64,000 nucleotides of DNA, taken from Octopus vulgaris (lineage: Eukaryota). Below the pieces are notes generated by a model. The model was not told where the DNA came from. It searched no databases and saw only the letters and a program-made list of their open reading frames with translations. A program made the position numbers and the translations under genes. Shown here piece after piece: positions 1-64,000 of the stretch; positions within the stretch are counted from its first letter, which is position 1, and each line of letters begins with the position of its first letter. Where the stretch lies: the NCBI GenBank assembly GCA_951406725.2, contig OX597816.1:18042001-18106000 (forward strand). Direction: 5' to 3'.

Positions 1-168
1 GATTAAAAATTAGTTGAAAGTCGAATCTCTTCGGAGGTAGTTGAAGATATAAAAATAGGTGTTCAGTTCCAACCATATAGGTAACTAACCAGTACTTTCA
101 TAGTATTTTGCTATACCTGAATGAGGTTTGTAACCTTTACTTGTGCTTATCTATCTATCTATCTATCC

Positions 169-202
<34 letters not shown>

Positions 203-203
203 A

Positions 204-251
<48 letters not shown>

Positions 252-473
252 TCAATATAGGGTGGCAAAAAAAAATGTTGTAGAATTCTTTTGCCACCAG
301 CGGCCTAGTGGGAAAAAATTAAATAGTCATAAACCATTTTTAAGTTCAACATCACAATCAAGGAACGGCCATAATAGGCCATTCACCCACTAGAAATAAC
401 AGCCAAAAGCTTTAACCGCAAAATAACGTCAATTCCGTAAACTAGGAGAAAATTGAAAAACATTTACCCTGTA

Positions 474-580
474 ATTTCTTAGACGATGCACCGTTTCATC
501 TTCTGTTTAATGGAAAACTAACCTGATTAAATTAAATCAAGCCAATCTACCATAGGCCCTTAGATTCATCAGTAAGAAAT
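474..580 (-). ncRNA. Type I hammerhead ribozyme, array copy 1
   Basis: Minus strand reads ATTTCTTA-CTGATGA-ATCT...AGAT-GAAA-CG gtgcat CG-TC-TAAGAAAT: 8-bp stem I, intact core, GUC cleavage triplet. Confidence 0.85.
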
Positions 581-965
581 AGCCAAGCCGGAACAGATAT
601 TTTTCACGAGGCATTCTCGTTGCTACCTCGTCAATATCTGACCTAAAATTTTCAAATCGTCGCACTCGCGCCAAATTTATCGGCAGCAAATAAATATAAG
701 CCGCCGATTCCATTACGGAATTAACCAGAAAATTCATAATTAATCAATATAGGGTGCCAAAAAAAAATTTTGTAGAATTCTTTTGCTACCAGCGGCCTAG
801 TGGGAAAAAATTAAATAGTCATAAACCATTTTTAAGTTCAACATCACAATCAAGGAAAGGCCATAATAGGCCATTCACCCACTAGAAATAACAGCCAAAA
901 GCTTTAACCGCAAAATAACGTCAATTCCGTAAACTAGGAGAAAATTGAAAAACATTTACCCTGTA

Positions 966-1072
966 ATTTCTTAGACGATGCACCGTTTCATCTTCTGTTT
1001 AATGGAAAACTAACCTGATTAAATTAAATCAAGCCAATCTACCATAGGCCCTTAGATTCATCAGTAAGAAAT
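966..1072 (-). ncRNA. Type I hammerhead ribozyme, array copy 2
   Basis: Same motif as 474-580. Confidence 0.85.
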
Positions 1073-1458
1073 AGCCAAGCCGGAACAGATATTTTTCACG
1101 AGGCATTCTCGTTGCTACCTCGTCAATATCTGACCTAAAATTTTCAAATCGTCGCACTCGCGCCAAATTTATCGGCAGCAAATAAATATAAGCCGCCGAT
1201 TCCATTACGGAATTAACCAGAAAATTCATAATTAATCAATATAGGGTGGCAAAAAAAAAATTTTGTAGAATTCTTTTGCCACCAGCGGCCTAGTGGGAAA
1301 AAATTAAATAGTCATAAACCATTTTTAAGTTCAACATCACAATCAAGGAACGGCCATAATAGGCCATTCACCCACTAGAAATAACAGCCAAAAGCTTTAA
1401 CCGCAAAATAACGTCAATTCCGTAAACCAGGAGAAAATTGAAAAACATTTACCCTGTA

Positions 1459-1565
1459 ATTTCTTAGACGATGCACCGTTTCATCTTCTGTTTAATGGAA
1501 AACTAACCTGATTAAATTAAATCAAGCCAATCTACCATAGGCCCTTAGATTCATCAGTAAGAAAT
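1459..1565 (-). ncRNA. Type I hammerhead ribozyme, array copy 3
   Basis: Same motif as 474-580. Confidence 0.85.
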
Positions 1566-1950
1566 AGCCAAGCCGGAACAGATATTTTTCACGAGGCATT
1601 CTCGTTGCTACCTCGTCAATATCTGACCTAAAATTTTCAAATCGTCGCACTCGCGCCAAATTTATCGGCAGCAAATAAATATAAGCCGCCGATTCCATTA
1701 CGGAATTAACCAGAAAATTCATAATTAATCAATATAGGGTGGCAAAAAAAAATTTTGTAGAATTCTTTTGCCACCAGCGGCCTAGTGGGAAAAAATTAAA
1801 TAGTCATAAACCATTTTTAAGTTCAACATCACAATCAAGGAACGGCCATAATAGGCCATTCACCCACTAGAAATAACAGCCAAAAGCTTTAACCGCAAAA
1901 TAACGTCAATTCCGTAAACCAGGAGAAAATTGAAAAACATTTACCCTGTA

Positions 1951-2057
1951 ATTTCTTAGACGATGCACCGTTTCATCTTCTGTTTAATGGAAAACTAACC
2001 TGATTAAATTAAATCAAGCCAATCTACCATAGGCCCTTAGATTCATCAGTAAGAAAT
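1951..2057 (-). ncRNA. Type I hammerhead ribozyme, array copy 4
   Basis: Same motif as 474-580. Confidence 0.85.
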
Positions 2058-2756
2058 AGCCAAGCCGGAACAGATATTTTTCACGAGGCATTCTCGTTGC
2101 TACCTCGTCAATATCTGACCTAAAATTTTCAAATCGTCGCACTCGCGCCAAATTTATCGGCAGCAAATAAATATAAGCCGCCGATTCCATTACGGAATTA
2201 ACCAGAAAATTCATAATTAATCAATATAGGGTGGCAAAAAAAAATTTTGTAGAATTCTTTGCCACCAGCGGCCTAGTGGGAAAAAATTAAATAGTCATAA
2301 ACCATTTTTAAGTTCAACATCAGGTTAGTTTTCCATTAAACAGAAGATGAAACGGTGCATCGTCTAAGAAATTACAGGGTAAATGTCTTTCAATTTTCTC
2401 CTAGTTTACGGAATTGACGTTATTTTGCGGTTAAAGCTTTTGGCTGTTATTTCTAGTGGGTGAATGGCCTATTATGGCCGTTCCTTGATTGTGATGTTGA
2501 ACTTAAAAATGGTTTATGACTATTTAATTTTTTCCCACTAGGCCGCTGGTGGCAAAAGAATTCTACAAAATTTTTTTTGCCACCCTATATTGATTAATTA
2601 TGAATTTTCTGGTTAATTCCGTAATGGAATCGGCGGCTTATATTTATTTGCTGCCGATAAATTTGGCGCGAGTGCGACGATTTGAAAATTTTAGGTCAGA
2701 TATTGACGAGGTAGCAACGAGAATGCCTCGTGAAAAATATCTGTTCCGGCTTGGCT

Positions 2757-2863
2757 ATTTCTTACTGATGAATCTAAGGGCCTATGGTAGATTGGCTTGA
2801 TTTAATTTAATCAGGTTAGTTTTCCATTAAACAGAAGATGAAACGGTGCATCGTCTAAGAAAT
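2757..2863 (+). ncRNA. Type I hammerhead ribozyme, array copy 5 (predicted cleavage after C2855)
   Basis: Stem I ATTTCTTA (2757-2764) pairs with TAAGAAAT (2856-2863). Core CTGATGA at 2765-2771. Long stem II closed by ATCT/AGAT. GAAA at 2840-2843, stem III ACG/CGT, GTC at 2853-2855. Confidence 0.87.
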
Positions 2864-3248
2864 TACAGGGTAAATGTTTTTCAATTTTCTCCTGGTTTAC
2901 GGAATTGACGTTATTTTGCGGTTAAAGCTTTTGGCTGTTATTTCTAGTGGGTGAATGGCCTATTATGGCCGTTCCTTGATTGTGATGTTGAACTTAAAAA
3001 TGGTTTATGACTATTTAATTTTTTCCCACTAGGCCGCTGGTGGCAAAAGAATTCTACAAAATTTTTTTTTGCCACCCTATATTGATTAATTATGAATTTT
3101 CTGGTTAATTCCGTAATGGAATCGGCGGCTTATATTTATTTGCTGCCGATAAATTTGGCGCGAGTGCGACGATTTGAAAATTTTAGGTCAGATATTGACG
3201 AGGTAGCAACGAGAATGCCTCGTGAAAAATATCTGTTCCGGCTTGGCT

Positions 3249-3355
3249 ATTTCTTACTGATGAATCTAAGGGCCTATGGTAGATTGGCTTGATTTAATTT
3301 AATCAGGTTAGTTTTCCATTAAACAGAAGATGAAACGGTGCATCGTCTAAGAAAT
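3249..3355 (+). ncRNA. Type I hammerhead ribozyme, array copy 6 (cleavage after 3347)
   Basis: Same motif as 2757-2863. Confidence 0.85.
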
Positions 3356-3741
3356 TACAGGGTAAATGTTTTTCAATTTTCTCCTAGTTTACGGAATTGA
3401 CGTTATTTTGCGGTTAAAGCTTTTGGCTGTTATTTCTAGTGGGTGAATGGCCTATTATGGCCGTTCCTTGATTGTGATGTTGAACTTAAAAATGGTTTAT
3501 GACTATTTAATTTTAACCCACTAGGCCGCTGGTGGCAAAAGAATTCTACAAAATTTTTTTTTTGCCACCCTATATTGATTAATTATGAATTTTCTGGTTA
3601 ATTCTGTAATGGAATCGGCGGCTTATATTTATTTGCTGCCGATAAATTTGGCGCGAGTGCGACGATTTGAAAATTTTAGGTCAGATATTGACGAGGTAGC
3701 AACGAGAATGCCTCGTGAAAAATATCTGTTCCGGCTTGGCT

Positions 3742-3848
3742 ATTTCTTACTGATGAATCTAAGGGCCTATGGTAGATTGGCTTGATTTAATTTAATCAGG
3801 TTAGTTTTCCATTAAACAGAAGATGAAACGGTGCATCGTCGAAGAAAT
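3742..3848 (+). ncRNA. Type I hammerhead ribozyme, array copy 7 (T>G at 3841 breaks the first stem I pair)
   Basis: Same motif but reads GTC-GAAGAAAT instead of GTC-TAAGAAAT. Confidence 0.75.
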
Positions 3849-4235
3849 TACAGGGTAAATGTTTTTCAATTTTCTCCTAGTTTACGGAATTGACGTTATT
3901 TTGCGGTTAAAGCTTTTGGCTGTTATTTCTAGTGGGTGAATGGCCTATTATGGCCGTTCCTTGATTGTGATGTTGAACTTAAAAATGGTTTATGACTATT
4001 TAATTTTTTCCCACTAGGCCGCTGGTGGCAAAAGAATTCTACAAAATTTTTTTTTTTGCCACCCTATATTGATTAATTATGAATTTTCTGGTTAATTCCG
4101 TAATGGAATCGGCGGCTTATATTTATTTGCTGCCGATAAATTTGGCGCGAGTGCGACGATTTGAAAATTTTAGGTCAGATATTGACGAGGTAGCAACGAA
4201 AATGCCTCGTGAAAAATATCTGTTCCGGCTTGGCT

Positions 4236-4342
4236 ATTTCTTACTGATGAATCTAAGGGCCTATGGTAGATTGGCTTGATTTAATTTAATCAGGTTAGTT
4301 TTCCATTAAACAGAAGATGAAACGGTGCATCGTCTAAGAAAT
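4236..4342 (+). ncRNA. Type I hammerhead ribozyme, array copy 8 (cleavage after 4334)
   Basis: Same motif as 2757-2863. Confidence 0.85.
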
Positions 4343-4729
4343 TACAGGGTAAATGTTTTTCAATTTTCTCCTAGTTTACGGAATTGACGTTATTTTGCGG
4401 TTAAAGCTTTTGGCTGTTATTTCTAGTGGGTGAATGGCCTATTATGGCCGTTCCTTGATTGTGATGTTGAACTTAAAAATGGTTTATGACTATTTAATTT
4501 TTTCCCACTAGGCCGCTGGTGGCAAAAGAATTCTACAAAATTTTTCTTTTTGCCACCCTATATTGATTAATTATGAATTTTCTGGTTAATTCCGTAATGG
4601 AATCGGCGGCTTATATTTATTTGCTGCCGATAAATTTGGCGCGAGTGCGACGATTTGAAAATTTTAGGTCAGATATTGACGAGGTAGCAACGAGAATGCC
4701 TCGTGAAAAATATCTGTTCCGGCTTGGCT

Positions 4730-4836
4730 ATTTCTTACTGATGAATCTAAGGGCCTATGGTAGATTGGCTTGATTTAATTTAATCAGGTTAGTTTTCCAT
4801 TAAACAGAAGATGAAACGGTGCATCGTCTAAGAAAT
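4730..4836 (+). ncRNA. Type I hammerhead ribozyme, array copy 9 (cleavage after 4828)
   Basis: Same motif as 2757-2863. Confidence 0.85.
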
Positions 4837-4959
4837 TACAGGGTAAATGTTTTTCAATTTTCTCCTAGTTTACGGAATTGACGTTATTTTGCGGTTAAAG
4901 CTTTTGGCTGTTATTTCTAGTGGGTGAATGGCCTATTATGGCCGTTCCTTGATTGTGAT

Positions 4960-5036
<77 letters not shown>

Positions 5037-5309
5037 GATGTTATGAGAGGTAATGGTGTAACTGAAACCCAAAGGTGCCAGGTTACTCTGAATAAGTGCT
5101 ACAGATGGTCTGCAGTGAAGTTCCAAGTTCGGTGATTATGCGAATAAGGGGTTCAAAGTTGGTTATATGTCAACGTATGTATATAAAAATTTATTTCGTA
5201 ATGCGATAAAAAAACCTAAGGGTTTGTAGATTCTAAAGCATCTATAGGTAGAATGTCTTCTAGAATCTACACTCCCTTGGTTTCTTTTATCTCATTACGA
5301 AATAAAATT

Positions 5310-5530
5310 TTAGATATGCATATATGTGACCTCGTGAGTACCACCGGCGATTTTTTTTTACTCTGTCTTCCCTTCTCGGTATCTTTCCTTTAGCTATGTT
5401 TCCGACGAAGAGCTCCGCTCGAAATGTTAAACCCTCCTTCTTCCCTTCTTTCCTGAGCGTCCAATAATACTTTATTTGTTCCCCGTCCTTGCGTTGTTGT
5501 TTTATGGTTTTCTTGTTTGGATTAACTTTA
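5310..5530 (+). mobile_element. Short PLE-like element with a minimal hammerhead-like motif (5397-5432)
   Basis: GTTT-CCGACGA-A-GAGC tcc GCTC-GAAATGTT-AAAC. Ends in (TA)n. Homologous to 17990-18200 and 31110-31345. Confidence 0.55.
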
Positions 5531-5673
5531 TATATATATATATATATATATATACGAGAAAGAAGCAACAAGAATGGATTGGTTTTTAGTACAATTGTTT
5601 CATACAAAGACAGGCTTTATTACAAGTTGCAAAAATTGCAGCAGATAAAAGTGTCCCGTACTCATCAGCTAAA

Positions 5674-5733
<60 letters not shown>

Positions 5734-5759
5734 ACGTATATATGCGTGTGTATGTGTGT

Positions 5760-5990
5760 TTGTGTGTGTGTGTATTTCTGTGAGTCTTTTTGTTCGTGCC
5801 CCCACCAGCACTTACCAACCGACGTTGGTGGGTGTATGTCTCCATAACTTAGCTGTTTAGTCAAAGACACCGATATAATAACTACTACGCTTAAAGAAAG
5901 AAATCCCGGGATCGAATTGTTCGAATAAAACACTTCACGGTGGTGACCCAGGACGGCCGCAGTCGAATGATTGAAACAGGTAAAAGTTGA
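5760..5990 (+). mobile_element. SINE family B, 3' part (diverged)
   Basis: Similar to the tail at 31370-31580 (ccgtaacttagc...ccgatagaataagtact...gactgaaaca). Confidence 0.7.
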
Positions 5991-6366
5991 AAGATAAATT
6001 AATATATGTACATACATACCTGCATGGATCATGGCTTCTGGTACTGAAATGAAGACAGAAAGCCAAGAATGACCCGTTTTTTTTGCCTGTCCTTCTAATT
6101 GTTGTTTCTGTTGTCCACCTTTCGGTCGTCTATCTGTCCGAACGTTTTAATGCCCTCTTTTGCATTTTTGTTCCATAAATGCTTAGTATTCAATTTTATT
6201 TTTCCAATTATGAATACTTAATAATTGAATGCTGTGAGTTAAAACCAGTTTTTTCTCTCAAAATTTGTCTATTTATTTGTGAACTCGCATATGAAATATT
6301 TTTTTTGTTTTAATCTTGGTATTATATCGCTTAGATTTACTGCCAGACGAATTTTAGCCAGCACTG

Positions 6367-6404
<38 letters not shown>

Positions 6405-7639
6405 GTGTGTGTGCATGTATGTATATATCTATGAATTTAATAAACAACCGAAGGAGCTTATCGATAAGTAACCTTAAGCACTACATATAGTTTCATAGAC
6501 ACATCTATAATATATGCTATTCATCCGGAAGCAATGTTACAGCATCTGTTTAGGCGTTATATATATTTGAAATGCAATGTCGTCGGATAGTGAGAAAATA
6601 TGAATAAAATGTGAAAAAGAGTGATGGAAAAAAAATCGAACGAGAAGAATGAAACAAAATCAAGAAATCTAAGACGTCTGTCCTTCCTCTTTGTAGAAAC
6701 CTCATTTAATATAGAACAAAAGAACAGAAAACATGTCAAAGTCTGCGAGACGGCAACTCAACTCAGATACTGAAAGATGGTTTGGAGATACAAGTCGTAT
6801 TTTATAAATATGCCTACTTAAAGTCTCATGTTACGTCCTGAAGGAATCTAGTTGAGCTCGGTATATAGACATTTGTGCTGCAAGAATCCTGATGTGAAAC
6901 CGTATGTTGAAACAGATATTGTTGAATTTCCGGATGTTTATTTTTTAAACTTTTGTTTTTGCCAAATAAAGTCGTGCAGTATGTATTTGTTCTTGATTCG
7001 TTTATTACTGATCTTATTCTAACTTATGTCCATTGTCCGGAAATCTTTCGTCACACATCTGTGACCTCCTCAGCAATACATTCTCGCTTCGTGTCTACTG
7101 TAGCTCCTTTCATTGCATACTTTTCTTCTATGGTGTGTATCTTTATATGTGCACGCGTTCGCAGCTTGTGTGTGTGTGTGTGTGTGTGTGTCATTGTTCT
7201 TAGTATCATCATGACCCTCCCCTCAGCCCCATCCCCTCCACTCTTGCCGCTGCTGCTGATTTGAACCCGACTTTTGATACTATTGCTGTATCTCTCTGTG
7301 TTTGTGTGTTCCCTCGCGCTGCATCCCCCGTGGTAGTTGTTTTGATTGTTGTTGTTGGCATTGTTACCGCAGTTGCTGCTGTCGTTGTTGGTCGTTTTGT
7401 TGAGACTGTTGCGGCCGTTTGTGAAGTTGCTCTATGTGTGGTTGTGTGCGTATATGGGTTCGATTTCTATGTTGTTTGAATCCGTGCCCTTTACTCAGCT
7501 GTTTTTATCTATCTCTGTTTCTTATACTTATCATAGGTATATGTATTTTTGTCTATTGTGTGTGTATTACATTGTTTGTATCTGGAATTTTCCCCCTTCT
7601 GTCTTTCGTCCTCATGTTGTGCAGTATGGTGGTGGGTGA

Positions 7640-7945
7640 TATTGTTCCATTCGTGTTTTCTGTTGAGAGTCGGTCTGTCTATTGCTATGTGTATAGCCTC
7701 TGTAACGTGTCTAAGTAACGTGTCAGTTCTATGCTTTAACAATACTTTAACCTCTATGATATAATCCGAGCCTCAGTTTTCTACTACAGCATGTAGATAG
7801 AGCACTGGCGAGCCTTTCTCTTCTTTGAGATCTCGCCATTGTTCACCTATACGCACCCCTATTTATGTAGTTATCATGCCTCTGCTCCATCTCTCAGTAC
7901 ATCGTAAGCTATACACTATATTCGTAACGTGACAGTTAACATTTC
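7640..7945 (-). pseudogene. Decayed Penelope-like GIY-YIG endonuclease fragment (element probably extends to about 8660)
   Basis: Minus translation VNCHVTNIVYSLRC...GM..T*IGVRIGEQWRDLKEEKGSPV..H...EAIHIAIDRPTLNRK fits the PLE endonuclease pattern CxxxNVVY-C-YIG-T-R-EH...E-I-P-LN, with stop codons. Confidence 0.65.
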
Positions 7946-10009
7946 ATCCTACATATAATACAGTAGCTCTCCTTACATGAGGGCCTATCGAAGGGATAAG
8001 TTCTACAGATCAAGGATTTGATAGGGGCAGCAAGCCTTCCGACTCCTTTGTAATGTTATGTTTTTCTAAAAAGGTATGCAAGTTCGCCGCCAGGGATAGC
8101 ATCAGCGACCATGCAACTTGTACCTTTTGCTATCATAACATGAGTTGGCCTAATCTACCTTTTTCTGGTTCTTTTTGTGCTGTTCGACGATTGACACCAG
8201 TATAGCGGGCAAATACCCTTAGAATCATTCTCTGTGATAGCTTTGTACTTAGCCCTGGCTTCTTTGTACACTCTGATCTTGTCCCTTTGGCTGTAGCCAG
8301 AGAACTACATACGGTGGTTGAAGTGTCATATGTGCCTTTCCAATTCCACAGGGTCGCACATGCGAGACACATCCCTCATCACTCTCACTGAGTCTGCTAT
8401 AAGAATATTGAACGTGGCGTTGTCTGCAAAAGCTGTGTTCTTATTGACAAGGTATTAACATGCCATGGGTTTGGCATAGCGGGAGTGAAGGGTCTGGACC
8501 TTACTGTTCTTGGTTTCCAGCCAGAGTCTCGTCTCTAAAACTGGTAGTCTATACTTCGGGTGCTTGTTAGGGTTACTTTAATACTCTGGTGAATATAATT
8601 AGCTATTTGCTGGAGGGTCTCCAGAGTGTTAGCTTCTAGGTCATCAACATTGTCTTATAGGGATGTTTTGGCTACTATATATATATATATATGCATGTAT
8701 ATATGTGGGCGTGTATGTACATTTTGTATTTTGTTCCACAGGTATCTATAGATTTTATCTATAGTTATTTATGACTGTATAATATACATATATGTATGTA
8801 TTTAGGAATAATATCCATTACATATGTGTATATCTGTGTATTAGTGCATGTGTGTATATGCCAGCTTATACGCACATGTGTTCGTAAATACACAAATTGA
8901 TGTCTACTCATATATATATATATATTTAACTAATCTATACTCTTGCTCTAAACGGTAAAGTGCTTCAGAATATTCAATATTTGTACACGTTACTGGATAC
9001 TTAGAGCAGAACTCATTATTCCTTGAAAATAAAGCTCTGTAGCTTTTTTTTTTTATTAAACTCTCGGAAGACCTCAGTAATGTACACGTTAATGCAATTT
9101 GAAAATACATTATTATTATCCAATATTTGTGTTATAATTTACCTCACTTATGCAGATTCAATGGTTTGATGTTATACTGCATATTACTAAACGCATCCTT
9201 CTTGTTTTTCCAATTGGGTGTATCAAATTATACGTAGGTATTCAGAAACCCTTTTATGAGTTAAAATCATATGCAATGTCAAGCATTGAAACCCTCCCAC
9301 TTATATACGGTTTATTTTTTCACCTTCATATATGAATCTATTTCCTTTCACCTACTAACTCTCTCGAAATTCATCTAATCAGTAAAGAAACACTTCTGAG
9401 GATAAATCATCTCCTTTACTCTGTTAACTCACTAATATTCACCTTTATGTTCATATTCATAAAAATGGTATTGATAATTGTATAAATGGTGAGAGGTTCG
9501 GTGGGGGGTAATGTGGTAGGATTTGTGTGAAACGCAGTCACACGTTCAAAGTTTCCACATAGAAGCTTTTTACATGATATCGCTAATGTTTTAGAGAAAA
9601 TACTTGAAAGTCAACACTACCCATTCACACTTCTTTCCAATATTATAATCTCACTTTCAATGTAAACACAGAATATTAATGGCGTAAAACGTGATGTAAG
9701 ATATAATATTGCGCAGATTTATTGATGTTTTATATAAGGAGAGAATCACATCGTTAGCAACGCCACACATTTATATATATATATATATATATATATCAAA
9801 TGAATGTGTTAAACTCCTTGAAGAGAATTGTAGTTTAAACATTTCACGTGGTTATTACCAATGTGCTAGTTTTGGTGCTGGTTTATTAACAAATGGAAAG
9901 TATAACGTTATTAAGGTTTCCTTACACACTCTCTATTTTATGAATTTACTGCTTGTTAAAAGATAAGGGGTGGAACTTGAGGTAATGGAATTGCTGTTTC
10001 AGATTGCAT

Positions 10010-10520
<511 letters not shown>

Positions 10521-11673
10521 ACCGAGTGTTGTCACTGTTGTGATCTGTATATCAGCCCTAATAGATGAGATCTATGATAAAAGAGATTTCAGTCATTGCA
10601 ATCCTTATTTTCCAGGGATTACCTTCAAATTACATTATTCAATTAATCCAATTTCAGAGAGTAATGGAATTTGAATGTATCTTGCTGCTGTTTCTAGCAG
10701 ATAAAATACAGCATAGAGAGCATCATTAGTTTAAACAAAATAGTTCCTTTCCCAAGGCTCTCTACTTTAAATGCATTCACTTTCTAAATAGAATCCAGTG
10801 AAGTCATTAAAATCGAGCGTCCATTACCGTTTTATTTGTTGTAGTTATTAACTAATACCTTAGGCGTAAAGATTTGCGTGAAGAAAGTTTCCTCGAAACC
10901 TTCTTTTATGCTTAAAAATTTGTGGTTGTGTTCCAGCCACGGTTTGTTTTCATTCCTTCCCAAACTAGTAGTTCGACAAAAGATGCGGAGGAAAATAAGT
11001 ACTAACCTGATTTCAAAGAAATAAGTTCTGGGTTCGTTTTGGTCGGCTAAAGTCTTCAAATCGATGCCCTAGCATGATGGAAGCCCAATGAATGAAGCCA
11101 GTGAAAGACAAAATAAGGAAACAAAAAAAAAAAACAAAAAGGAAAACGATAAAACTGTGACTTCTCACGGAGAAATAGAAATTCTATTTTTGTTCTTGTT
11201 TCTAATTTACAATTTTATGTAGATGTTGAAAAAAGATCTGCAATGAATTTTGTTACGGTCCACCTTTAGGTCCTCATTCCAATTTATGTTTGAACCTAAC
11301 TAAATTCAATATTTTTACGCAGATACAGATCTATGCCAATATCTGAAATGCCAGCCATCTAACATGTTTGAAATACAAAGCCATTGACTTTAGCTTATAT
11401 GATACTTATCTTCCATGTAGATCAAATAAGAAGCAAGATTTTGACCTGGTGTCTATTTCTTTTGAGCAGAATTCCCTTTATTTATATTCTATTTCTCGCT
11501 GAACGTTTTTAAAGTAGCTTCGGCCGTAATTTTAATTTGTCGCACAATTTTAAATCTCCATGAAGTAATTTCTTCCTCATTTTGAAGACGTCAATGGAGA
11601 TTGCTGTGGTCTGATGTTTGCTAGAATTGGAGTAAGATAGGATATTCCTTACAAGTAAATATTTCTGTTTTGT

Positions 11674-12282
11674 AGGGCGGCAAGCTGACAGAAACATTAG
11701 CACGCCGGGCGAAATGCTGAGCAGTATTTCGTCTGACGCTACGTTCTGAGTTCAAATTCCGCCGAGGTCGACTTGCCTTTCATCTTTTCGGGGTCGATAA
11801 ATTAAGTACCAGTTACGCACTGGGGTCGGTGTAATCGATTTAATACCTATGTTTATCCTTGTTTGTCCTCTCTGTGTTTAGCCCCTTGTGGGTAGTAAAG
11901 AAATAGGTTTTTCGTCTGCCGCTACGTTCTGAGTTCAAATTGCACCAAGGTTTACTTTACCTTTCATCCTTCGAGATCGATAAATAAAGTACAAGTTACG
12001 CACTGGGATCGATGCAATCGACTTATTCCCTTTGTCTATCGTTGTTTGTTCCCTCTATGGTTAGCCCCTTGTGGTCAATAAAAAAATAAGAAACGTTAGG
12101 CCGGGCAAAATCCTTAGCGGTTTTTGGTCTGTCGTTACGTTTAATTTAAAATTCCGCCGAGGTCGATTTTGTATTTCATTCTTTCAGGATCGATTGAACA
12201 AGTACCAGTTATGACCTGAGGTCGATGTAATCGACTTAATCCTCCTGCTTGTTCCCTCTATATTTAGCCCACTGTGGGCAAT
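11674..12282 (+). mobile_element. SINE family A (tRNA-derived, Meta/Sauria-like central motif), internally multimerised
   Basis: GGCGGCGAGCTGGCAGAA...GAGTTCAAATTCCGCCGAGGTCGAC...CCTTTCATCCTTTCGGGGTCGATAAA..AAGTACCAG, core repeated three times. Diverged TSD taaatatttytgttytg. Confidence 0.85.
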
Positions 12283-14481
12283 TAAATATTTTTGTTCTGA
12301 TATACAATTTTGAAATATCACTGTGTGTAGAAACAAAGTATCTATGTCGAGAGAAGAATAATTGTTTATAGTACTAGTAGAAATAAATTGTAAAATTACG
12401 ACAGGGATATTATATTAATATATAACTTCTTACACTCGATAACATTTAGCAAGCAGAGAATAAAACCATCCATGGTGTCTAGTTTTAACACATGTTATAT
12501 AATTAGTTATATGAACATTAATTAGGATTTGTATTCACACCATGTAATTAGCGCTTGAGCACTAATATACATTTGACAGTTACTCGTTTTGTAAATAATT
12601 ATGTTAAACTGCTACTTACTCGCATAAATTTGAATGCAAAGCCTTGTGATAAAACAAACGTAGATATGCTGACCTATAAAAGTTTGAATGGGTTTCGAAA
12701 TTTACGAGTTCTAGTTCTGGTGCTTACTGTATTTTCGTTCTTTAGTTAAATGCTCTATTGTTTATTTTCTTTCAGAGTTCGTGACGAAAGTTCTAAGAAT
12801 GTGAATGAAATGCGAAAGAAGCGAGAGTGACAAGAAGCACGGAAATAATGACGGAGATGCTGGAAATGGCTGTTGAGAAGATTGTTCTTAACTCAGACGT
12901 CATGCATTTGAGAATTATAGGCTGGTATATTCTTTAACTTATTGAAATTGCACTTACTTCAGGAATAGCAACAATATAATTTAGATCTTCCAAAACAAAA
13001 AAAGAAAAAAGAAAAAAAGGGAATCAAATAAATAACTCATCCGTATTGCTGCAAATGAAAAGTAATGACTGATGTTGAAATGATTAGTGCTTAATTAGAA
13101 TTGCGAATAAGGAAAAATGTTCAGAAATAATTAATGGAAGAAATTATTGCAGTGCGAATACTGAATAGAAAATAACAAAAACATTCCAGTATTAAGTGTA
13201 GTACGACGTGGGGCATCAACATCGGGATTGCCTAGGGTGCAGATTAGGGGCCAACTGAAAGAGATAGATTTCTTTATTGCCCACGCAGGGCTGAATACAA
13301 AAGGGACAAAATATAAAATAGAGCTTTACTTTTTGGGGAAGAAGAGAAGGAAAAAGTAAATACATGGGTCGGATGATAAAAGGGCAGGGCCTACTGAGGA
13401 AAAGAAATTATGTCGCAGTGTACCTATATGTTGGAGTGGGTGTCAAGGGAGCGGCAGCCTGAAAAAGTTTGAGAACCACTGGTCTGGCTGGGACCACGGG
13501 CCATACCTCCCCTGCCCACTTCAAGATCACAACATATAAGTACAATAAAAGGGATAATGAAAAAATGGTGGGGGCGATTAATAGGGACCGAACAGTGATG
13601 AACAGAAAGCAGATGTGATAGTCAATGTTGGACTCAGGGCTGCAATTTCTGTATCACAAACTTAATGAGAGTCTCCGTGCGTGTTTTATTTGGCAAAAGA
13701 AAAAAATTAAAAAATAAACATCCCAAAATACAATATGTTTGAACACGCGGTTTCACACCAGGAGTCTTGCAACATAGAGAGGCCGCTTGCTAGAAAGTCA
13801 TAGGCCAACGGGCTTCAGGGTCTGAAGAAATGCCGTAAAGTTAAGCACTTCATGAACGTGAAACCCACGGTAGCCCTATTAAGGAAGGCAAGATTACTGA
13901 AGAATATCTCGATTAGAAATGCCGACGTTTCAGCCAAAGAACTTACGTGTATGTATAAAGGTGTGTGTTTATGCATGTGTTCATAGGTGTGTGTGTGTGT
14001 GTGTGTGTGTGTGCATATATGTGTATGCGCAATTGCTTGTGTGGTTATCTATACGTATATGTTTTTATATCTTTTGTATTAGATGATTATTTCTTTCAGA
14101 TTTATGACCCGCGGTTATTCCCCTTCGTCTTTTAAGTTTACAAGTGTTTTTTTTTCTTCTCTCTTATATTCCCCACTCTTCCTCTCTCTGTTTGTACATG
14201 TCAGATTTTGAGAGAAGCGTAGACTTCCTTGATATGATGGTATCTCTGACCCTACTATTGTGAGTGACATGCGAGGTTATTGATTGTTCGCATAAGGGGA
14301 AAATGTATATGTTTGGAACTTTAACATCGATTATTGTATCAATTGCAAAACAATGATGAGATGAAGCACATCATTGCATAATGTTTCCACTAATGTTATG
14401 TAATTGTTTTGGCATTTTGATGAAAGGCGTGCATGTCCTATAAAGCAATGAATACCACCCCTTTATATGCTTTATATATAT

Positions 14482-14919
<438 letters not shown>

Positions 14920-14995
14920 TTTGAGGGAATATTTTTCCTAACTTACAGGGAAAAATTCAACTTAGAAATACTAAATCAAATTTCACAAAATATAA

Positions 14996-15344
14996 TATAT
15001 ATATAAAATTTAGAAAAAACAACTGTTATCAATTCAAAATGAACAATTAAATAACACCATCTAGAAAATTACATATAATAGAAATATTAAAATTAAAATA
15101 ATTACCGATGATTAATAAAATTGACAAATAATAATAATAATAATTATTTAAAAAATTGCAAAATAATAATAAAAATAATAAAACGTATATATATTACCAA
15201 ATATATACGTTTTTATATTATTTTCCAATTTACTTGATCATCGGTATATTATTGTTATTTTTATTTTAAGATTTCTATTATATGTAATTTTCTAGATTGT
15301 GTAATTTTATTGTTCATTTTGAATTGATAAAAGCTGTTTTTATC

Positions 15345-15360
<16 letters not shown>
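14996..15360. repeat. AT-rich imperfect foldback (inverted repeat) centred near 15195
   Basis: ttatcaattcaaaatgaacaat/attgttcattttgaattgataa, atctagaaaattacatataatagaaat/atttctattatatgtaattttctagat and aaaacgtatat/atatacgtttt are reverse complements. Confidence 0.8.
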
Positions 15361-15376
<16 letters not shown>

Positions 15377-15415
15377 CATGTTAGTTGAGTTAGAGTTTAA
15401 AATAACCGTCTAAGG

Positions 15416-15687
15416 CATTGGTTTCCAAACTGGGAAGTACTGCCCCCCTTTTGGGACAGTGGAAAGTTCCAAGGGGGCATTATCATTCCAAGGGTGATAA
15501 CGGGGTAGCGATTCATGTAAAAACAAAATAATGGGTTCACTAGATTAGGTTTTATTTGTGAAATAGATTTACTTTGAATTTATTTCAGAAAGAGGACTAT
15601 GCTTGTGATGGTTAGTTGTGGTGTGGCGCTAGGAATGTGGGCTGGGTGTCAAGGGAGCGGCAGCTTGAAAAGGTTTGAGAACCACTG
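15416..15687. mobile_element. Non-autonomous hAT (Charlie-like) element
   Basis: Termini CATTGGTTTCCAAAC and GTTTGAGAACCACTG resemble CAGTGGTTCTCAAAC-type TIRs. Confidence 0.65.
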
Positions 15688-15917
15688 GCCTGGCTGGGAC
15701 CACGGGTCATACGTCCCCAGCCCAATTCAAGATCACAACATATAGGTATACTGCGACATAATGTTCTTTCTTCATCAGACCCTATAAATACCCATATTTA
15801 ACCATGGGTATACATTTCCCTTTTTCTTCTCTATGCTCTTCTTCTTTATTTATTCTTCACTCTCATGAAGCTTCTTGTTTCAGATTGGTTTTATTACCAA
15901 ATATCTCTTTTACTCTT

Positions 15918-16306
15918 TTACTTGTTTCAGTCATTTGACTGTGGCCATGTTGGAGCACCGCCTTTAGTCGAGCAAATCGACCCCGGGACTTATTCTTTGT
16001 AAGCCAAGTACTTATTCTATCGGTCTCTTTTTGCCGAACCGCTAAGTGACGGGGACGTAAACACACAAGCATCGGTTGTCAAGCAATGCTAGGGGGACAA
16101 ACACAGACACACAAACACACACACACATACATATATATATATACGACAGGCTTCTTTCAGTTTCCGTCTACCAAATCCACTCACAAGGCATTGGTCGGTC
16201 CAGGGCTATAGCAGAGGACACTTGCCCAAGATGCCTCGCAGTGGGACTGAACCCAGAACCATGTGGTTGGTTAGCATGCTACTTACCACACAGCCACTCC
16301 TGCGCC
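15918..16306 (-). mobile_element. SINE family B (tRNA-like head GGCGCAGGAGTGGCTGTGTGGTAAG, internal TA/CA linker), full length
   Basis: Homologous to 30904-31580, 32980-33330, 36775-37180 and 46425-46840. Confidence 0.88.
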
Positions 16307-16764
16307 TATGTTTAATATGTTTAATATTTTTACATAATTTTGCATACCAATGACAATACCATTCAACAGTGGAAGCAGAAACAGCTGTTAAATGGATGCA
16401 GTCTATTTGCATTGAATAATAATTGAATTAATAAAAAGTAAATGATGTAAGTCAATTGTTGTTCATCAGTACTTCTCCATTTTTCTGTTTTCACACACAC
16501 ACACATATATATATATAGACATACGACGGCCTTCTTTTAGTTTCCGTTTACCAAATCTATGCACAAGACTTTGGTTAGCCCGAGGCTGTAGTAGAAAATA
16601 CTTGCCCAAGGTGCCACGCAGAGGGGCTCGAAGAGTATAAACAAAGATATGTTTGCTTTAGAAGCGCTGAAATGTTTCTTGTGAGATACAAATAAGGTAA
16701 TAAACTATTTTCAAACGCAGACGCTGGATAAAATATCTATAGAAGCGGGAAAAAAATATGCCAG

Positions 16765-16843
16765 CAAGCAGCGATGATAATCGAACTCGCATCCCCTGTA
16801 TTACCGCTCAAGTACTTTACAAATTAAGCTAAACTGCCACTGA
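16765..16843 (-). pseudogene. Degenerate tRNA-like sequence or tRNA-derived SINE head
   Basis: Minus strand has A-box-like TAGCTTAATTTGTAAAG and B-box-like GAGTTCGATT at tRNA spacing. The acceptor stem is poor. Confidence 0.45.
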
Positions 16844-17824
16844 CAAAATTATCTACAATTTTAGAACTATTTATGAGAAATGAATTCTTCCTCTTTTTGG
16901 ATTTTATATGCGTCTAACCTTTATTATTTTATAATTTTTACATTGCTACTTTGCTCAATCAAATATTGACTCTTATGGCAGGATCTATATCGTAACTGGT
17001 TTGGATTTGACTTAAGGAAGGTTGGATGTTCATTTAAATATATAAAATGTCGGTCAATCTACCCGCAGACAAACAAAATTTCTGTTTCAAATATTTTAAA
17101 TCCGAGTAACATAAAAGTGATAGGATATCGAAAGAAAATAGTAACTATAGTTTTACTTGTGTACTTTCCTCTGGCTGCCAGTAGTTTGGTTGATCGGTAG
17201 TCACAGCATAATTAATACTTAGGATTCTAGATTTAATCTGCTATGATGCGCATTGATACAAAACTAAGCAAAATACTATGCATTTTTCCACCCGATATAC
17301 ACTAAATATAGAAAATAGCTTTTTCTCAAAGTCAAAAAACTAACACACGCAAGAATAAAAAATAAAGAAATTATTTTCCTGAAAAATAATTTTACTTTCT
17401 TTAAAAGATTAAAGTGTGTTGCGATTGTTCATGGTATTGAATATTAAGAAAAAATAAATAACCAGCATGTAAAAATCTTTCAAACTCGGATTACGTTAAA
17501 CTAATTGGGTATTATGTATTATATGCGACTTAGCGTTTTACTTCACGTTTATTTAAATTACATGTTTTGTTGGTTGCTTTCGTGGTTTATCTCTAAGAGA
17601 AATGAATTTAATTCCGTAATTCGGTCGTAATGGAAGAAGCCGAAATATTTATATTAATCTAGAGCGAAACAACAAAATATATTAGATTTTAAAAACAACG
17701 ACTAATTACAACATTTCGTTTAATCTTTCGAAAATAGCAAATACCTGGCATACATGCCACATACGCCACCTTCACATATATGCTTACACATATATAGATA
17801 CGCACACATATAAATGTATATCTG

Positions 17825-17871
<47 letters not shown>

Positions 17872-17989
17872 AAATATATATATATGTATGTATGTGTAAA
17901 TATATATATATATGTGTATGTATGTATAAATATATATATATATGTATGTATATATATATATGTAAGTATATATACACATATATATATAT

Positions 17990-18200
17990 ATTTCAAAATG
18001 TAACCACGTGTGAATCGTGGGCGATTTTCTTCCTCCGTCTTCCTTTCTGTTGGGTTTCCCCCTGTTTCTGAAGAAGAACGTTGCTCGAAACGTTAAACCA
18101 ACTTTCTTTCCGTCCATGAGCGTCTGCTAATTCTTTACATGTACCACGTCCACGCCTTGTTTTTTGTGTGTTTGTTCATCTTCGTTTTTGGAATTTACTA
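17990..18200 (+). mobile_element. Short PLE-like element with a minimal hammerhead-like motif (18063-18098)
   Basis: GTTT-CTGAAGA-A-GAAC gtt GCTC-GAAACGTT-AAAC, set between TA-rich microsatellites. Confidence 0.55.
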
Positions 18201-18204
18201 TATA

Positions 18205-18255
<51 letters not shown>

Positions 18256-18589
18256 TGGTCCTTCTTTAACAGAATCTTCTACTTGTTAACTCTGCCTCCG
18301 TAAAGAAGAGCACCCTCGGCACTAAACTGCTTTCTCTTTCAATGGGAAAATGAATAAAATCAATGGGAAAATCAATAAAAGTTTTATGCACTGCTAATGA
18401 ACTTTAAGCTGTTTGATTTCTGTTAACTCGGAGACGCCATCTTAGAGTTAGCTACTCAAGCATTAAGTTGGCATGTAGTACTAACTTTTCTTAGAAAGTA
18501 CAGCTTAGTGCTACTCACACTAGCCATTCATAGTGAATTGCAATCTGACATCATCAAGTCGGTTAGCTCACTCTATAACACACTATACA

Positions 18590-18950
18590 GAATGCCGGCA
18601 AACAAACACCAACAATTTGTATGCTCTAACCTGTGCCGCCATCCGCTGTAAGAATTGAAATAATCTCCCTCATCGCAATGCACATTAAATAACGTCAAAA
18701 TTATGTATGTTCAATTCCGTGGAACTTTCATAGCAAAACAATCACAAATAGATCTTTAGCAACCACATGACTTGAAATTCCCAATGAAAGCCTAAATCTT
18801 CGAATCTAAATCATTTTCTTTTAAATTCCCCTCACTCTAACACTGAAAGACTCAGATGTAGTCATGATCTACGCCTAGGAAATTAACTAAATTAGAACTG
18901 ACGATACTGAAGAGCGGTAATGACTACGAAACACCGTTCACTGTCACATT
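18590..18950 (+). mobile_element. Decayed PLE 3' fragment with a degenerate hammerhead at about 18900-18950
   Basis: CRQTNTNNLYALTC resembles a GIY-YIG start. Followed by CTGAAGA-GCGGT aatg ACTAC-GAAACA...TGTC. Stem I is poor. Confidence 0.4.
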
Positions 18951-21132
18951 CATTTCCGGAGCGATTTCGTTTGTCTACCATAAGGTATACGGTGATTTAA
19001 AACGCATTACGTGATAAAGAGGTCTACCCAGAGAGAAATTCCGCAGCTCCACATAGCTCAACCACAGATATGCATCAAGTATGTCATTCTAATTATGTTT
19101 ACATTATGTAAGCTGCTTCGCGCAATGTATTTACACATCACCAAATATCTTTTACGCTCTTCGTATATAAAACTCTGATAGGTCAAGACAGTTTGTTCCG
19201 GTGGTGGGCAGGTGTGTGGCAGTGAAGAGCAAAGGAAATTACAGCGAAACATTAATATGTGGCGCTCACTCATTCCTCGACGGAATTTAAACTCAGAACG
19301 TAAGACAGACGAAATTCCGCTAATCACTTTGCCTTAACATATGATAATGTTAGTTTCAAATTTTACCACAAGGCCTGCAGTGTAGGGGGACGGAGTAAGT
19401 CAATTATATCGACCCCACTAGACTCCGAGAGGATGAAAGGCAATGATGACCTCGAAGAAATTTGAATTCACTACAAGACAGACGAAATGCCGCTAAGCAT
19501 TTCGCCCGACGTGGTAAAGATTTTGTTAGCTCGTCACTTTAACCCATGCTGATGTTAGAAATTATTCATATAAAGCACGAACCTGCACACCACGTTATGC
19601 TGCGTAATTATACATTAACGGATTCTTACTTATGATTGTCTATTAATTCGCATTATGACTATATTTCCATTATTTGCAACTCTTTACACAACAGTATTTC
19701 TCAAAATGGCGCTACAACGTAAGATGTTGCGGTGTAAATGCCCAGAAGATCTAGGGACATCTTGTTGACGCTATACATATATCGTACCCACGCAAGCACG
19801 GGAACTGAGAAAATGATGGTGTTTCATTTACACAGATGCGAATAATATTCCCAAATTGTACATTCATTATATTCTGAGTATTTAATTTATACTTACATTT
19901 ATATAATATTTATGAAGTAGTATATACACTGACATATAGCATATATGCAGGTATGGATTTTTCTGTGTATGCATATATGCAGATATGTGCGTAGGAGTGC
20001 ATTATTGTGTAGTCATACATATTTAGACACGCGTTATATATATAGCGTACATATTTAGTTAACTAATTTAATATTCAACAACGATCAAGTCTTCTGATAT
20101 TCAAGATTTATGTTAAACGATGAAGGAGGAGATATCTGCAAAATAAAGCTCTATAGTCACATTGGAAGAATATACTTTTCATTAGCAATTTATTCGCTGC
20201 AAAGGAAACAAATTTAGTTATAACGTTGGCTCAAAGCGAATAGTAACACCTTCCAATTAGAAAAATGCTAAAATTCCAATCTATTTGAAACCCAGATGTG
20301 CTTCCAACATCTATTGATTTAACTCTCACAAACCCGTTTCACACACGCTCTTTCATCATGTCGGGTAATTTCCAAGTCTCTGCATACTATTTCTAGTTGT
20401 CGTTGATTATACTGCATAAACCATCTTGATTTTGTCATAGCAACTTCCTTAACCTATCTAGCCTGGTGAAGATGACAGCTTAGTCGACGGCGACCTAACC
20501 ATGCAACAGGTTGTTACTAGATTACATGTTGCCAGTAGCACTCAACGCGACCTGCCACAACTATTGGATTACATTGAAGAAATATTACAATAACACCTGT
20601 TACAAATTCATTATTTCATATAAATCTATACTATAAATCAATTGTCAATAGCAGATAAAAAAAAAAAAAAAAAACAGCAGCACGTAAATAATTATTGTAG
20701 CTGAAAAATAATCTTAGTGTTTTGGCCAAAGAATAGCAATTTTTGAAAAACATTTTCATAATAGATCAATGACAACCACCGAGAAAACTATATTTCAAGA
20801 AAACTAATTCTTTTTCGTTTTTCGTTCTTTTTATGGCATGAGATATTATCGTTTACATCTTAAATTAATATGTTGATTTCATTTACATAGATGTAGACGT
20901 TGTCGATAAAGGAAAAGATAATATCCATTGTTATATAGAAAATGTGGTGTTATTGTTGCATAAATTATATTATTATTTTAATAATTAATTATAGTTGTAT
21001 TATCTGTTTTTTTATGAAAGTAAAATTGGCGTCAGGTCGAATTTATATATAAACAGATAATGGTGATTGTGCAATTCTGAATTGAAAGCGGTCGCAATAC
21101 ACCACAGAATATTACACACACACAAACACACA

Positions 21133-21192
<60 letters not shown>

Positions 21193-23855
21193 GACATATA
21201 TATATATAGTATATATAAGTATAATCATGGATATGTACATACACACACACATATATATATGAAAATGTATTAAAATGTATATGTACACATTCATGTGTTT
21301 GTGCATGCATATTAAATACTTGTCTATAATTTTTTTTAGTATTTGTTATTAAGGATTTTTTCTTATTTCCATCTTCGTCTTATGTTCAGTTTGAATTTAA
21401 ACATAAAACATTGTTGCAAATGCATTTATAACAAGGAATCATCGCCAGACCAAACTTCCTACAGCACAGCTAATTAGCCATATTCTTCTGACTCAATATG
21501 ACTCTGACACAAGCAGCAGCATACAAAATGCACCTGCGATGCTCTGGTACTACATTAAAAAGAAAAGTATTTGATTCTTTCGCATATGACTGGCTTATCA
21601 AAATGCCGAAGCTGCATCAAATTTAGTGACACAGACGCGAATGTCATTAAAGCAGCAATGAAAATGAGGCGAATAAACTTATAGTCATAGATAACATAGT
21701 AACTGTAAGTTTGAGCCTTGAAGGAATATCAACTGGAATATTCCATTGTGAAGTTACAATCGGTGTTTAATTAATCGTTTGGATTTTGCCTTCGGTACAC
21801 AATATCTGCAAAGGGAGGACTAAGTTAAACTGCAACCGCATCATTAGTGATGAGTAAACAAATTGTATGCTGCAAATAGTTCTCCGAATCTCTTCAGTGC
21901 TGACAAGCGAACGAAAATGGGCCAGTAACTATTTGTTGATTTGCAAAAGAGAAATTGCAAGATTACAAATGAGGTAGAATACCAAGTTAAGGATATAAAC
22001 TGGAACTTCAAAGATGGGTGATAAAACATTAACCCTAACCCTAAATGAAAATGAAATATTATCATATGAATTACGGAGATGTACTTGCATAGCGAGTGAC
22101 TTGATCTGAGATCGTGTGCTGGAACGAAAACAATTGCAGCGTGGAAAGTGTTTATAAGCCATTTAAGAAACACATAAAAACCGTTAGATTCACTTCAACA
22201 TTTAAATTTAACTTGTAAAAATATTTTCGTTGCTTTGAAACCGCGACCTGTTCACTGACAAAACTTCGTGCTCCATCGCTTCGTGTTGTTGTTATCATAT
22301 GAATGTTAGACCATAAGAATATTTAACGAATATTTTGCTTGTCAACATATTTAAATTCTCATCTTCATTGTAAGAACAGTGTCTTTGCTAGCATTAAATT
22401 GGTTCGTAATTGACCTCAAACGAAATAGTTCTCACATTTATCGACTGTATTTAGAAGAGAATTATTATGACAGAGGACAACTGAACATGACGTAAAAAGT
22501 TTAAGAAGACAGCTATGAATATTGTTCATTCGCTAAGTTTTCAATTCACGATACGATGCTTCATGTCCCTGTTGATTATAATGGTTGAAAATGTATCAAA
22601 TCGATTACATCCGCAGCAGAGTTCCACCACCACCACCAGCATCTTGTGTTATTTCTGCTTTCTATGTGAGCCAAACTATTAGCTAAATTCTAAATCTAAT
22701 GTTGAAGCCAGACATTATTCTGCTGTCACTTAAGTTAACCGCGGTGAACAAGCATAACGGAAAGCCTTTATATAAGAAATATTGTTGCGAACTGGATACC
22801 GCATTTAGAAATTAAAAGGAAAAAAATAGCTTGGATTAACAATCTCAGCTTGAGTGGCGACACATTGGCGATCCTTGAGTAGGATGATGTCGCTAGTTAT
22901 AATGTTTGGAAATTAATAATTCATTTAAAGATTGCATAATTCCCTGTGCAACGTATTTTCAGGTACAATATACAGCCACTTATTGGAATATCCGACATTA
23001 ACTTGGAAAATATACTTGCAGGTCCTCAATGTCGAAAAGCTGATTTATACATGGGTTGCCAAAGTCGTTTGGGGCATCGAATAGAATACATAGCAGTGTT
23101 TGTTTCGTATCTCTGCACCCTAAGATCAGATTTTGCGGGAGTCAACTTTGCATTTTCCTCCTTCCGTAGACGATTAAAAAAGTACCAACCAGTTGCTCTT
23201 CGAAACAGTAAGACTCGATAGAAGCCATGTAGTATTTATTTAAGTTCCAATGCGTTTTGAGTTCAAAACCTGTCATGGGTCTCCTTGGTGGGTAGACTTC
23301 ATCAGCCGATCAGCTTAACACTAGTAACTGGCACCTTGCATGCCTCCAGTTGAGTCCACTTTGTTGTACGAATTCGAGCCAAGCTTACAATGTAAGAATA
23401 GCGTCCATTTTACATCTCATCAGTCTCAGAGTTTTTTTTTTCACTAAATGATAAAGTACACCTAATCATTTAAACTTTTCAATGAAATACATTTGTGGTA
23501 CTTTAATGAACCACCACCACCGGTTATATGAAATAATAATAGGAAAATATTGTGATTTGTCAGCGAACAGACGAGCCATCAGATAATACAGAGTAAAAGG
23601 GATAATATTTTATATAAATGACAACAGCTTTATTATCGAAATTTATGCACGTATCTATATTGTTGCTTAGAGGCAAGCTAATGAGCTGAGAAATTAGATC
23701 AACTAACTGTGGCATGAAGAATATAAGATTGTATGGCAGTTAAGGAATGTGTTTACTCATTCACATATACATAATCTTCGCATAGCTGCGAACTCGAAAG
23801 ACAGTGTTAGTAAAATGCACAACATTTAGATAAATAACACACCATTTCTGTTTCA

Positions 23856-24061
23856 TAATTTATGTTATTTGCATTATTTACATTTGACGGATATTTGTCC
23901 TTATCTTGTTTGTTGTTAACACAACGTTTCGGCTGATATACCCTCCAGCCTTCATCAGCCGAAACGTTGTGTTAACAACACACAAGATGAGGACAAATAT
24001 CCGTCAAATGTAAATAGTGTAAATAATGTACATAATTCATCGCTTCTTAAATATAGAACTG
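23856..24061. mobile_element. PLE-like inverted (hairpin) insertion with a 13-bp TSD
   Basis: Arms of about 73 bp (23865-23938 and 23954-24026). Minus strand carries CTGATGA-A-GGCTG..CAGCC-GAAACG. CATTTCTGTTTCA occurs at 23843-23855 and 24062-24074. Confidence 0.75.
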
Positions 24062-24090
24062 CATTTCTGTTTCAATAATATATGACACGG

Positions 24091-24670
24091 AGGGTGGCGA
24101 GCTGACAGAAACGTTGGCACGCCAGGCGAAATCCTTAGTGGTATTTCCTCTGTCTTTACGTTCTGAGTTCGAATTCTGCCGAGATCGACTTTGCCTTTCA
24201 TCGTTTCGGGGCCGATTAAATAAGTACCAGTTACGCACTAGGGTCGATATGATCGACTCAATCCGTTTGTCTGTCCTTGTTTGTCCCTTCTTTGTTTAAC
24301 CCCTTGTGGGTAGTAAAAAGAAATACGTATTTCGTCTGCCGTTACATTCTGAGTTCAAATTCCGCCGAGGTCGAGTTTGCCTTTCATCCTTTCGGGGTCG
24401 ATTAAATAAGTACCAGTTACGCACTGGGGTCGATATAATCGACTTAATCCGTTTGTCTGCCCTTGTTTGTCCTCTCTGTGTATAGCCCCTTGTGGGTAGT
24501 AAAGAAATAGGTATTTCTTCTGTTTATTACGTTCTGAGTTCAAATTTCGTCGAGGTCAAATTTGCCTTTCATTCTTTCGGGGTCGATAAATTAAGCACCT
24601 GTTGTGCACGATCTAATGGACTGGGCCCCTCCCCAAAAATTTCGGGCCTTGTGTCTAGAGTAGAAAAGAT
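24091..24670 (+). mobile_element. SINE family A, internally triplicated
   Basis: Three copies of the core. TSD taatatatgacRcg at 24076-24089 and 24671-24684. Confidence 0.88.
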
Positions 24671-25049
24671 TAATATATGACGCGCTCGAACTACTGTCGT
24701 TGATTTACCGAATAATTGTTCCACGCGCACTGTAGGATGTAGCTTATCGTAGGTAAACGTTTAACCAGCTTGCCATCTCTTTTATGTGCATTCTGTTATG
24801 TAATAATCTATATGCTAGTGTTTTACAGACATAACGGAGGTGGAATGAAATCTTATCTTTCATAACTCTCTGCTCTTAACATAATTTGTGTGCACATCAA
24901 CATGTCATATGAGACTAATGTAGTGCCTGACACAACCCTATATCTATGTATATGTGTAAAGCTTGGGGTTGCCAACATAGAAAAATACAGTTATTGTCTT
25001 TAAAAAATAGTCATATCTAAATCCATTCGCATAGAAAATGAAAAGGTGA

Positions 25050-25750
25050 AAAAGAGGAATGGATGTTCTTCGAATATCCTATTTTGCTCAGAATTGCTTC
25101 TCTCTGTGTATCAATAGAATGTTTTGTCATTTCTTCATGGCATATTTGAAATATTCACTTATGATTAGAGACAACTTACTTATGACTCGTATTTACAGAA
25201 ACTACAGCAAGCGCTCTCTCTTAAGACTTCTTTTAGTCAATTTCTTTTATGGTATTACCCTCCTTTCTCCTACCAAATATTTTCTTTGTGCAGTAACTGA
25301 TAGTTACAAACGCAACTTTTGATGCATCCATCCTTTTATTCAGGTAGAGAGTTTGTTTTACATTAGATAATTCATTCTCTACGAAATAATTGAATTTAAG
25401 GTTTCATACGCTGATAGTGTTACGTCTGTTGGATTTGCAGTTCCCCCCCCTAATTGTATGAATTAAAAGGATCTTTCTGCTCAATGAGCCATTCTGGTGT
25501 TCTTTCTGGATTTTCAGTAGATCAATATAAATTACAAGTTTTTACATTTACTTGTCAAATAACTTTCTCAACCATAAGTTTTGTAGGTTGGAATGACGAC
25601 AGAGCTTTTCAGTAATGCTCAGAGTTTGTATTTATTTTCAAACGACTTCTCCATGATGATGTGTTTTCCGTCTATACTTCTCGTAAGAAATATCTAATTT
25701 CCTTTTCAGGTTTCATTACAATGACTGACCAATCGTTTACTATTTTTATC
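25050..25750 (-). pseudogene. Heavily decayed R4/Dong-like RT fragment
   Basis: Minus-strand peptides NLWLRK, ENPERTPEWLIE and SAYETLNSIIS match NFWLNA, HPSRMPPWLVN and TMYKTLTSVLT of the 40716-44402 protein in the same order. Confidence 0.5.
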
Positions 25751-26754
25751 GAATCTTTCTTTTGTCTTGTTCAGGAGGGAAGCCAGAGCACATAGCAAGT
25801 TACGTTCAAGACTGATTAGAATGAAGGAAGATATTATCTTCAAAGGGAAAACCTAGTCGGAATGCTTAGCAGTCTTTGTTTCGAATCTCTGCACCCTGAG
25901 ATCAAATTTTGTTGGAATCAACCTTGCATTTTCCTCCTTCCGTAGTCGATTAAAAAAGTACCAACCGAAACCAGTTGCTCGTCGAAACGCTAAGACTCGA
26001 TAGATGCCGTGTAGTATTTATTTAAGTATCCAAGTTGGTTGTTGGTCGTATTGGACTAGGTGATAAGTTAAGCGTACCATCCAAGTCAACCATAGCAAAA
26101 CTTGAATTCAGAATCCAATGAACCGAAACAATTACTGCAAATTCTGCCGCACATTATTAATTCCACCAATCCATTCCTTTAGATTCCAGCACCTATTTCT
26201 TGACCTAGGACGAATGAAAATTAAAATTGATCACACTGGGATTTGAACTCGATGAATCCATGATCACTTTTCATTCAGTTTTAATAAGATTCTCGTATTT
26301 CGGGTGTCACTTCGTACCAACTGCCTTTTCTATACTTGTTTTAGATTTCTGATATATTTGACCCTGTTTTTTTTCTGCTCATTTGCATCTTTTCATTATT
26401 GATCTGCTTGAAGGTTTTGCACACAGACACACACGCGCTTGCGTGCACGTATGCACCCTGGTATATATATATATATAGTCAAATGTGTCTATATACATAT
26501 ATATTTTTTTCTATAGATACATAAACATACATATATATATATATATATATATTCACAGACATATACATATATATTCACATATACATTAGCAAACACACAC
26601 GCCCGCATATACAAATAGAAGGTTAAATGCACATGTTTATATGTATAGTAAGTAAAATATGTTTCTCTTAATAATGTATCAGTCTGTCGATATATATATA
26701 TATATATATATCTATATCTATATCGCTCTCTATATATCTCTCTCTCTCTATGTA

Positions 26755-26825
<71 letters not shown>

Positions 26826-27341
26826 ACACATATATATATATACACTCTTAGTCGTTTTTTTTTCCCATGGCTTCCGATATTCGCCTATGTGTAGAAGGAC
26901 ACTCATTCTTTAGTAACTACTCCAGCTTCTGCATGTATTATTAGGTTTCTTCTTCATTATATCGATGTTTCTGTCAGTTTCCATTACATCTACGACGGCT
27001 ATCTTTTCGGTTCTTACTCTTGTTTCTCTTTTATCGTAAAGTCTTCCCTTTAGCAAGGTTTTGCAGTCGCCAATAGGAAGATCTATTGATTTAAAAATTT
27101 TGGCAATTTACATATTTACAACGTTATCTTATTCAAAGTTTCGATCTTTACAAGGTTGTATTCTTGAATGTTTCTCATATTCCCATCATTCATATTTCTT
27201 TAATTTTCTCTTTTTTATAGCTTTTGACGTACAGTATTATATAGATCTGGTGATATTGTGTCTGGTGTTATTATTTATGCATATTTTCTACACACATACA
27301 TATATATATATATGTATTATACATACATATACCTATGTATT

Positions 27342-27380
<39 letters not shown>

Positions 27381-27648
27381 TTTTACTATTCATTATATAT
27401 CTCAAGTCTTGTATTCCAAAACATATTTACAAGCTAAAATCCACTCATGAGAATGTTTAAGCAGTAATAAAACAAACCATTATTCATATTCTTTGAAACA
27501 TATATTCTGAAACCTAGAGGAATGGGAGCAATATCTAAAGTATCATAAAAGTAATAATCTATATAATGGACCGAGAAGTATAATTCACAGTAGTTCCTTA
27601 ATTTTTTAGTTGCATTATATAACTTAGGAATGACCTCGCTGACATTAA

Positions 27649-28267
27649 CCCTTTCCTTACCGTATTTATCTTGAGATGCTCTGTGTTTCTTTTAATTAAT
27701 TTAAATATAATAGAGTTTAGTAAAATAACGTAGTTATCATCAAGCTAGCATTAGGAACATAAACTGTGACTAAAGTTTGGTGGAAGATTTTAGTTCAAAA
27801 TTTATGAAAACAAGACAGACATTTGTCCTACAGAGCTATAGTGGAGGCGCAATGGCCCAGTGGTTAGGGCAGCGGACTCGCGGTCGTAGGATCGCGGTTT
27901 CGATTCCCAGACCGGTCGTTGTGAGTGTTTATTGAGCGAAAACACCTAAAGCTCCACGAGGCTCCGGCAGGGATGGTGGTGATCTCTGCTGTACTCTTTC
28001 ACCACTCTTTCTCTCACTCTTACTTCCTGTTCCTGTTGTACCTGTATTTCAAAGGGCCGGTCTTCTAACTCTCTGTGTCACACTGAATATCCCCGAGAAT
28101 TACGTTAAGGGTATACGTGTCTGTGGAGTGCTCAGCCACTTACACGTTAATTTCACGAGCAGGCTGTTCCGTTGATCGGATCAACCGGAACCCTCGTCGT
28201 CGTAACCGACGGAGTGCTTCCATCCACAGAGCTAAAGGTGGTTTTAGCCGGGTTGGTCACGAAAGTG
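27649..28267. mobile_element. Non-autonomous piggyBac-like element with TTAA TSDs, interrupted by a SINE
   Basis: TTAA|CCCTTTCCTTACC ... GGTCACGAAAGTG|TTAA imperfect TIRs. Confidence 0.65.
27841..28225 (+). mobile_element. SINE family C (OR-like), full length
   Basis: tRNA-like A and B boxes. 9-bp TSD ACAGAGCTA at 27830-27838 and 28226-28234. Confidence 0.88.
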
Positions 28268-29172
28268 TTAAAAGAGTTTTGGAGTTCCTGTCGTGTAGCA
28301 GCAAAATATTAGGTTCGATCTGCGGCAGTGGGCGTCTATATCGGTCTCCTTTTGACTCAGCAAGCTGAAACCCATCTTCAAAGTGACTGAAACCCTTCAA
28401 AAATGTCCGAAACCCTTCAAAAGCTTGTAGTTTTTTGTCGGTGTTGAATTAAAATCTTCACAGATTCTTGCTGTACTTGTCACGGTTTTAAAAGCTATTA
28501 AGATATTCTTGGCGTTATGTACTTTATGTAATTAGCAGTTTTTCTTAGTTCTGAATCATTAAGAGATTTAATCTAATCAGTTATACGAAAACTTTATTCT
28601 TTATTTTAGTAGCAGCAAAGATATCTCGTTTCTAAAAGAGATACTGATTAATATATTTTATCGTTTATTAAATGAATTAACGCACAGCTCAAATGAATTG
28701 ATGAGGTAAAAGGTCATTGAAATTGGTTTCCTATACTTCTCTATTTTGCAACAACATAATTTTTAGTGATTTTTAGAAGACATGTTTGATGTATCTGTTT
28801 CTAATTTCGGATAACTTATATTTAATATTTTCAAAATCTATGGGGTTGGGGGAACAAGTCATAAACTTTCAAGTAGTCAACTCATGCTACATTCACACCC
28901 TTCAACCCCCACTTCTGATGTCTTTGCTTGTGATTTAGTTGAGCAAAAACCTTTCCTTACAAAACTTAGTTTGGAAGTGTTTCTCTGATTCCAGATTTTT
29001 GAAATTTATTATTAAAGACAGATAAAATATTAATAGAAAACACTTGTCCTTCACTTGTGGTATCAGTTTTCTGCCTAGCAATTTTGTAATAGATGAATCA
29101 CAATCGCTGGATTTTTTTGTGAAATACGCTTCCCTACCAAGTTCAGTATTACAAGGTATTGCTAATTGACAA

Positions 29173-29404
29173 AGGCGGTGAGCTGGCAGAAACGTTAGCA
29201 CGCCGAGTGAAATGCCCAGCGGTATTTCGTCTGCCGCTACGTTCTGAGTTCAAATTCCGCCAAGGTCGACTTTGCCTTTCATCCTTTCGGGGTCGATAAA
29301 ATAAGTACCAGTTACGCACTTGGGTCGATATAATCGACTTAATCCGTTTGTCTGTCCTTGTATATCCCCTCTGTGTTTAGCCCCTTTGTGGGTAGTAAAG
29401 AAAT
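29173..29404 (+). mobile_element. SINE family A monomer
   Basis: Perfect 19-bp direct repeat AGGTATTGCTAATTGACAA at 29154-29172 and 29405-29423. Confidence 0.9.
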
Positions 29405-29599
29405 AGGTATTGCTAATTGACAATAACTTGGGTTCTTTCAATTATACTATACAGATAATCATCAGACTGCATTCCTGTAATTCTTGTTTCCAAGTAAGAA
29501 TTAGGTACTCTGCAGCAATTTCAGTAATTTCAGACAATCATTCTGAAGGTATGTGGAAGTAAATTCCTAATAAAAGCTATCTCCTACAAAACCATCCTC

Positions 29600-30010
29600 C
29601 TTAAATATTATTCGGAATAAATACTTAAGCATTTCGTATCCGTGAACGGTAATTTATTTTTGTCACCTAAGCTGAACGTTTCCATGAGATACATTTTTTT
29701 ATAGCACAACGTGGAAAATGCTACCTCCCTTGGCCAACGTGTTGGGGATATGTAATCTAACAAACAAACATCATTACAATTCACGTAAGCCATCACAGCT
29801 TCTGATAACATAGCTAAGTTCATATCAAACTCTGCAAATATTTGCACATTAATTTGGAACATCGTGTGATGCCTCCGTGAACATGAATTCATTACTAAAC
29901 AGTAAACTATATACAAAACATGAACATCGGATTTTCCATATTTTTGTATCACCTAAACACTTCATCTTAGATGCACCATCGAAGAGAAAGATGGATATGT
30001 TTGATCTCTT
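29600..30010 (-). pseudogene. Possible decayed hAT transposase fragment
   Basis: Minus peptides ISIFLFDGASKM (TDGA-like) and later TRWP..GSIF (RWLSRG-like) occur in the expected order, but the match is weak. Confidence 0.3.
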
Positions 30011-30293
30011 AAAGATAAGGAAAAGGTATGAATAGTTTTATATAGCTAAATGCGCAGCTGAGTTCTTCCTTTGGTTGAAAGGCTTGCTTCCATTGAAGAT
30101 TGATGGTTATACATTTACAAAATGTTATCACGAGTTCTGATATTAAATAAGAGCAGCTCAACAGTTGAAGTGTCACGTTTCTCATCGCATATAAGAGAGA
30201 CAAGAAGCAAAAACTCAAGTAGCCTTAGTTCTAAAACTAAATTTATTCGAGCAGTCACAAGTTACTCTTTCTTATCCTATAACATTTCGATAC

Positions 30294-30523
30294 CTATTTC
30301 TTTACAACCCACAAGGGGCTAAACACAGAGGGGACAAAGAAGAACAAGCGGATTAAGTCGATTACATCGACTCCAGTGCGTAACTGGTACTTAATTTATC
30401 GACCCCGAAAGGATGAAAGGCAAAGTCGACCTCGGTGAAATTTGAACTCAGAACGTAACGGCCGACAAAATACGGCTACGCATTTCGCCCGGCGCGCTAA
30501 CGTTTCTGCCAGCTCACCGCCTT
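30294..30523 (-). mobile_element. SINE family A monomer
   Basis: Reverse complement of the family A consensus. Confidence 0.88.
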
Positions 30524-30903
30524 CATAATATCTCAATACCGCAGTACTTATACACCAGTAGCATCATGCCTGAGTTAGTTTTGCTCTGGTCTGAACGAAA
30601 TTAAACGGGCATATATTTATAGAAATGTCCGTATTTCCACCGAAAGCGATGGCTTGTAGTTAAGGATGTGGACATTGCTTACCTGACAGCACATAAATAA
30701 ATCCGTGTATAATTCGGAACATAAGCTAATTTATTATACTCATTATTAATCGGCTTTATTATTAGTATGAAGTCAACTAATATTTTTGCACTGTCTGCGC
30801 AGTTACGGATTTACAAATAAACCGGAATGCTTACAGTAAATCGACAGCAAACTTTATATATATTTGAACAGCATGATGACAGTAGTTCTAAACATTTGTA
30901 AAC

Positions 30904-31073
30904 AGGCGCAGGAGTGGCTGTGTGGTAAGTAGCTTGCTTACCAGTCACATGGTCCTGGGTTCAGTTCCACTGCGTGGCACCTTGAGCAAGTGTCTTCTAC
31001 TATAGACCCGGGCCGACCATAGCCTTGTGAGTGGATTTGATAGAGGGAAACTGAAAGAAGCCCGTCGTATATA

Positions 31074-31114
<41 letters not shown>

Positions 31115-31580
31115 AATCCAAACGGGAAACAAAAAAACAACAACAAGGGAACAATTACAGTATTATTATTAATAGGCGCTCAGGAAATGGAAGCAGGAAG
31201 GTATGACGTTTCGAGCGGAGCTCTTCGTCGGAAACATAAAGAAGGAAGAGAGAGGAAAGAAAGATCCCGGAGCGGGCAACGGAGATAGAGAAAAAAACGG
31301 CTGGTGTTAGCAGAAGCACATGGTGAAAGGCGGATGTTTACGATAACAAGAGCATATATATATATATATGTGTTTGTGTGTCTGTGTTTGCCCCCCTCCC
31401 AACATCGCTTGACAACCGATGCTGGTATGTTTACGTCCCCGTAACTTACTGGTTCGGCAAAAGAGACCGATAGAATAAGTACTAGGCTTACAAAGAATAA
31501 GTCCTGGAGTCGATTTGCTTGACTAAAGGCGGTGCGCCAGCATGGCCTTAGTCGAATGACTGAAACAAGTAAAAGTGTAA
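30904..31580 (+). mobile_element. SINE family B split in its TA linker by a PLE-like insertion
   Basis: Head at 30904-31067, tail at 31370-31580. Confidence 0.85.
31110..31345 (-). mobile_element. Short PLE-like element with a minimal hammerhead-like motif (31201-31237)
   Basis: Minus strand reads ATGTTT-CCGACGA-A-GAGC tcc GCTC-GAAACG-TC-ATAC. Homologous to 5310-5530. Confidence 0.55.
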
Positions 31581-31799
31581 AAAGCTCAACTAACCTTGTT
31601 TTTTTTTGTTATCAAAATGTCATGTATTAATCTAAAAGTGTAAAACACTATTTCGCAGAGTCTGCATCAGTACTCAAGGGTTTAATTATAATAACGTATA
31701 TTTCTGCGAGCACAACTGTAAAGACATTCGACAATTGCAGCAAATATTTGAAACAGCATCATGGATATCGGTTATTTTTGTGTGTCTAATATAGGAACA

Positions 31800-32262
31800 G
31801 CGCAGAATTCTGCCATGAAAGATGGCAGAATCCCCAAGGACATACTCTACGGAGAGCTTTCTAGGGGTACTAGGTCTGTGGGTAGACCGATCTTACGTTA
31901 CAAGGATGTTTGCAAAAGGGACATGAAGGCCTGCAACATCAATATTAGCGGTTGGGAGGCAGTTGCCGGCAACCGTGGGGAATGGCGACGTACTTTAAAA
32001 GAGGGAATACAAAGGAGTGACAGAGAGAGAGAGAGAGGAGAAATGGAAAGAAAGGAAGAGACGTAAACAAGAGACTATGGCACTACAACCAGCCAGGAAC
32101 AGTCTTCGCTACATTTGCGGTACCTGCCAGAGGGAGTGTTTGTCCAGGATAGGACTACACAGCCACAGCAGGAAATGTATCAGGGCATGAAATATAAACG
32201 CCGGACTAGACTACTTCATGCGCAACTCCATTGTCTCCCGAGACAGAAAGGATGCCAATACC
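31800..32262 (+). mobile_element. 5'-truncated RTE-clade LINE (3' end)
   Basis: MKDGRIPKDILYGEL..G.R..GRP.LRYKD..KRDMK, then a frameshifted C-x2-C...H zinc finger (CGTCQREC..RIGLHSH). 3' stem-loop TGTCTCccGAGACA. 12-bp TSD AATATAGGAACA at 31788-31799 and 32263-32274. Confidence 0.85.
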
Positions 32263-32282
32263 AATATAGGAACAAGACGCAG

Positions 32283-32900
32283 GACGGCGAGAAGGCAGAA
32301 TCGTTAACAAGGCGAGCAAAACACCCAGCGGCATTTCGTCCGTCTTTACATTCTGAGTTGCAATTCCTCCGGTGTCTTCTTACAATTCTTTTTTTCGGGG
32401 TCGATAAAATAAGTACCAGCTGACTCCCTTTCCTGAAATTGCCATCCATGAACCAAAGTTTGAAAACGTCAAAGAAAAAGCCCAGGGCGCTGACCTGGCA
32501 AAATCCTGAGCACGTCAGACAAAATACTTACCAGTATACCGTCCGTCTTTACGTTCTGAGTTCAAATTCTGGCGAGGTTTTCTTCGCTTTTCATTCTTTT
32601 GGCGTCGACAAAATAAGTACCAGTCAATTACTAGGGTCAATGTAGTCGACTTGCCTCACACCTAAAAAAAATGTTGACCCTGTGCCAAAATTTGAAACAA
32701 ATAAAAGGACGTCAGAAATTTAGGAGAGAAGCTAGTCGATTACATCAATCTTAGGGCTCAAGTGGTACTTATTTTATTGACCTAGAGCAGAGGAAAAGCA
32801 AAGTTAACGTCGGCAGCATTTGAACTTGGAACGTAACTATCTATAAGAAATACTAATAAGTAATTTGTTAGATGCGTTAATGAATCTGCCAGATTGCTGC
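32283..32900. mobile_element. Cluster of diverged SINE family A copies in both orientations
   Basis: Recurrent GGGGTCGATAAAATAAGTACCAG-like cores. Confidence 0.7.
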
Positions 32901-32979
32901 CTTTAATTGTTTGAAATTTATGCATAAGGTTGATATAGGAGGGATTTATATAGTAGTGTATATATATATATATATATAT

Positions 32980-33330
32980 AGGCGCAGGAGTGACTGAGGG
33001 TAAGTAGTTTGCTAATCAACCACATGGTTCCAGGTTCAGTTTCACTGCGTGGCACCTTGGGCAAATGTCTTCTACTATAGCCTCAGGTCGTCCAAAGACT
33101 TGTGAGTAGATTTGTTGGACAGAAACTGAAAGAAGCCCGTCGTATATATGTGTGTGTCCCAGCATCACTTGACATCGATTCTAGCGTGTTTACGTCCCCG
33201 TAACTTAGCGGCGCGGTTTAAAGGACTGATAGAATAAATACTAGCCTTACAAAGAATAAGTCCTGGGGTCGATTTGCTCGACTAAAGGCGGTGCTCCAGC
33301 ATGGTCGCAGTCAAAATCCCAGAAAAGAAT
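32980..33330 (+). mobile_element. SINE family B
   Basis: GGCGCAGGAGTG head through to the GGCGGTGCTCCAGCATGG tail. Confidence 0.85.
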
Positions 33331-33821
33331 AAAAGATCTCACACACACACGCACACACATATATATATATATGGTAAGTTGATATATATTTCATCAAGTC
33401 TAGAACGTCTAGGACATTATTTTCTGAAACCTAAAATGATGAAAAGCAAGGTTAATTTCGGCATCGCTGGATTTGAACTCAGGGCGTAACATAACTATAT
33501 TCCCCGACGCGCAAATGGTTCTACTTGCTTGCAACCTTATCGAACCTATTTATTGTAATTCATAATTGGATGTATAGCTGCATGTACTGCTATATAATAG
33601 AAGGCACTAAAAAATCGTGTGTCTCTATCCAAAATGGCTGTTTATTAAAAATAAGATTCTATTTCAAAGTTATATTAATTTGGTAAGAGAAAATGAAATT
33701 ACATTTACTATAACTGAGATACTTGGTTGTTATTATCCCATGGTATAAGAACCACAGCAAAAATTGAAATTGATACTCGTTCTGCAGCATGGGCAGATCC
33801 CTTGAGACTGGCATCTTGTTC

Positions 33822-34143
33822 TTTTATTATTACTATTATTATTATTATTATTATTATTATTATCATCATTAATTTTATTATTATTATCATCATCATCATT
33901 AATTTTATTATTATTATTATTATTATTATTATCGTTATTATTATTATTATTATTATTATTATCGTTATTATTTTTATTATCATCAACATTATTATTATTA
34001 TTATTACTATCATTATTATTATCACCATTATTATTATCATTATTATTATTACTATTATTATTATCATCATTACCATTATTATTATTATTATCATCATTAT
34101 TACCATTATTATTATTATCATCATTATTACCATTATTATTATT

Positions 34144-34178
<35 letters not shown>

Positions 34179-34249
34179 TACCATCATCATTATTATTATT
34201 ATTATTACCATCATCATCATCATTATTATTATTATTATTATTATTATTA
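33822..34249. repeat. (ATT/ATC/ACC)n trinucleotide microsatellite
   Basis: Direct reading. It produces the poly-Ile ORFs. Confidence 0.97.
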
Positions 34250-34607
34250 ACGATTGCGGTTTAGCATTCCAAATTTTAAAATGCCACATATATTATAATC
34301 CTTACAGCTGGTTGCTTGCTAGTAACTAATAAACACAGATAACCGGCAAATGAACCAAAACAAAATAAAACAAAACGAAACCAAAAAAAATATTATAATA
34401 AAATTAATGCCAGATGTATCAACATCTTAAATTCGGCTAATTTTAAATATTAGCTCTGGGAATCTGGTTGAAATCTCTTATTTGGGTGTCTATATCTAAG
34501 TTAATGCCCTCAGCTATTTCATTTGCCTCTTCCCGTATTAGCTTCGTCTCATGTGTCTCGTCTCATAACAAATCTTAAATGAATAGGTTTCATGAAATTT
34601 CCCATCT

Positions 34608-35803
34608 GTGCATCGTTCTTTGTAAAACATCTCAACTCTTAAAGTTCATGATTTTTTCCAGATATAGCTCGAACTATATACAGCTATGTATAGTCCGCCT
34701 TTGTTTCTAAAGACGTGATTTACTGCAGATTTAGCTGCTATTTCTAGTAGGTCATGCAATTAAATAGAGGTTCCGACACAGTGCATCGTTCTTCGTAAAA
34801 CATCTCAACTCTAAAAGTTTATGCTTTTTCCAGATATATTTCTTTATTGCCCACAAGGAGCTAAACGTAGAGGGGACAAACAAGGACAGACAGAGGGATT
34901 GAGTCGATTACATCGACCCCAGTGCGAAACTGGTACTTTATCTATCGATCCCGAAAGGATGAAAGGCAAAGTCGACCTCGGAGGAATTTGAACTCAGAAC
35001 GTAACGACAGACGAAATACCACTAAGTATTTCGCCCGGCGCGCTACATGTCTGCCAGCTCGCCGCCTTATGCTTTTTCCAGATCCAGCTCGAACTATATA
35101 CAGCTATGTATAGTCCGCCTTTGTTTCTAAAGATGTGATTTACTGCAGATTTAGCTGCTATTTCTAGTAGGTCATGCAATTAAATAGAGGTTCCAACACA
35201 GTGCATCGTTCTTCGTAAAACATCTCAACTCTAAAAGTTCATGCTTTTCCCAGATATATTTCTTTATTGCCCACAGTGGGCTACACACAGAGGGGACAAA
35301 CAAGGTCAGACAAACGGATTAAGTCGATTACATCGACCCTAGTACGAAAGTGGCACTTTATTTATCGATCCCGAAAGGATGAAAAGCAAATTCGACCTCG
35401 GCGGAATTTGAACTCAGAACGTAACGACAGACGAAATACCTATTTCTTTATTACCCACAAGGGGCTAAACAGAGAGGGGACAAACAAGGACAGACATAGG
35501 TATTAAGTCGATTACATCGACCCCAGTGCTTAACTGGTACTTAATTTATCGACCCCGAAACGATGAAAGGCAAAGTCGACCTCGGCGGAATTTGAACTCA
35601 CAACGTAACGCAAACGAAATACCGCTAAGCATTTCGCCCGGTGTGCTAACGTTTCTGCCAGCTCGCTGCCTTATGCTTTTTCCTGATATAGCTCGAACTA
35701 TATACAGCTATGTATAGTCCACCTTTGTTTCTAAAGATGTGATTTACTGCAGATTTAGCTGCTATTTCTAGTAGGTCATGCAATTAAATAGAGGTTCCGA
35801 CAC
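34608..35803. repeat. Three tandem 173-bp units; units 2 and 3 carry family A SINEs (minus) at the same site
   Basis: Units start at 34608, 34781 and 35201. SINEs at about 34838-35068 and 35258-35672 are flanked by ATGCTTTTYCCWGAT. Confidence 0.88.
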
Positions 35804-36178
35804 TGCCTTGATTATCATGATAGTTGTTGGGATTGTTATTTTATTAATATCCTTATTACAGATAATACTTCAGACGGCGCTTAAGACCTTCTGAATAGCA
35901 ATATTCATTATAGTTAGCGCGGATCACGCAAGTTGTTATTTTAGACTTCTCCGTTAATATTTATTGAAAACGAAAAACATTAAAAAAACTAGCAAGCACA
36001 CTTCAAATTGAAATTAAATCATATGATATGCACTGGAAAATCAATAAACTATTTTAGAATTATGACTGGCATAACTATTTCATGTTGCATTGGAATTGGT
36101 AAATACAAGTATACAAATATTTCCATCTATCTGTCTACTACCTTCATATGCATGCATGCATGTATTATGTATGTATCT

Positions 36179-36179
<1 letters not shown>

Positions 36180-36229
<50 letters not shown>

Positions 36230-36490
36230 CCTACCTATCTCTCTATCTATCTACCTATCTACTTCTCTATCTATCTACCTATCTACCACCTACCTACCTA
36301 AACCCACCTACCTACCTACCTACCTACCTACCTACCTACCTATCTATCTATCTATATGTCTACATCTCTATCTATCTACCTCTCTCTCTCTATCTACCTA
36401 TCTACTTATCTATCTATCTATCTATCTACCTACCTACCCACACACCTCTCTCTCTACCTATCTATCTATCTAACTATCTATCTGTCTAGC
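36180..36490. repeat. (TCTA/CCTA)n tetranucleotide microsatellite
   Basis: Direct reading. Confidence 0.95.
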
Positions 36491-36542
36491 CTCATAAACA
36501 TATGCGTACATATATACTTACATACATACATATTCATTCATA

Positions 36543-36577
<35 letters not shown>

Positions 36578-36774
36578 TCACACACATACGTTAAAATATA
36601 CGCATATACGTGCATAGTATACAATAACATAAATGTGAACAAAGAGCTACAAAACATCATATAATTTATGACATGTAGAGAAGAGAGTATACAAAGATAT
36701 AACTTAAGCACAAAACAAAGATGCCACGAAGTGCATAGTGATTTCAGATAGGCGGGTACAAATCCAGGCAGTAC

Positions 36775-36999
36775 TCTCTTTACTCTTTTACTAATTTTAG
36801 TCATTTGACTGTGGACATTCTGGAGCACCGCCTTTAGTCGAGCAAATTGACCCCAGGACTTATTGTTTGTAAGCCCAGTACTTATTCTAGCGGTCTCTTA
36901 TGCCTAACCGCTAAGTTACGGGTACGTAAACCCACCAGCATCGGTTGTCAAGCGATGTTGGCTGGGGGGACAAAGAGACACACAAACATATACACACGC

Positions 37000-37031
<32 letters not shown>

Positions 37032-37180
37032 GACGGGCTTCTTTCAGTTTCCCTCTACCAGATCCACTCACAAGGCTTTGGTTGACCCGAGGCTATAGTA
37101 GAAGACACTTGCCCAAAGTGCAATGCAGTGGGATAGAACCATGTGGTTGGTAAGCAAGCCATTTACCACACAGCCACTCC
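36775..37180 (-). mobile_element. SINE family B
   Basis: Homologous to 15918-16306. Confidence 0.85.
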
Positions 37181-37280
37181 TACGGCTAATGCATTAATAT
37201 CAGATTCCTTTTTGGGTGCATCGAAATGTTTAGGTGTGCATCATATAAATCTGGCAACCAAAGGGCTGGAAACTGCATGA

Positions 37281-37323
<43 letters not shown>

Positions 37324-37350
37324 GTGGATATATACATGTGTGTGTATCTG

Positions 37351-37387
<37 letters not shown>

Positions 37388-37390
37388 ATA

Positions 37391-37431
<41 letters not shown>

Positions 37432-37515
37432 TATCTGTTATATATATATATATATATATATTGTGTGTGTGTATATTGTTATATATATATTTTTTTGTGT
37501 GTGTGTGTATATCTG

Positions 37516-37546
<31 letters not shown>

Positions 37547-37549
37547 ATA

Positions 37550-37602
<53 letters not shown>

Positions 37603-37607
37603 ATATC

Positions 37608-37644
<37 letters not shown>

Positions 37645-37903
37645 AGGTGTGGGTTTGCGTGTGTATATATGTATGTGTTTATTTCATTTTAACTTTTCTC
37701 AGTTATTAGACTCCGGTCATACCGGGGCACCGACTTCAAGAAGTTTTTAGCCGAATGTATCGAATCCATTATATTTCGAAGCCTCGTACTTATTCAATCG
37801 ATCTCCTTGGTGTAGCTGCTAAGTTACGGCGAATTAAACACCCCAGCACCAGTTATCAAGCGGTAGCTGGGCGGACCAGCAAGGGACACAAACACACCCT
37901 CCT

Positions 37904-37938
<35 letters not shown>

Positions 37939-38180
37939 AGCAATTTAATAAATAAAACATATGCATACATTCCTACATATATGTACATACCAACATCTAT
38001 ATGTATATATATATATACATACATATATGAGTACAGGACGCCACAAATAAACGTACAACACAACGAGAAACGAAAACATAATCATACAAGGAAACGGACT
38101 TTTTTTAACAACGAAAAAACAGAGTACAAGACATACAATACAAGGAATATTCCCCTTCATCAGCTGCTCCTGTTTCGACT

Positions 38181-38214
<34 letters not shown>

Positions 38215-38217
<3 letters not shown>

Positions 38218-38868
38218 TTGCAAACAACTTGCACATGCAAGTGCTACCAGTTAAAAGCTCCGTATACCGGAAGCTAGCAAGTGTATGGGGTCATCAGGAG
38301 AGAATGCGCGCCGTTTCGGGGCTTACCTCTCGACGGCATCAATGCGTACCGCCCCCCCCCTCACTGATATGAGGCCCCGCTCGCTAGATCAGCTGGTTAT
38401 GAAGAACTCAATATACTTTTAGCCATCGCTCATCATCTCGTTTTAACCAAATCCAGTGGCTAGCCTTCTCCACTGTAGATTGGATATCAGTCATGGTGAT
38501 ATTGACTTTACGATAAGTTAGGCCTAACGATAACAACAGTCGTCTCACGCTGTGTCCAACAAACCCTCTACATCCGACTTCGATAGGAAAATGTTCCGCT
38601 TTCCAACCTGCGTCTTCACATTCCTCGAGGAGGTTTTCATAACGGTTCAATTTTCGAGCTCGAGCGGCGTCCGTATTATCTTCACGAGGAACCGTTAGCT
38701 CGACTATATTTACAACTTTCTTTCTTTCACACCACATCAAAATATCTGATTTTTTCGAAACTGAGATGGGAAAGAAAACCTGGCACCCAGGTAAATCTGC
38801 AGTTACCTCCCAATAGCCGTTCCACTTTTCATTTTTCTCAGGAAGTTTCTTGATCTTCTTCTTGAAAC
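38215..38868 (-). mobile_element. 5'-truncated RLE-type non-LTR retrotransposon, HERO-like (C-terminal endonuclease plus 3' UTR)
   Basis: SDILMW..ELTVPRED...A.ARK..RY..L...C...GW....PIEVGCRGF...EKASHWIWLKR (ORF 38408-38740) fits the HERO restriction-like endonuclease tail. Flanked by TA repeats. Confidence 0.8.
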
Positions 38869-39008
38869 ATATATATATTTCTTATATTTCTTACTATTTG
38901 TCACGTGGCGAGAAGCGTGTGTGTTCAAGACAATGACAACCACCATACCCTATACATTTCTTCATATATTTATTCAAGAATGATCTGTTCTGCTCAATTA
39001 AACACAGT

Positions 39009-39056
<48 letters not shown>

Positions 39057-39294
39057 CTCTCTAATGACTGCCATATCAGAAATAAAAAAACAACACTCTG
39101 GGCCAATACGTCCAACTACATTTGTTCAAATAAATTTGTTCAAGGCGGTGCTGCAGCATGGTCACAATCTAATGAAAGAAAGAAATTAAAAAGTGAAAAA
39201 GGAGAAAAGATAAAACAAAATTATAAGAGTGGGTGTTTTTTTCCTCTTACGCCAGCAGAGCGGAACTCTAATAATAACAATAATAATAGTAACA

Positions 39295-39522
39295 AAAGGA
39301 AAAGGACAAAATATTCAGGCAAATACATAAGAAAAACACTAGGACTTACAAATATATACAACATACAGAAAATTGCACTACTTGGCACTGCACACATCCT
39401 ACGCGAAACACTTTCAATACAATAACCATCAGAGCATCACAACAAACTACAGCACATATCCAAGGCACACATAGCTGCGCTCGGTAGTGAAGTGAAAGCA
39501 CGTTATAAAAATAAAACTGCTG
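39295..39522 (+). mobile_element. Short 3' fragment of a second R4/Dong subfamily in a (TAA)n tract
   Basis: Encodes NIQKIALLGTAHILRETLSIQ* (stop 39423-39425), compared with EVQKIVLMGTAHILRKILSM* in the intact copy. The 3' UTR differs. TAA repeats lie on both sides. Confidence 0.85.
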
Positions 39523-39564
39523 AATAATATAAATAATAACAAAAAAAAAAAAAACAAAACAACA

Positions 39565-39567
39565 ATG

Positions 39568-39617
<50 letters not shown>

Positions 39618-39631
39618 TAATAATAATAATG

Positions 39632-39663
<32 letters not shown>

Positions 39664-39702
39664 TAATAATAAATAATAATAATGATAATAATAATAATAA
39701 TG

Positions 39703-39733
<31 letters not shown>

Positions 39734-39805
39734 TAATAATAATAATAATGATAATAATAATAATAATAATAATAATGATAATAATAATAATAATAATAAT
39801 AATAG
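39565..39805. repeat. (TAA)n microsatellite with TGA interruptions
   Basis: Direct reading. Confidence 0.97.
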
Positions 39806-40454
39806 TAATTTGAATTACCCTCAAAATAAATAAAAAAAAAATTACATATCTACAGCTCATACAAACGTACACCTAACAAGAAAAATTAGAAACATAAATA
39901 TCTCCAATTCTGTGTGAACATTTACATTTAGTCGTTTCTCATGACTATAAGAATGTGTAAAATTGCCTTTTAAATTACCTTTTATTGTAACAACACAATT
40001 AAATGCACGATAAAAAGTTATGGAATTAAGCACCTACTACTATATACATACAACTGAATTCAGAAATTTAAAAATATATACATAACATTGAACTCAGAAA
40101 GTTATTTAAAAAAAGAAAATAAAAAATCTTCGACGAAAACATCAGATAATATGTGTGAGTGAATATACATATATATACATATACATATGCATGTGGTGAA
40201 GAAGAAAAGAGAAAGGAAAAAAAAAAAAAAAATAAATAAATAAACGTAAACAGGTTTGACCTTTTACTGACCATTAACGTCCTTTGTCTCCACCATCTAC
40301 CGTGGCTATTTATAGACCCAAAGAACATGAATTCTTTAACCACCCATTTTCCAACACAATGGAGTGTTGATGGTGGCTGTGGCTACACATAAAACAATGT
40401 CATTGAAGATGATGATGGTGATGGTGGTGAAGATGATAGTAATAACAATAATAA

Positions 40455-43400
40455 CTGACAGATCCCGTCTTTTTCCCTTTCTTTTCGTTTCCTTCTCCGT
40501 ATTTTATTCTCATTATTTCGAACTAATACAGACACAGTAAGCCTTGAAGAAAGGTAGAGGAGGAAAGGAAAAAAAAAAAAAAATGTCCGGAGATAAAACT
40601 ATCAACAAAAAAAAATACAGACGAATATAGATCTGCTAGTCTTAAGAAGCGGCGCTATGAGCAATGCTTACATGTAGTGAACCCTAAACTGACAGATCCA
40701 TCTCCTAATATAAGAATGGATGCTCGTCATGCTTCAAGGTCAACAAATCAAACAATAAACCGCATTGGTCATTGCGCGGATTACAAAAGACCACGTACCC
40801 GAAAATTGAACCAAATCCTGATTGAAAAATCAGTTACTGGATCAAATCTTCCCAACACACAGGAGCTGGACGAACCCCACAACCGGAATATTCCAACAGA
40901 TGGCCATCCATGCTCATCACCAAATAATCAAAAGAAAAAGAAGGAAAAATGGTCTAGGGAAGATAATAAAGAAGTTCTTGAGGCCTTCTACCATGCCATA
41001 TATTTCCCCACAGATAAGTCTAGCACTGTACAAGCATACTTAAACTGGAGACAGAAACACCCTGAAGTAAGACCCTACATAGACAGTAACAAGCTTGCCA
41101 ATGTTAGAAGAAACATTATAAAAAAGAAATTACTGACTGAAGTAGAGATTGATCAGGTTAGACAAGCAATATCGGATAAAATGAACGAAGCTGCAGCTAG
41201 AGAAGATAATACAGAGGAAATGATTATAGACCAGCCCAGGGTGGATAAAAACGAAGAGAGGATTGAAAGAGTTAGTATAAGTGATAGGCAAAGTGAAATA
41301 CGCCCTGAACCAATCATAAACACTAAGACAGATGAGCATCAAATAGATAAAGAAAGTCACACAAATATTGACCCAACAGAACTACATGAGCTAAAAAATC
41401 AAATCATGATTGAATGGCTGAAAATTAAAGAAACCAGCATGGATGAGCGTGATACACTTCCTAAAATCCGCAACTCTAACCAAAACATGAAAATAATTGG
41501 TAAAATCCGGCTTGCACTTAAGGATATAATTTCAGTTAATGATGTTGATATCACAAACCTCAACCACCTATACTATGCATCCGCGAAAATCTCAACGATC
41601 TTATGTGGTGTAAAGATTAGAAAACGGCAACAGTCCCACAAAAAGCCTTCTTGGCAAGAGCGTCTGCAACAACAAATTAAAATATTTAGATCTGACATTG
41701 AATATTTGAAAAACCTTAAGGCTCACAAAACTACCAAACCTACAAAAACCCAAAAATTACTGAAAAAATACAATATGAAAACTATACTTGATATTGATGC
41801 CACCATAGAAACCATCAAACAAAAGGTATCTGCCAAAGCTGCCCGCATAGCGAGGTATGAAAAGCGTGTTAGATTTTTCAAGGACAACAACATGTTCAAA
41901 AATAACACCAAGAATTTTTACAGGAAGATAGGAAAAACAGCGTTTACTGCAGGGTCTGTACCATCAAAAGAAGAAGTGCAGAGATTTTGGAATAAAATCT
42001 GGGCAGAAGAAAAAACACACAACGAAAAGGCCCCCTGGATTGACAGAATATCTACAGAACTGGACCCCTTAGAAGAGCAAAAGTGGGAGGGTGTCAAGGT
42101 AGAAGATATAAGATCTGCTCTAAGGAGGTCAAGCAAATGGAAGTCTCCAGGAAAGGATAAAATTCCTAACTTCTGGCTGAATGCCTTCCCAGAGAGCCAT
42201 GAACTGCTAACAGAACTGTACAATGATGTTTTGCAACACCCTAGTAGGATGCCTCCTTGGCTAGTTAATGGGTTAACATTCCTGCTTCCAAAAAGTGAAG
42301 AAACAAATGAACCAAAAAACTATAGACCCATAACCTGCTTAACAACTATGTACAAAACACTAACATCTGTCCTGACGGAATATACCTATAGTTTTTTAAC
42401 AGACAGCAGCATATTCCCTAATGAACAGAAAGGATGTAAACGTGGATCCTACGGCTGTAAAGACCAACTACTCATCAATAAGATGATCTTAGAAGATTGT
42501 CACAAACGACACAAAAACTTATCAATAGCCTGGATAGACTATAAAAAGGCTTTTGATAGCCTACCACATAGCTGGATTAGGAAATGCCTTGAAATGTATA
42601 AGATAGCACCAACTCTGCGAAACTTTTTGACTGTAAGTATGAGATCATGGAGAACCACACTAACTCTGAACAGTGACAGTGAATCCCTAAATGCTGGTGA
42701 TGTAAAAATTTCGTGTGGCATTTTCCAGGGTGACTCACTGTCACCACTCCTCTTTTGTTTATCCTTAATACCTCTCTCAAAGCTGCTCAATGACGCGCAG
42801 TACGGGTATAAAATGTTTGATAAAAATATAAATCATCTCGTTTACATGGATGATTTAAAGCTTTTTGCAAAAAATGATCAACAACTCAAGGGCTTACTAG
42901 CGATAGTCAAACAATTCAGTGACGACATCAGAATGCAATTCGGCCTCGATAAATGTGCAAAGGCTACCTTTATCAAAGGAAAAATGACAGAAACATCTAA
43001 AGTTAACCTTGACCAACAGAATGTCATAAAAGAACTAGACCCAGCGGAGAGCTACAGGTACCTAGGGGTAATTGAAGGGAACGGAATAAGGCATTCAGAG
43101 ATGAAGGAAAGGATCAGGAGAGAATGCTATCGAAGAGTGAGAGCAATACTCAAGACAGAGCTGAATGCAAGAAACAGGATCGAAGCAATCAATGCATTAG
43201 CTATACCAGTCGTGACTTACAGTTTCAATATTGTTAACTGGTCAATTACTGAAATATGTCAGCTCGACAGAAAAATAAGGAAACTGTTGACAATGCATAG
43301 AATGCACCACCCTAAGGCAGATACAGAACGACTCTATCTGCCAAGAAAAGAGGGAGGCCGTGGTCTTTTGCAACTGGCAATAACAATGAAGATTGCTACA

Positions 43401-44620
43401 ATTGGCCTAGACACCTACCTGAAAAACTCTGAGGACTGGATGTTAAAACTTGTCTCAAAACATGAAAACAAGAAAGCATCATACTCAGTCACAAAACAGG
43501 CAAAGGAATATCTAAGTGAATTCCGAATACAACCAATTTCGGAATTAGAGATAGATATACAAGAAACAAGCACAGAAAAAGCTAGGCGCATGAAAACCCG
43601 TGCCAAAACTGCGGCCTTAGATATTCTGAATAATAAATGGCAAGAAAAACCTCTCTATGGCAAATACCCAAAGAGAGCGAATAATGCAGATATCGACAAA
43701 GCCCTGACCCATCAATGGCTAATGGCCTCTGGCTTAAAATCTGAAACAGAGGGGTTTATCATAGCAGCTCAAGATCAATGCCTACCAACAAGAAACTACC
43801 AGGCCAACATATTAAAGATCAGAAGCAGTCCAACGTGTCGTGTATGCAAGCAACAAAATGAAACCATTGACCATGTGGTCTCCAAGTGCAGTCTTCTAGC
43901 GCCTACAGAGTATCTCAACAGGCACGATAGAGCTGCACAATATATTCACTGGGTAATCTGTAAAAACCTGGATTTGCCCCATGAAAAAAACTGGTGGGAA
44001 CACAAACCACCTCCAGTGCTTGAAAATGACCACATCTCACTCCTCTGGAACTTCACCATTCAAACTGACAGGAAGATAGATGCAAATAGGCCAGACATCA
44101 TATTGAAAGACTTCAAACAAAGAACATGCCTCCTCATTGATATGACTGTCCCAATCGATATAAACGTATCTGTCAAGACCTACCAAAAACTGAGCAAATA
44201 TAAAGATCTTGAAATAGAAATCAGCAAAATGTGGAAGCTGAAGACTAAAACAATACCTGTTGTCATAGGTGCCCTGGGAATGATAGCAAAAGGGGCTGAT
44301 AGCTACCTAACTCAGATACCAGGAAACCCAAAAATGGCAGAAGTTCAAAAGATAGTGCTCATGGGAACTGCTCATATCCTACGCAAAATACTCTCTATGT
44401 AATCTCAAGGTTTAAAACAAACATAATTTTCGGTTTAAAAAAAAAAAAAAAAAAACTTTTTTTTTTTTTTAGACATTCATTAGTACAACATCCCCACCCC
44501 CCAAATATATGGCACACTAGGCATAACAACAACATGAACTTCCAACCCTGTTGTCTCTTGAGGTCTCTGGGTGAGACTTGGAGCCAACTTGTACAAATAT
44601 AAAGCAAAAGTCAAACATAG
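40455..44620 (+). mobile_element. Apparently full-length R4/Dong-clade non-LTR retrotransposon inserted in (TAA)n
   Basis: Single long RT-RLE ORF. The 5' flank is aataacaataataa and the 3' end runs into aataataataataat at 44621. Dong elements are known to target TAA repeats. Confidence 0.88.
40716..44402 (+). CDS. Reverse transcriptase / CCHC zinc knuckle / restriction-like endonuclease polyprotein (1228 aa from the first ATG; frame open from 40677)
   Basis: Motifs WKSPGKD, NYRPITCL, IDYKKAFDS, GIFQGDSLSP, YMDD, YRYLG, CRVC..ETIDHVVSKC, RHD, NRPDI..IDMTVP and KYKDL. No stops or frameshifts. Confidence 0.95.
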   Translation: MDARHASRSTNQTINRIGHCADYKRPRTRKLNQILIEKSVTGSNLPNTQELDEPHNRNIPTDGHPCSSPNNQKKKKEKWSREDNKEVLEAFYHAIYFPTDKSSTVQAYLNWRQKHPEVRPYIDSNKLANVRRNIIKKKLLTEVEIDQVRQAISDKMNEAAAREDNTEEMIIDQPRVDKNEERIERVSISDRQSEIRPEPIINTKTDEHQIDKESHTNIDPTELHELKNQIMIEWLKIKETSMDERDTLPKIRNSNQNMKIIGKIRLALKDIISVNDVDITNLNHLYYASAKISTILCGVKIRKRQQSHKKPSWQERLQQQIKIFRSDIEYLKNLKAHKTTKPTKTQKLLKKYNMKTILDIDATIETIKQKVSAKAARIARYEKRVRFFKDNNMFKNNTKNFYRKIGKTAFTAGSVPSKEEVQRFWNKIWAEEKTHNEKAPWIDRISTELDPLEEQKWEGVKVEDIRSALRRSSKWKSPGKDKIPNFWLNAFPESHELLTELYNDVLQHPSRMPPWLVNGLTFLLPKSEETNEPKNYRPITCLTTMYKTLTSVLTEYTYSFLTDSSIFPNEQKGCKRGSYGCKDQLLINKMILEDCHKRHKNLSIAWIDYKKAFDSLPHSWIRKCLEMYKIAPTLRNFLTVSMRSWRTTLTLNSDSESLNAGDVKISCGIFQGDSLSPLLFCLSLIPLSKLLNDAQYGYKMFDKNINHLVYMDDLKLFAKNDQQLKGLLAIVKQFSDDIRMQFGLDKCAKATFIKGKMTETSKVNLDQQNVIKELDPAESYRYLGVIEGNGIRHSEMKERIRRECYRRVRAILKTELNARNRIEAINALAIPVVTYSFNIVNWSITEICQLDRKIRKLLTMHRMHHPKADTERLYLPRKEGGRGLLQLAITMKIATIGLDTYLKNSEDWMLKLVSKHENKKASYSVTKQAKEYLSEFRIQPISELEIDIQETSTEKARRMKTRAKTAALDILNNKWQEKPLYGKYPKRANNADIDKALTHQWLMASGLKSETEGFIIAAQDQCLPTRNYQANILKIRSSPTCRVCKQQNETIDHVVSKCSLLAPTEYLNRHDRAAQYIHWVICKNLDLPHEKNWWEHKPPPVLENDHISLLWNFTIQTDRKIDANRPDIILKDFKQRTCLLIDMTVPIDINVSVKTYQKLSKYKDLEIEISKMWKLKTKTIPVVIGALGMIAKGADSYLTQIPGNPKMAEVQKIVLMGTAHILRKILSM

Positions 44621-45168
44621 AATAATAATAATAATAGTAATAATAATAATGGTGATATTGTATTCGCAAAAAATAAAAAAAATGTGATACCTTTCAAATT
44701 ACTTATATCACTATTAATTGCACCAATAATATGTGGTGCAAGAGTGTTTGGTTATTTTCTAATCAGTACGTTTATGGATGAGCAAACTAGCTGTATATAC
44801 GGGCATATACTTTTAATTATGCTCGAAGTAAATCAACCAGCAAACATTGATAAAATAAATAAATTTGGAGTACATTAGCTGTGATAGTAAATTCAAAACA
44901 CACATACACACGGAGTTAAATGTGTCGAAACAGTTGTAGTGATTTTAGATAAAGCATGTTATTAATTCCAGTTTGTATTTATCTATATACATATATACAT
45001 ATATCGTGTAACAACTTATATATGTGTAAAAATTTGCCTCGGACAAAGTGTATAACCATACACATTTCGTGGAGTCTGCATCATCATTTTCTAAATTTAT
45101 CCAGATATGTTTGAATGAAATATTTTACAATACATTTTATATCATAGAAGCAAACAATATAGTTATAA

Positions 45169-45495
45169 GGCGCGTGGCTCAGTGGTTAGAGCGTCGAACT
45201 GACGATCGTGAAGTTGTGAGTTCGAATCCGGACCGGGCTGCGTGTTTTGTTCCTGAGCAAGATGCTTTATTTCGCGTTGCTATAGTTCACTCAGCTGTAG
45301 AAATGAGTTGCAACATCACAGGTGCCAAGCTGTATCGGCCCCTATGCCTTTCCCTTGGATAACACTGGTGGCGTGGAGAGGGGAGGCCGGTATGTATGGG
45401 CGATTGCTGGTCTTCTACAAACAACCTCGCCCGGACTTGTGCCTCGAAGGGTAACTTTCTAGGTGCAATCCCATGGTTAGTCATGACCGAAAGAT
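45169..45495 (+). mobile_element. SINE family D (tRNA-like head, OR-like)
   Basis: GGCGCGTGGCTCAGTGGTTAGAGCG...GAGTTCGAATCC A and B boxes, followed by a non-tRNA body. Confidence 0.8.
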
Positions 45496-46424
45496 ATCTC
45501 CGAGAACTCCGTATATGTTGTAACATTCACAGATATCCAATCAACGTATATGAATGCTGAAATTCTTTAACAATACACAAAACCGACATGTTACGCGGTC
45601 TTTTTATACATACAGTCGTCAACATAGCTAAAATGCGTTCTTGAACTCAAAAGGTGTTTATCAGCTCTAGCGTGTTACATATTGTACATCTTAGCCTCTA
45701 CGGATTGAATATAAATCGATGATCAACAACATCTATTACTATGTAACCAGAATCAAATATTCTTTGTAGACAAGTCCGTTATTCTATTTCTTTATATCAA
45801 AGCAGTAACTTAAATCAGAGCAAATTGAAACAGATTCAACTAAACTATATAACTAAGCTTTCTAAAATTTGTTAAAGTGCATTTAATTTTCCACACGCAA
45901 AATATTTGTCTATAAGCTTTAGTGTATATGTTACGTTATCGCGTCATGTAACCATTATCCGGATGCTAATATTTTCCTTATAAACAACATATTTTAAACA
46001 TTATTTGGCTAAATCCAGTCTGACAGTATGATATACTGCATCGGTTGTTATTGTTTCTACTCACGTAATGTTGCGAAATTACATGAAATTACTCGAAATG
46101 AACATTAAATACCAGATAATGTAAATGCTTCACACGCTGTTGTTGATTTTATATTCTTATATTATACTGCATTCGCCCATTCGTCAATGATTGATCGCGT
46201 ATATTTGTACACTCTCAGAAACAATTATAAAACGATGAGTCAGCGATAATTTTCACAAGCTTACTGCCATATAAATGTATGTGTGTGTATGTGTGTGTGG
46301 TGTGCTTCGGAAGGGATGGAGTGTGCTCAACTATTACAGAAAGGACTAAGCTGATGCGGATTTCAAAGTTTGAAATCTGAATCAAAATATAAAGGAAGTG
46401 TACAGACAAAACACATTTAGTATA

Positions 46425-46840
46425 CTCTTTTACTTTTGTAATATCTTTACTTGTTTAAGTCATTTGACTATGGCCATGCTGGAGGACAGATTTTAGTCTA
46501 GCAAATCGACCCCAGGACTTATTCTTCGTAAGCCTAATACTTATTCTATCGACGTCTTTTGCCGAACCGCTAAGGTACGGGGATGTAAACACACCAACAT
46601 CGGTTGTCAAGCGATGTTGGGGGGGGGGGAACAAACACAGACACACAAACACACACACAAACTCATATATATATATATATATATACGACGGGCTTCTTTC
46701 CGTTTCCGTTTACCAAATCCATTCACAAGGCTTTGGTCGACCCGAAGCTATAGTAGAAGACACTTGCCCAACGTGCCGCGCAGTGGGACTGAACCCGAAA
46801 CCCTGTGGATGGTAAACAAGCTACTTACAACACAGCCACA
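46425..46840 (-). mobile_element. SINE family B
   Basis: Homologous to 15918-16306. Confidence 0.85.
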
Positions 46841-47524
46841 CCATTTCTTATCATTAGAAAGATCTTAAATATTTTCAGTTGCTTTGTATATGTAATTACT
46901 AACTCACTGACACACACATACTCACACACATATATATATATATATGTATATATATACCCCTATAATCAAATGCTCAGCACGCAGCACTACTTCCATTCAG
47001 GTTCCAGGTCTTATTGTTAATAGCGTTAAATTCACACCATTACGCGTTGTGTTCACACAGGATCCTGCATATATTGATGTGGTCTATTACGTAATATAAG
47101 GGCACATCAATAAGGAGAGAAAAGAACAAGGCCCTGAAATCCTCACTCCGTTGTTGTATCCATAGGTTACAGTATTCAGTAAAACAATTTGCCACATTAT
47201 AGCTGTAATTCCATCGATACACTTCATGTAATAGCATGCGTAAGTAAACAAATCTTTAGGCAGATAGACGAGAAATACAAGTTGCAAACATGCAGGAAGC
47301 AAATTTAAACACTCATGAGGTGCTAAGCTGGAGGCTGCGGACAGCAGATAGGGCGGGATCACTGTCCCCACGACCACAAATGGGGACTGGTTTTGATAAG
47401 AATCGGAGTGAACTGCTGAAAAGAATTCAAGGATATGTTGCACGTTAGTAATCGTATGTATGTATGTATGTCTCTTCTATTTCTTAATTATTATTCTGTA
47501 TGTATGTGTATGTGCATATATATG

Positions 47525-47566
<42 letters not shown>

Positions 47567-47758
47567 TAATACTAAGCAATTAAGGGTTTAGCAACGAATT
47601 GCCTCACCACACACCGAATTTAGAAATAGCAGTCAAAGAGTTATAGCTATTCTTTCTACTAAAAGGGAGATCTCAGCAAAAACACAGCACTTGAAAGGCA
47701 AACACAGACAGGTAAGAGAGAATGAAATGACGGCAATCTATCATACAATTTTAAGTCA

Positions 47759-47849
47759 CCTACGGACGTACGTTTCGAAATCAAGTTTTAGGAAAGCATA
47801 AGAATTAGATAATTCTACCTTACCCAACTTCTTTTCTCATCAGCGTAGG
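47759..47849 (-). ncRNA. Type I hammerhead ribozyme in a PLE-like element (about 47563-47900)
   Basis: Minus strand reads CCTACG-CTGATGA-GAAA...(long stem II)...TTTC-GAAA-CGTACG-TC-CGTAGG: perfect 6-bp stem I, palindromic stem III, GUC triplet. Confidence 0.85.
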
Positions 47850-48044
47850 ACACTACAATTATGAATAATTGTATATTAAATTTTGAGATACTAGAAGTCA
47901 TCATCTCAACTCAGTATCAGTACACGAGCAAAATGCTCCTCACCTCATCCAATGGACGTTGCTGAGTTGTCAAACATTTAAAGCAAATTGTCCCAAAACA
48001 ACTTGCCCGACCGCCCCATAGGCCTCCCCTTTGAGAAACACTGA

Positions 48045-48295
48045 TTTAACCTAAATTTGAGACACCAGCAAAAGAAGAAATAACGATAGACTTTTTTTTC
48101 TATTCCAAAGAAAAACGATTTCCCACGGCTTTATCGATTGCATTCAATTTTTGTAATTTTTTCAAGACTTAAACACGCTCTGTTACCGTCGGTATTTACA
48201 TATCAAATTTGAGCGCAATTGGACGGAGGATACCCGAGATCCTAGAAGCCACACGCATACACACAGACAGACAGAACGGATTTTATATAAGAGAT
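48045..48295 (+). mobile_element. Possible Helentron/DINE-like non-autonomous element end
   Basis: ...caaatttgagcgcaattgg...acagacagacagaacggattttatataagagat resembles the termini of such elements. Confidence 0.35.
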
Positions 48296-49384
48296 AAGTA
48301 TGGCTATACATACATATATACATACACGCATTGTCCTAAATATAACATTCCAGTTTGTTCAAGTACTATACCATTCTTGATTTATTCAAGCCATGTCCAG
48401 CTTTTAGAAGAGTCAGTTTACAGTAAAATAAGTTGCCCATCGTAAACAGTGTTTTTATAGTTTTTGCATGTTGAAAAGTAAATGAATTTAGGAATTTTAG
48501 AAAGCTTAGTTGAAATTATTTGAAATTGTTTTAATTTGTATTACACTGTGATAGATCGTTTGATATGAAAAAGGACACCAGAATAACAGACTTATCTACA
48601 AAGAATATCTGATTCCGGTTGGCTAAGATGCACAACACGTAAAGGATTAGATTTGAACACTTTTTGAGCTCAAGACCGCATTGAAGCAATTTTAACAATT
48701 GTATCCACGGAAAGGCCGACTAACATGTCGGCCTTGTGCATTTGGCATTCACATATATTTATTGAATATCTGTTGATATTACAACAACTGAATTTTAATA
48801 TTGCGACACTATATTTTAAAATTTATAACATAATAATTTTTTTCATCTACCACGTTATTAGATTCTACTGCACAATTTTCGACCGGAATTCCTGTTTATA
48901 ATAATGCTTTTTTTATTACTTTATTAGAGCAAAGTGATTGGAATTATTCATGTTTTAGTATTACCTTAAATCGTTTATAATGCTGACTTACTTCAAAAGC
49001 CATAAACCTGTCCTATTAAATGTTTGCTCCACAGCATCAGTGTAATTAACCTCTACACTCCTAACGATTTTGGATAACTTTAATGCATGTATCAAGTCGA
49101 AAACCTGTAATTTCCATAAATGTGATAGATATAACATATTTATTCCACTGAAAATACTTTGAAATTTGTAAACTAATTTATTTTGGTGCTAAATTATAGA
49201 TTTATAGTCACAGTTTATTCATGTCTAACAGAATATATGTTGAATAACCAAATAGGTTGTTCAGGAAAAAAGGTCTAAAAATTGTTATACTTCTGTTAAT
49301 GCCTGAGTAAAAAAAAAATTTTTTTTTTTTTACCCTCAAACACTTATCAGTATTCAAATTTCTAGTAATGAAGATACATTGTTT

Positions 49385-49790
49385 GGATCTTTTCCGTTTG
49401 AACGGCAGTTTTTTAAAATAATTTCCACGTAACTAATCACTTTTAAACTTCGTATACTGGTAGAATGTGTTTATAAAACATCTTTTTCTCTTGGCTTTAT
49501 TGAGCTATTTGTCGTTTTTTTCTTCAATTTCTGCAATTTCAACCAATCAATGACATCTATTGAGGTGAATATACACTGTGCCGTATGAATATGTCCCTCG
49601 TTTAAGAAACAGATTGGGTTTATTTACATTTGTGAAGAAAAATGATACCCTTCCCCCCACCCCTAACCCTAATTAACCCTAACCCTGAAACAGATTGAAA
49701 TGCAATAGATCGATACTAGGGTCATAATTATGGGTGACAATTTCATATGACACCGCTAGAAAAAAACTGCTGTTCAAACTGAAAAGATAC
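49385..49790 (+). mobile_element. MITE with about 27-bp TIRs and internal (CCCTAA)n
   Basis: GGATCTTTTCCGTTTGAACGGCAGTTTTT ... AAAAACTGCTGTTCAAACTGAAAAGAT. Same family as the copies at 61390 and 63741. Confidence 0.85.
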
Positions 49791-50243
49791 ATAATACATT
49801 TTAAGACTCAGCACTAAATCCAACCGCACACTGCTACAGGTTTACAAGTGATTCTGTTAACTATCTCTTCGTACATTGTAACTCAAGTGAAATAACGCGA
49901 AACCTTATAAATTCTCTTCACTTACTAATTAGGAGAATGCTGGAAGCAGGAAAATATTAAAATTAAGAAGTCATTGAAAAGGTGAATTTAACTTTCATTG
50001 TATTCTTTATGTTGAGGTTGTTATAGGGCTGCTTAAGATGGCTATAGAATATAGTTAATACTCGACATATTCAGGGTAACCTATATCAATAGATATACAT
50101 AGAAATAAATATATGTTTATATATGTATGTATATATATATATAAGTTCAAATATGTATGTATGTATACATATCAATATATATAAATCTCTCTCTATATAT
50201 ATATAAATATATATATTCATACATACATACATACATATTTGAA

Positions 50244-50287
<44 letters not shown>

Positions 50288-50289
50288 TA

Positions 50290-50426
50290 AATTTATTTGC
50301 ACTCTTAAGAGAAATTATATAACACATACACACACACTCTCTCTCTCTCACACACACACATATATGTGTGTGTGTGTGTGTGTGTATGTGTATTTATATA
50401 ATTTCTCTTAAGAGTGCAAATAAATT
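50290..50426. repeat. Perfect 33-bp inverted repeat around a CA/TG spacer
   Basis: AATTTATTTGCACTCTTAAGAGAAATTATATAA at 50290-50322 and its reverse complement at 50394-50426. Confidence 0.92.
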
Positions 50427-51092
50427 ATATAGGCACTTACCGTCGTAGTTGACGTCATCATAATTCAAATTCCGACAACCACAATCACCTCCACCGACCG
50501 TCACCTCCTTCGACATCGTCATTATCAGTTTAAGAATAAAGTGCTGGTTGAGGGTTTTTACTGAAAGTTCTACATTGATGGTCACCTATTGCATATTCAT
50601 TGTTCAGCGAGTGGGTTGGTGCATAATTAACGAGTTATGTATGATTTACAAATTAAAAATGAAATATGGTCCTTAATTACGGACCAACCCAATAGATATA
50701 CCTTCTCGCAAAACAGCATGCTATAGAGACGACAGAATATCCAAAATAGGAGCCAATCCAATATTTGGGCCTTATGCCTAGAGTAGAGAAAAAAAAAGAA
50801 TAATGTAAATGATGAAATATAATTATTATAGCAATGATATGGAAAATAAAATAAGATACAATCAATAATTGTAAAGAGCGTATTCTTTTCTACTCTGGGC
50901 ACATTTTTGCGGAGGGAGCCAGCCAAGTGGTACTTAATTTTTCGACCCCGAAAAGATGAAATGCAAAGTCGACGTCGGCGGAATTTGAAGTCAGAAATTA
51001 AAGACAGATGAAATACAGCTAAGCATTATCACCCGCCATGCTAACGTTTCTGCCAGCTCGCCACCTTGTAAAAAAAAAAAAGCATATTATTA

Positions 51093-51495
51093 TTAACGTG
51101 ACAGTAGGGGATTACGCCACCGCTGTTTAGCCCTAGGAAGCATCGACGCTTCCTGTCGGCTTCGACACATTTTCTGTGTCCTTATATATTTACGAAGGGC
51201 AGACAAATACCCCCAACAGCTAGGCCTGCATCTAGAGACACGCATGTTTCAGAGTCTTTGCCCATTATCGGTCTAGAGTAGCAGAAGACTGCTAGCTGAA
51301 GATATCTGTCTAGACTTCGTAAATATATAATGACACAGGAAATGTGTCGAAACCGACAGGAAGCGTCGATGCATTCTAGGGCTAAACAGCGGTAGTGTAA
51401 TCCCCTACTGTCACATTAAGTTGACAGTATACAACCACTCTATCGCCCCACCACCGTACATATCCCTGAGATATTTAGAAATTTAATATTTCTGA
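51093..51495. mobile_element. Foldback insertion with arms of about 105 bp (PLE-like inverted structure)
   Basis: 51093-51197 is an imperfect reverse complement of 51315-51419. Possible TSD CATATTATTATT at 51083-51094 and 51496-51507. Confidence 0.75.
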
Positions 51496-52639
51496 CATAT
51501 TATTATTATTATAAATGTAATTAAGACGGCGAGATGGCAGAATCGTGAGCACGCCGGGCAAAATGTATTAATTTGTTTCGTGGGTTGTATGAGTTTGATG
51601 GTCTTTTCTTGTATGTGTTAGGGTAGAGAGTACCTTAATGGCTTTGCACTATTCATTTGAAATTAATTTGCGCAGAATCTGCGCCGTGTCTAGCAACGCT
51701 ATGTCGGTGTACGGCTAATGTTGTGAGGCCTGCATATTTATATAAATAGCTTTAAGATACCTTACGCTCTGTTCAATGAAATTACTCGTTATATTTTGAT
51801 ACGCCATATTCCTTACTTCAATTTATAGTTTCCTTTACGTCGGGAATCTTTTCTAGGTTTGTTTTTCTAAGTCTCTCTACCTTCTTAGAAATATTTATGT
51901 TCTAAAGCATTAAAACATTCATCAAATTGCAGATGTGTTTATCGTCCTTGATAATTACAGACGGATGACTGCCTTGACGTTCTTCGCAGTTCTAGACAGA
52001 CGTTCTCAGATGATTACAAACGGTTGCTGTCAAATAAGGGACTTGTTACATTCTTATATCACTGTTTAACTGTTTTGACGTCGAAGAGTCGGTATATTTC
52101 CCGGCAGATATTGTTATTCACTCAATCGTGACTGGAAATATACTGGGATTTGACCAGGACTAGTGAGTCAGAAGTAATATCCTCACTTATCTCACTGTAC
52201 TGACAGCAAACACTGAAACTGATATCTACACATTTGTCTTTCTCGTTCTCTCCTTTTCTTTTCATTATTTGCGATGCGGTAGTATTTCTCTGCACCTATA
52301 GTCAGAACGTCTGTTTCTGATTTTAACACAGTTCTCTTACGCCATTTTTAGTTTTCCCAACCGTTTCTCCGTATCTTACTTGTCCTTCAAATAGTATGAT
52401 ATAGTATATATCCATAGTTATATGGACGCCCGTTTCCTTACGTGTGCAGTTTATGTACTCAGCCCTTATCAAATTTTGTGCTTTTGGTTTGGGAAATCTG
52501 GTAATAATTTACTGATATTCAAGTTTGGCTTCATTTTGGCTTAATGTCAAGTTTATTATACAAGAGTTGTACTTAACATGGTTAGATTATATATACCTAT
52601 TATTTCAGTATTGGGTTGAATTATTATTTTAATATTCGT

Positions 52640-53830
52640 TACAAATTTTGACACAAGGTGAGCAATAGGGGTAGGGTATAAGTCGATTACATCAACCCAA
52701 GTGCTCCACTGGTTCATGTCTTTATCAACACAGAAAGAATGAAAGGTAAAGGCGACCTCAAAGGTATAATTAATGTTTCAATATTAGCCTAGCTTAAGGT
52801 GGTAAGCTGGCAAAAAAACGTTAGCACACCAGGCAAAATGCTTAGCAGTATTTTGTCTGTTATTACTTTCTGAATTCAAATTCCGCCGAAGTCGACTTTG
52901 CCTTTCATCCTTTCGGAATCGATAAATTGAGTACCATTTGCATACTGGGGTCGATCTAATCGACTGGCCCCTTCCCCTCAAATTTCGGGCCTTGTGGCTT
53001 GAGTAAAAAAAGAATGTTTACATCCTATTTAAGGCGGCGAGCTGGCAGAAACTTTAGCACGCCGGGTGAAATACATAGCCGTATTTCGGCTGCCGTTACG
53101 TTCTGAGTTCAATTACCGCCGAGGTCGACTTTGCTATTCATCCTTTCGTGGTCGATATATTAATTACCAGTTACGCACTTAATTAATCGACTTAATCCGT
53201 TTGTCTGTCTTTGTCCTCTGTGTTTAGCCCTACGTGGGTAGTAAAGAAATTGGTATTTCGTCTGCCGCTTCGTTCTGAGTCCAAATTCCGACCAGGTCGA
53301 CTTTGCCGTTCGTCCTTTCAGGATCGATTAAATAAGTACCAGTTACGCACTGGGGTCGATATAATCGACTTAATCCCCCTGTCTGTCCTTGTCTGTCCTC
53401 TCCGTGTTTATCCCCTTGTGGGTAGTAAAGAAATAGAAATAGGTATTTCGTCTGTTTTTACGTTGCGAGTTAAAATTCCGCCGAGTTCGACTTTAGCTTT
53501 CATAATTTCGGGATCGATAAATTGAGTGCCAGTTGCATAGTGGGAGTCGATCCAATCGGCTGGCCCACTTTCACAAAATTTCGGGCCAAGAGTAGAAAAG
53601 AATATGATCCCAGCTTAAGGCAGCGAGCTGGCAGAATCTGTAACACACTGTGACAAATATTTTGTGTTGTTTTGTCCGTCTTTACGTTCTGAATTCATCT
53701 TCCGCTGAGGTAGAGTTTGTTTTTCAGACTTTCGGGATCGATAAGATAAGAACCAGTTGAATTTCAGAGTCGTCGTAATTGCCGTACCCCTTTCATCGAA
53801 AATACTGGCACTGGGTCAAAATTTTAAACC
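52640..53830. mobile_element. Cluster or tandem of SINE family A copies
   Basis: At least five cores, mostly on the plus strand. Confidence 0.85.
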
Positions 53831-54089
53831 AATTATTAGCTTAGCTCTTGTACTTTTTTCTAATTTCTTTGTAATTCTTCTGTGTTGCTTCTTATGCTTT
53901 TCAATTCTTTCTTTGCATTAGCAAACACGCGGACGCAGGCACGTACATACAACGGTCACATCTTTTGATATCAAACAAAAAATGTCTTAATAACCTAAAA
54001 TACACTTGGTTTTATCTTAAACCCTCCTTCTTTTAATCGCTAACTTTAATAATATGTGTTCAATGTTTGTCTTCATGTTTCTGTCATTT

Positions 54090-54335
54090 GATGGTGTCCA
54101 TGCTGGAACACTGCCCGCTTGAAAGGATTTTACTCTAAGAAATTGACCCCGAATCACTAGATTACAAGGACATAAACACACAAACAACGGGACCAGGTTA
54201 AACACAGACATAAAGGCACACACACACACATACACACACACACGCACACACACACAAAGACACACACATACGACGAGCTTCTTTCACAGTTTCAGTCTAC
54301 TAAATTCACTGACAAGGCTTTCGTCGTCCATCAGC
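54090..54335 (-). mobile_element. Diverged SINE family B
   Basis: acgacgagcttctttc..agtttc.gtctac..aaattcact.acaaggcttt motif. Confidence 0.65.
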
Positions 54336-54470
54336 TATGCTATGTGCGGGTATATATGCATATATATATATATATCTGTGTCAGTCCCTCTGCATCAATA
54401 CATATGCGTGTGACTGTGTATATGAATGTAAGTATATATATATATATATATATCTTTTGGTTTGTGTATC

Positions 54471-54566
<96 letters not shown>

Positions 54567-54922
54567 TGCGAGCGTGTGTGTTTGGTACAGATACGGAAAT
54601 GTACTTATTTTCCGGTGCGTCGGTGTCAATGTCTGCCAGCTGGGTTTTTGATCGGGCATGTCTTTCCGTGTACGTATATATATACATGTATGTAATCTAA
54701 TACGTCGAATTACACTTTGAACATAAACTTTTCTTACATGCATCTGTCCTGATTTTCTCATTGCTGATCTCATTCCATCTATAGGGAGAAACGTACTCCT
54801 TTCCGAAATAAATTGCACTTCATATTCGAGGTTCCGATGAAGCTATAAGTGCATCAGCAGAAACAGTTGTAAGCTAATCAAGTTCATAAGTTAATCACTC
54901 TTTCCTTTGTCATCTCTCTTTC

Positions 54923-54960
<38 letters not shown>

Positions 54961-55103
54961 CATACATACCACGCGTCAGTTGTGGAAGTGATAGCAGAGA
55001 AAGGTGAGATGATGCGTCTTGCTCAAGAACCACCCTGTCTGGGATCTGAAACCATGATCTTTTAATCTTAAGTGCAACACCCTAATCACTTAGCCACACG
55101 CCC

Positions 55104-55159
<56 letters not shown>

Positions 55160-55160
55160 A

Positions 55161-55198
55161 CTGTCCGATGAACGGCAACGGGAAACTCAGAGTAACAG
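55161..55198 (+). ncRNA. Degenerate minimal hammerhead-like motif in a TA-flanked PLE-like fragment (about 55160-55305)
   Basis: CTGT-CCGATGA-acggcaacgg-GAAA-CTC a GAG-TA-ACAG. Stems I and III are intact. Stem II and U4 are altered. Confidence 0.45.
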
Positions 55199-55304
55199 GT
55201 TTTGTTGAATTTTCTGCTGCTCTAAATAAAGCATATTACTCTACCACTGGTATTTGAGTACTCTTTTTTTTCACCTTGTTTCACATTTATGTGTTTACTC
55301 CGGG

Positions 55305-55368
<64 letters not shown>

Positions 55369-55628
55369 TTGTCTGTCCTTGTTTGTCCCCTTTATGTTCA
55401 GCCCCTTGTGGGCAATAAAAAAAATATATAAATATATATATATAATGGAAATATAGCATCATAGCGTCATAATTTTCAAATATCTGTGTAAAACTGTCAA
55501 TAGATTGTTAATTTTTATTTTTATGTTTTTTTTAAAAAATATTTATTATTACTGTGGCTTAAAATGTTTTGCTAAAATTGCTCTTTCGTTTCAGATATCA
55601 TTAGAAAAGGTAATTAAAATTCATTAAA

Positions 55629-56360
55629 ATGACAGATCTATCGGACTTTCAAAGAGGTCAAATTGGTGGTGCTCGTATGGCAGGCGCTAGCGTAACGAAA
55701 ACAGCCGAAATCTTTGGTGTATCAAGAAGTACTGTCTCGAAAGTAATGACAGCCTTTGAGAAAGAGGGAAAAACCTCTTTGTCGAAACAACTCCGGAAAA
55801 AAACGAAAACTTTCAGATAGGGACCGTCGGATTCTTAAGCAAATTGTTAGAAAGGTTCATAAAAGTATAACTCTAAAAATTACTGCAGATCTTAATAATA
55901 ACTTCGAGAAACCAGTTTCTTCAAAAAAATTTCGCCCGGAACTACACAAAGCCGCATTTCACGGGAGGATTGTAATCAGAAAACCACTACTTTCAAAATC
56001 AAACGTTGCAAAGCGATTAGAGTGGAGTAAAAAGCTACATAATTGGTCCCTAGAGCAGTGGAAGATTGTTATTTTCTTGGACGAGTCATCCTTCACCTTA
56101 TTTCCGACCACCAGCCGAGTATACGTGTAGAAACGGCCAAAAGAAGCATTTGACCTAGACTGCCTTCTTCCAGCTGTTAAACAAGAGGAACTGTGATGAT
56201 CTGGTAGCGGGGTGGGGGCGATATCTTGGAAATCCGTCAGCCCAATGGTTTGTCTTTATGGCAGAATTAACAGTGAAGACTATTTAAGCATTTTATCTGA
56301 TCAAATTCATCCTGCGTTTGCGGATCCGGAGGAAAACGCTATCTTTCAAGATGATAATGT
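55629..56360 (+). pseudogene. Frameshifted, 3'-truncated Tc1-like transposase
   Basis: HTH region DLSDFQRGQI..A..FGVSRSTVSKV, then RKPLLS...KRLEW, WKIVIFLDESSF, GAISW and IFQDDN across three frames, with stop codons. Confidence 0.9.
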
Positions 56361-57639
56361 ACAAATTCACGGCGATCTTTCGTTACTAGAACACACGACT
56401 GCTAGTTACAAACCACGTGTGTTTATTTACATTTGTGAAGATGATCGTCGATTTCCGTAAAAATTTGTTATTTTCTTACATATGGGGTTGGGGGGAAATG
56501 GGATCTTTTGAAGTTGGCGTGAATCGGAAGATTTGATATATGTGTGTGCGTGCGTGTGTATGTGTGATTGTGAGAGTGTGTGTGTGTCTGATTGGGTGTG
56601 CGAGTCAGAAAGTGTGGTGTCTAAGTGAAGTACTTTTGTTAGTGTGTGTGAAGAGACAGAGAGAGAGTAATGTTGCTGCTGTGTGTGTATGTGTGTGTGT
56701 GTGCGAGAGAGAGAGAGAAAGAGAGAGATAACTGAATTTTTTTATTTCTCTTTTTGTAGTGAGTGAATGTGTGAGTGACTGGCAGAGAAGATGAGAGAGA
56801 AAGGTTATGTATGTATGCATGGCTTCAGTGACACATGCACGCTGGTTGTTATGTATGTGTGTGTGTGTATGAATGGCTTCAGTGACACACACACACACAC
56901 ACAAACACATACCTACCTATTGCATGCCTTTTTCTGTACGTATGCATGTGCGTGTAAGGGAGGGAGACGGAAAGAGACAAAGACAAAGAAAGAAGGTATG
57001 TTTTTTTTTGCTTTTGTTTGTTGTTTCCATGTATGTTTAAATTTAGCAGCAGGAACAAAACTGTAGCACTCCACACATACACACTAACACACACAGAGAC
57101 GGAAAGCCAACTTCAAAAGAATTTCCCGATTCAATCGCGCTCTCTCTGTCTCGCTTTTACGCCGACTTGAAAAGATACCCTTCCCTGTTACGTAGCGCTG
57201 TATAAATAAATCAAAGGTAACAAACAACAAACGGAAATCGTCAAAATGTAAAAAGCAGGAAAAGGACGATAGCACAAAAAACAGGACAAAGTAAGATACG
57301 CGGATCATTCGCAGCGAATTGCTTCTTCAGTCGGAGTCCGGAATGTCCACGTAGTTTCGCCTAAACCTTTCCGATACTACACGAAACCAGTTGGGCCAAG
57401 GGCTTAAGCTGAAGGCATTAAGCCCTTGACCAAGGGAAACTAATGTACATATACAAACAGCAGTAAATAAGAAACAGGGAGGGTCTTTCGACTATCAGAC
57501 AGTGTAGCAAGCTAGCGCAAGGAAAAGGGAAATGGAAAAAATCTTAAGTGATCGGATAAGACAGAACAGAACAGATGCGACTGACTTCAAAGGCAGTCAG
57601 CCGAAAAAGAACGACAATGTATAAGTCGGACAGCGATCA

Positions 57640-58040
57640 CGTAGTAGAAGAGGGGAGGAATTGGAGAAGGCAGAGAGACTAAGGAATAGGAGAGAGGGGA
57701 AAGAAATCAGAGGGACCGAATAATGAGAGGGAGGGATCACACGATGTGAGGGAGGGAGAGAAAGAAACATGGTACAAAGGAGTTGAGGAAGGAAAGCAAA
57801 AGAAAAGTAAGAGGGGGAAGGGATTAAGGAATACGATAGAGGGAAAATGAAATCAAAGGAGCAGAGTAATGATAGGGAGAGAGAGAGAGAAAGAGAGAAA
57901 ATAAAAGATAGTGCAGGAAGGACTAAGGGAGAAGGCGAGAACGAGTAGGTTAGAGAGACAGAGAGGGAAAGGAAGAAAATGAGAGACAGAGAGGGAACGA
58001 GGATGAAGAAAAAGAGGTTAAAAAGAGGACAAAAATAGGA
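57640..58040. repeat. Purine-rich (GA-rich) low-complexity tract
   Basis: Direct reading. Confidence 0.8.
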
Positions 58041-58239
58041 AAAGTGGGTAAGAGTCATAATAATATTCAAGGGGTATCTTTTTTTGCAGAGCAAACACCA
58101 AATTGTACGTAGCGCTGCATATATAAAGATTGTTTGTTGTTGAGAAATTAGAGGTCTGTAGTGGTTGCAGTTGCTCTAGTTCAGTGCTATCACAGTGGAA
58201 TCACCTCATGGACTTGGTATAAATACCTGTACTCCTTAT

Positions 58240-58478
58240 AAGGCGGCGAGCCATCAGGAACGTTAGCAGGCCGGGAGAAATGCTTAGCAGCAATTCGTCT
58301 GCCACTACGTTCTGAGTTCAAATTCCGCAGGGGTCGACTTTGCCTTTCATCCTTTCGGGGTCGATTAGATAAGTACCAGTTACGCCCTGGGGTCGATGTA
58401 ATCGACTTAATCCGTTTATCTGTCCTTGTTTGTCCCCTCTCTGTGTTTAGCCCCTTGTGGGTAGAAAAGAAATAGGTA
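58240..58478 (+). mobile_element. SINE family A monomer
   Basis: TSD-like TACCTGTACTCC on both sides. Confidence 0.88.
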
Positions 58479-58989
58479 TAATTACCTGTACTCCCTATGC
58501 CATCTTTTCTTTTTTGTTTGCCAAACTATTTATATTATTTAATCCCGCATTCCCAACCAAAGTACGCTAAGTAAAGGCATTTCTTTCAGTTGGTAGTCAA
58601 ATTACATGCCTGCCGTTTACGGAGTCTGTTTTCTTTTTGGAGACTTGAAGTTATGTTCCCCTCTAGCTTTTGTTCACATGTTGAATCTGGTCTACTTAAC
58701 ACTTCAGTAAATGCTGGAAACTGTGTTAATATTGGCGGCGGGTAGGGGCCCTGCAATTGCTTTCTGTTCTTAATTATTTCGTGTGTACTTAGTTATTGCT
58801 AGCCACAGTTCACTTGCTAATGCATTTTTCTCTTCCCTTCAAAGCATTTTATATTGAACTATTTTATTCCCCATATTGTTTTCCTTCAATATTCCCCTTT
58901 CAGCATATTTGAGTTCTCTTTGAAAACGGCGTATCCTTTAGCGTTATGGTTTGACGTCGTTAACGTCCATCTAAACTCTTTCTGTTTTA

Positions 58990-59360
58990 ATTCAAATCCT
59001 TTGTTCCCACATTTTCAGAGGTGTTGCACAACAAAGCTTTTAGTAATTCCATTTTCTCAAGCTCTTTCTTTTCTTCAAGCTTGTTTACTTTATTTATTGA
59101 TGTTATATATTTCATCATTCGCAGTGATCCAATTATTATTGACACTATTTTCACTTTGATGATCCATATTCTTCTTATTCCAATTTCAATACCGTCATCC
59201 TTTTGCAATTTCTTCACACTCTCCAGGCAATTATACCATAAAAAGGGATGACAATATCTTTCAGATGTTGGCATTGTATCCCCAGACCTTTATAATTATA
59301 ACTAGGCGATTTGCTTTGCACATCATTTTATTACACGGTCTTGTATTTCAAATAGGAAAA
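58990..59360 (-). pseudogene. Decayed R4/Dong endonuclease (C-terminal) fragment
   Basis: FEIQ..ANRL.IIIK and IEIGIRRIWIIKVKIVSIIIGSL parallel FTIQ..ANRPDIILK and LEIEISKMWKLKTKTIPVVIGAL. Confidence 0.55.
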
Positions 59361-59384
59361 ATTTATTACTATCATTATTGTTTC

Positions 59385-60560
59385 AAATTTCTTCCACAAG
59401 GGTAATAATTTGGGGGGGAGAGAGACTAGTCGATTATATCGACCCAAGTGTTTCACTGGTACTTATTTTATCGACCCCAAAACAATGAAAGCAAAGTTGA
59501 CCTCGGCGGCATTTGAAGGTTCTGAATTCAAATTCCGCCAAGATCGACTTTGCCTTTCATCCTTTCGGGATCGATTAAGTACCAGTGAAACACTGGGGTC
59601 GAGTCGATGTAATCGACTAATTCTCTCTCCCAAAATTTCAGGACTTGTACATATAGTACAAGGATTAACAATAATAATAAAAAAATAATCCTTTCCACTA
59701 TAGGCACAAGGCCTGAAATTTGGGGGAGGAGGCTAGTCGATCACATCAACCCCAGTGTTTCACTGGTACTTAATTTATCGACACCGAAAGGAGGAAATGC
59801 AAAGTCGACCTCAGCGGAATATGAATTCAGAACGTGAAGACGGACGAAACAACGCTAAGTTTTTCATCCGACGTGATAACGGTTCTGCTATCTCACCGCC
59901 TTAATATTACTGTTGTAAGGCGATGGGCTGGCAGAATCGTTAGCTCATTGTGCAAAATGCTTTTGCTTTCTGCGTTCAAATTCTGCCGAGGTCGACTTTG
60001 CCTTTCATCCTTTCGAAGTCGAGAAATTAAATACCAGTGAAAAAATTATCGTCTAGTTCCCTCCCCACAAATTTGAGGCCCTTTTACTCTAGTATTAAAG
60101 GATCATTATTATCATTATTATTAAGAGGAGCAGGCTGCATCGTGTGCGCGTCTTATATAATGTCTAAATTCAGATAAAATTCAAGCTTTACGTGTTCCAA
60201 GGTCAGATTCCACCGAGGTCGACTTTTCCTTTCATCCTTTCTGAGTCGATAAATTAAGTACCATTCGAACACTGGAATCGATGTAATCGACTAGTTCTCT
60301 CCCCACAAATTTGAGGCCCTCTGCCTCCAGTAGTAGAGAATCATTATTATAATTATTATTAAGAGTTGTTGGCTGAATCGTGATCGCGTCTTATACAATG
60401 CCTAAAGTCAGATAAAATTCAAGCGTTACGTGTTCCGAATTCAAAGTCCACCGACGTCGACTCTGCCTTTGGTACATTCGACGTCGATAAAATAATTACC
60501 AGTACGGCACTGGAGTCGATGTAATCTACTTACACTTCCTATCAAAATTGATGACATTGT
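59385..60560. mobile_element. Cluster of SINE family A copies, including a tandem duplication of about 238 bp (60053-60530)
   Basis: Multiple cores in both orientations. ctagttcyctccccacaaatttgaggccc repeats at 60053 and 60291. Confidence 0.8.
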
Positions 60561-61297
60561 GTCAGAAATTATGAATAGCGGAGGTTTGTCAATTGCTTCT
60601 GCTATAAACCGAGTTCTGATTGCCGTGCAGTGAAAAAACGAAAGCGTGTGTTTCCTATTGTATTCAAAATACTGTACATAAAAAAAGACTAATATCTACA
60701 TTTTCTGTGGATATGCAAATGTATAGCATTTGGTTATTTATATGCCAGGTGTCTTTATAGCTATTTAGTTCGGTTATTAAATATTTCTTTACAATATTTT
60801 GCCTGTAAATATGCTTGTTAGTCATTACAAATTAAAGTTAGTGTTTTGTTCTTTATTCATCTTATCTCTGTCACTTTTTTTGTTGGCTTTCGTTTATAGC
60901 ACCTGTGCTCCGTTTTAAGTTGATTTTTTTTTTCCAATATTAAACGATATCGTCTTTGATGGTACTCATGCTGTCGCAAACATTATTGTTCTTCTGAGAA
61001 TAATTCTACTTTTCTTGACGTTGAAGTGGTTTTTATTCTTTTTCCCCTGGTAATGTTTGCTTTTTAGGATTGACGTCGTTTGTTTGTTTTATTCAAATGG
61101 TTGTCAACTCTGTTAATGGCGGAGCCTTTATAAGTTACAGCAGCTGTATTGTTTCCGATGTTCTCTGAGAGAAGACACTTCTATTGTGTTATCTTCTAAA
61201 TGTCTAGTATTTTTCTTTTTTTTCCTATATTTGTGTCTTTCCTTTAGTCATTTAACCGATGGGGAAGATTGTATCCGTTATCACATCTTATTTTCAG

Positions 61298-61925
61298 ATG
61301 TTTCTTTACTACCCACAAGGGGCTAAACATAGAGGGCATAAACAAGTACAGACAAACGGATTAAGTCGATTACATCGACACCAGTGCAAGATCTTTTCAG
61401 TTTGAACGGCAGTTTTTTAAAATAATTTCCACGTAACTAAACACTTTTAAACTTCCTATACTGGTAGAATGTGTTTATAAAACATCTTTTTCTCTTGGCT
61501 TTATTGAGAAAATGCTATTGTTTGTAAGATATTTGTTGTTTTTTTCTTCAATTTTTGCAATTTCAACCAATCACTGACGTCTATTGAGGTAAAAAACATT
61601 CTGTACCGTATGAATATGTCCCTCGTTTAAGAAATAGATTGGGTTTATTTACATTTGTGAAGAAAAAAAAGATACCGTTCCCCCACCTCTAACCCTAAAA
61701 CAGATTGAAATGCAATAGATCGATACTAGGGTCATAATTAAGGGTAACAATTTCATGACACCGCTAGAAAAACTGCCGTTCAAACCGAAAAGACCCCCAG
61801 TGCGTAACTGGTACTTAATTTATCGACCCCGAAAGGATGAAAGGCAAAGTCGATCTCGGCGGAATTTGAATTCAGAACGTAACGGCAGACGAAATACGGC
61901 TACGCATTTCTGCCAGCTCGCCGCA
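61298..61925 (-). mobile_element. SINE family A interrupted by a MITE
   Basis: SINE halves at 61298-61387 and 61794-61925. Confidence 0.85.
61390..61793 (+). mobile_element. MITE (same family as 49385)
   Basis: TIRs GATCTTTTCAGTTTGAACGGCAG and CTGCCGTTCAAACCGAAAAGA. CCAGTGC is duplicated at 61381-61387 and 61797-61803. Confidence 0.88.
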
Positions 61926-62252
61926 TTATCACGTCTTATTTTTATATTCCATTATATGCATGCATTCCAAGTACTTTGGGATTTCATAACCCGACATAAA
62001 TTAACCTGCTAAAGAACCTACTTTCCTTTGTAATCTTTTTGGCGACTGCAATTATTCCGTTTATTCTGGAACTATTCATTCTTGTACCCAGCTCTATTAA
62101 CTCTACGATGACCAGATTTTGGTTTTCATATCATTATTATTTTATCGTTAAGTTACATTGCTGTTGGAAGTCTTCGTCGGTTCAGAGAAAATCTATCGCA
62201 TTTCGTTCTAAAAGAGTTTCACCCCAAGATATCTTATTCTTCAATCTTGTTG

Positions 62253-62490
62253 AAGGCGGCGAGCTGGCAGAAACGTTAGCACGCCGGGCGAAATTCGTAG
62301 CCGTATTTCGTCTGCCGCTACGTTCTGAGTTCAAATTCCGCATAGGTCGACTTTGCCTTTCATCCTTTCGGGGTCGATAAATTAAATACCAGTTGCGCAC
62401 TGATATCGATATAATCGACTTAATCCGTTTGTCTGTCCTTGTTTGTCTTGTCTGTGTTTAGCCCCTTGTGGGTAGTAAAGAAATAGGTAT
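62253..62490 (+). mobile_element. SINE family A monomer
   Basis: TSD TTATTCTTCAATCTTGTT on both sides. Confidence 0.9.
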
Positions 62491-63740
62491 TTTATTCTTC
62501 AATCTTGTTTTAGTATCTTTTAATATTTTTACTTTGTGGTATAAGTTATAGTTCTTACAGTTTATTTTGTTATCTACTTTGCGTTACGCATTTCACACGT
62601 ATCTTCGCGGTTTACGTGCTCAATCTTTTTGTTCTTGTATTTCAATGTTTACAAGGTTTTGTAATTTAGAAGTTGGTTTTACGAATTCGTGATTTCGGGT
62701 TCAGTTCCACCGTGCGCGCACATTGGGCGAACGTCTTCCAATATTTCCATTGGCCAACCAATGGCTTGTGATTGAATTTGGTAGACGGAAATTATATGGA
62801 AGCCGTCTCATATGTTTCTATGGGTGTTAGCCTCCAGGCCACCGCCCGATGTTTGTTTGGCAAAGAAAGCAATAAAATGAGTACCACCCCTAAAAAAAGT
62901 CGATTTGTTCACCTGAACCCACTTGACCGAGGTCCAATGAATAAATGAAGAAAAAATAAAAAAAGATAAAGAAAAAAAATTCTTGTATTTTCAACATGTG
63001 TTCTTTTGATCGTTCTAGTTTTATATTTGTTATATATTTTTTAGGTTTTCTAAACCTGAGTCTGTGAGGATCTAATATTACCTTTAAACCGTACATATTT
63101 TCCATCTAACCTTTTAACAAAATTATTATTCATTGTCGGAGAGAATAAGCATATTCTGCTAATTTCCCCTTCTACAATTTTCATTTGAGTGACTTGAGCA
63201 GAAGACTGTCAGAGCTTATTTGGGTTTTTCATAATTTTTGTTGTGTAGACGATTGTCTTTGTTTGATGATGTACATATTTTTTCATGTAAATGTAGTTGT
63301 ACAATAGGGTTTTCATTGGGGTTGCTAGATACTCTTCTATGCTTTGTGCTGAATCTATTTGGTAGCGATTTCAATTTTATTCCGACTGTATGTTTTACAT
63401 ATGGAGCTTAAAAGCCAATCAGCTTAAGCATTTGTGATTCATTACTTTAAATAAAAGCAAGCAGCGAGATGGCAGAGTAGTTAATTCGCTGAACCTAATA
63501 ACAGTTCTTCCGGCTTTACGTCTTGAGTTCAAATTTAGTCGAGATCGACTTTGTTCTTTTTTTTTATCCTTCAATAAAATAGATGCAACTATAGCACCGG
63601 GTTCGATGTTATCGACTAGTGATGTCCCACCAAAATTTCAAACATTTTACCTGTACTTGAAAGAAATATTTTAAGTGAAAGAATAGAGTAATATCCAGTG
63701 GTTAACCTAATGTATTATCTTCACAGCTAACTTTTACTTT

Positions 63741-64000
63741 GGATCTTTTCGGTTTGAACGGCAGTTTTTTTATCTAGCGGTGTCATATGAAATTGTCACC
63801 CATAATTATGACCCTAGTATTGATCTATTGCATTTCAATCTGTTTTAGGGTTAGTTAGGGTTAGGGGTGGTTACGGGTGGGGGGAAGGGTATCTTTTTTT
63901 CTTCACAAATGTAAATAAACCCAATCTGTTTCTTAAACGTGGGACATATTCATATGGCACAGAATGTTTTTTTTACTTCAATGGACGTCAGTGATTGGTT
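63741..64000 (-). mobile_element. MITE (same family as 49385), opposite orientation, cut by the window end
   Basis: GGATCTTTTCGGTTTGAACGGCAG followed by the reverse complement of the 49385 3' half, including TTAGGG repeats. Confidence 0.85.

Follow-up and report, generated by a model that had tools for sequence, protein, structure and literature searches.

Insertion ends of a young octopus retrozyme family point to integration of the Penelope-like type

Main

What places a non-coding tandem array of ribozymes in an animal genome, and from which template is it made? The question is raised by positions 247–4960 of the window, the 64,000-nt stretch of Octopus vulgaris DNA analysed here (contig OX597816.1). 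An earlier note had described a retrozyme-like array at this locus and suggested mobilization by a Penelope-like reverse transcriptase (RT). The movement of animal retrozymes has so far been hypothetical: a circular RNA copied by a non-LTR enzyme, with Penelope-like elements (PLEs) favoured. In the papers considered here, support for the PLE link comes from ribozymes of one type, from co-occurrence and from similar pLTRs. The octopus family is young enough for its ends and junctions to be readable, and these appear to carry the two-start-site signature of PLEs at base resolution.

Anatomy of a two-armed array

Tandem Repeats Finder resolved the locus into two segments with 99% matches, one at 247–2322 (period 492, 4.2 copies) and one at 2319–4960 (period 494, 5.4 copies). 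The left arm comprises 4.2 units with their sense on the minus strand, and the right arm 5.4 units with their sense on the plus strand. The tandem units of the earlier description are thus real, but it had taken them for one local array and overlooked the inverted two-arm anatomy and the fixed ends. Its 493-bp unit likewise stands as a tandem repeat but not as a single length, which ranges from 491 to 494 bp because a T tract varies. No stop-free frame of at least 150 codons was found within 247–4960, and array GC is about 0.36.

Numbering unit positions from the hammerhead cleavage site, the left arm extends from position 128 at its 5′ end to position 235 at its 3′ end (window 247), and the right arm from position 447 to position 132 (window 4960). 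Both are 5′-truncated, meeting head to head in a 4-nt overlap at 2319–2322 with the microhomology ATCA. The target flanks are microsatellites: (TATC)n followed by (TA)n on the left (148–246), and (TA)n on the right (4962–5017), the latter separated from the right arm by a single extra G at 4961. A target-site duplication is unreadable within (TA)n. Each outer end coincides with a structural signal. The right arm stops at E1 (4926–4960, plus strand), where a CCUUGAUUG-type motif comes after a hairpin, as in every unit, and the left arm at E2 (247–297, minus strand), where a hairpin precedes a CCUAUAUUG-type motif. We infer that E1 and E2 are the first and second start sites of reverse transcription. 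The ~105 nt from E1 to E2 form a 'tail' (247–350, minus strand) found at the outer end of one arm only.

Nine type I hammerhead cores are present, five on plus and four on minus, as first described. The plus-strand copy at 2757–2863 matches that description in its 8-bp stem I (2757–2764/2856–2863), GAAA (2840–2843), GUC and 68-nt stem II region (2772–2839); CUGAUGA lies at 2765–2771 and cleavage is predicted after C2855. Its extended stem II consists of 4 bp, an internal loop and ~19 bp, and stem III (2844–2853) is palindromic. The other plus-strand copies lie at 3249–3355, 3742–3848, 4236–4342 and 4730–4836, with CUGAUGA at 3257, 3750, 4244 and 4738 and predicted cleavage after C3347, C3840, C4334 and C4828. 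Those on minus lie at 1951–2057, 1459–1565, 966–1072 and 474–580 (CUGAUGA at 2049, 1557, 1064 and 572; predicted cleavage after the C at window 1959, 1467, 974 and 482). Nine complete copies had been claimed, but only eight are intact: a U-to-G change at 3841 disrupts the first stem I pair of the copy cut at 3840. A tenth, truncated hammerhead at 2319–2372 (plus) retains the 3′ half, with its cleavage-site C at 2364, and lacks the CUGAUGA half.

The Rfam comparison proposed in the earlier note returned no hammerhead, either in the window at the gathering threshold or on 2300–3400 at E ≤ 10; RalA, mir-5728 and other weak matches fell far under their own gathering scores. Rfam probably misses these hammerheads because stem II is long, a feature that would hide whole hammerhead families from it. 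In the predicted fold of a circular monomer, the hammerhead lies ~6 kcal/mol above the optimum, with stems I and II at ~5% and stem III at ~0%. The predicted optimum of 2730–2875 is likewise not the hammerhead fold. Because the hammerhead is not the predicted optimal fold, a single-copy 2740–2880 transcript may cleave poorly. A stem III self-duplex is predicted at −17.5 kcal/mol.

A dispersed family with covarying helices

A genome-wide search for other arrays, suggested at the outset, found many dispersed loci. The two-part core pattern had 906 exact matches and its reversed control none, and the core is therefore not a product of chance. Variant cores added 179 matches, mostly from 470–479-bp subfamilies. 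Searching with the unit gave 272 matches (40 scored of 922 candidates), those listed being 97–100% identical. The 40 retrozyme loci that we fetched, the best full-unit matches, are spread across many contigs. Full-length subfamilies of 470–495 bp and an older family at 63–68% are each tandem.

The earlier note had made its reading depend on conservation of the core and stems, and the helices do covary. Subfamilies ~72–77% identical to one another carry compensatory changes in all hammerhead helices, which together with G-U pairs indicate strand-specific RNA structure. Paired cells reached 93.0%, versus 87.6% in shuffles (0/500), and double changes numbered 76 versus 32.8 (0/500), in an alignment of related sequences whose core and stem III letters were preset by the search pattern, making core invariance circular. 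Slid controls gave 23–45%, and two of the five measures did not exceed shuffles (194/500 and 499/500). In public contigs at ≥80% likeness, core changes fell only at 2769 and 2855 among the 40 of 84 matches listed. We take these to be the freely variable hammerhead positions N7 and H17, and the pattern lends partial backing to core conservation free of search-pattern bias. Within young copies, a comparison for purifying selection on the core (1/2469 versus 178/86439 calls) was too weak for use; within-locus minority calls numbered 129/81319. Both the E1 and E2 hairpins show compensatory changes between subfamilies.

A non-coding tandem unit, one conserved type I hammerhead in each, dispersal over many contigs and helix compensation bear out the class first proposed, that of non-LTR retrozymes. 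These sequence comparisons support reading the array as one insertion of a young family of that class.

Insertion ends match those of Penelope-like elements

At 38 of the 40 loci, (TA)n lies on both flanks. Tail-out two-arm inserts account for 34 of the 40 and head-out inserts for none; the layout runs from (TA)n through a reverse and then a forward arm to (TA)n, with outer ends fixed and inner ends variable. Long arms are over-represented because the loci were sampled as best full-unit matches. One arm ends ~131 nt past the cleavage site (E1) and the other ~238 nt past it (E2) in 31 of the 34 tail-out inserts, and in none of the 34 do both arms share the same end. Additional loci, mostly from other subfamilies, gave similar results: E1 was paired with E2 in 19 of 23 loci with ribozymes on both strands (in four, a side had no TA within 330 nt), and of the loci with ribozymes on one strand, 25 of 27 ended at E1 or E2.

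A PLE protein has been found to cut and extend both strands of AT-rich DNA and to initiate at two internal RNA sites, the interval being the tail, called unique to PLEs (Frangieh 2024, PMC11167929). The E1 and E2 ends support the view that the retrozyme carries this signature, with a tail of ~105 nt that is about three times the 30–40 nt reported for PLEs. The suggested mobilization by a Penelope-like RT gains direct support from the insertion ends.

In the window, the end of the right arm falls where the left arm starts, which led us to consider a single linear transcript with twin priming of the L1 style. Inner ends are scattered over the unit, so this arrangement is not general. Separately, only 3 of 34 E2 arms start at 128–131, against ~0.5 expected; noted post hoc, this hints at a stall at E1.

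A candidate partner in the same genome

The genome contains many open copies of a 781-aa PLE with RT, CxxxxCxxC and GIY-YIG. Judged by the published definition, its CX2-5CxxC linker and C-terminal GIY-YIG (L091–L106) would make it Neptune/Nematis-type. This element is young and has two sites, 35–40 nt apart, at which it ends in (TA)n, with a minimal hammerhead-like motif upstream of its ends; two of its 16 loci are inverted inserts, each with one of each end. No similarity to the retrozyme unit was found in these PLE loci, even at word size 7, and no unit-similar PLE was found among 40 GIY-YIG loci (of thousands of candidates). Only one strong match emerged in L071–L110, and it proved to be a stub of the retrozyme, 53 nt long (L073/L109, one locus). 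The PLE ends compared, drawn from part of the GIY-YIG loci and a minority of PLE families, did not show the retrozyme's shared end motif. Searching the genome for the protein returned only close copies of the 781-aa family, and tblastn with the PLE protein gave matches in only 3 of 90 retrozyme-containing stretches. The retrozyme unit contains no RT/GIY-YIG reading frame and does not qualify as an autonomous PLE. We regard the 781-aa PLE as a candidate partner only.

Units at a locus resemble copies of one monomer

Among 26 loci with at least two typed units, 24 carry a single haplotype, versus a mean of 2.5 and a maximum of 7 in 2000 shuffles. Seven locus-private variants, none of them fixed elsewhere among the sampled loci, occur in every unit of both arms at five loci. 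Together these patterns favour copying from one monomer. Arms cross a cleavage site in 66 of 73 cases, and 5′ ends are not piled up there (4/65 within 10 nt, 2.8 expected). Taking these sequence patterns together, the monomer was probably a circle.

Some arrays have a further history. Variants confined to a single unit number 108, and partly shared locus-site variants 14, some with a period of 2–4 (L045, L047). Since L045 and L047 show period-2 and period-4 patterns, some long arms were lengthened later by local duplication. The window array is itself a 7:3 mosaic at unit position 39, which one circle cannot produce. A-to-I editing was rejected as the source of unit variants, as sense-strand A>G changes (13) match T>C changes (14); the variable site at position 39 is G>A relative to consensus. 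Public contigs of four runs contain the tandem junction, to which a circle junction would be identical, and one extends from ~E1 into (TA)n.

Discussion

We consider it probable that this is a young non-LTR retrozyme family moved in trans by an endonuclease-bearing PLE. Arrays would be transcribed and their hammerheads would cut the multimer into ~492-nt monomers, probably as dimers via the palindromic stem III, and the monomers would be circularized. A PLE RT/GIY-YIG protein would cleave a (TA)n tract on both strands, and reverse transcription would be primed from each DNA end at E1 (~+131) and E2 (~+238), just 3′ of the hairpins. Each RT would circle the same monomer for 0.1–11 turns, and the two cDNAs would be joined head to head via microhomology or a few added bases. 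Within this scheme, retrozyme identity combined with PLE-type integration is very likely; given both, a circular single-monomer template is somewhat likely. We advance only tentatively the narrower proposal that the array is a one-step product, in which two RTs of a (probably dimeric) PLE round one ribozyme-made circle and recruitment depends on structure alone, no sequence being shared with any active PLE. If that is true, these loci would directly record, in an animal genome, rolling-circle retrotransposition that started from circular RNA.

The same PLE insertion could have used an uncleaved linear multimer, with arms lengthened and homogenized by unequal exchange and circles arising as by-products. 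PLEs themselves have tandem transcripts, the anole PLE favours unprocessed RNA in vitro with ribozyme cleavage dispensable (PMC11167929), and Li et al. 2026 suggest that arrays are amplified locally once inserted. The L045 and L047 patterns show that local duplication does occur, and predictions give the monomer a poor hammerhead fold. However, a new mutation in a donor unit should then reach one unit, not all three to six units of both arms as at the five loci with private variants. The excess of single-unit over partly shared variants looks as if most units were made at insertion, and helix covariation argues for selection of a working ribozyme along the lineage. We judge a linear template unlikely. 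Very improbable, in our estimate, is that the units are detached pseudo-LTRs of an autonomous PLE, left by truncated insertions of the coding element: arms run for up to 11 turns of units without coding sequence, PLE protein matches are confined to 3 of 90 stretches, the unit has diverged into subfamilies and an older family that are all tandem, and its ribozyme has the canonical form and a long stem II rather than being of the minimal PLE type. These points weigh against an insertion grammar that does match PLE ends and a GIY-YIG sample limited to 40 loci from thousands of candidates.

Helitron-type repeats combine tandem units, fixed 3′ ends preceded by hairpins, variable 5′ ends and microsatellite targets. 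The array shares such traits, and might accordingly be a DNA-level element, either a Helitron-like rolling-circle repeat or a (TA)n-recombination satellite, with the ribozyme as passenger. We give this little credence: in 31 of 34 loci the opposite arms stop at different fixed ends, no CTRR-type end is seen, the RNA structure is strand-specific and shows G-U pairs and compensation, and a coding PLE in this genome follows an identical grammar. An inverted array created in assembly, by fold-back or collapsed reads, would fit with the mosaic pattern of the window and L035, where polishing could account for the reversions to family consensus. Such an artefact is hard to credit when 34 independent loci combine differing junction points with the same two asymmetric outer ends, several loci carry private variants, and public contigs of four runs contain the tandem junction, one passing from ~E1 into (TA)n.

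The family offers a defined ~492-nt RNA with predicted starts at +131 and +238 and (TA)n as target, and its genome also encodes an intact candidate enzyme; both the partner and the choice between circle and multimer are therefore testable by an existing in vitro assay.

Metazoan non-LTR retrozymes of coral, mussel and axolotl, for which cleavage and circles have been shown, were described with PLEs as a strong candidate partner (Cervera and de la Peña 2020, PMC7229834). Like them, the octopus family is built of tandem, non-coding units that each contain one canonical type I hammerhead, has GC under 45% and a palindromic loop on helix III, and co-exists with PLEs. It differs in its longer unit (~492 versus ~170–400 nt), 68-nt stem II region and lack of an Rfam match. 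The terms 'target site', 'inverted' and 'microsatellite' do not occur in the main text of that paper. The LTR retrozymes of plants, with hammerheads of type III in LTRs and a 4-bp target duplication, are unlike the octopus family, which has type I hammerheads in tandem and no LTR layout. A preprint interprets vertebrate retrozymes as PLE derivatives from co-occurrence and pLTR similarity and suggests local tandem amplification, with no mollusc sampled and 'tail', 'junction' and 'target site' absent from its text (Li, Clavereau and Pollet 2026, 10.64898/2026.07.22.740005). We share its proposal of a PLE partnership, and its consensus lengths of 51–972 bp include the octopus unit. In contrast, our evidence comes from insertion ends, the arrays look insertion-made, and we found no PLE whose pLTR is similar.

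Endonuclease-bearing PLEs (Craig 2021, 10.1101/2021.04.23.441226; Arkhipova 2013, PMC3846280; PMC11167929) share with the retrozyme an inverted 5′-truncated copy, a tail at one end, (TA)n or AT-rich targets and two internal RT starts downstream of the ribozyme cut site, whereas the retrozyme has no reading frame, a tail of ~105 rather than 30–40 nt, and arms that are multimers of a short unit. The co-resident 781-aa PLE is likewise young, inserted in (TA)n and equipped with two 3′ ends, one of each in inverted inserts; it differs in lacking similarity to the retrozyme unit, in its 35–40-nt tail and end motifs, and in its frequency of two-arm inserts (2/16 versus 34/40 loci). The octopus element is thus of a kind already known, the non-LTR retrozyme, and what is new is the anatomy of its insertions.

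The array and its ribozymes

Two arms make up the array at 247-4960 of the window, which spans 18042001-18106000 of its contig: a left arm of 4.2 units in minus sense (247-2322) and a right arm of 5.4 units in plus sense (2319-4960), both built of 491-494-bp units. The arms point away from each other, with (TA)n tracts on either side, and no reading frame open for 150 codons overlaps them. Mapping the two-part core bore out the earlier note's count of nine complete type I hammerheads, five plus and four minus. Its view that each copy is intact held for the cores but not for stem I, whose first pair is broken in one of the nine (at 3841); a tenth hammerhead consists of its 3' half only. An Rfam search of the window gave no hammerhead match.

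Across 27 distinct sequences, 93.0% of cells in the hammerhead helices are paired versus 87.6% in shuffles (0/500), and 76 cells changed on both sides versus 32.8 (0/500); slid controls reached 23-45% pairing. Stems I and III show compensatory changes, as do the proximal and distal parts of stem II. Two other measures were not above shuffles (194/500 and 499/500). These rows are related sequences whose core letters were fixed by the search pattern used to collect them. Public contigs compared at 80% likeness give an unbiased view of the core: among the 40 rows listed (44 more are unlisted), it changes only at 2769 and 2855, which we take to be N7 and H17, positions left free in hammerheads. 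Covariation in the stems is shown across copies, and conservation of the core has partial support from the contigs.

In the predicted fold of the circular unit, the hammerhead helices are present at 0-5% and lie 6 kcal/mol above the optimum, which would speak against easy monomer cleavage; the stem III palindrome is predicted to self-pair at -17.5 kcal/mol. Cervera 2020 (PMC7229834) reports much stronger cleavage in dimers than in monomers for axolotl retrozymes, among them one whose helix III loop is palindromic. Given this parallel, the poor monomer fold and the stem III self-pairing, cleavage as dimers within multimers, with circles protected, is plausible. Predicted retrozymes can be inactive, since cleavage was seen in one of nine constructs in the portion available of Li 2026 (10.64898/2026.07.22.740005).

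Elsewhere in the window, a 1,284-codon open frame at 40548-44402 (plus) matches RVT_1 and, weakly, zf-RVT; it is apparently an intact non-LTR retrotransposon, not a Penelope-like element (PLE), without link to the array. Short tandem copies (183-238 bp) at 11727-12088, 24141-24603, 35257-35623 and 59986-60530 seem to belong to a single related repeat, interspersed and SINE-like; a 420-bp duplication lies at 34653-35440.

A young, dispersed family

The other arrays that the earlier note proposed seeking do exist in the genome (2.8 Gb in 227 contigs). A single-unit search returned 922 candidates, of which 40, when scored, gave at least 272 matches; identity to the window unit is 97-100% among the 150 matches listed, and the family is young and dispersed. 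The exact two-part core pattern matched 906 times, with 451 matches on the forward strand and 455 on the reverse, against 0 for the reversed control. A variant core pattern added 179 matches (control 0), mostly in 470-479-bp subfamilies whose identity with the window unit is about 72-77%, slight underestimates owing to alignment slips around the core.

An older family (L116, L118, L135, L138), 63-68% similar to the window family, shares both end signals with it, and its stem II is shorter. Its search gave 2,414 candidates; the 40 scored yielded at least 81 matches, 85-96% identical with the query's own locus set aside, most of them stopping at one of two positions separated by about 92 nt. The lineage may have gained its long stem II or lost it.

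Separate hammerheads at L124-L126, L128 and L134, with a short stem II and a palindromic CUGACGUCAG stem III, are probably a second retrozyme family; L128 carries two copies at a spacing of about 330 nt, and L126 continues into (TA)n. A third hammerhead-like group (L117, L119, L123, L130, L133, L136, L137) has CUGAAGA and stem III CACUGCAGUG; the pattern yielding it gave 43 matches overall versus 18 in controls.

Two fixed, asymmetric ends

We mapped 40 loci, the best full-unit matches among those listed, so arm lengths are biased upward. (TA)n lies on both flanks in 38, and 34 are two-arm inserts with tails outwards; there are no head-out inserts. Measured from the cleavage site, one arm stops at unit position 231-243 (E2) in all 34 two-arm loci and the other at 126-137 (E1) in 31, the remaining three stopping at 102, 112 and 365; the same end never occurs on both arms (0/34). 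The six single-orientation loci likewise stop at one of these two ends. Inner 5' ends scatter across the unit, and the 32 simple arm junctions range from an 11-nt overlap to 17 added bases, with overlap in 20. A further 50 loci come mostly from other subfamilies. Ribozymes lie on both strands in 23 of them, of which 19 combine E1 with E2 and 4 lacked TA within 330 nt on one side; of the 27 one-strand loci, 25 stop at one or other of the two ends.

Each end lies directly 3' of a hairpin that carries compensatory changes and is followed by a related motif, approximately CCUWRAUUG; in the 474-bp subfamily the motif does not differ between the two ends. Short stubs also occur: at L109 (3558-3770), a 53-nt stub stopping at E1 shares its (TA)n tract with an adjacent small, inverted piece of a different element. 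Two off-rule ends at unit positions 111-112 (L041 2720-3570, L066 2741-2789) coincide with a CCUAUUAU loop that differs in the 474-bp subfamily and also precedes the E2 end of the PLE described below; the shared loop is no more than a weak hint.

The template

A cleaved linear monomer would limit arms to 131 or 238 nt, and 66 of 73 arms cross the cleavage site; nor do 5' ends gather there (4/65 versus 2.8 expected). One haplotype fills each locus in 24 of 26 loci (shuffles: mean 2.5, maximum 7), so arrays were not stitched from pools of different monomers. Of eight variants each fixed at one locus alone, seven, at five loci, occur in every unit of both arms, which calls for a monomer bottleneck, most simply a circle. 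Copying from an unprocessed multimer seems unlikely on this evidence; we retain it because unprocessed RNA was the main substrate in vitro in the available text of Frangieh 2024 (PMC11167929).

Against a pure one-circle model stand 14 partly shared variants. Period-2/4 patterns in L045 and L047 record later local duplication; L035 and L032 show scattered reversions to another common allele. In the window, position 39 is A in seven units and consensus G in three, and neither a single circle nor a single linear multimer accounts for their order. Such variants could stem from conversion, from template switching or from polishing. Window-family arrays were probably copied from one circular monomer: an array would be transcribed, cleaved by its hammerheads and circularised before insertion, and rolling-circle copying of that RNA would yield multi-unit arms.

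Comparison with Penelope-like elements

In the literature searched, a scope with most subscription papers and repeat databases outside it, we found no description of a cephalopod retrozyme or of retrozyme insertion ends. Cervera 2020 (PMC7229834) suggests that circles serve as templates and regards PLEs as strong candidates for the partner; Li 2026 (10.64898/2026.07.22.740005) argues for a PLE origin of retrozymes from co-occurrence and pseudo-LTR phylogeny, mainly in vertebrates. The earlier note's suggestion of mobilisation by a Penelope-like reverse transcriptase gains support from the paired E1 and E2 ends of the 31 loci and their (TA)n targets.

An intact, young PLE with the same insertion grammar resides in this genome. 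It has many open 781-codon frames encoding RT, a CxxxxCxxC linker and GIY-YIG, and at 16 loci (L091-L106) stops mostly in (TA)n, at either of two sites separated by 35-40 nt; its two inverted inserts each combine the two kinds of end. No sequence shared between it and the retrozyme unit was detected, and its end motifs differ, so it is only a candidate for the partner, which we infer to be a PLE enzyme. A 479-codon frame without a Pfam match lies upstream, and at L102 (about 6160-6200) we read by eye a minimal hammerhead-like motif with an apparent U3-A8 replacing C3-G8.

Excerpts of Craig 2021 (10.1101/2021.04.23.441226) and Arkhipova 2013 (PMC3846280) describe inverted, 5'-truncated PLE copies with a 30-40-bp tail on one end, the former adding a (TA)n bias. 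According to Frangieh 2024 (PMC11167929), purified PLE protein cuts AT-rich DNA on both strands and extends each of them, with starts at two internal sites of the RNA; the stretch between these sites becomes the tail, a feature called unique to PLEs. E1 and E2 would correspondingly be reverse-transcription starts, and the ends are evidence, at base level, for the insertion of ready-made retrozyme arrays through PLE-type priming. The family's value lies in that evidence on array insertion and in a ready test system. Like PLE insertions, its members combine an inverted, 5'-truncated copy, a one-end tail and a (TA)n or AT-rich target; it is a new family of a known kind, the retrozymes, in which both stem II and the tail are long.

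Follow-up and report, generated by a model that had tools for sequence, protein, structure and literature searches.

A two-armed hammerhead-ribozyme insertion in Octopus vulgaris probably primed at two fixed sites on one RNA template

Animal retrozymes were defined in PMC7229834, which proposes that tandem cDNA arises from RNA circles, and have been tied to Penelope pLTRs in 10.64898/2026.07.22.740005, which also invokes local amplification. In both sources non-LTR retrozymes are proposed to move as circular RNA by means of Penelope-like enzymes, yielding tandem cDNA; the step from circle to genomic tandem copies is a hypothesis in PMC7229834, with local amplification as its published alternative in 10.64898/2026.07.22.740005. 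Penelope-like elements carry an inverted copy and a 30-40 bp tail, often at one end, features attributed to endonuclease resolution or self-priming (PMC8557442, PMC3846280), and the route to tandem and inverted Penelope insertions is called undefined in PMC8557442. A Penelope-like protein studied in vitro cleaves both strands and extends them, with two internal RNA start sites bounding the tail; it is predicted to form a dimer, uncleaved RNA is the dominant substrate, and neither start site is strand-preferring (PMC11167929). Palindromic loop III and dimeric cleavage in hammerheads are described in PMC4209133. In L1 twin priming, the first priming occurs at the poly(A) and the second at a chance internal site (10.1101/2024.08.27.596794).

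Here we analyzed the window, a stretch of 64,000 nucleotides of Octopus vulgaris DNA, which holds a head-to-head insertion of a 492-bp hammerhead-ribozyme unit, in 4.2 + 5.4 copies, set in (TA)n. The two arms are 99% alike (Table 1). Counting phase 1 as the first base past the predicted ribozyme cut, the ends fall at phases 128 (left inner), 235 (left outer), 447 (right inner) and 132 (right outer); as both arms point outwards in ribozyme sense, both outer ends are RNA 3' ends. The original prediction had described a 5-nt overlap between CATCA and TGATG at the left inner and right outer ends, an ATCA microhomology at the inner junction and (TA)n at both outer ends, and all of these are present: flipping 2323-4955 produces one unbroken array with a junction unit of 491 bp, the letters at 2319-2322 are common to both arms, and both outer ends adjoin (TA)n. 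The palindrome and the array ends in (TA)n exceed chance at this locus.

Nine complete hammerhead motifs were found in the array, with the core intact in each unit; in addition to those in Table 1, they lie at 3250-3354, 3743-3847, 4237-4341 and 4731-4835 (plus) in the A arm and at 967-1071, 1460-1564 and 1952-2056 (minus) in the B arm. The motif at 2758-2862 comprises a 7-bp stem I, CUGAUGA, a 4-bp stem II with a ~60-nt insert, GAAA and a short stem III with a palindromic UGCA loop, and its fold energy is -24.5 kcal/mol when constrained versus -27.7 kcal/mol when unconstrained. As an Rfam scan of the window returned nothing at the gathering threshold and one weak Hammerhead_3 match (E = 3.1), the hammerhead call rests on the hand-read core and stems. 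Like non-LTR retrozymes (PMC7229834; 10.64898/2026.07.22.740005), the octopus family combines a low-GC tandem unit (~36% GC), a type I hammerhead in each of the consecutive copies, and dispersed dimers to multimers. It differs from them in the insert in stem II and in its unit length, 492 bp, which lies slightly above the 150-450 bp reported in PMC7229834, a descriptive rather than a defining range. Circular RNA has been demonstrated for known non-LTR retrozymes, whereas for the octopus unit it is predicted. About half of the sequence words queried also occur in public runs that are putatively RNA, an observation we do not count towards expression of the unit. The insertion consists of 492-bp units only, with no reverse transcriptase plus GIY-YIG ORF, and thus differs from an autonomous Penelope-like element.

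Table 1. Coordinates of the two-armed insertion and its parts, numbered from the first letter of the window.
Feature	Position	Strand	Basis
Left target microsatellite, (TATC)n then (TA)n	148..246	.	sequence
B arm, 4.2 units, RNA sense leftward; outer (3') end phase 235, inner phase 128-132	247..2322	-	
Site B, putative priming site 1; AT end against TA run, 14 nt 3' of GC-closed hairpin	247..260	-	
Hairpin predicted at phases 183-221, adjacent to site B on its 5' side; recurs in every unit	261..298	-	
Type I hammerhead motif, outermost B-arm copy	475..579	-	
CATCA, 5 nt in same phase as 4956-4960	2318..2322	+	
Inner head-to-head junction, 4-nt ATCA microhomology; B-arm phase 128-131, A-arm phase 447-450	2319..2322	.	
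A arm, 5.4 units, RNA sense rightward; inner phase 447, outer (3') end phase 132	2319..4960	+	
Type I hammerhead motif, A arm; predicted cut after 2855	2758..2862	+	hand-read, constrained fold
Reference 492-nt unit between successive cuts; predicted monomer/circle; region 36% GC	2856..3347	+	
Phases 76-92 motif, also in unrelated repeats ending in (TA)n; candidate recognition signal	4904..4920	+	
Hairpin predicted at phases 98-119, upstream of site A by 12-13 nt	4926..4947	+	
Site A, putative priming site 2	4948..4960	+	
Right target microsatellite (TA)28, then (GA)n; no target-site duplication readable inside	4962..5017	.	

The window copy is one of many hundreds in the genome. The assembly (2.8 Gb, 227 contigs) was searched with the unit, giving 920 candidates of which 40 were scored; these 40 loci, the window included, were chosen by unit similarity alone. 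A second set, seeded on one end pattern, comprised 60 regions lying within the first 112 Mb of contig C1 (60 of 84; three were already in the sample, two were merged into one and the last 20 were omitted). This revealed that 78 of the 101 insertions examined are two-armed and head to head, with outer ends that are not at random phases, as had been anticipated for other genomic copies, but at two fixed sites: site A at phase 128-136 (~131) and site B at phase 227-244 (~235-238), both ending in AT against a TA run. The right end of the window insertion, at phase 132, is thus nothing other than the site A common to the family. A GC-closed hairpin is predicted 12-17 nt on the 5' side of each site, and the interval between sites A and B is 104-107 nt. 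Genome-wide, forward-strand matches before a TA run numbered 384 for A ends and 618 for B ends, with 0 for reversed control patterns, and (TA)n flanks are also present in the loci chosen regardless of flanks. Among the 78 two-armed copies, 68 pair an A with a B end, none is A+A or B+B, and 10 have an odd or cut-off end. The pairing holds in both sets, with 32 A+B and 3 B+odd among the 35 two-armed loci chosen by unit similarity, and 36 A+B, 5 odd and 2 cut by the edge of the extracted region among the 43 that were end-seeded.

These features place the family close to endonuclease-containing Penelope-like elements (PMC8557442, PMC3846280, PMC11167929), with which it shares a head-to-head, 5'-truncated inverted copy, a one-ended tail, (TA)n or AT-rich targets, a hammerhead with a palindromic loop III and two internal start sites; an inverted copy with a one-sided tail is known Penelope architecture, a connection that the original prediction did not draw. 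Unlike those elements, the unit, at 492 bp and AT-rich, presumably lacks an ORF, its tail measures 104-107 nt rather than 30-40, and both arms can be single-haplotype multimers. The Penelope tail is, moreover, described as optional or 'often at one end', whereas the pairing in the octopus family is exclusive in 68/68 classifiable pairs. Resemblance to L1 twin priming (10.1101/2024.08.27.596794), in which both nicks prime on one RNA, the join is by microcomplementarity and the 5' part is inverted, extends to the overall geometry and the haplotype shared by the arms, but the octopus unit has no poly(A) at either end, both of its sites are fixed and its cDNAs overlap on the template; by analogy, it would work like L1 twin priming with a programmed second site. 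The best classification for the unit is a non-LTR retrozyme that bears Penelope insertion signatures; it is neither an L1 product nor an autonomous element. A term search of PMC7229834 and 10.64898/2026.07.22.740005 gave no match for inverted arms, fixed ends or tails. In the main texts of the open-access literature we found no description of strict A+B pairing or of multimeric arms with one haplotype, a novelty on which the supplements of 10.64898/2026.07.22.740005 and PMC11167929 may bear.

We consider it probable that the window contains an insertion of a putatively non-coding non-LTR retrozyme, moved by a Penelope-like reverse transcriptase-endonuclease that primes at two fixed RNA sites on one template. 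By extension from known retrozymes, transcripts of the tandem copies would be cleaved by their hammerheads to 492-nt monomers, and a fraction of these would be circularised. The enzyme would then cut both strands of a (TA)n tract, the target observed across the family; one DNA end would prime at B and the other at A, ~104-107 nt upstream on the same template, by AT pairing, and each cDNA would be extended in the direction of the RNA 5' end. If the template were a cleaved linear monomer, the two cDNAs would run off near the cut to give a short, near-symmetric palindrome, and on a circular template several rounds would give multimeric, single-haplotype arms such as those of the window; we infer a circular template for the long arms and a cleaved linear one for the short arms. 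The two cDNA 3' ends would finally be joined, through ATCA in the window, and the A-B interval would correspond to the Penelope 'tail'. The uncleaved substrate and absence of strand preference reported in PMC11167929 count against this explanation.

The use of one template is supported by haplotypes shared between the arms. We compared arms at 52 loci with at least 60 shared unmasked positions, leaving aside L106, which holds two insertions, from both the haplotype and the junction comparisons. The median arm-to-arm mismatch within a locus was 0 versus 1.8% to other loci, and the partner arm was nearer than any other locus in 20/52 loci. Private alleles occurred in both arms in 20 cases (10 loci) and were confined to one arm in 48, the latter counting against the reading. 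A single family haplotype, one of four, runs throughout 25 of the 27 loci with at least two full units, indicating that the enzyme did not hop among different monomers of a pool. In five loci, private variants are fixed in all covering units of both arms, for which a one-unit bottleneck, most simply a circle, is needed, although any given copy could derive from a homogeneous linear transcript, which would also give one haplotype. The earlier proposal that priming is coupled to integration and proceeds from the two DNA ends on a single template, with multimeric cDNAs that pass the ribozyme site, is supported. The window insertion itself is mixed at phase 39, where 7/10 units carry a private allele and 3/10 the common one, and L035 is likewise mixed in its alleles. 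A single monomer circle is therefore insufficient for this copy unless conversion or assembly polishing followed, either of which would explain the mixture.

Stop points also bear on the nature of the template. The original prediction held that no end lies at the ribozyme cut, and this is correct for all four ends in the window but does not extend to the family, in which short arms pile up at phases 1-40 (12/16 A arms, p = 0.003, and 11/21 B arms, p = 0.0006, versus uniform); just 1 and 2 arms have their ends within the 40 nt on the far side of the cut. This pile-up places an RNA 5' end at the cut or close to it, although it could instead reflect a transcription start or a weak hairpin at phases 11-39; with the single-haplotype arrays, it bears indirectly on self-cleavage and circular RNA. 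Of the 36 end-seeded loci, 9 have both arms ending 1-40 nt past the cut and 13 have both arms crossing it. The inner ends of long arms fall anywhere, with an excess at the site-B hairpin (24/88 at phases 183-237, a range picked post hoc).

We next consider the 5-nt contiguity, which had been read as a signature of twin priming. As the right end of the window insertion is site A, the question becomes whether site A is a preferred stopping point for B arms, as would be expected if one uncleaved transcript of at least 9.6 units had been used and the B cDNA had stopped at a second primer on the upstream A site. Across the surveyed copies no such excess was apparent. Of the 78 two-armed copies, 66 are clean once 10 that have an odd or cut-off end and 2 that carry additional pieces are set aside. 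In 6 of these 66 loci the inner end of the B arm and the outer end of the A arm lie within 10 nt of each other, and when B arms crossing the cut are taken by the same test the figure is 2/39 versus 1.7 expected (p = 0.50). Four loci have a B arm stopping at 128-131, which at first suggested a slight excess, but searching the whole genome with a pattern that requires a stop at exactly phase 131 returned 2 matches, both at loci already sampled, versus 0 and 1 for control phases, a weak test as it needs an exact 21-mer and retains roughly a third to half of true stops. Contiguity is thus rejected as a general signature of the family, the overlap in the window is probably due to chance, and there may be a minority class of copies with a true primer block at site A. 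Priming on a linear, uncleaved multimer fares poorly on other grounds as well, since in the 9/36 loci with overlapping short arms both cDNAs cover the same stretch of RNA, array-wide private variants demand a one-unit bottleneck somewhere in the lineage, and the hammerhead core is intact in every unit; even with the uncleaved substrate of PMC11167929 in mind, we regard it as unlikely. The joins occur at variable phase through short microhomology, blunt or with filler. Two callers disagree on the frequency of microhomology, one finding an overlap of at least 2 nt at 30/66 junctions and the other, a strict caller that scores end mismatches as filler, at 10/64, and so we claim no rate.

About as unlikely, and if anything slightly less favoured, is snap-back self-priming, whereby a cDNA would fold back and be copied, the endonuclease would trim it at site A and loss from the palindrome centre would leave unequal arms. 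Self-priming has been suggested for Penelope (PMC3846280) and endonuclease resolution for its tail (PMC8557442), and together they would yield one end of each kind and identical arms without extra assumptions; 15 of the 66 loci are symmetric within 40 nt, and 8/64 join at the same phase, 2 of these at perfect palindromic words. To weigh this, we compared how far the arms reach in the 5' direction after correcting for the distance between sites A and B. The longer reach belongs to the A arm at 29 loci and to the B arm at 22 (p = 0.40), with the remaining 15 within 40 nt, and the maximum excess is 2.9 kb for A arms and 5.4 kb for B arms; in the window, the A arm outreaches the B arm by 0.67 kb. 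A fold-back copy cannot exceed its own template without later deletion, and the 29/66 loci with a longer A arm would thus call for large one-sided deletions in very young copies. In addition, unit-specific substitutions are mirrored between arms in 0/62 cases, a weak test given that later mutations or read errors would be unmirrored too, and both tail boundaries are reverse-transcription starts in vitro (PMC11167929). The unequal reach and the unmirrored substitutions favour two separate cDNAs.

Growth of short two-armed insertions by local tandem amplification, put forward for retrozyme arrays in 10.64898/2026.07.22.740005, is improbable as a general account. At L047 variants recur with a period of four units, so some array length was gained locally after insertion. 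Set against this are the 13/36 end-seeded loci in which both arms already cross the cut, the arrays of 5-11 units, ~99% identical, that are scattered over many loci and have private variants fixed in each of the inverted arms, and the fact that an arm of less than one unit offers no repeat from which to expand.

A later DNA inversion between CATCA and TGATG, the alternative named in the original prediction, would account for the continuous array obtained by flipping, but it is disfavoured to the point of being negligible, as it would have to create by chance the exact site-A end seen at hundreds of loci, and one of its breakpoints would have to fall no more than 5 nt from the former edge of the array, in a family in which 78/101 copies are two-armed with other junctions. 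An assembly artefact arising from fold-back reads is just as improbable: a 266-bp query across the window junction was not matched among the 32 pieces listed from four public runs (6,658 further pieces exist), which is uninformative either way, yet, in contrast to fold-back chimeras, the two arms are unequal in length and in phase, the A and B ends are fixed, and contigs of four public runs from four studies contain 12 other head-to-head joints of the unit, each a single contig with 20-29 letters on its short side. The same contigs show TA loose ends at site B. The two-armed architecture therefore occurs outside this assembly, while the window allele itself lacks independent confirmation.

Building on the reading of two fixed priming sites on one RNA, we tentatively hypothesize, with somewhat less confidence than doubt, that a Penelope-like dimer grips one circular RNA at two programmed sites, one for each end of the (TA)n break, and carries out two simultaneous rolling-circle reverse transcriptions. 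Were this so, the Penelope tail and inverted repeats would generally be the footprint of obligate two-site priming, and hundreds of copies would individually record whether their template was circular or cleaved and linear. The family offers hundreds of young natural products under a sharp rule of one A end, one B end and one haplotype. This rule links each of the start sites known in vitro with one of the two DNA ends and discriminates between models, so that two open questions, Penelope insertion and the step from circle to tandem array, become countable tests, and the 492-nt unit provides a small, ready-made substrate for a decisive assay.

Finally, we searched the genome for an enzyme that could act on the unit. 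No DNA similarity between the 492-bp unit and a coding Penelope element was found in 42 GIY-YIG loci (drawn from 150 scored of 6,136 candidates), which counts against the proposed mobilisation, and the unit and the coding elements have only a loosely shared motif. L133 was rejected as a coding partner, as its match belongs to an independent short A-end copy, with a decayed element lying 1.1 kb away. The genome also contains a young Penelope-like family with an intact 781-aa reverse transcriptase plus GIY-YIG frame (L168:2439-4784), the copies of which are mostly 97-99% alike, with one at 91%. As it has no detectable similarity to the unit, this family serves to display the pairing rule and is not a proven partner. 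It ends in (TA)n at two sites, A' and B', ~40 nt apart, and among 99 A' and 16 B' ends on contigs C1-C2 there are 3 A'+B' pairs and 0 like pairs.

The 15-nt motif of the 492-bp hammerhead unit (window 4904-4920) has a TA run no more than 80 nt downstream at 9 of its 26 matches outside the unit, versus 886 of 7,785 random places. We consider the motif a candidate recognition signal shared by the unit and unrelated repeats. Such repeats carry it in the examined loci, as does a tandem array in the window, and coding Penelope-like copies have looser forms close to their 3' ends. The motif also lies 125 nt past the predicted hammerhead cut of a separate element in the window, which is likely to represent another non-coding family derived from Penelope.

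Features of the window and of the young Penelope-like locus L168
Feature	Location	Strand	Remarks
420-bp tandem	window 34653-35800		15-nt motif three times; interleaved with ~184-bp short interspersed repeat
Separate single element	window ~47560-47850	minus	own type I hammerhead motif; end in (TA)n
479-aa open frame	L168:1081-2520		upstream of and overlapping the 781-aa frame
781-aa RT-endonuclease frame	L168:2439-4784		young Penelope-like family

In the young Penelope-like family, a Pfam search with the 479-aa frame gave no convincing match. A hammerhead-like motif with a variant core is present in this family.

Among the 61 insertions of the unit seeded on one end pattern in contig C1, 18 have only a single arm inside the stretch analysed (12 with the B end and 6 with the A end, the two fixed outer ends of the arms), one of these 18 running into the edge of that stretch. 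One arm comprises 11 units (L047:2568-8084) and its variants recur every 4 units; this period points either to a multimeric template or to a duplication that arose locally once the element had inserted. At another locus, L106, two separate short insertions, each with A and B ends, lie ~500 bp apart. The inner junctions at seven loci (L033, L041, L048, L052, L059, L114 and L126) hold extra pieces copied from other parts of the unit, which suggests that the template was switched during joining.

Inverted arms adjoining (TA)n are also seen for other families of short repeats (L138:2500-2700 and L101:1800-3200). The 492-bp unit itself is present in public sequencing runs X2 and X14, which are labelled as two other organisms, and the family therefore spans related species.

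What the first reader, a model, noticed from the sequence alone, without database searches (positions are those of the whole stretch)
2406..2863. Unit hairpins carry G-U wobbles on one strand only, evidence of selection on a folded RNA
Seen on the ribozyme strand: stem II extension ATGGTAGATTGGCTTGATT/AATCAGGTTAGTTTTCCAT (18 of 19 paired, five G-U), GAATGGCC/GGCCGTTC, ATCGGCGGC/GCTGCCGAT, GGTGGCAAAAGAATT/AATTTTTTTTGCCACC and TTACGGAATTGAC/GTTAATTCCGTAA. CTAGTGGG/CCCACTAG and CAGATATT-ACGAGG/CCTCGT-AATATCTG also pair. The imperfections are mostly G-U on this strand and would be A-C mismatches on the other. Inference: the unit is a compact, branched, viroid-like RNA, and the functional polarity is the hammerhead strand.
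Basis: partly seen in the sequence, partly recalled or inferred. Interest (0 to 1): 0.7.

Follow-up and report, generated by a model that had tools for sequence, protein, structure and literature searches.

The report
Folded hammerhead retrozyme, two-armed Penelope insertions
The hairpins are real and are conserved by compensating base changes in a 492-base non-coding repeat that carries a hammerhead self-cutting RNA motif; it is a new member of a known class of animal jumping repeats (retrozymes), and its back-to-back arrays ending at two fixed points suggest that it is likely copied from RNA by a Penelope-type enzyme.

Summary
The named helices are all present: nine G-U, one U-U, no A-C. They lie in a 492-nt tandem unit with a type I hammerhead. 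Circular folding beats shuffles on both strands (z -5.8 and -3.8); about 72% of the strand gap is base composition, and G-U pairs are not enriched over shuffles, so one copy does not prove selection. Sister subfamilies do support it: two-sided changes 42 vs 15.7 expected; inherited G-U:A-C states 23:10 vs 25:31 expected (smaller samples not significant). Stronger polarity evidence comes from the insertions: 34 of 40 loci are back-to-back arrays, nearly all in (TA)n, and 31 of these end once at unit nt ~131 and once at ~238, the Penelope-like 'tail' footprint, here ~107 nt. Verdict: a non-LTR retrozyme, likely mobilised by a Penelope-like element; not a viroid. Cleavage, expression, circularity and the partner enzyme are unshown. 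The scan noted the same architecture before, in this genome and others (e1-8672319, e1-8671497).

The parts
148..246 (.). (TATC)n then (TA)n microsatellite, left target flank
247..2322 (-). Left arm, 4.2 tandem units; outer (RNA 3') end at site S2, unit nt ~235-238; inner end truncated at nt 128
   Evidence: (L070)
2319..2322 (.). Junction of the two arms, 4-nt microhomology
2319..4960 (+). Right arm, 5.4 tandem units; inner end at unit nt 447; outer (RNA 3') end at site S1, nt ~131-132
   Evidence: (L070)
2365..2855 (+). One monomer between predicted cleavage sites (after 2364 and after 2855); contains the finding
   Evidence: cleavage position inferred from the hammerhead consensus (recalled)
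2406..2624 (+). Long-range helix 2406-2418/2612-2624 closing the domain that holds both end sites; one G-U, A-U/U-A covariation
2453..2541 (+). Helix 2453-2460/2534-2541 enclosing hairpin 2462-2469/2476-2483 and site S1
2495..2495 (+). Site S1 (unit nt 131): fixed outer end of one arm, inferred reverse-transcription start, 12 nt 3' of a hairpin
2496..2601 (+). About 107-nt 'tail' between S1 and S2, containing hairpin 2548-2560/2572-2584
2601..2601 (+). Site S2 (unit nt ~238): fixed outer end of the other arm, inferred second start, 17 nt 3' of a hairpin, unpaired in the predicted fold
2629..2658 (+). Hairpin 2629-2637/2650-2658, one G-U; G-C/G-U/A-U series across subfamilies
2697..2743 (+). 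Interrupted hairpin 2697-2704/2736-2743 and 2706-2711/2726-2731; least conserved of the named helices (71-85% of cells paired)
2757..2863 (+). Type I hammerhead motif: stem I 2757-2764/2856-2863, core 2765-2771, stem II 2772-2775/2836-2839 with extension 2784-2802/2809-2827, GAAA 2840-2843, stem III 2843-2846/2851-2854 with palindromic 4-nt loop, predicted cut after 2855
4962..5017 (.). (TA)n microsatellite, right target flank

Best explanation
The stretch is one unit of a young non-coding tandem repeat with a type I hammerhead motif and conserved hairpins (a non-LTR retrozyme), whose RNA is likely self-cut to monomers, probably circularised, and likely copied into (TA)n microsatellites by a Penelope-like reverse transcriptase/endonuclease. 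Shown in the genome: the unit, its covarying helices, dispersal over many chromosomes, back-to-back arms with one end at S1 and one at S2, ragged inner ends with short overlaps, and the same sequence variant in both arms. Inferred: both nicked target strands prime cDNA on the hammerhead-strand RNA, one at S1 and one at S2; each cDNA runs through several units (rolling circle, or an uncut multimer) and stops at random; the two cDNAs are joined in the middle. The hairpins are inferred to be kept because the RNA must fold for cleavage, stability and enzyme binding; G-U is tolerated on that strand and A-C is selected against.
For: Hammerhead core invariant and stems I-III covary in 18 copies: 50 two-sided cells vs 17.4 +/- 3.2, 0 of 500 shuffles. 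At 62 pairs that are Watson-Crick in this copy and in most of 102 loci, inherited G-U:A-C = 30:18 (3 or more loci, p 0.035), 23:10 (5 or more, p 0.004), 16:6 (8 or more, p 0.02) against about 1:1 from loop columns. 922 candidates in the genome; of the 40 scored loci 34 are divergent, 31 of these S1+S2, none S1/S1 or S2/S2; both flanks TA-rich in 37 of 40; arms agree in diagnostic variants in 22 of 24 informative loci. Five loci carry a variant private among the 40 in every covering unit of both arms. Sister subfamilies at 71-77% identity keep both end sites: 12 of 13 divergent loci S1+S2 among 20. The genome has young intact RT + GIY-YIG elements in (TA)n with a ~30-nt tail; 2 of 2 divergent copies end S1+S2. 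Papers: inverted truncated copy plus tail is typical of PLEs (10.1101/2021.04.23.441226); the tail lies between two internal RT starts and both strands are cut and extended (PMC11167929).
Against: No cleavage, expression or circular RNA shown; no run on record as RNA was listed. Rfam gives no match at gathering score and only 14 bits, E 8.7, to Hammerhead_3. No autonomous element with a pLTR like this unit among 40 GIY-YIG loci; the tail (~107 nt) is about three times that of the three local PLE families seen (~30-42 nt). This very array is mixed for one variant (7 of 10 units, both arms), and two others show 4-unit periodicity, which a single homogeneous monomer circle does not explain. G-U vs A-C was not significant in smaller tests: 13:7 p 0.30, 7:7, 14:7 p 0.08. 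The strand gap exceeds composition by more than 2 sd in only 2 of 7 sister copies. One sister locus (L151) ends S2/S2. None of the covariation tests corrects for relatedness. The active hammerhead fold is 6.2 kcal/mol above the predicted minimum.
Confidence: 0.82

Rival explanations
1. Same element and enzyme, but the template is an uncut linear multimer transcribed from a source array; the hammerhead and circle are dispensable for insertion.
For: Mixed variants within this array and 4-unit periodicity in L045 and L047. In the anole PLE, hammerhead mutants did not affect insertion in vitro (PMC11167929). Eight of nine Xenopus dimers did not cleave (10.64898/2026.07.22.740005).
Against: Hammerhead core and stems are conserved with covariation over subfamilies of 63% mean column identity; five loci are uniform for a private variant across both arms; the variant order in the two arms of this array does not match.
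Confidence: 0.25
2. The hairpins and G-U asymmetry are by-products: DNA palindromes in a satellite plus G/T strand skew, or A-to-I editing fixed by reverse transcription, with no selection on RNA fold.
For: About 72% of the strand gap is compositional and G-U is not enriched over shuffles; the minus strand also folds better than shuffles; private variants are not depleted in stems (71 of 104 paired, 57% expected).
Against: Two-sided changes far above controls; A-C depleted among inherited states; no A>G excess among private variants (7 A>G vs 8 T>C); private variants arise after insertion and need not be selected.
Confidence: 0.06
3. The unit is an endogenised viroid-like replicon that replicates RNA-to-RNA and is only occasionally reverse-transcribed.
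For: Compact, self-paired, hammerhead-bearing and of viroid-like size.
Against: Hammerhead core in one polarity only; hundreds of 97-100% identical DNA copies with a retroelement footprint; related copies in contigs of other organisms.
Confidence: 0.05
4. A LINE-type enzyme (for example the intact R2/Hero-like element at window 40548-44402) mobilises the unit by ordinary twin priming.
For: Divergent arms with short junction overlaps resemble twin priming (recalled); such an element is intact in this window.
Against: Twin priming (recalled) has one fixed 3' end and a variable internal start; here both outer ends are fixed and paired, as in local PLEs; no poly(A) ends.
Confidence: 0.05

Closest known systems
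Animal non-LTR retrozymes (Cervera and de la Pena 2020, PMC7229834; Li, Clavereau and Pollet 2026, 10.64898/2026.07.22.740005)
   Same: Tandem non-coding units, one type I hammerhead each, GC under 50%, highly self-paired predicted circle, PLEs in the same genome.
   Different: Unit 492 nt (170-400 nt in the 2020 paper; 51-972 in the 2026 one); very long stem II extension; back-to-back arms with two fixed paired ends in (TA)n are not described in the sections I read; no cephalopod retrozyme paper in my searches.
Penelope-like elements, EN+ clades (Craig et al. 2021, 10.1101/2021.04.23.441226; Poseidon PAc, Frangieh et al. 2024, PMC11167929)
   Same: Partial tandems, inverted 5'-truncated copy, optional tail between two internal RT starts downstream of a hammerhead, AT-rich or microsatellite targets.
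   Different: No ORF; tail about 107 nt rather than 30-40 nt; canonical full-size hammerhead rather than the minimal type; multi-unit arrays on both arms; no sequence match to the local PLE ends tested.
Hammerhead viroids and viroid-like RNAs (recalled)
   Same: Small, branched, self-paired, hammerhead-bearing.
   Different: Integrated as many near-identical DNA copies; hammerhead on one strand only; no sign of RNA-to-RNA replication tested.

Membership tests
Non-LTR retrozyme | Tandem repeats with a type I hammerhead in consecutive units | tested here: met
   Nine cores in the array, one per unit; covariation. Below Rfam thresholds.
Non-LTR retrozyme | Small non-coding unit, GC below 50%, no LTR-type organisation | tested here: met
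   492 nt, 36.6% GC; no real ORF of 150 aa or more in 247-4960. Slightly longer than the 2020 range.
Non-LTR retrozyme | Highly self-paired predicted circle | tested here: met
Non-LTR retrozyme | Dispersed multi-copy family co-occurring with PLEs | tested here: met
Non-LTR retrozyme | Self-cleavage at the hammerhead | not testable with these tools
   Needs in vitro transcription.
Non-LTR retrozyme | Expressed as linear and circular monomer RNA | not tested
   No holder on record as RNA; no RNA reads were laid on the unit.
Non-LTR retrozyme | Target-site duplication where present | tested here: inconclusive
   Flanks are (TA)n, so a duplication cannot be told.
Non-autonomous Penelope-like element | Inverted 5'-truncated copy and partial tandems | tested here: met
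   34 of 40 loci.
Non-autonomous Penelope-like element | Two alternative 3' ends separated by a tail (30-40 nt in known PLEs) | tested here: met
   S1 and S2, 31 of 34 paired; tail about 107 nt, longer than published.
Non-autonomous Penelope-like element | Terminal sequence shared with an autonomous family | tested here: not met
   No pLTR-like match in 40 GIY-YIG loci, which sample few families out of 6136 candidates; partner unidentified.
Viroid or viroid-like replicon | No DNA form; hammerheads usually in both polarities (recalled) | tested here: not met
   Integrated DNA family; core on one strand only.
Viroid or viroid-like replicon | RNA-to-RNA replication and infectivity | not testable with these tools
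   Needs strand-specific RNA data and transmission tests.

The most novel reading that the evidence does not exclude
A Penelope-type enzyme dimer grips one small ribozyme-made RNA circle at two hairpin-plus-linker modules about 107 nt apart, primes both cut DNA strands at once, one at each module, and rolls round the circle in both reactions; the covarying hairpins are the positioning signal, so retrozyme arrays are born whole in one insertion rather than grown by later local amplification.
Probability: 0.45. Interest if true: 0.65.

Novelty: new member of a known kind. Interest (0 to 1): 0.42.

Why it matters
The folded hammerhead unit itself is a known kind of element. What adds value is the footprint: the 2020 paper proposes PLEs as the mobiliser and the 2026 preprint says the mechanism remains to be elucidated and invokes later local amplification for arrays. 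A near-obligate S1+S2 pairing with shared variants in both arms gives exact predicted start sites and a short template for an in vitro test of how PLE tails and inverted copies arise, and the covariation gives a structure model to mutate.

Tried and rejected
G-U count in a single copy as evidence: rejected, composition explains it. A crude strand-blind helix finder picked chance helices and gave G-U:A-C 7:7. The four HHR_III rows were mis-anchored and are ignored; one search had a column offset and crashed, redone. A-to-I editing origin of wobbles: no A>G excess. Variants within the young family cannot show selection. Partner search: the 781-aa PLE family, and the families of L137, L139, L140, show no pLTR similarity; apparent links at L138, L103 and L074 were an unrelated palindrome and separate small insertions. 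L182 joins a PLE end to a retrozyme arm by 5-nt microhomology, one case, ambiguous. Rfam did not call the ribozyme. No RNA holder listed, so expression is open. The supplement of PMC7229834 could not be read and bioRxiv supplements are closed; they may list cephalopod retrozymes or end structures. Look-up of earlier findings by sequence was empty.

Full report
What is there. Window 247-4960 is a tandem repeat of a 492-494 bp unit in two divergent arms, 4.2 units on the minus strand and 5.4 on the plus strand, between (TA)n tracts. Each unit has a type I hammerhead core, with predicted cuts after 2364, 2855, 3347, 3840, 4334, 4828 and after 1959, 1467, 974, 482 on the minus strand (the consensus numbering is recalled). 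Rfam does not call it at gathering score and gives 14 bits, E 8.7 to Hammerhead_3. The genome is 2.8 Gb in 227 contigs; that it is octopus-like is my recall of its repeats and the wording of earlier notes, not a tool result.

The observation. The strand gap is -49.4 kcal/mol, but shuffles give -35.5 +/- 5.6, and G-U pairs are 15% of pairs against 19.6% in shuffles. In seven sister copies the plus strand had z -4.0 to -7.8 and the minus strand -1.7 to -6.7; the gap exceeded composition by more than 2 sd in 2 of 7. One copy therefore shows a well-folding RNA but not, by its wobbles, selection or polarity.

Comparative test. The young family (922 candidates, 40 scored) is 97-100% identical and uninformative: 71 of 104 private variants fall in paired positions (57% expected) and there is no A>G excess. 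Patterns on stem III found older subfamilies (469 and 7 matches, 0 in the reversed controls), 71-77% identical in 16 monomers, and further copies by DNA search. On 18 hammerheads the stems show 50 two-sided cells vs 17.4 +/- 3.2 (0 of 500) though pairs with such changes are 12 vs 9.6 (32 of 500). At 5 loci G-U is near its expected count (23 vs 25.5) and A-C is a third of it (10 vs 30.9). Consensus folding also favours the plus strand (-52.1 vs -36.0). These tests do not correct for relatedness and the helices were chosen on the plus strand, so the support is good, not final.

Insertion anatomy. I fetched all 40 scored loci, the best-matching and so biased to long young arrays. 34 are divergent; 31 of them have one outer end at unit nt 126-137 (S1) and the other at 231-244 (S2), three have S2 plus an off-site end, none is S1/S1 or S2/S2; six are single-armed; both flanks are TA-rich in 37 of 40. 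Inner ends are scattered over the unit; BLAST overlaps at the junction are 1-8 nt in 23 of 34, 0 in 3, longer in 2, with extra bases in 6. Arm lengths do not differ by site (medians 903 and 1038). Arms agree in diagnostic variants in 22 of 24 informative loci; five loci have a variant private among the 40 in every covering unit of both arms, but this window's array is mixed at one site (7 of 10 units) and two arrays show 4-unit periodicity. Among 20 sister-subfamily loci, which I picked partly for two-strand hits, 13 are divergent and 12 of these are S1+S2; L151 is S2/S2. Fixed 3' ends at the target and ragged 5' ends mark the hammerhead strand as the template, independently of wobbles (inference from target-primed reverse transcription).

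Candidate machinery. GIY-YIG search gave 148 matches among 150 scored of 6136 candidates, many in an intact 781-aa RT + GIY-YIG frame with a CxxC linker motif that I recall as Neptune/Nematis-like. These sit in (TA)n, have two ends about 30 nt apart, and 2 of 2 divergent copies end S1+S2. Two other PLE families have tails of about 30 and 42 nt. None shares sequence with the unit. At L182 a PLE arm runs at its own first end site straight into a retrozyme arm through 5 nt of microhomology: either a template switch or a later insertion. Related copies exist in contigs of four runs labelled as other organisms.

Literature. PMC7229834 (read: parts 2-4 of 6, results and discussion; supplement unreadable): non-LTR retrozymes, expressed as self-paired circles, PLEs proposed as mobiliser. 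10.64898/2026.07.22.740005 (parts 1-3 of 5): retrozymes related to PLE pLTRs, mechanism open, one of nine dimers cleaved. 10.1101/2021.04.23.441226 (passages): inverted truncated copy, 30-40 bp tail, microsatellite bias. PMC11167929 (parts 1-2 of 4): both strands cut and extended, two internal starts bound the tail, dimer predicted, hammerhead not needed in vitro. PMC4209133 (passages): palindromic loop III and dimeric hammerheads. Six searches (listings only) showed no paper on a cephalopod retrozyme or on paired two-site ends in retrozymes; closed supplements and subscription papers were not seen. After I had reached this reading, the scan's notes showed the same architecture reported for a ~495-nt unit in this genome and for other units elsewhere; these are not independent evidence.

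Verdict. Observation confirmed, interpretation partly supported. A new member of the non-LTR retrozymes that works like a non-autonomous PLE; formal PLE-family membership lacks an identified partner. Cleavage, expression and circularity are inferred. Interest 0.42; the most novel reading (two-site priming on one circle) 0.45 likely, 0.65 if true.

Noticed in passing
window 40548-44402 (+): Intact 1284-aa frame with RVT_1 and zf-RVT and a C-terminal restriction-like endonuclease motif (recalled): an R2/Hero-like non-LTR retrotransposon.
   Followed up: partly
window 38408-38881 (-): 157-aa fragment resembling the C-terminal endonuclease region of another such retrotransposon (by eye).
   Followed up: no
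L182 1270-2400 (-), G000:C5:125648037-125651000: Two-armed PLE insertion whose minus arm joins a retrozyme arm at the PLE's first end site by 5-nt microhomology, no TA spacer: possible template-switch chimera pointing to a partner family.
   Followed up: partly
L124 1244-6460: Young Neptune-like PLE family with an upstream 479-aa frame overlapping the 781-aa RT/GIY-YIG frame, a variant minimal hammerhead-like motif in the pLTR and a 30-nt tail.
   Followed up: partly
L047 and L045: Private variants repeat with a period of four units: local duplication or a multimeric template.
   Followed up: no
L032 5244-5252: A single-looking arm is followed by a 9-nt piece ending at S1, a minimal second arm.
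   Followed up: no
L235 3313-3439 and L224: Pieces of different subfamilies lie close together or joined at some loci, suggesting repeated insertion at the same microsatellites or recombinant templates.
   Followed up: no
window 11727-12088, 24141-24603, 35257-35623, 59986-60530: Tandem copies of a ~185-bp SINE-like repeat.
   Followed up: no
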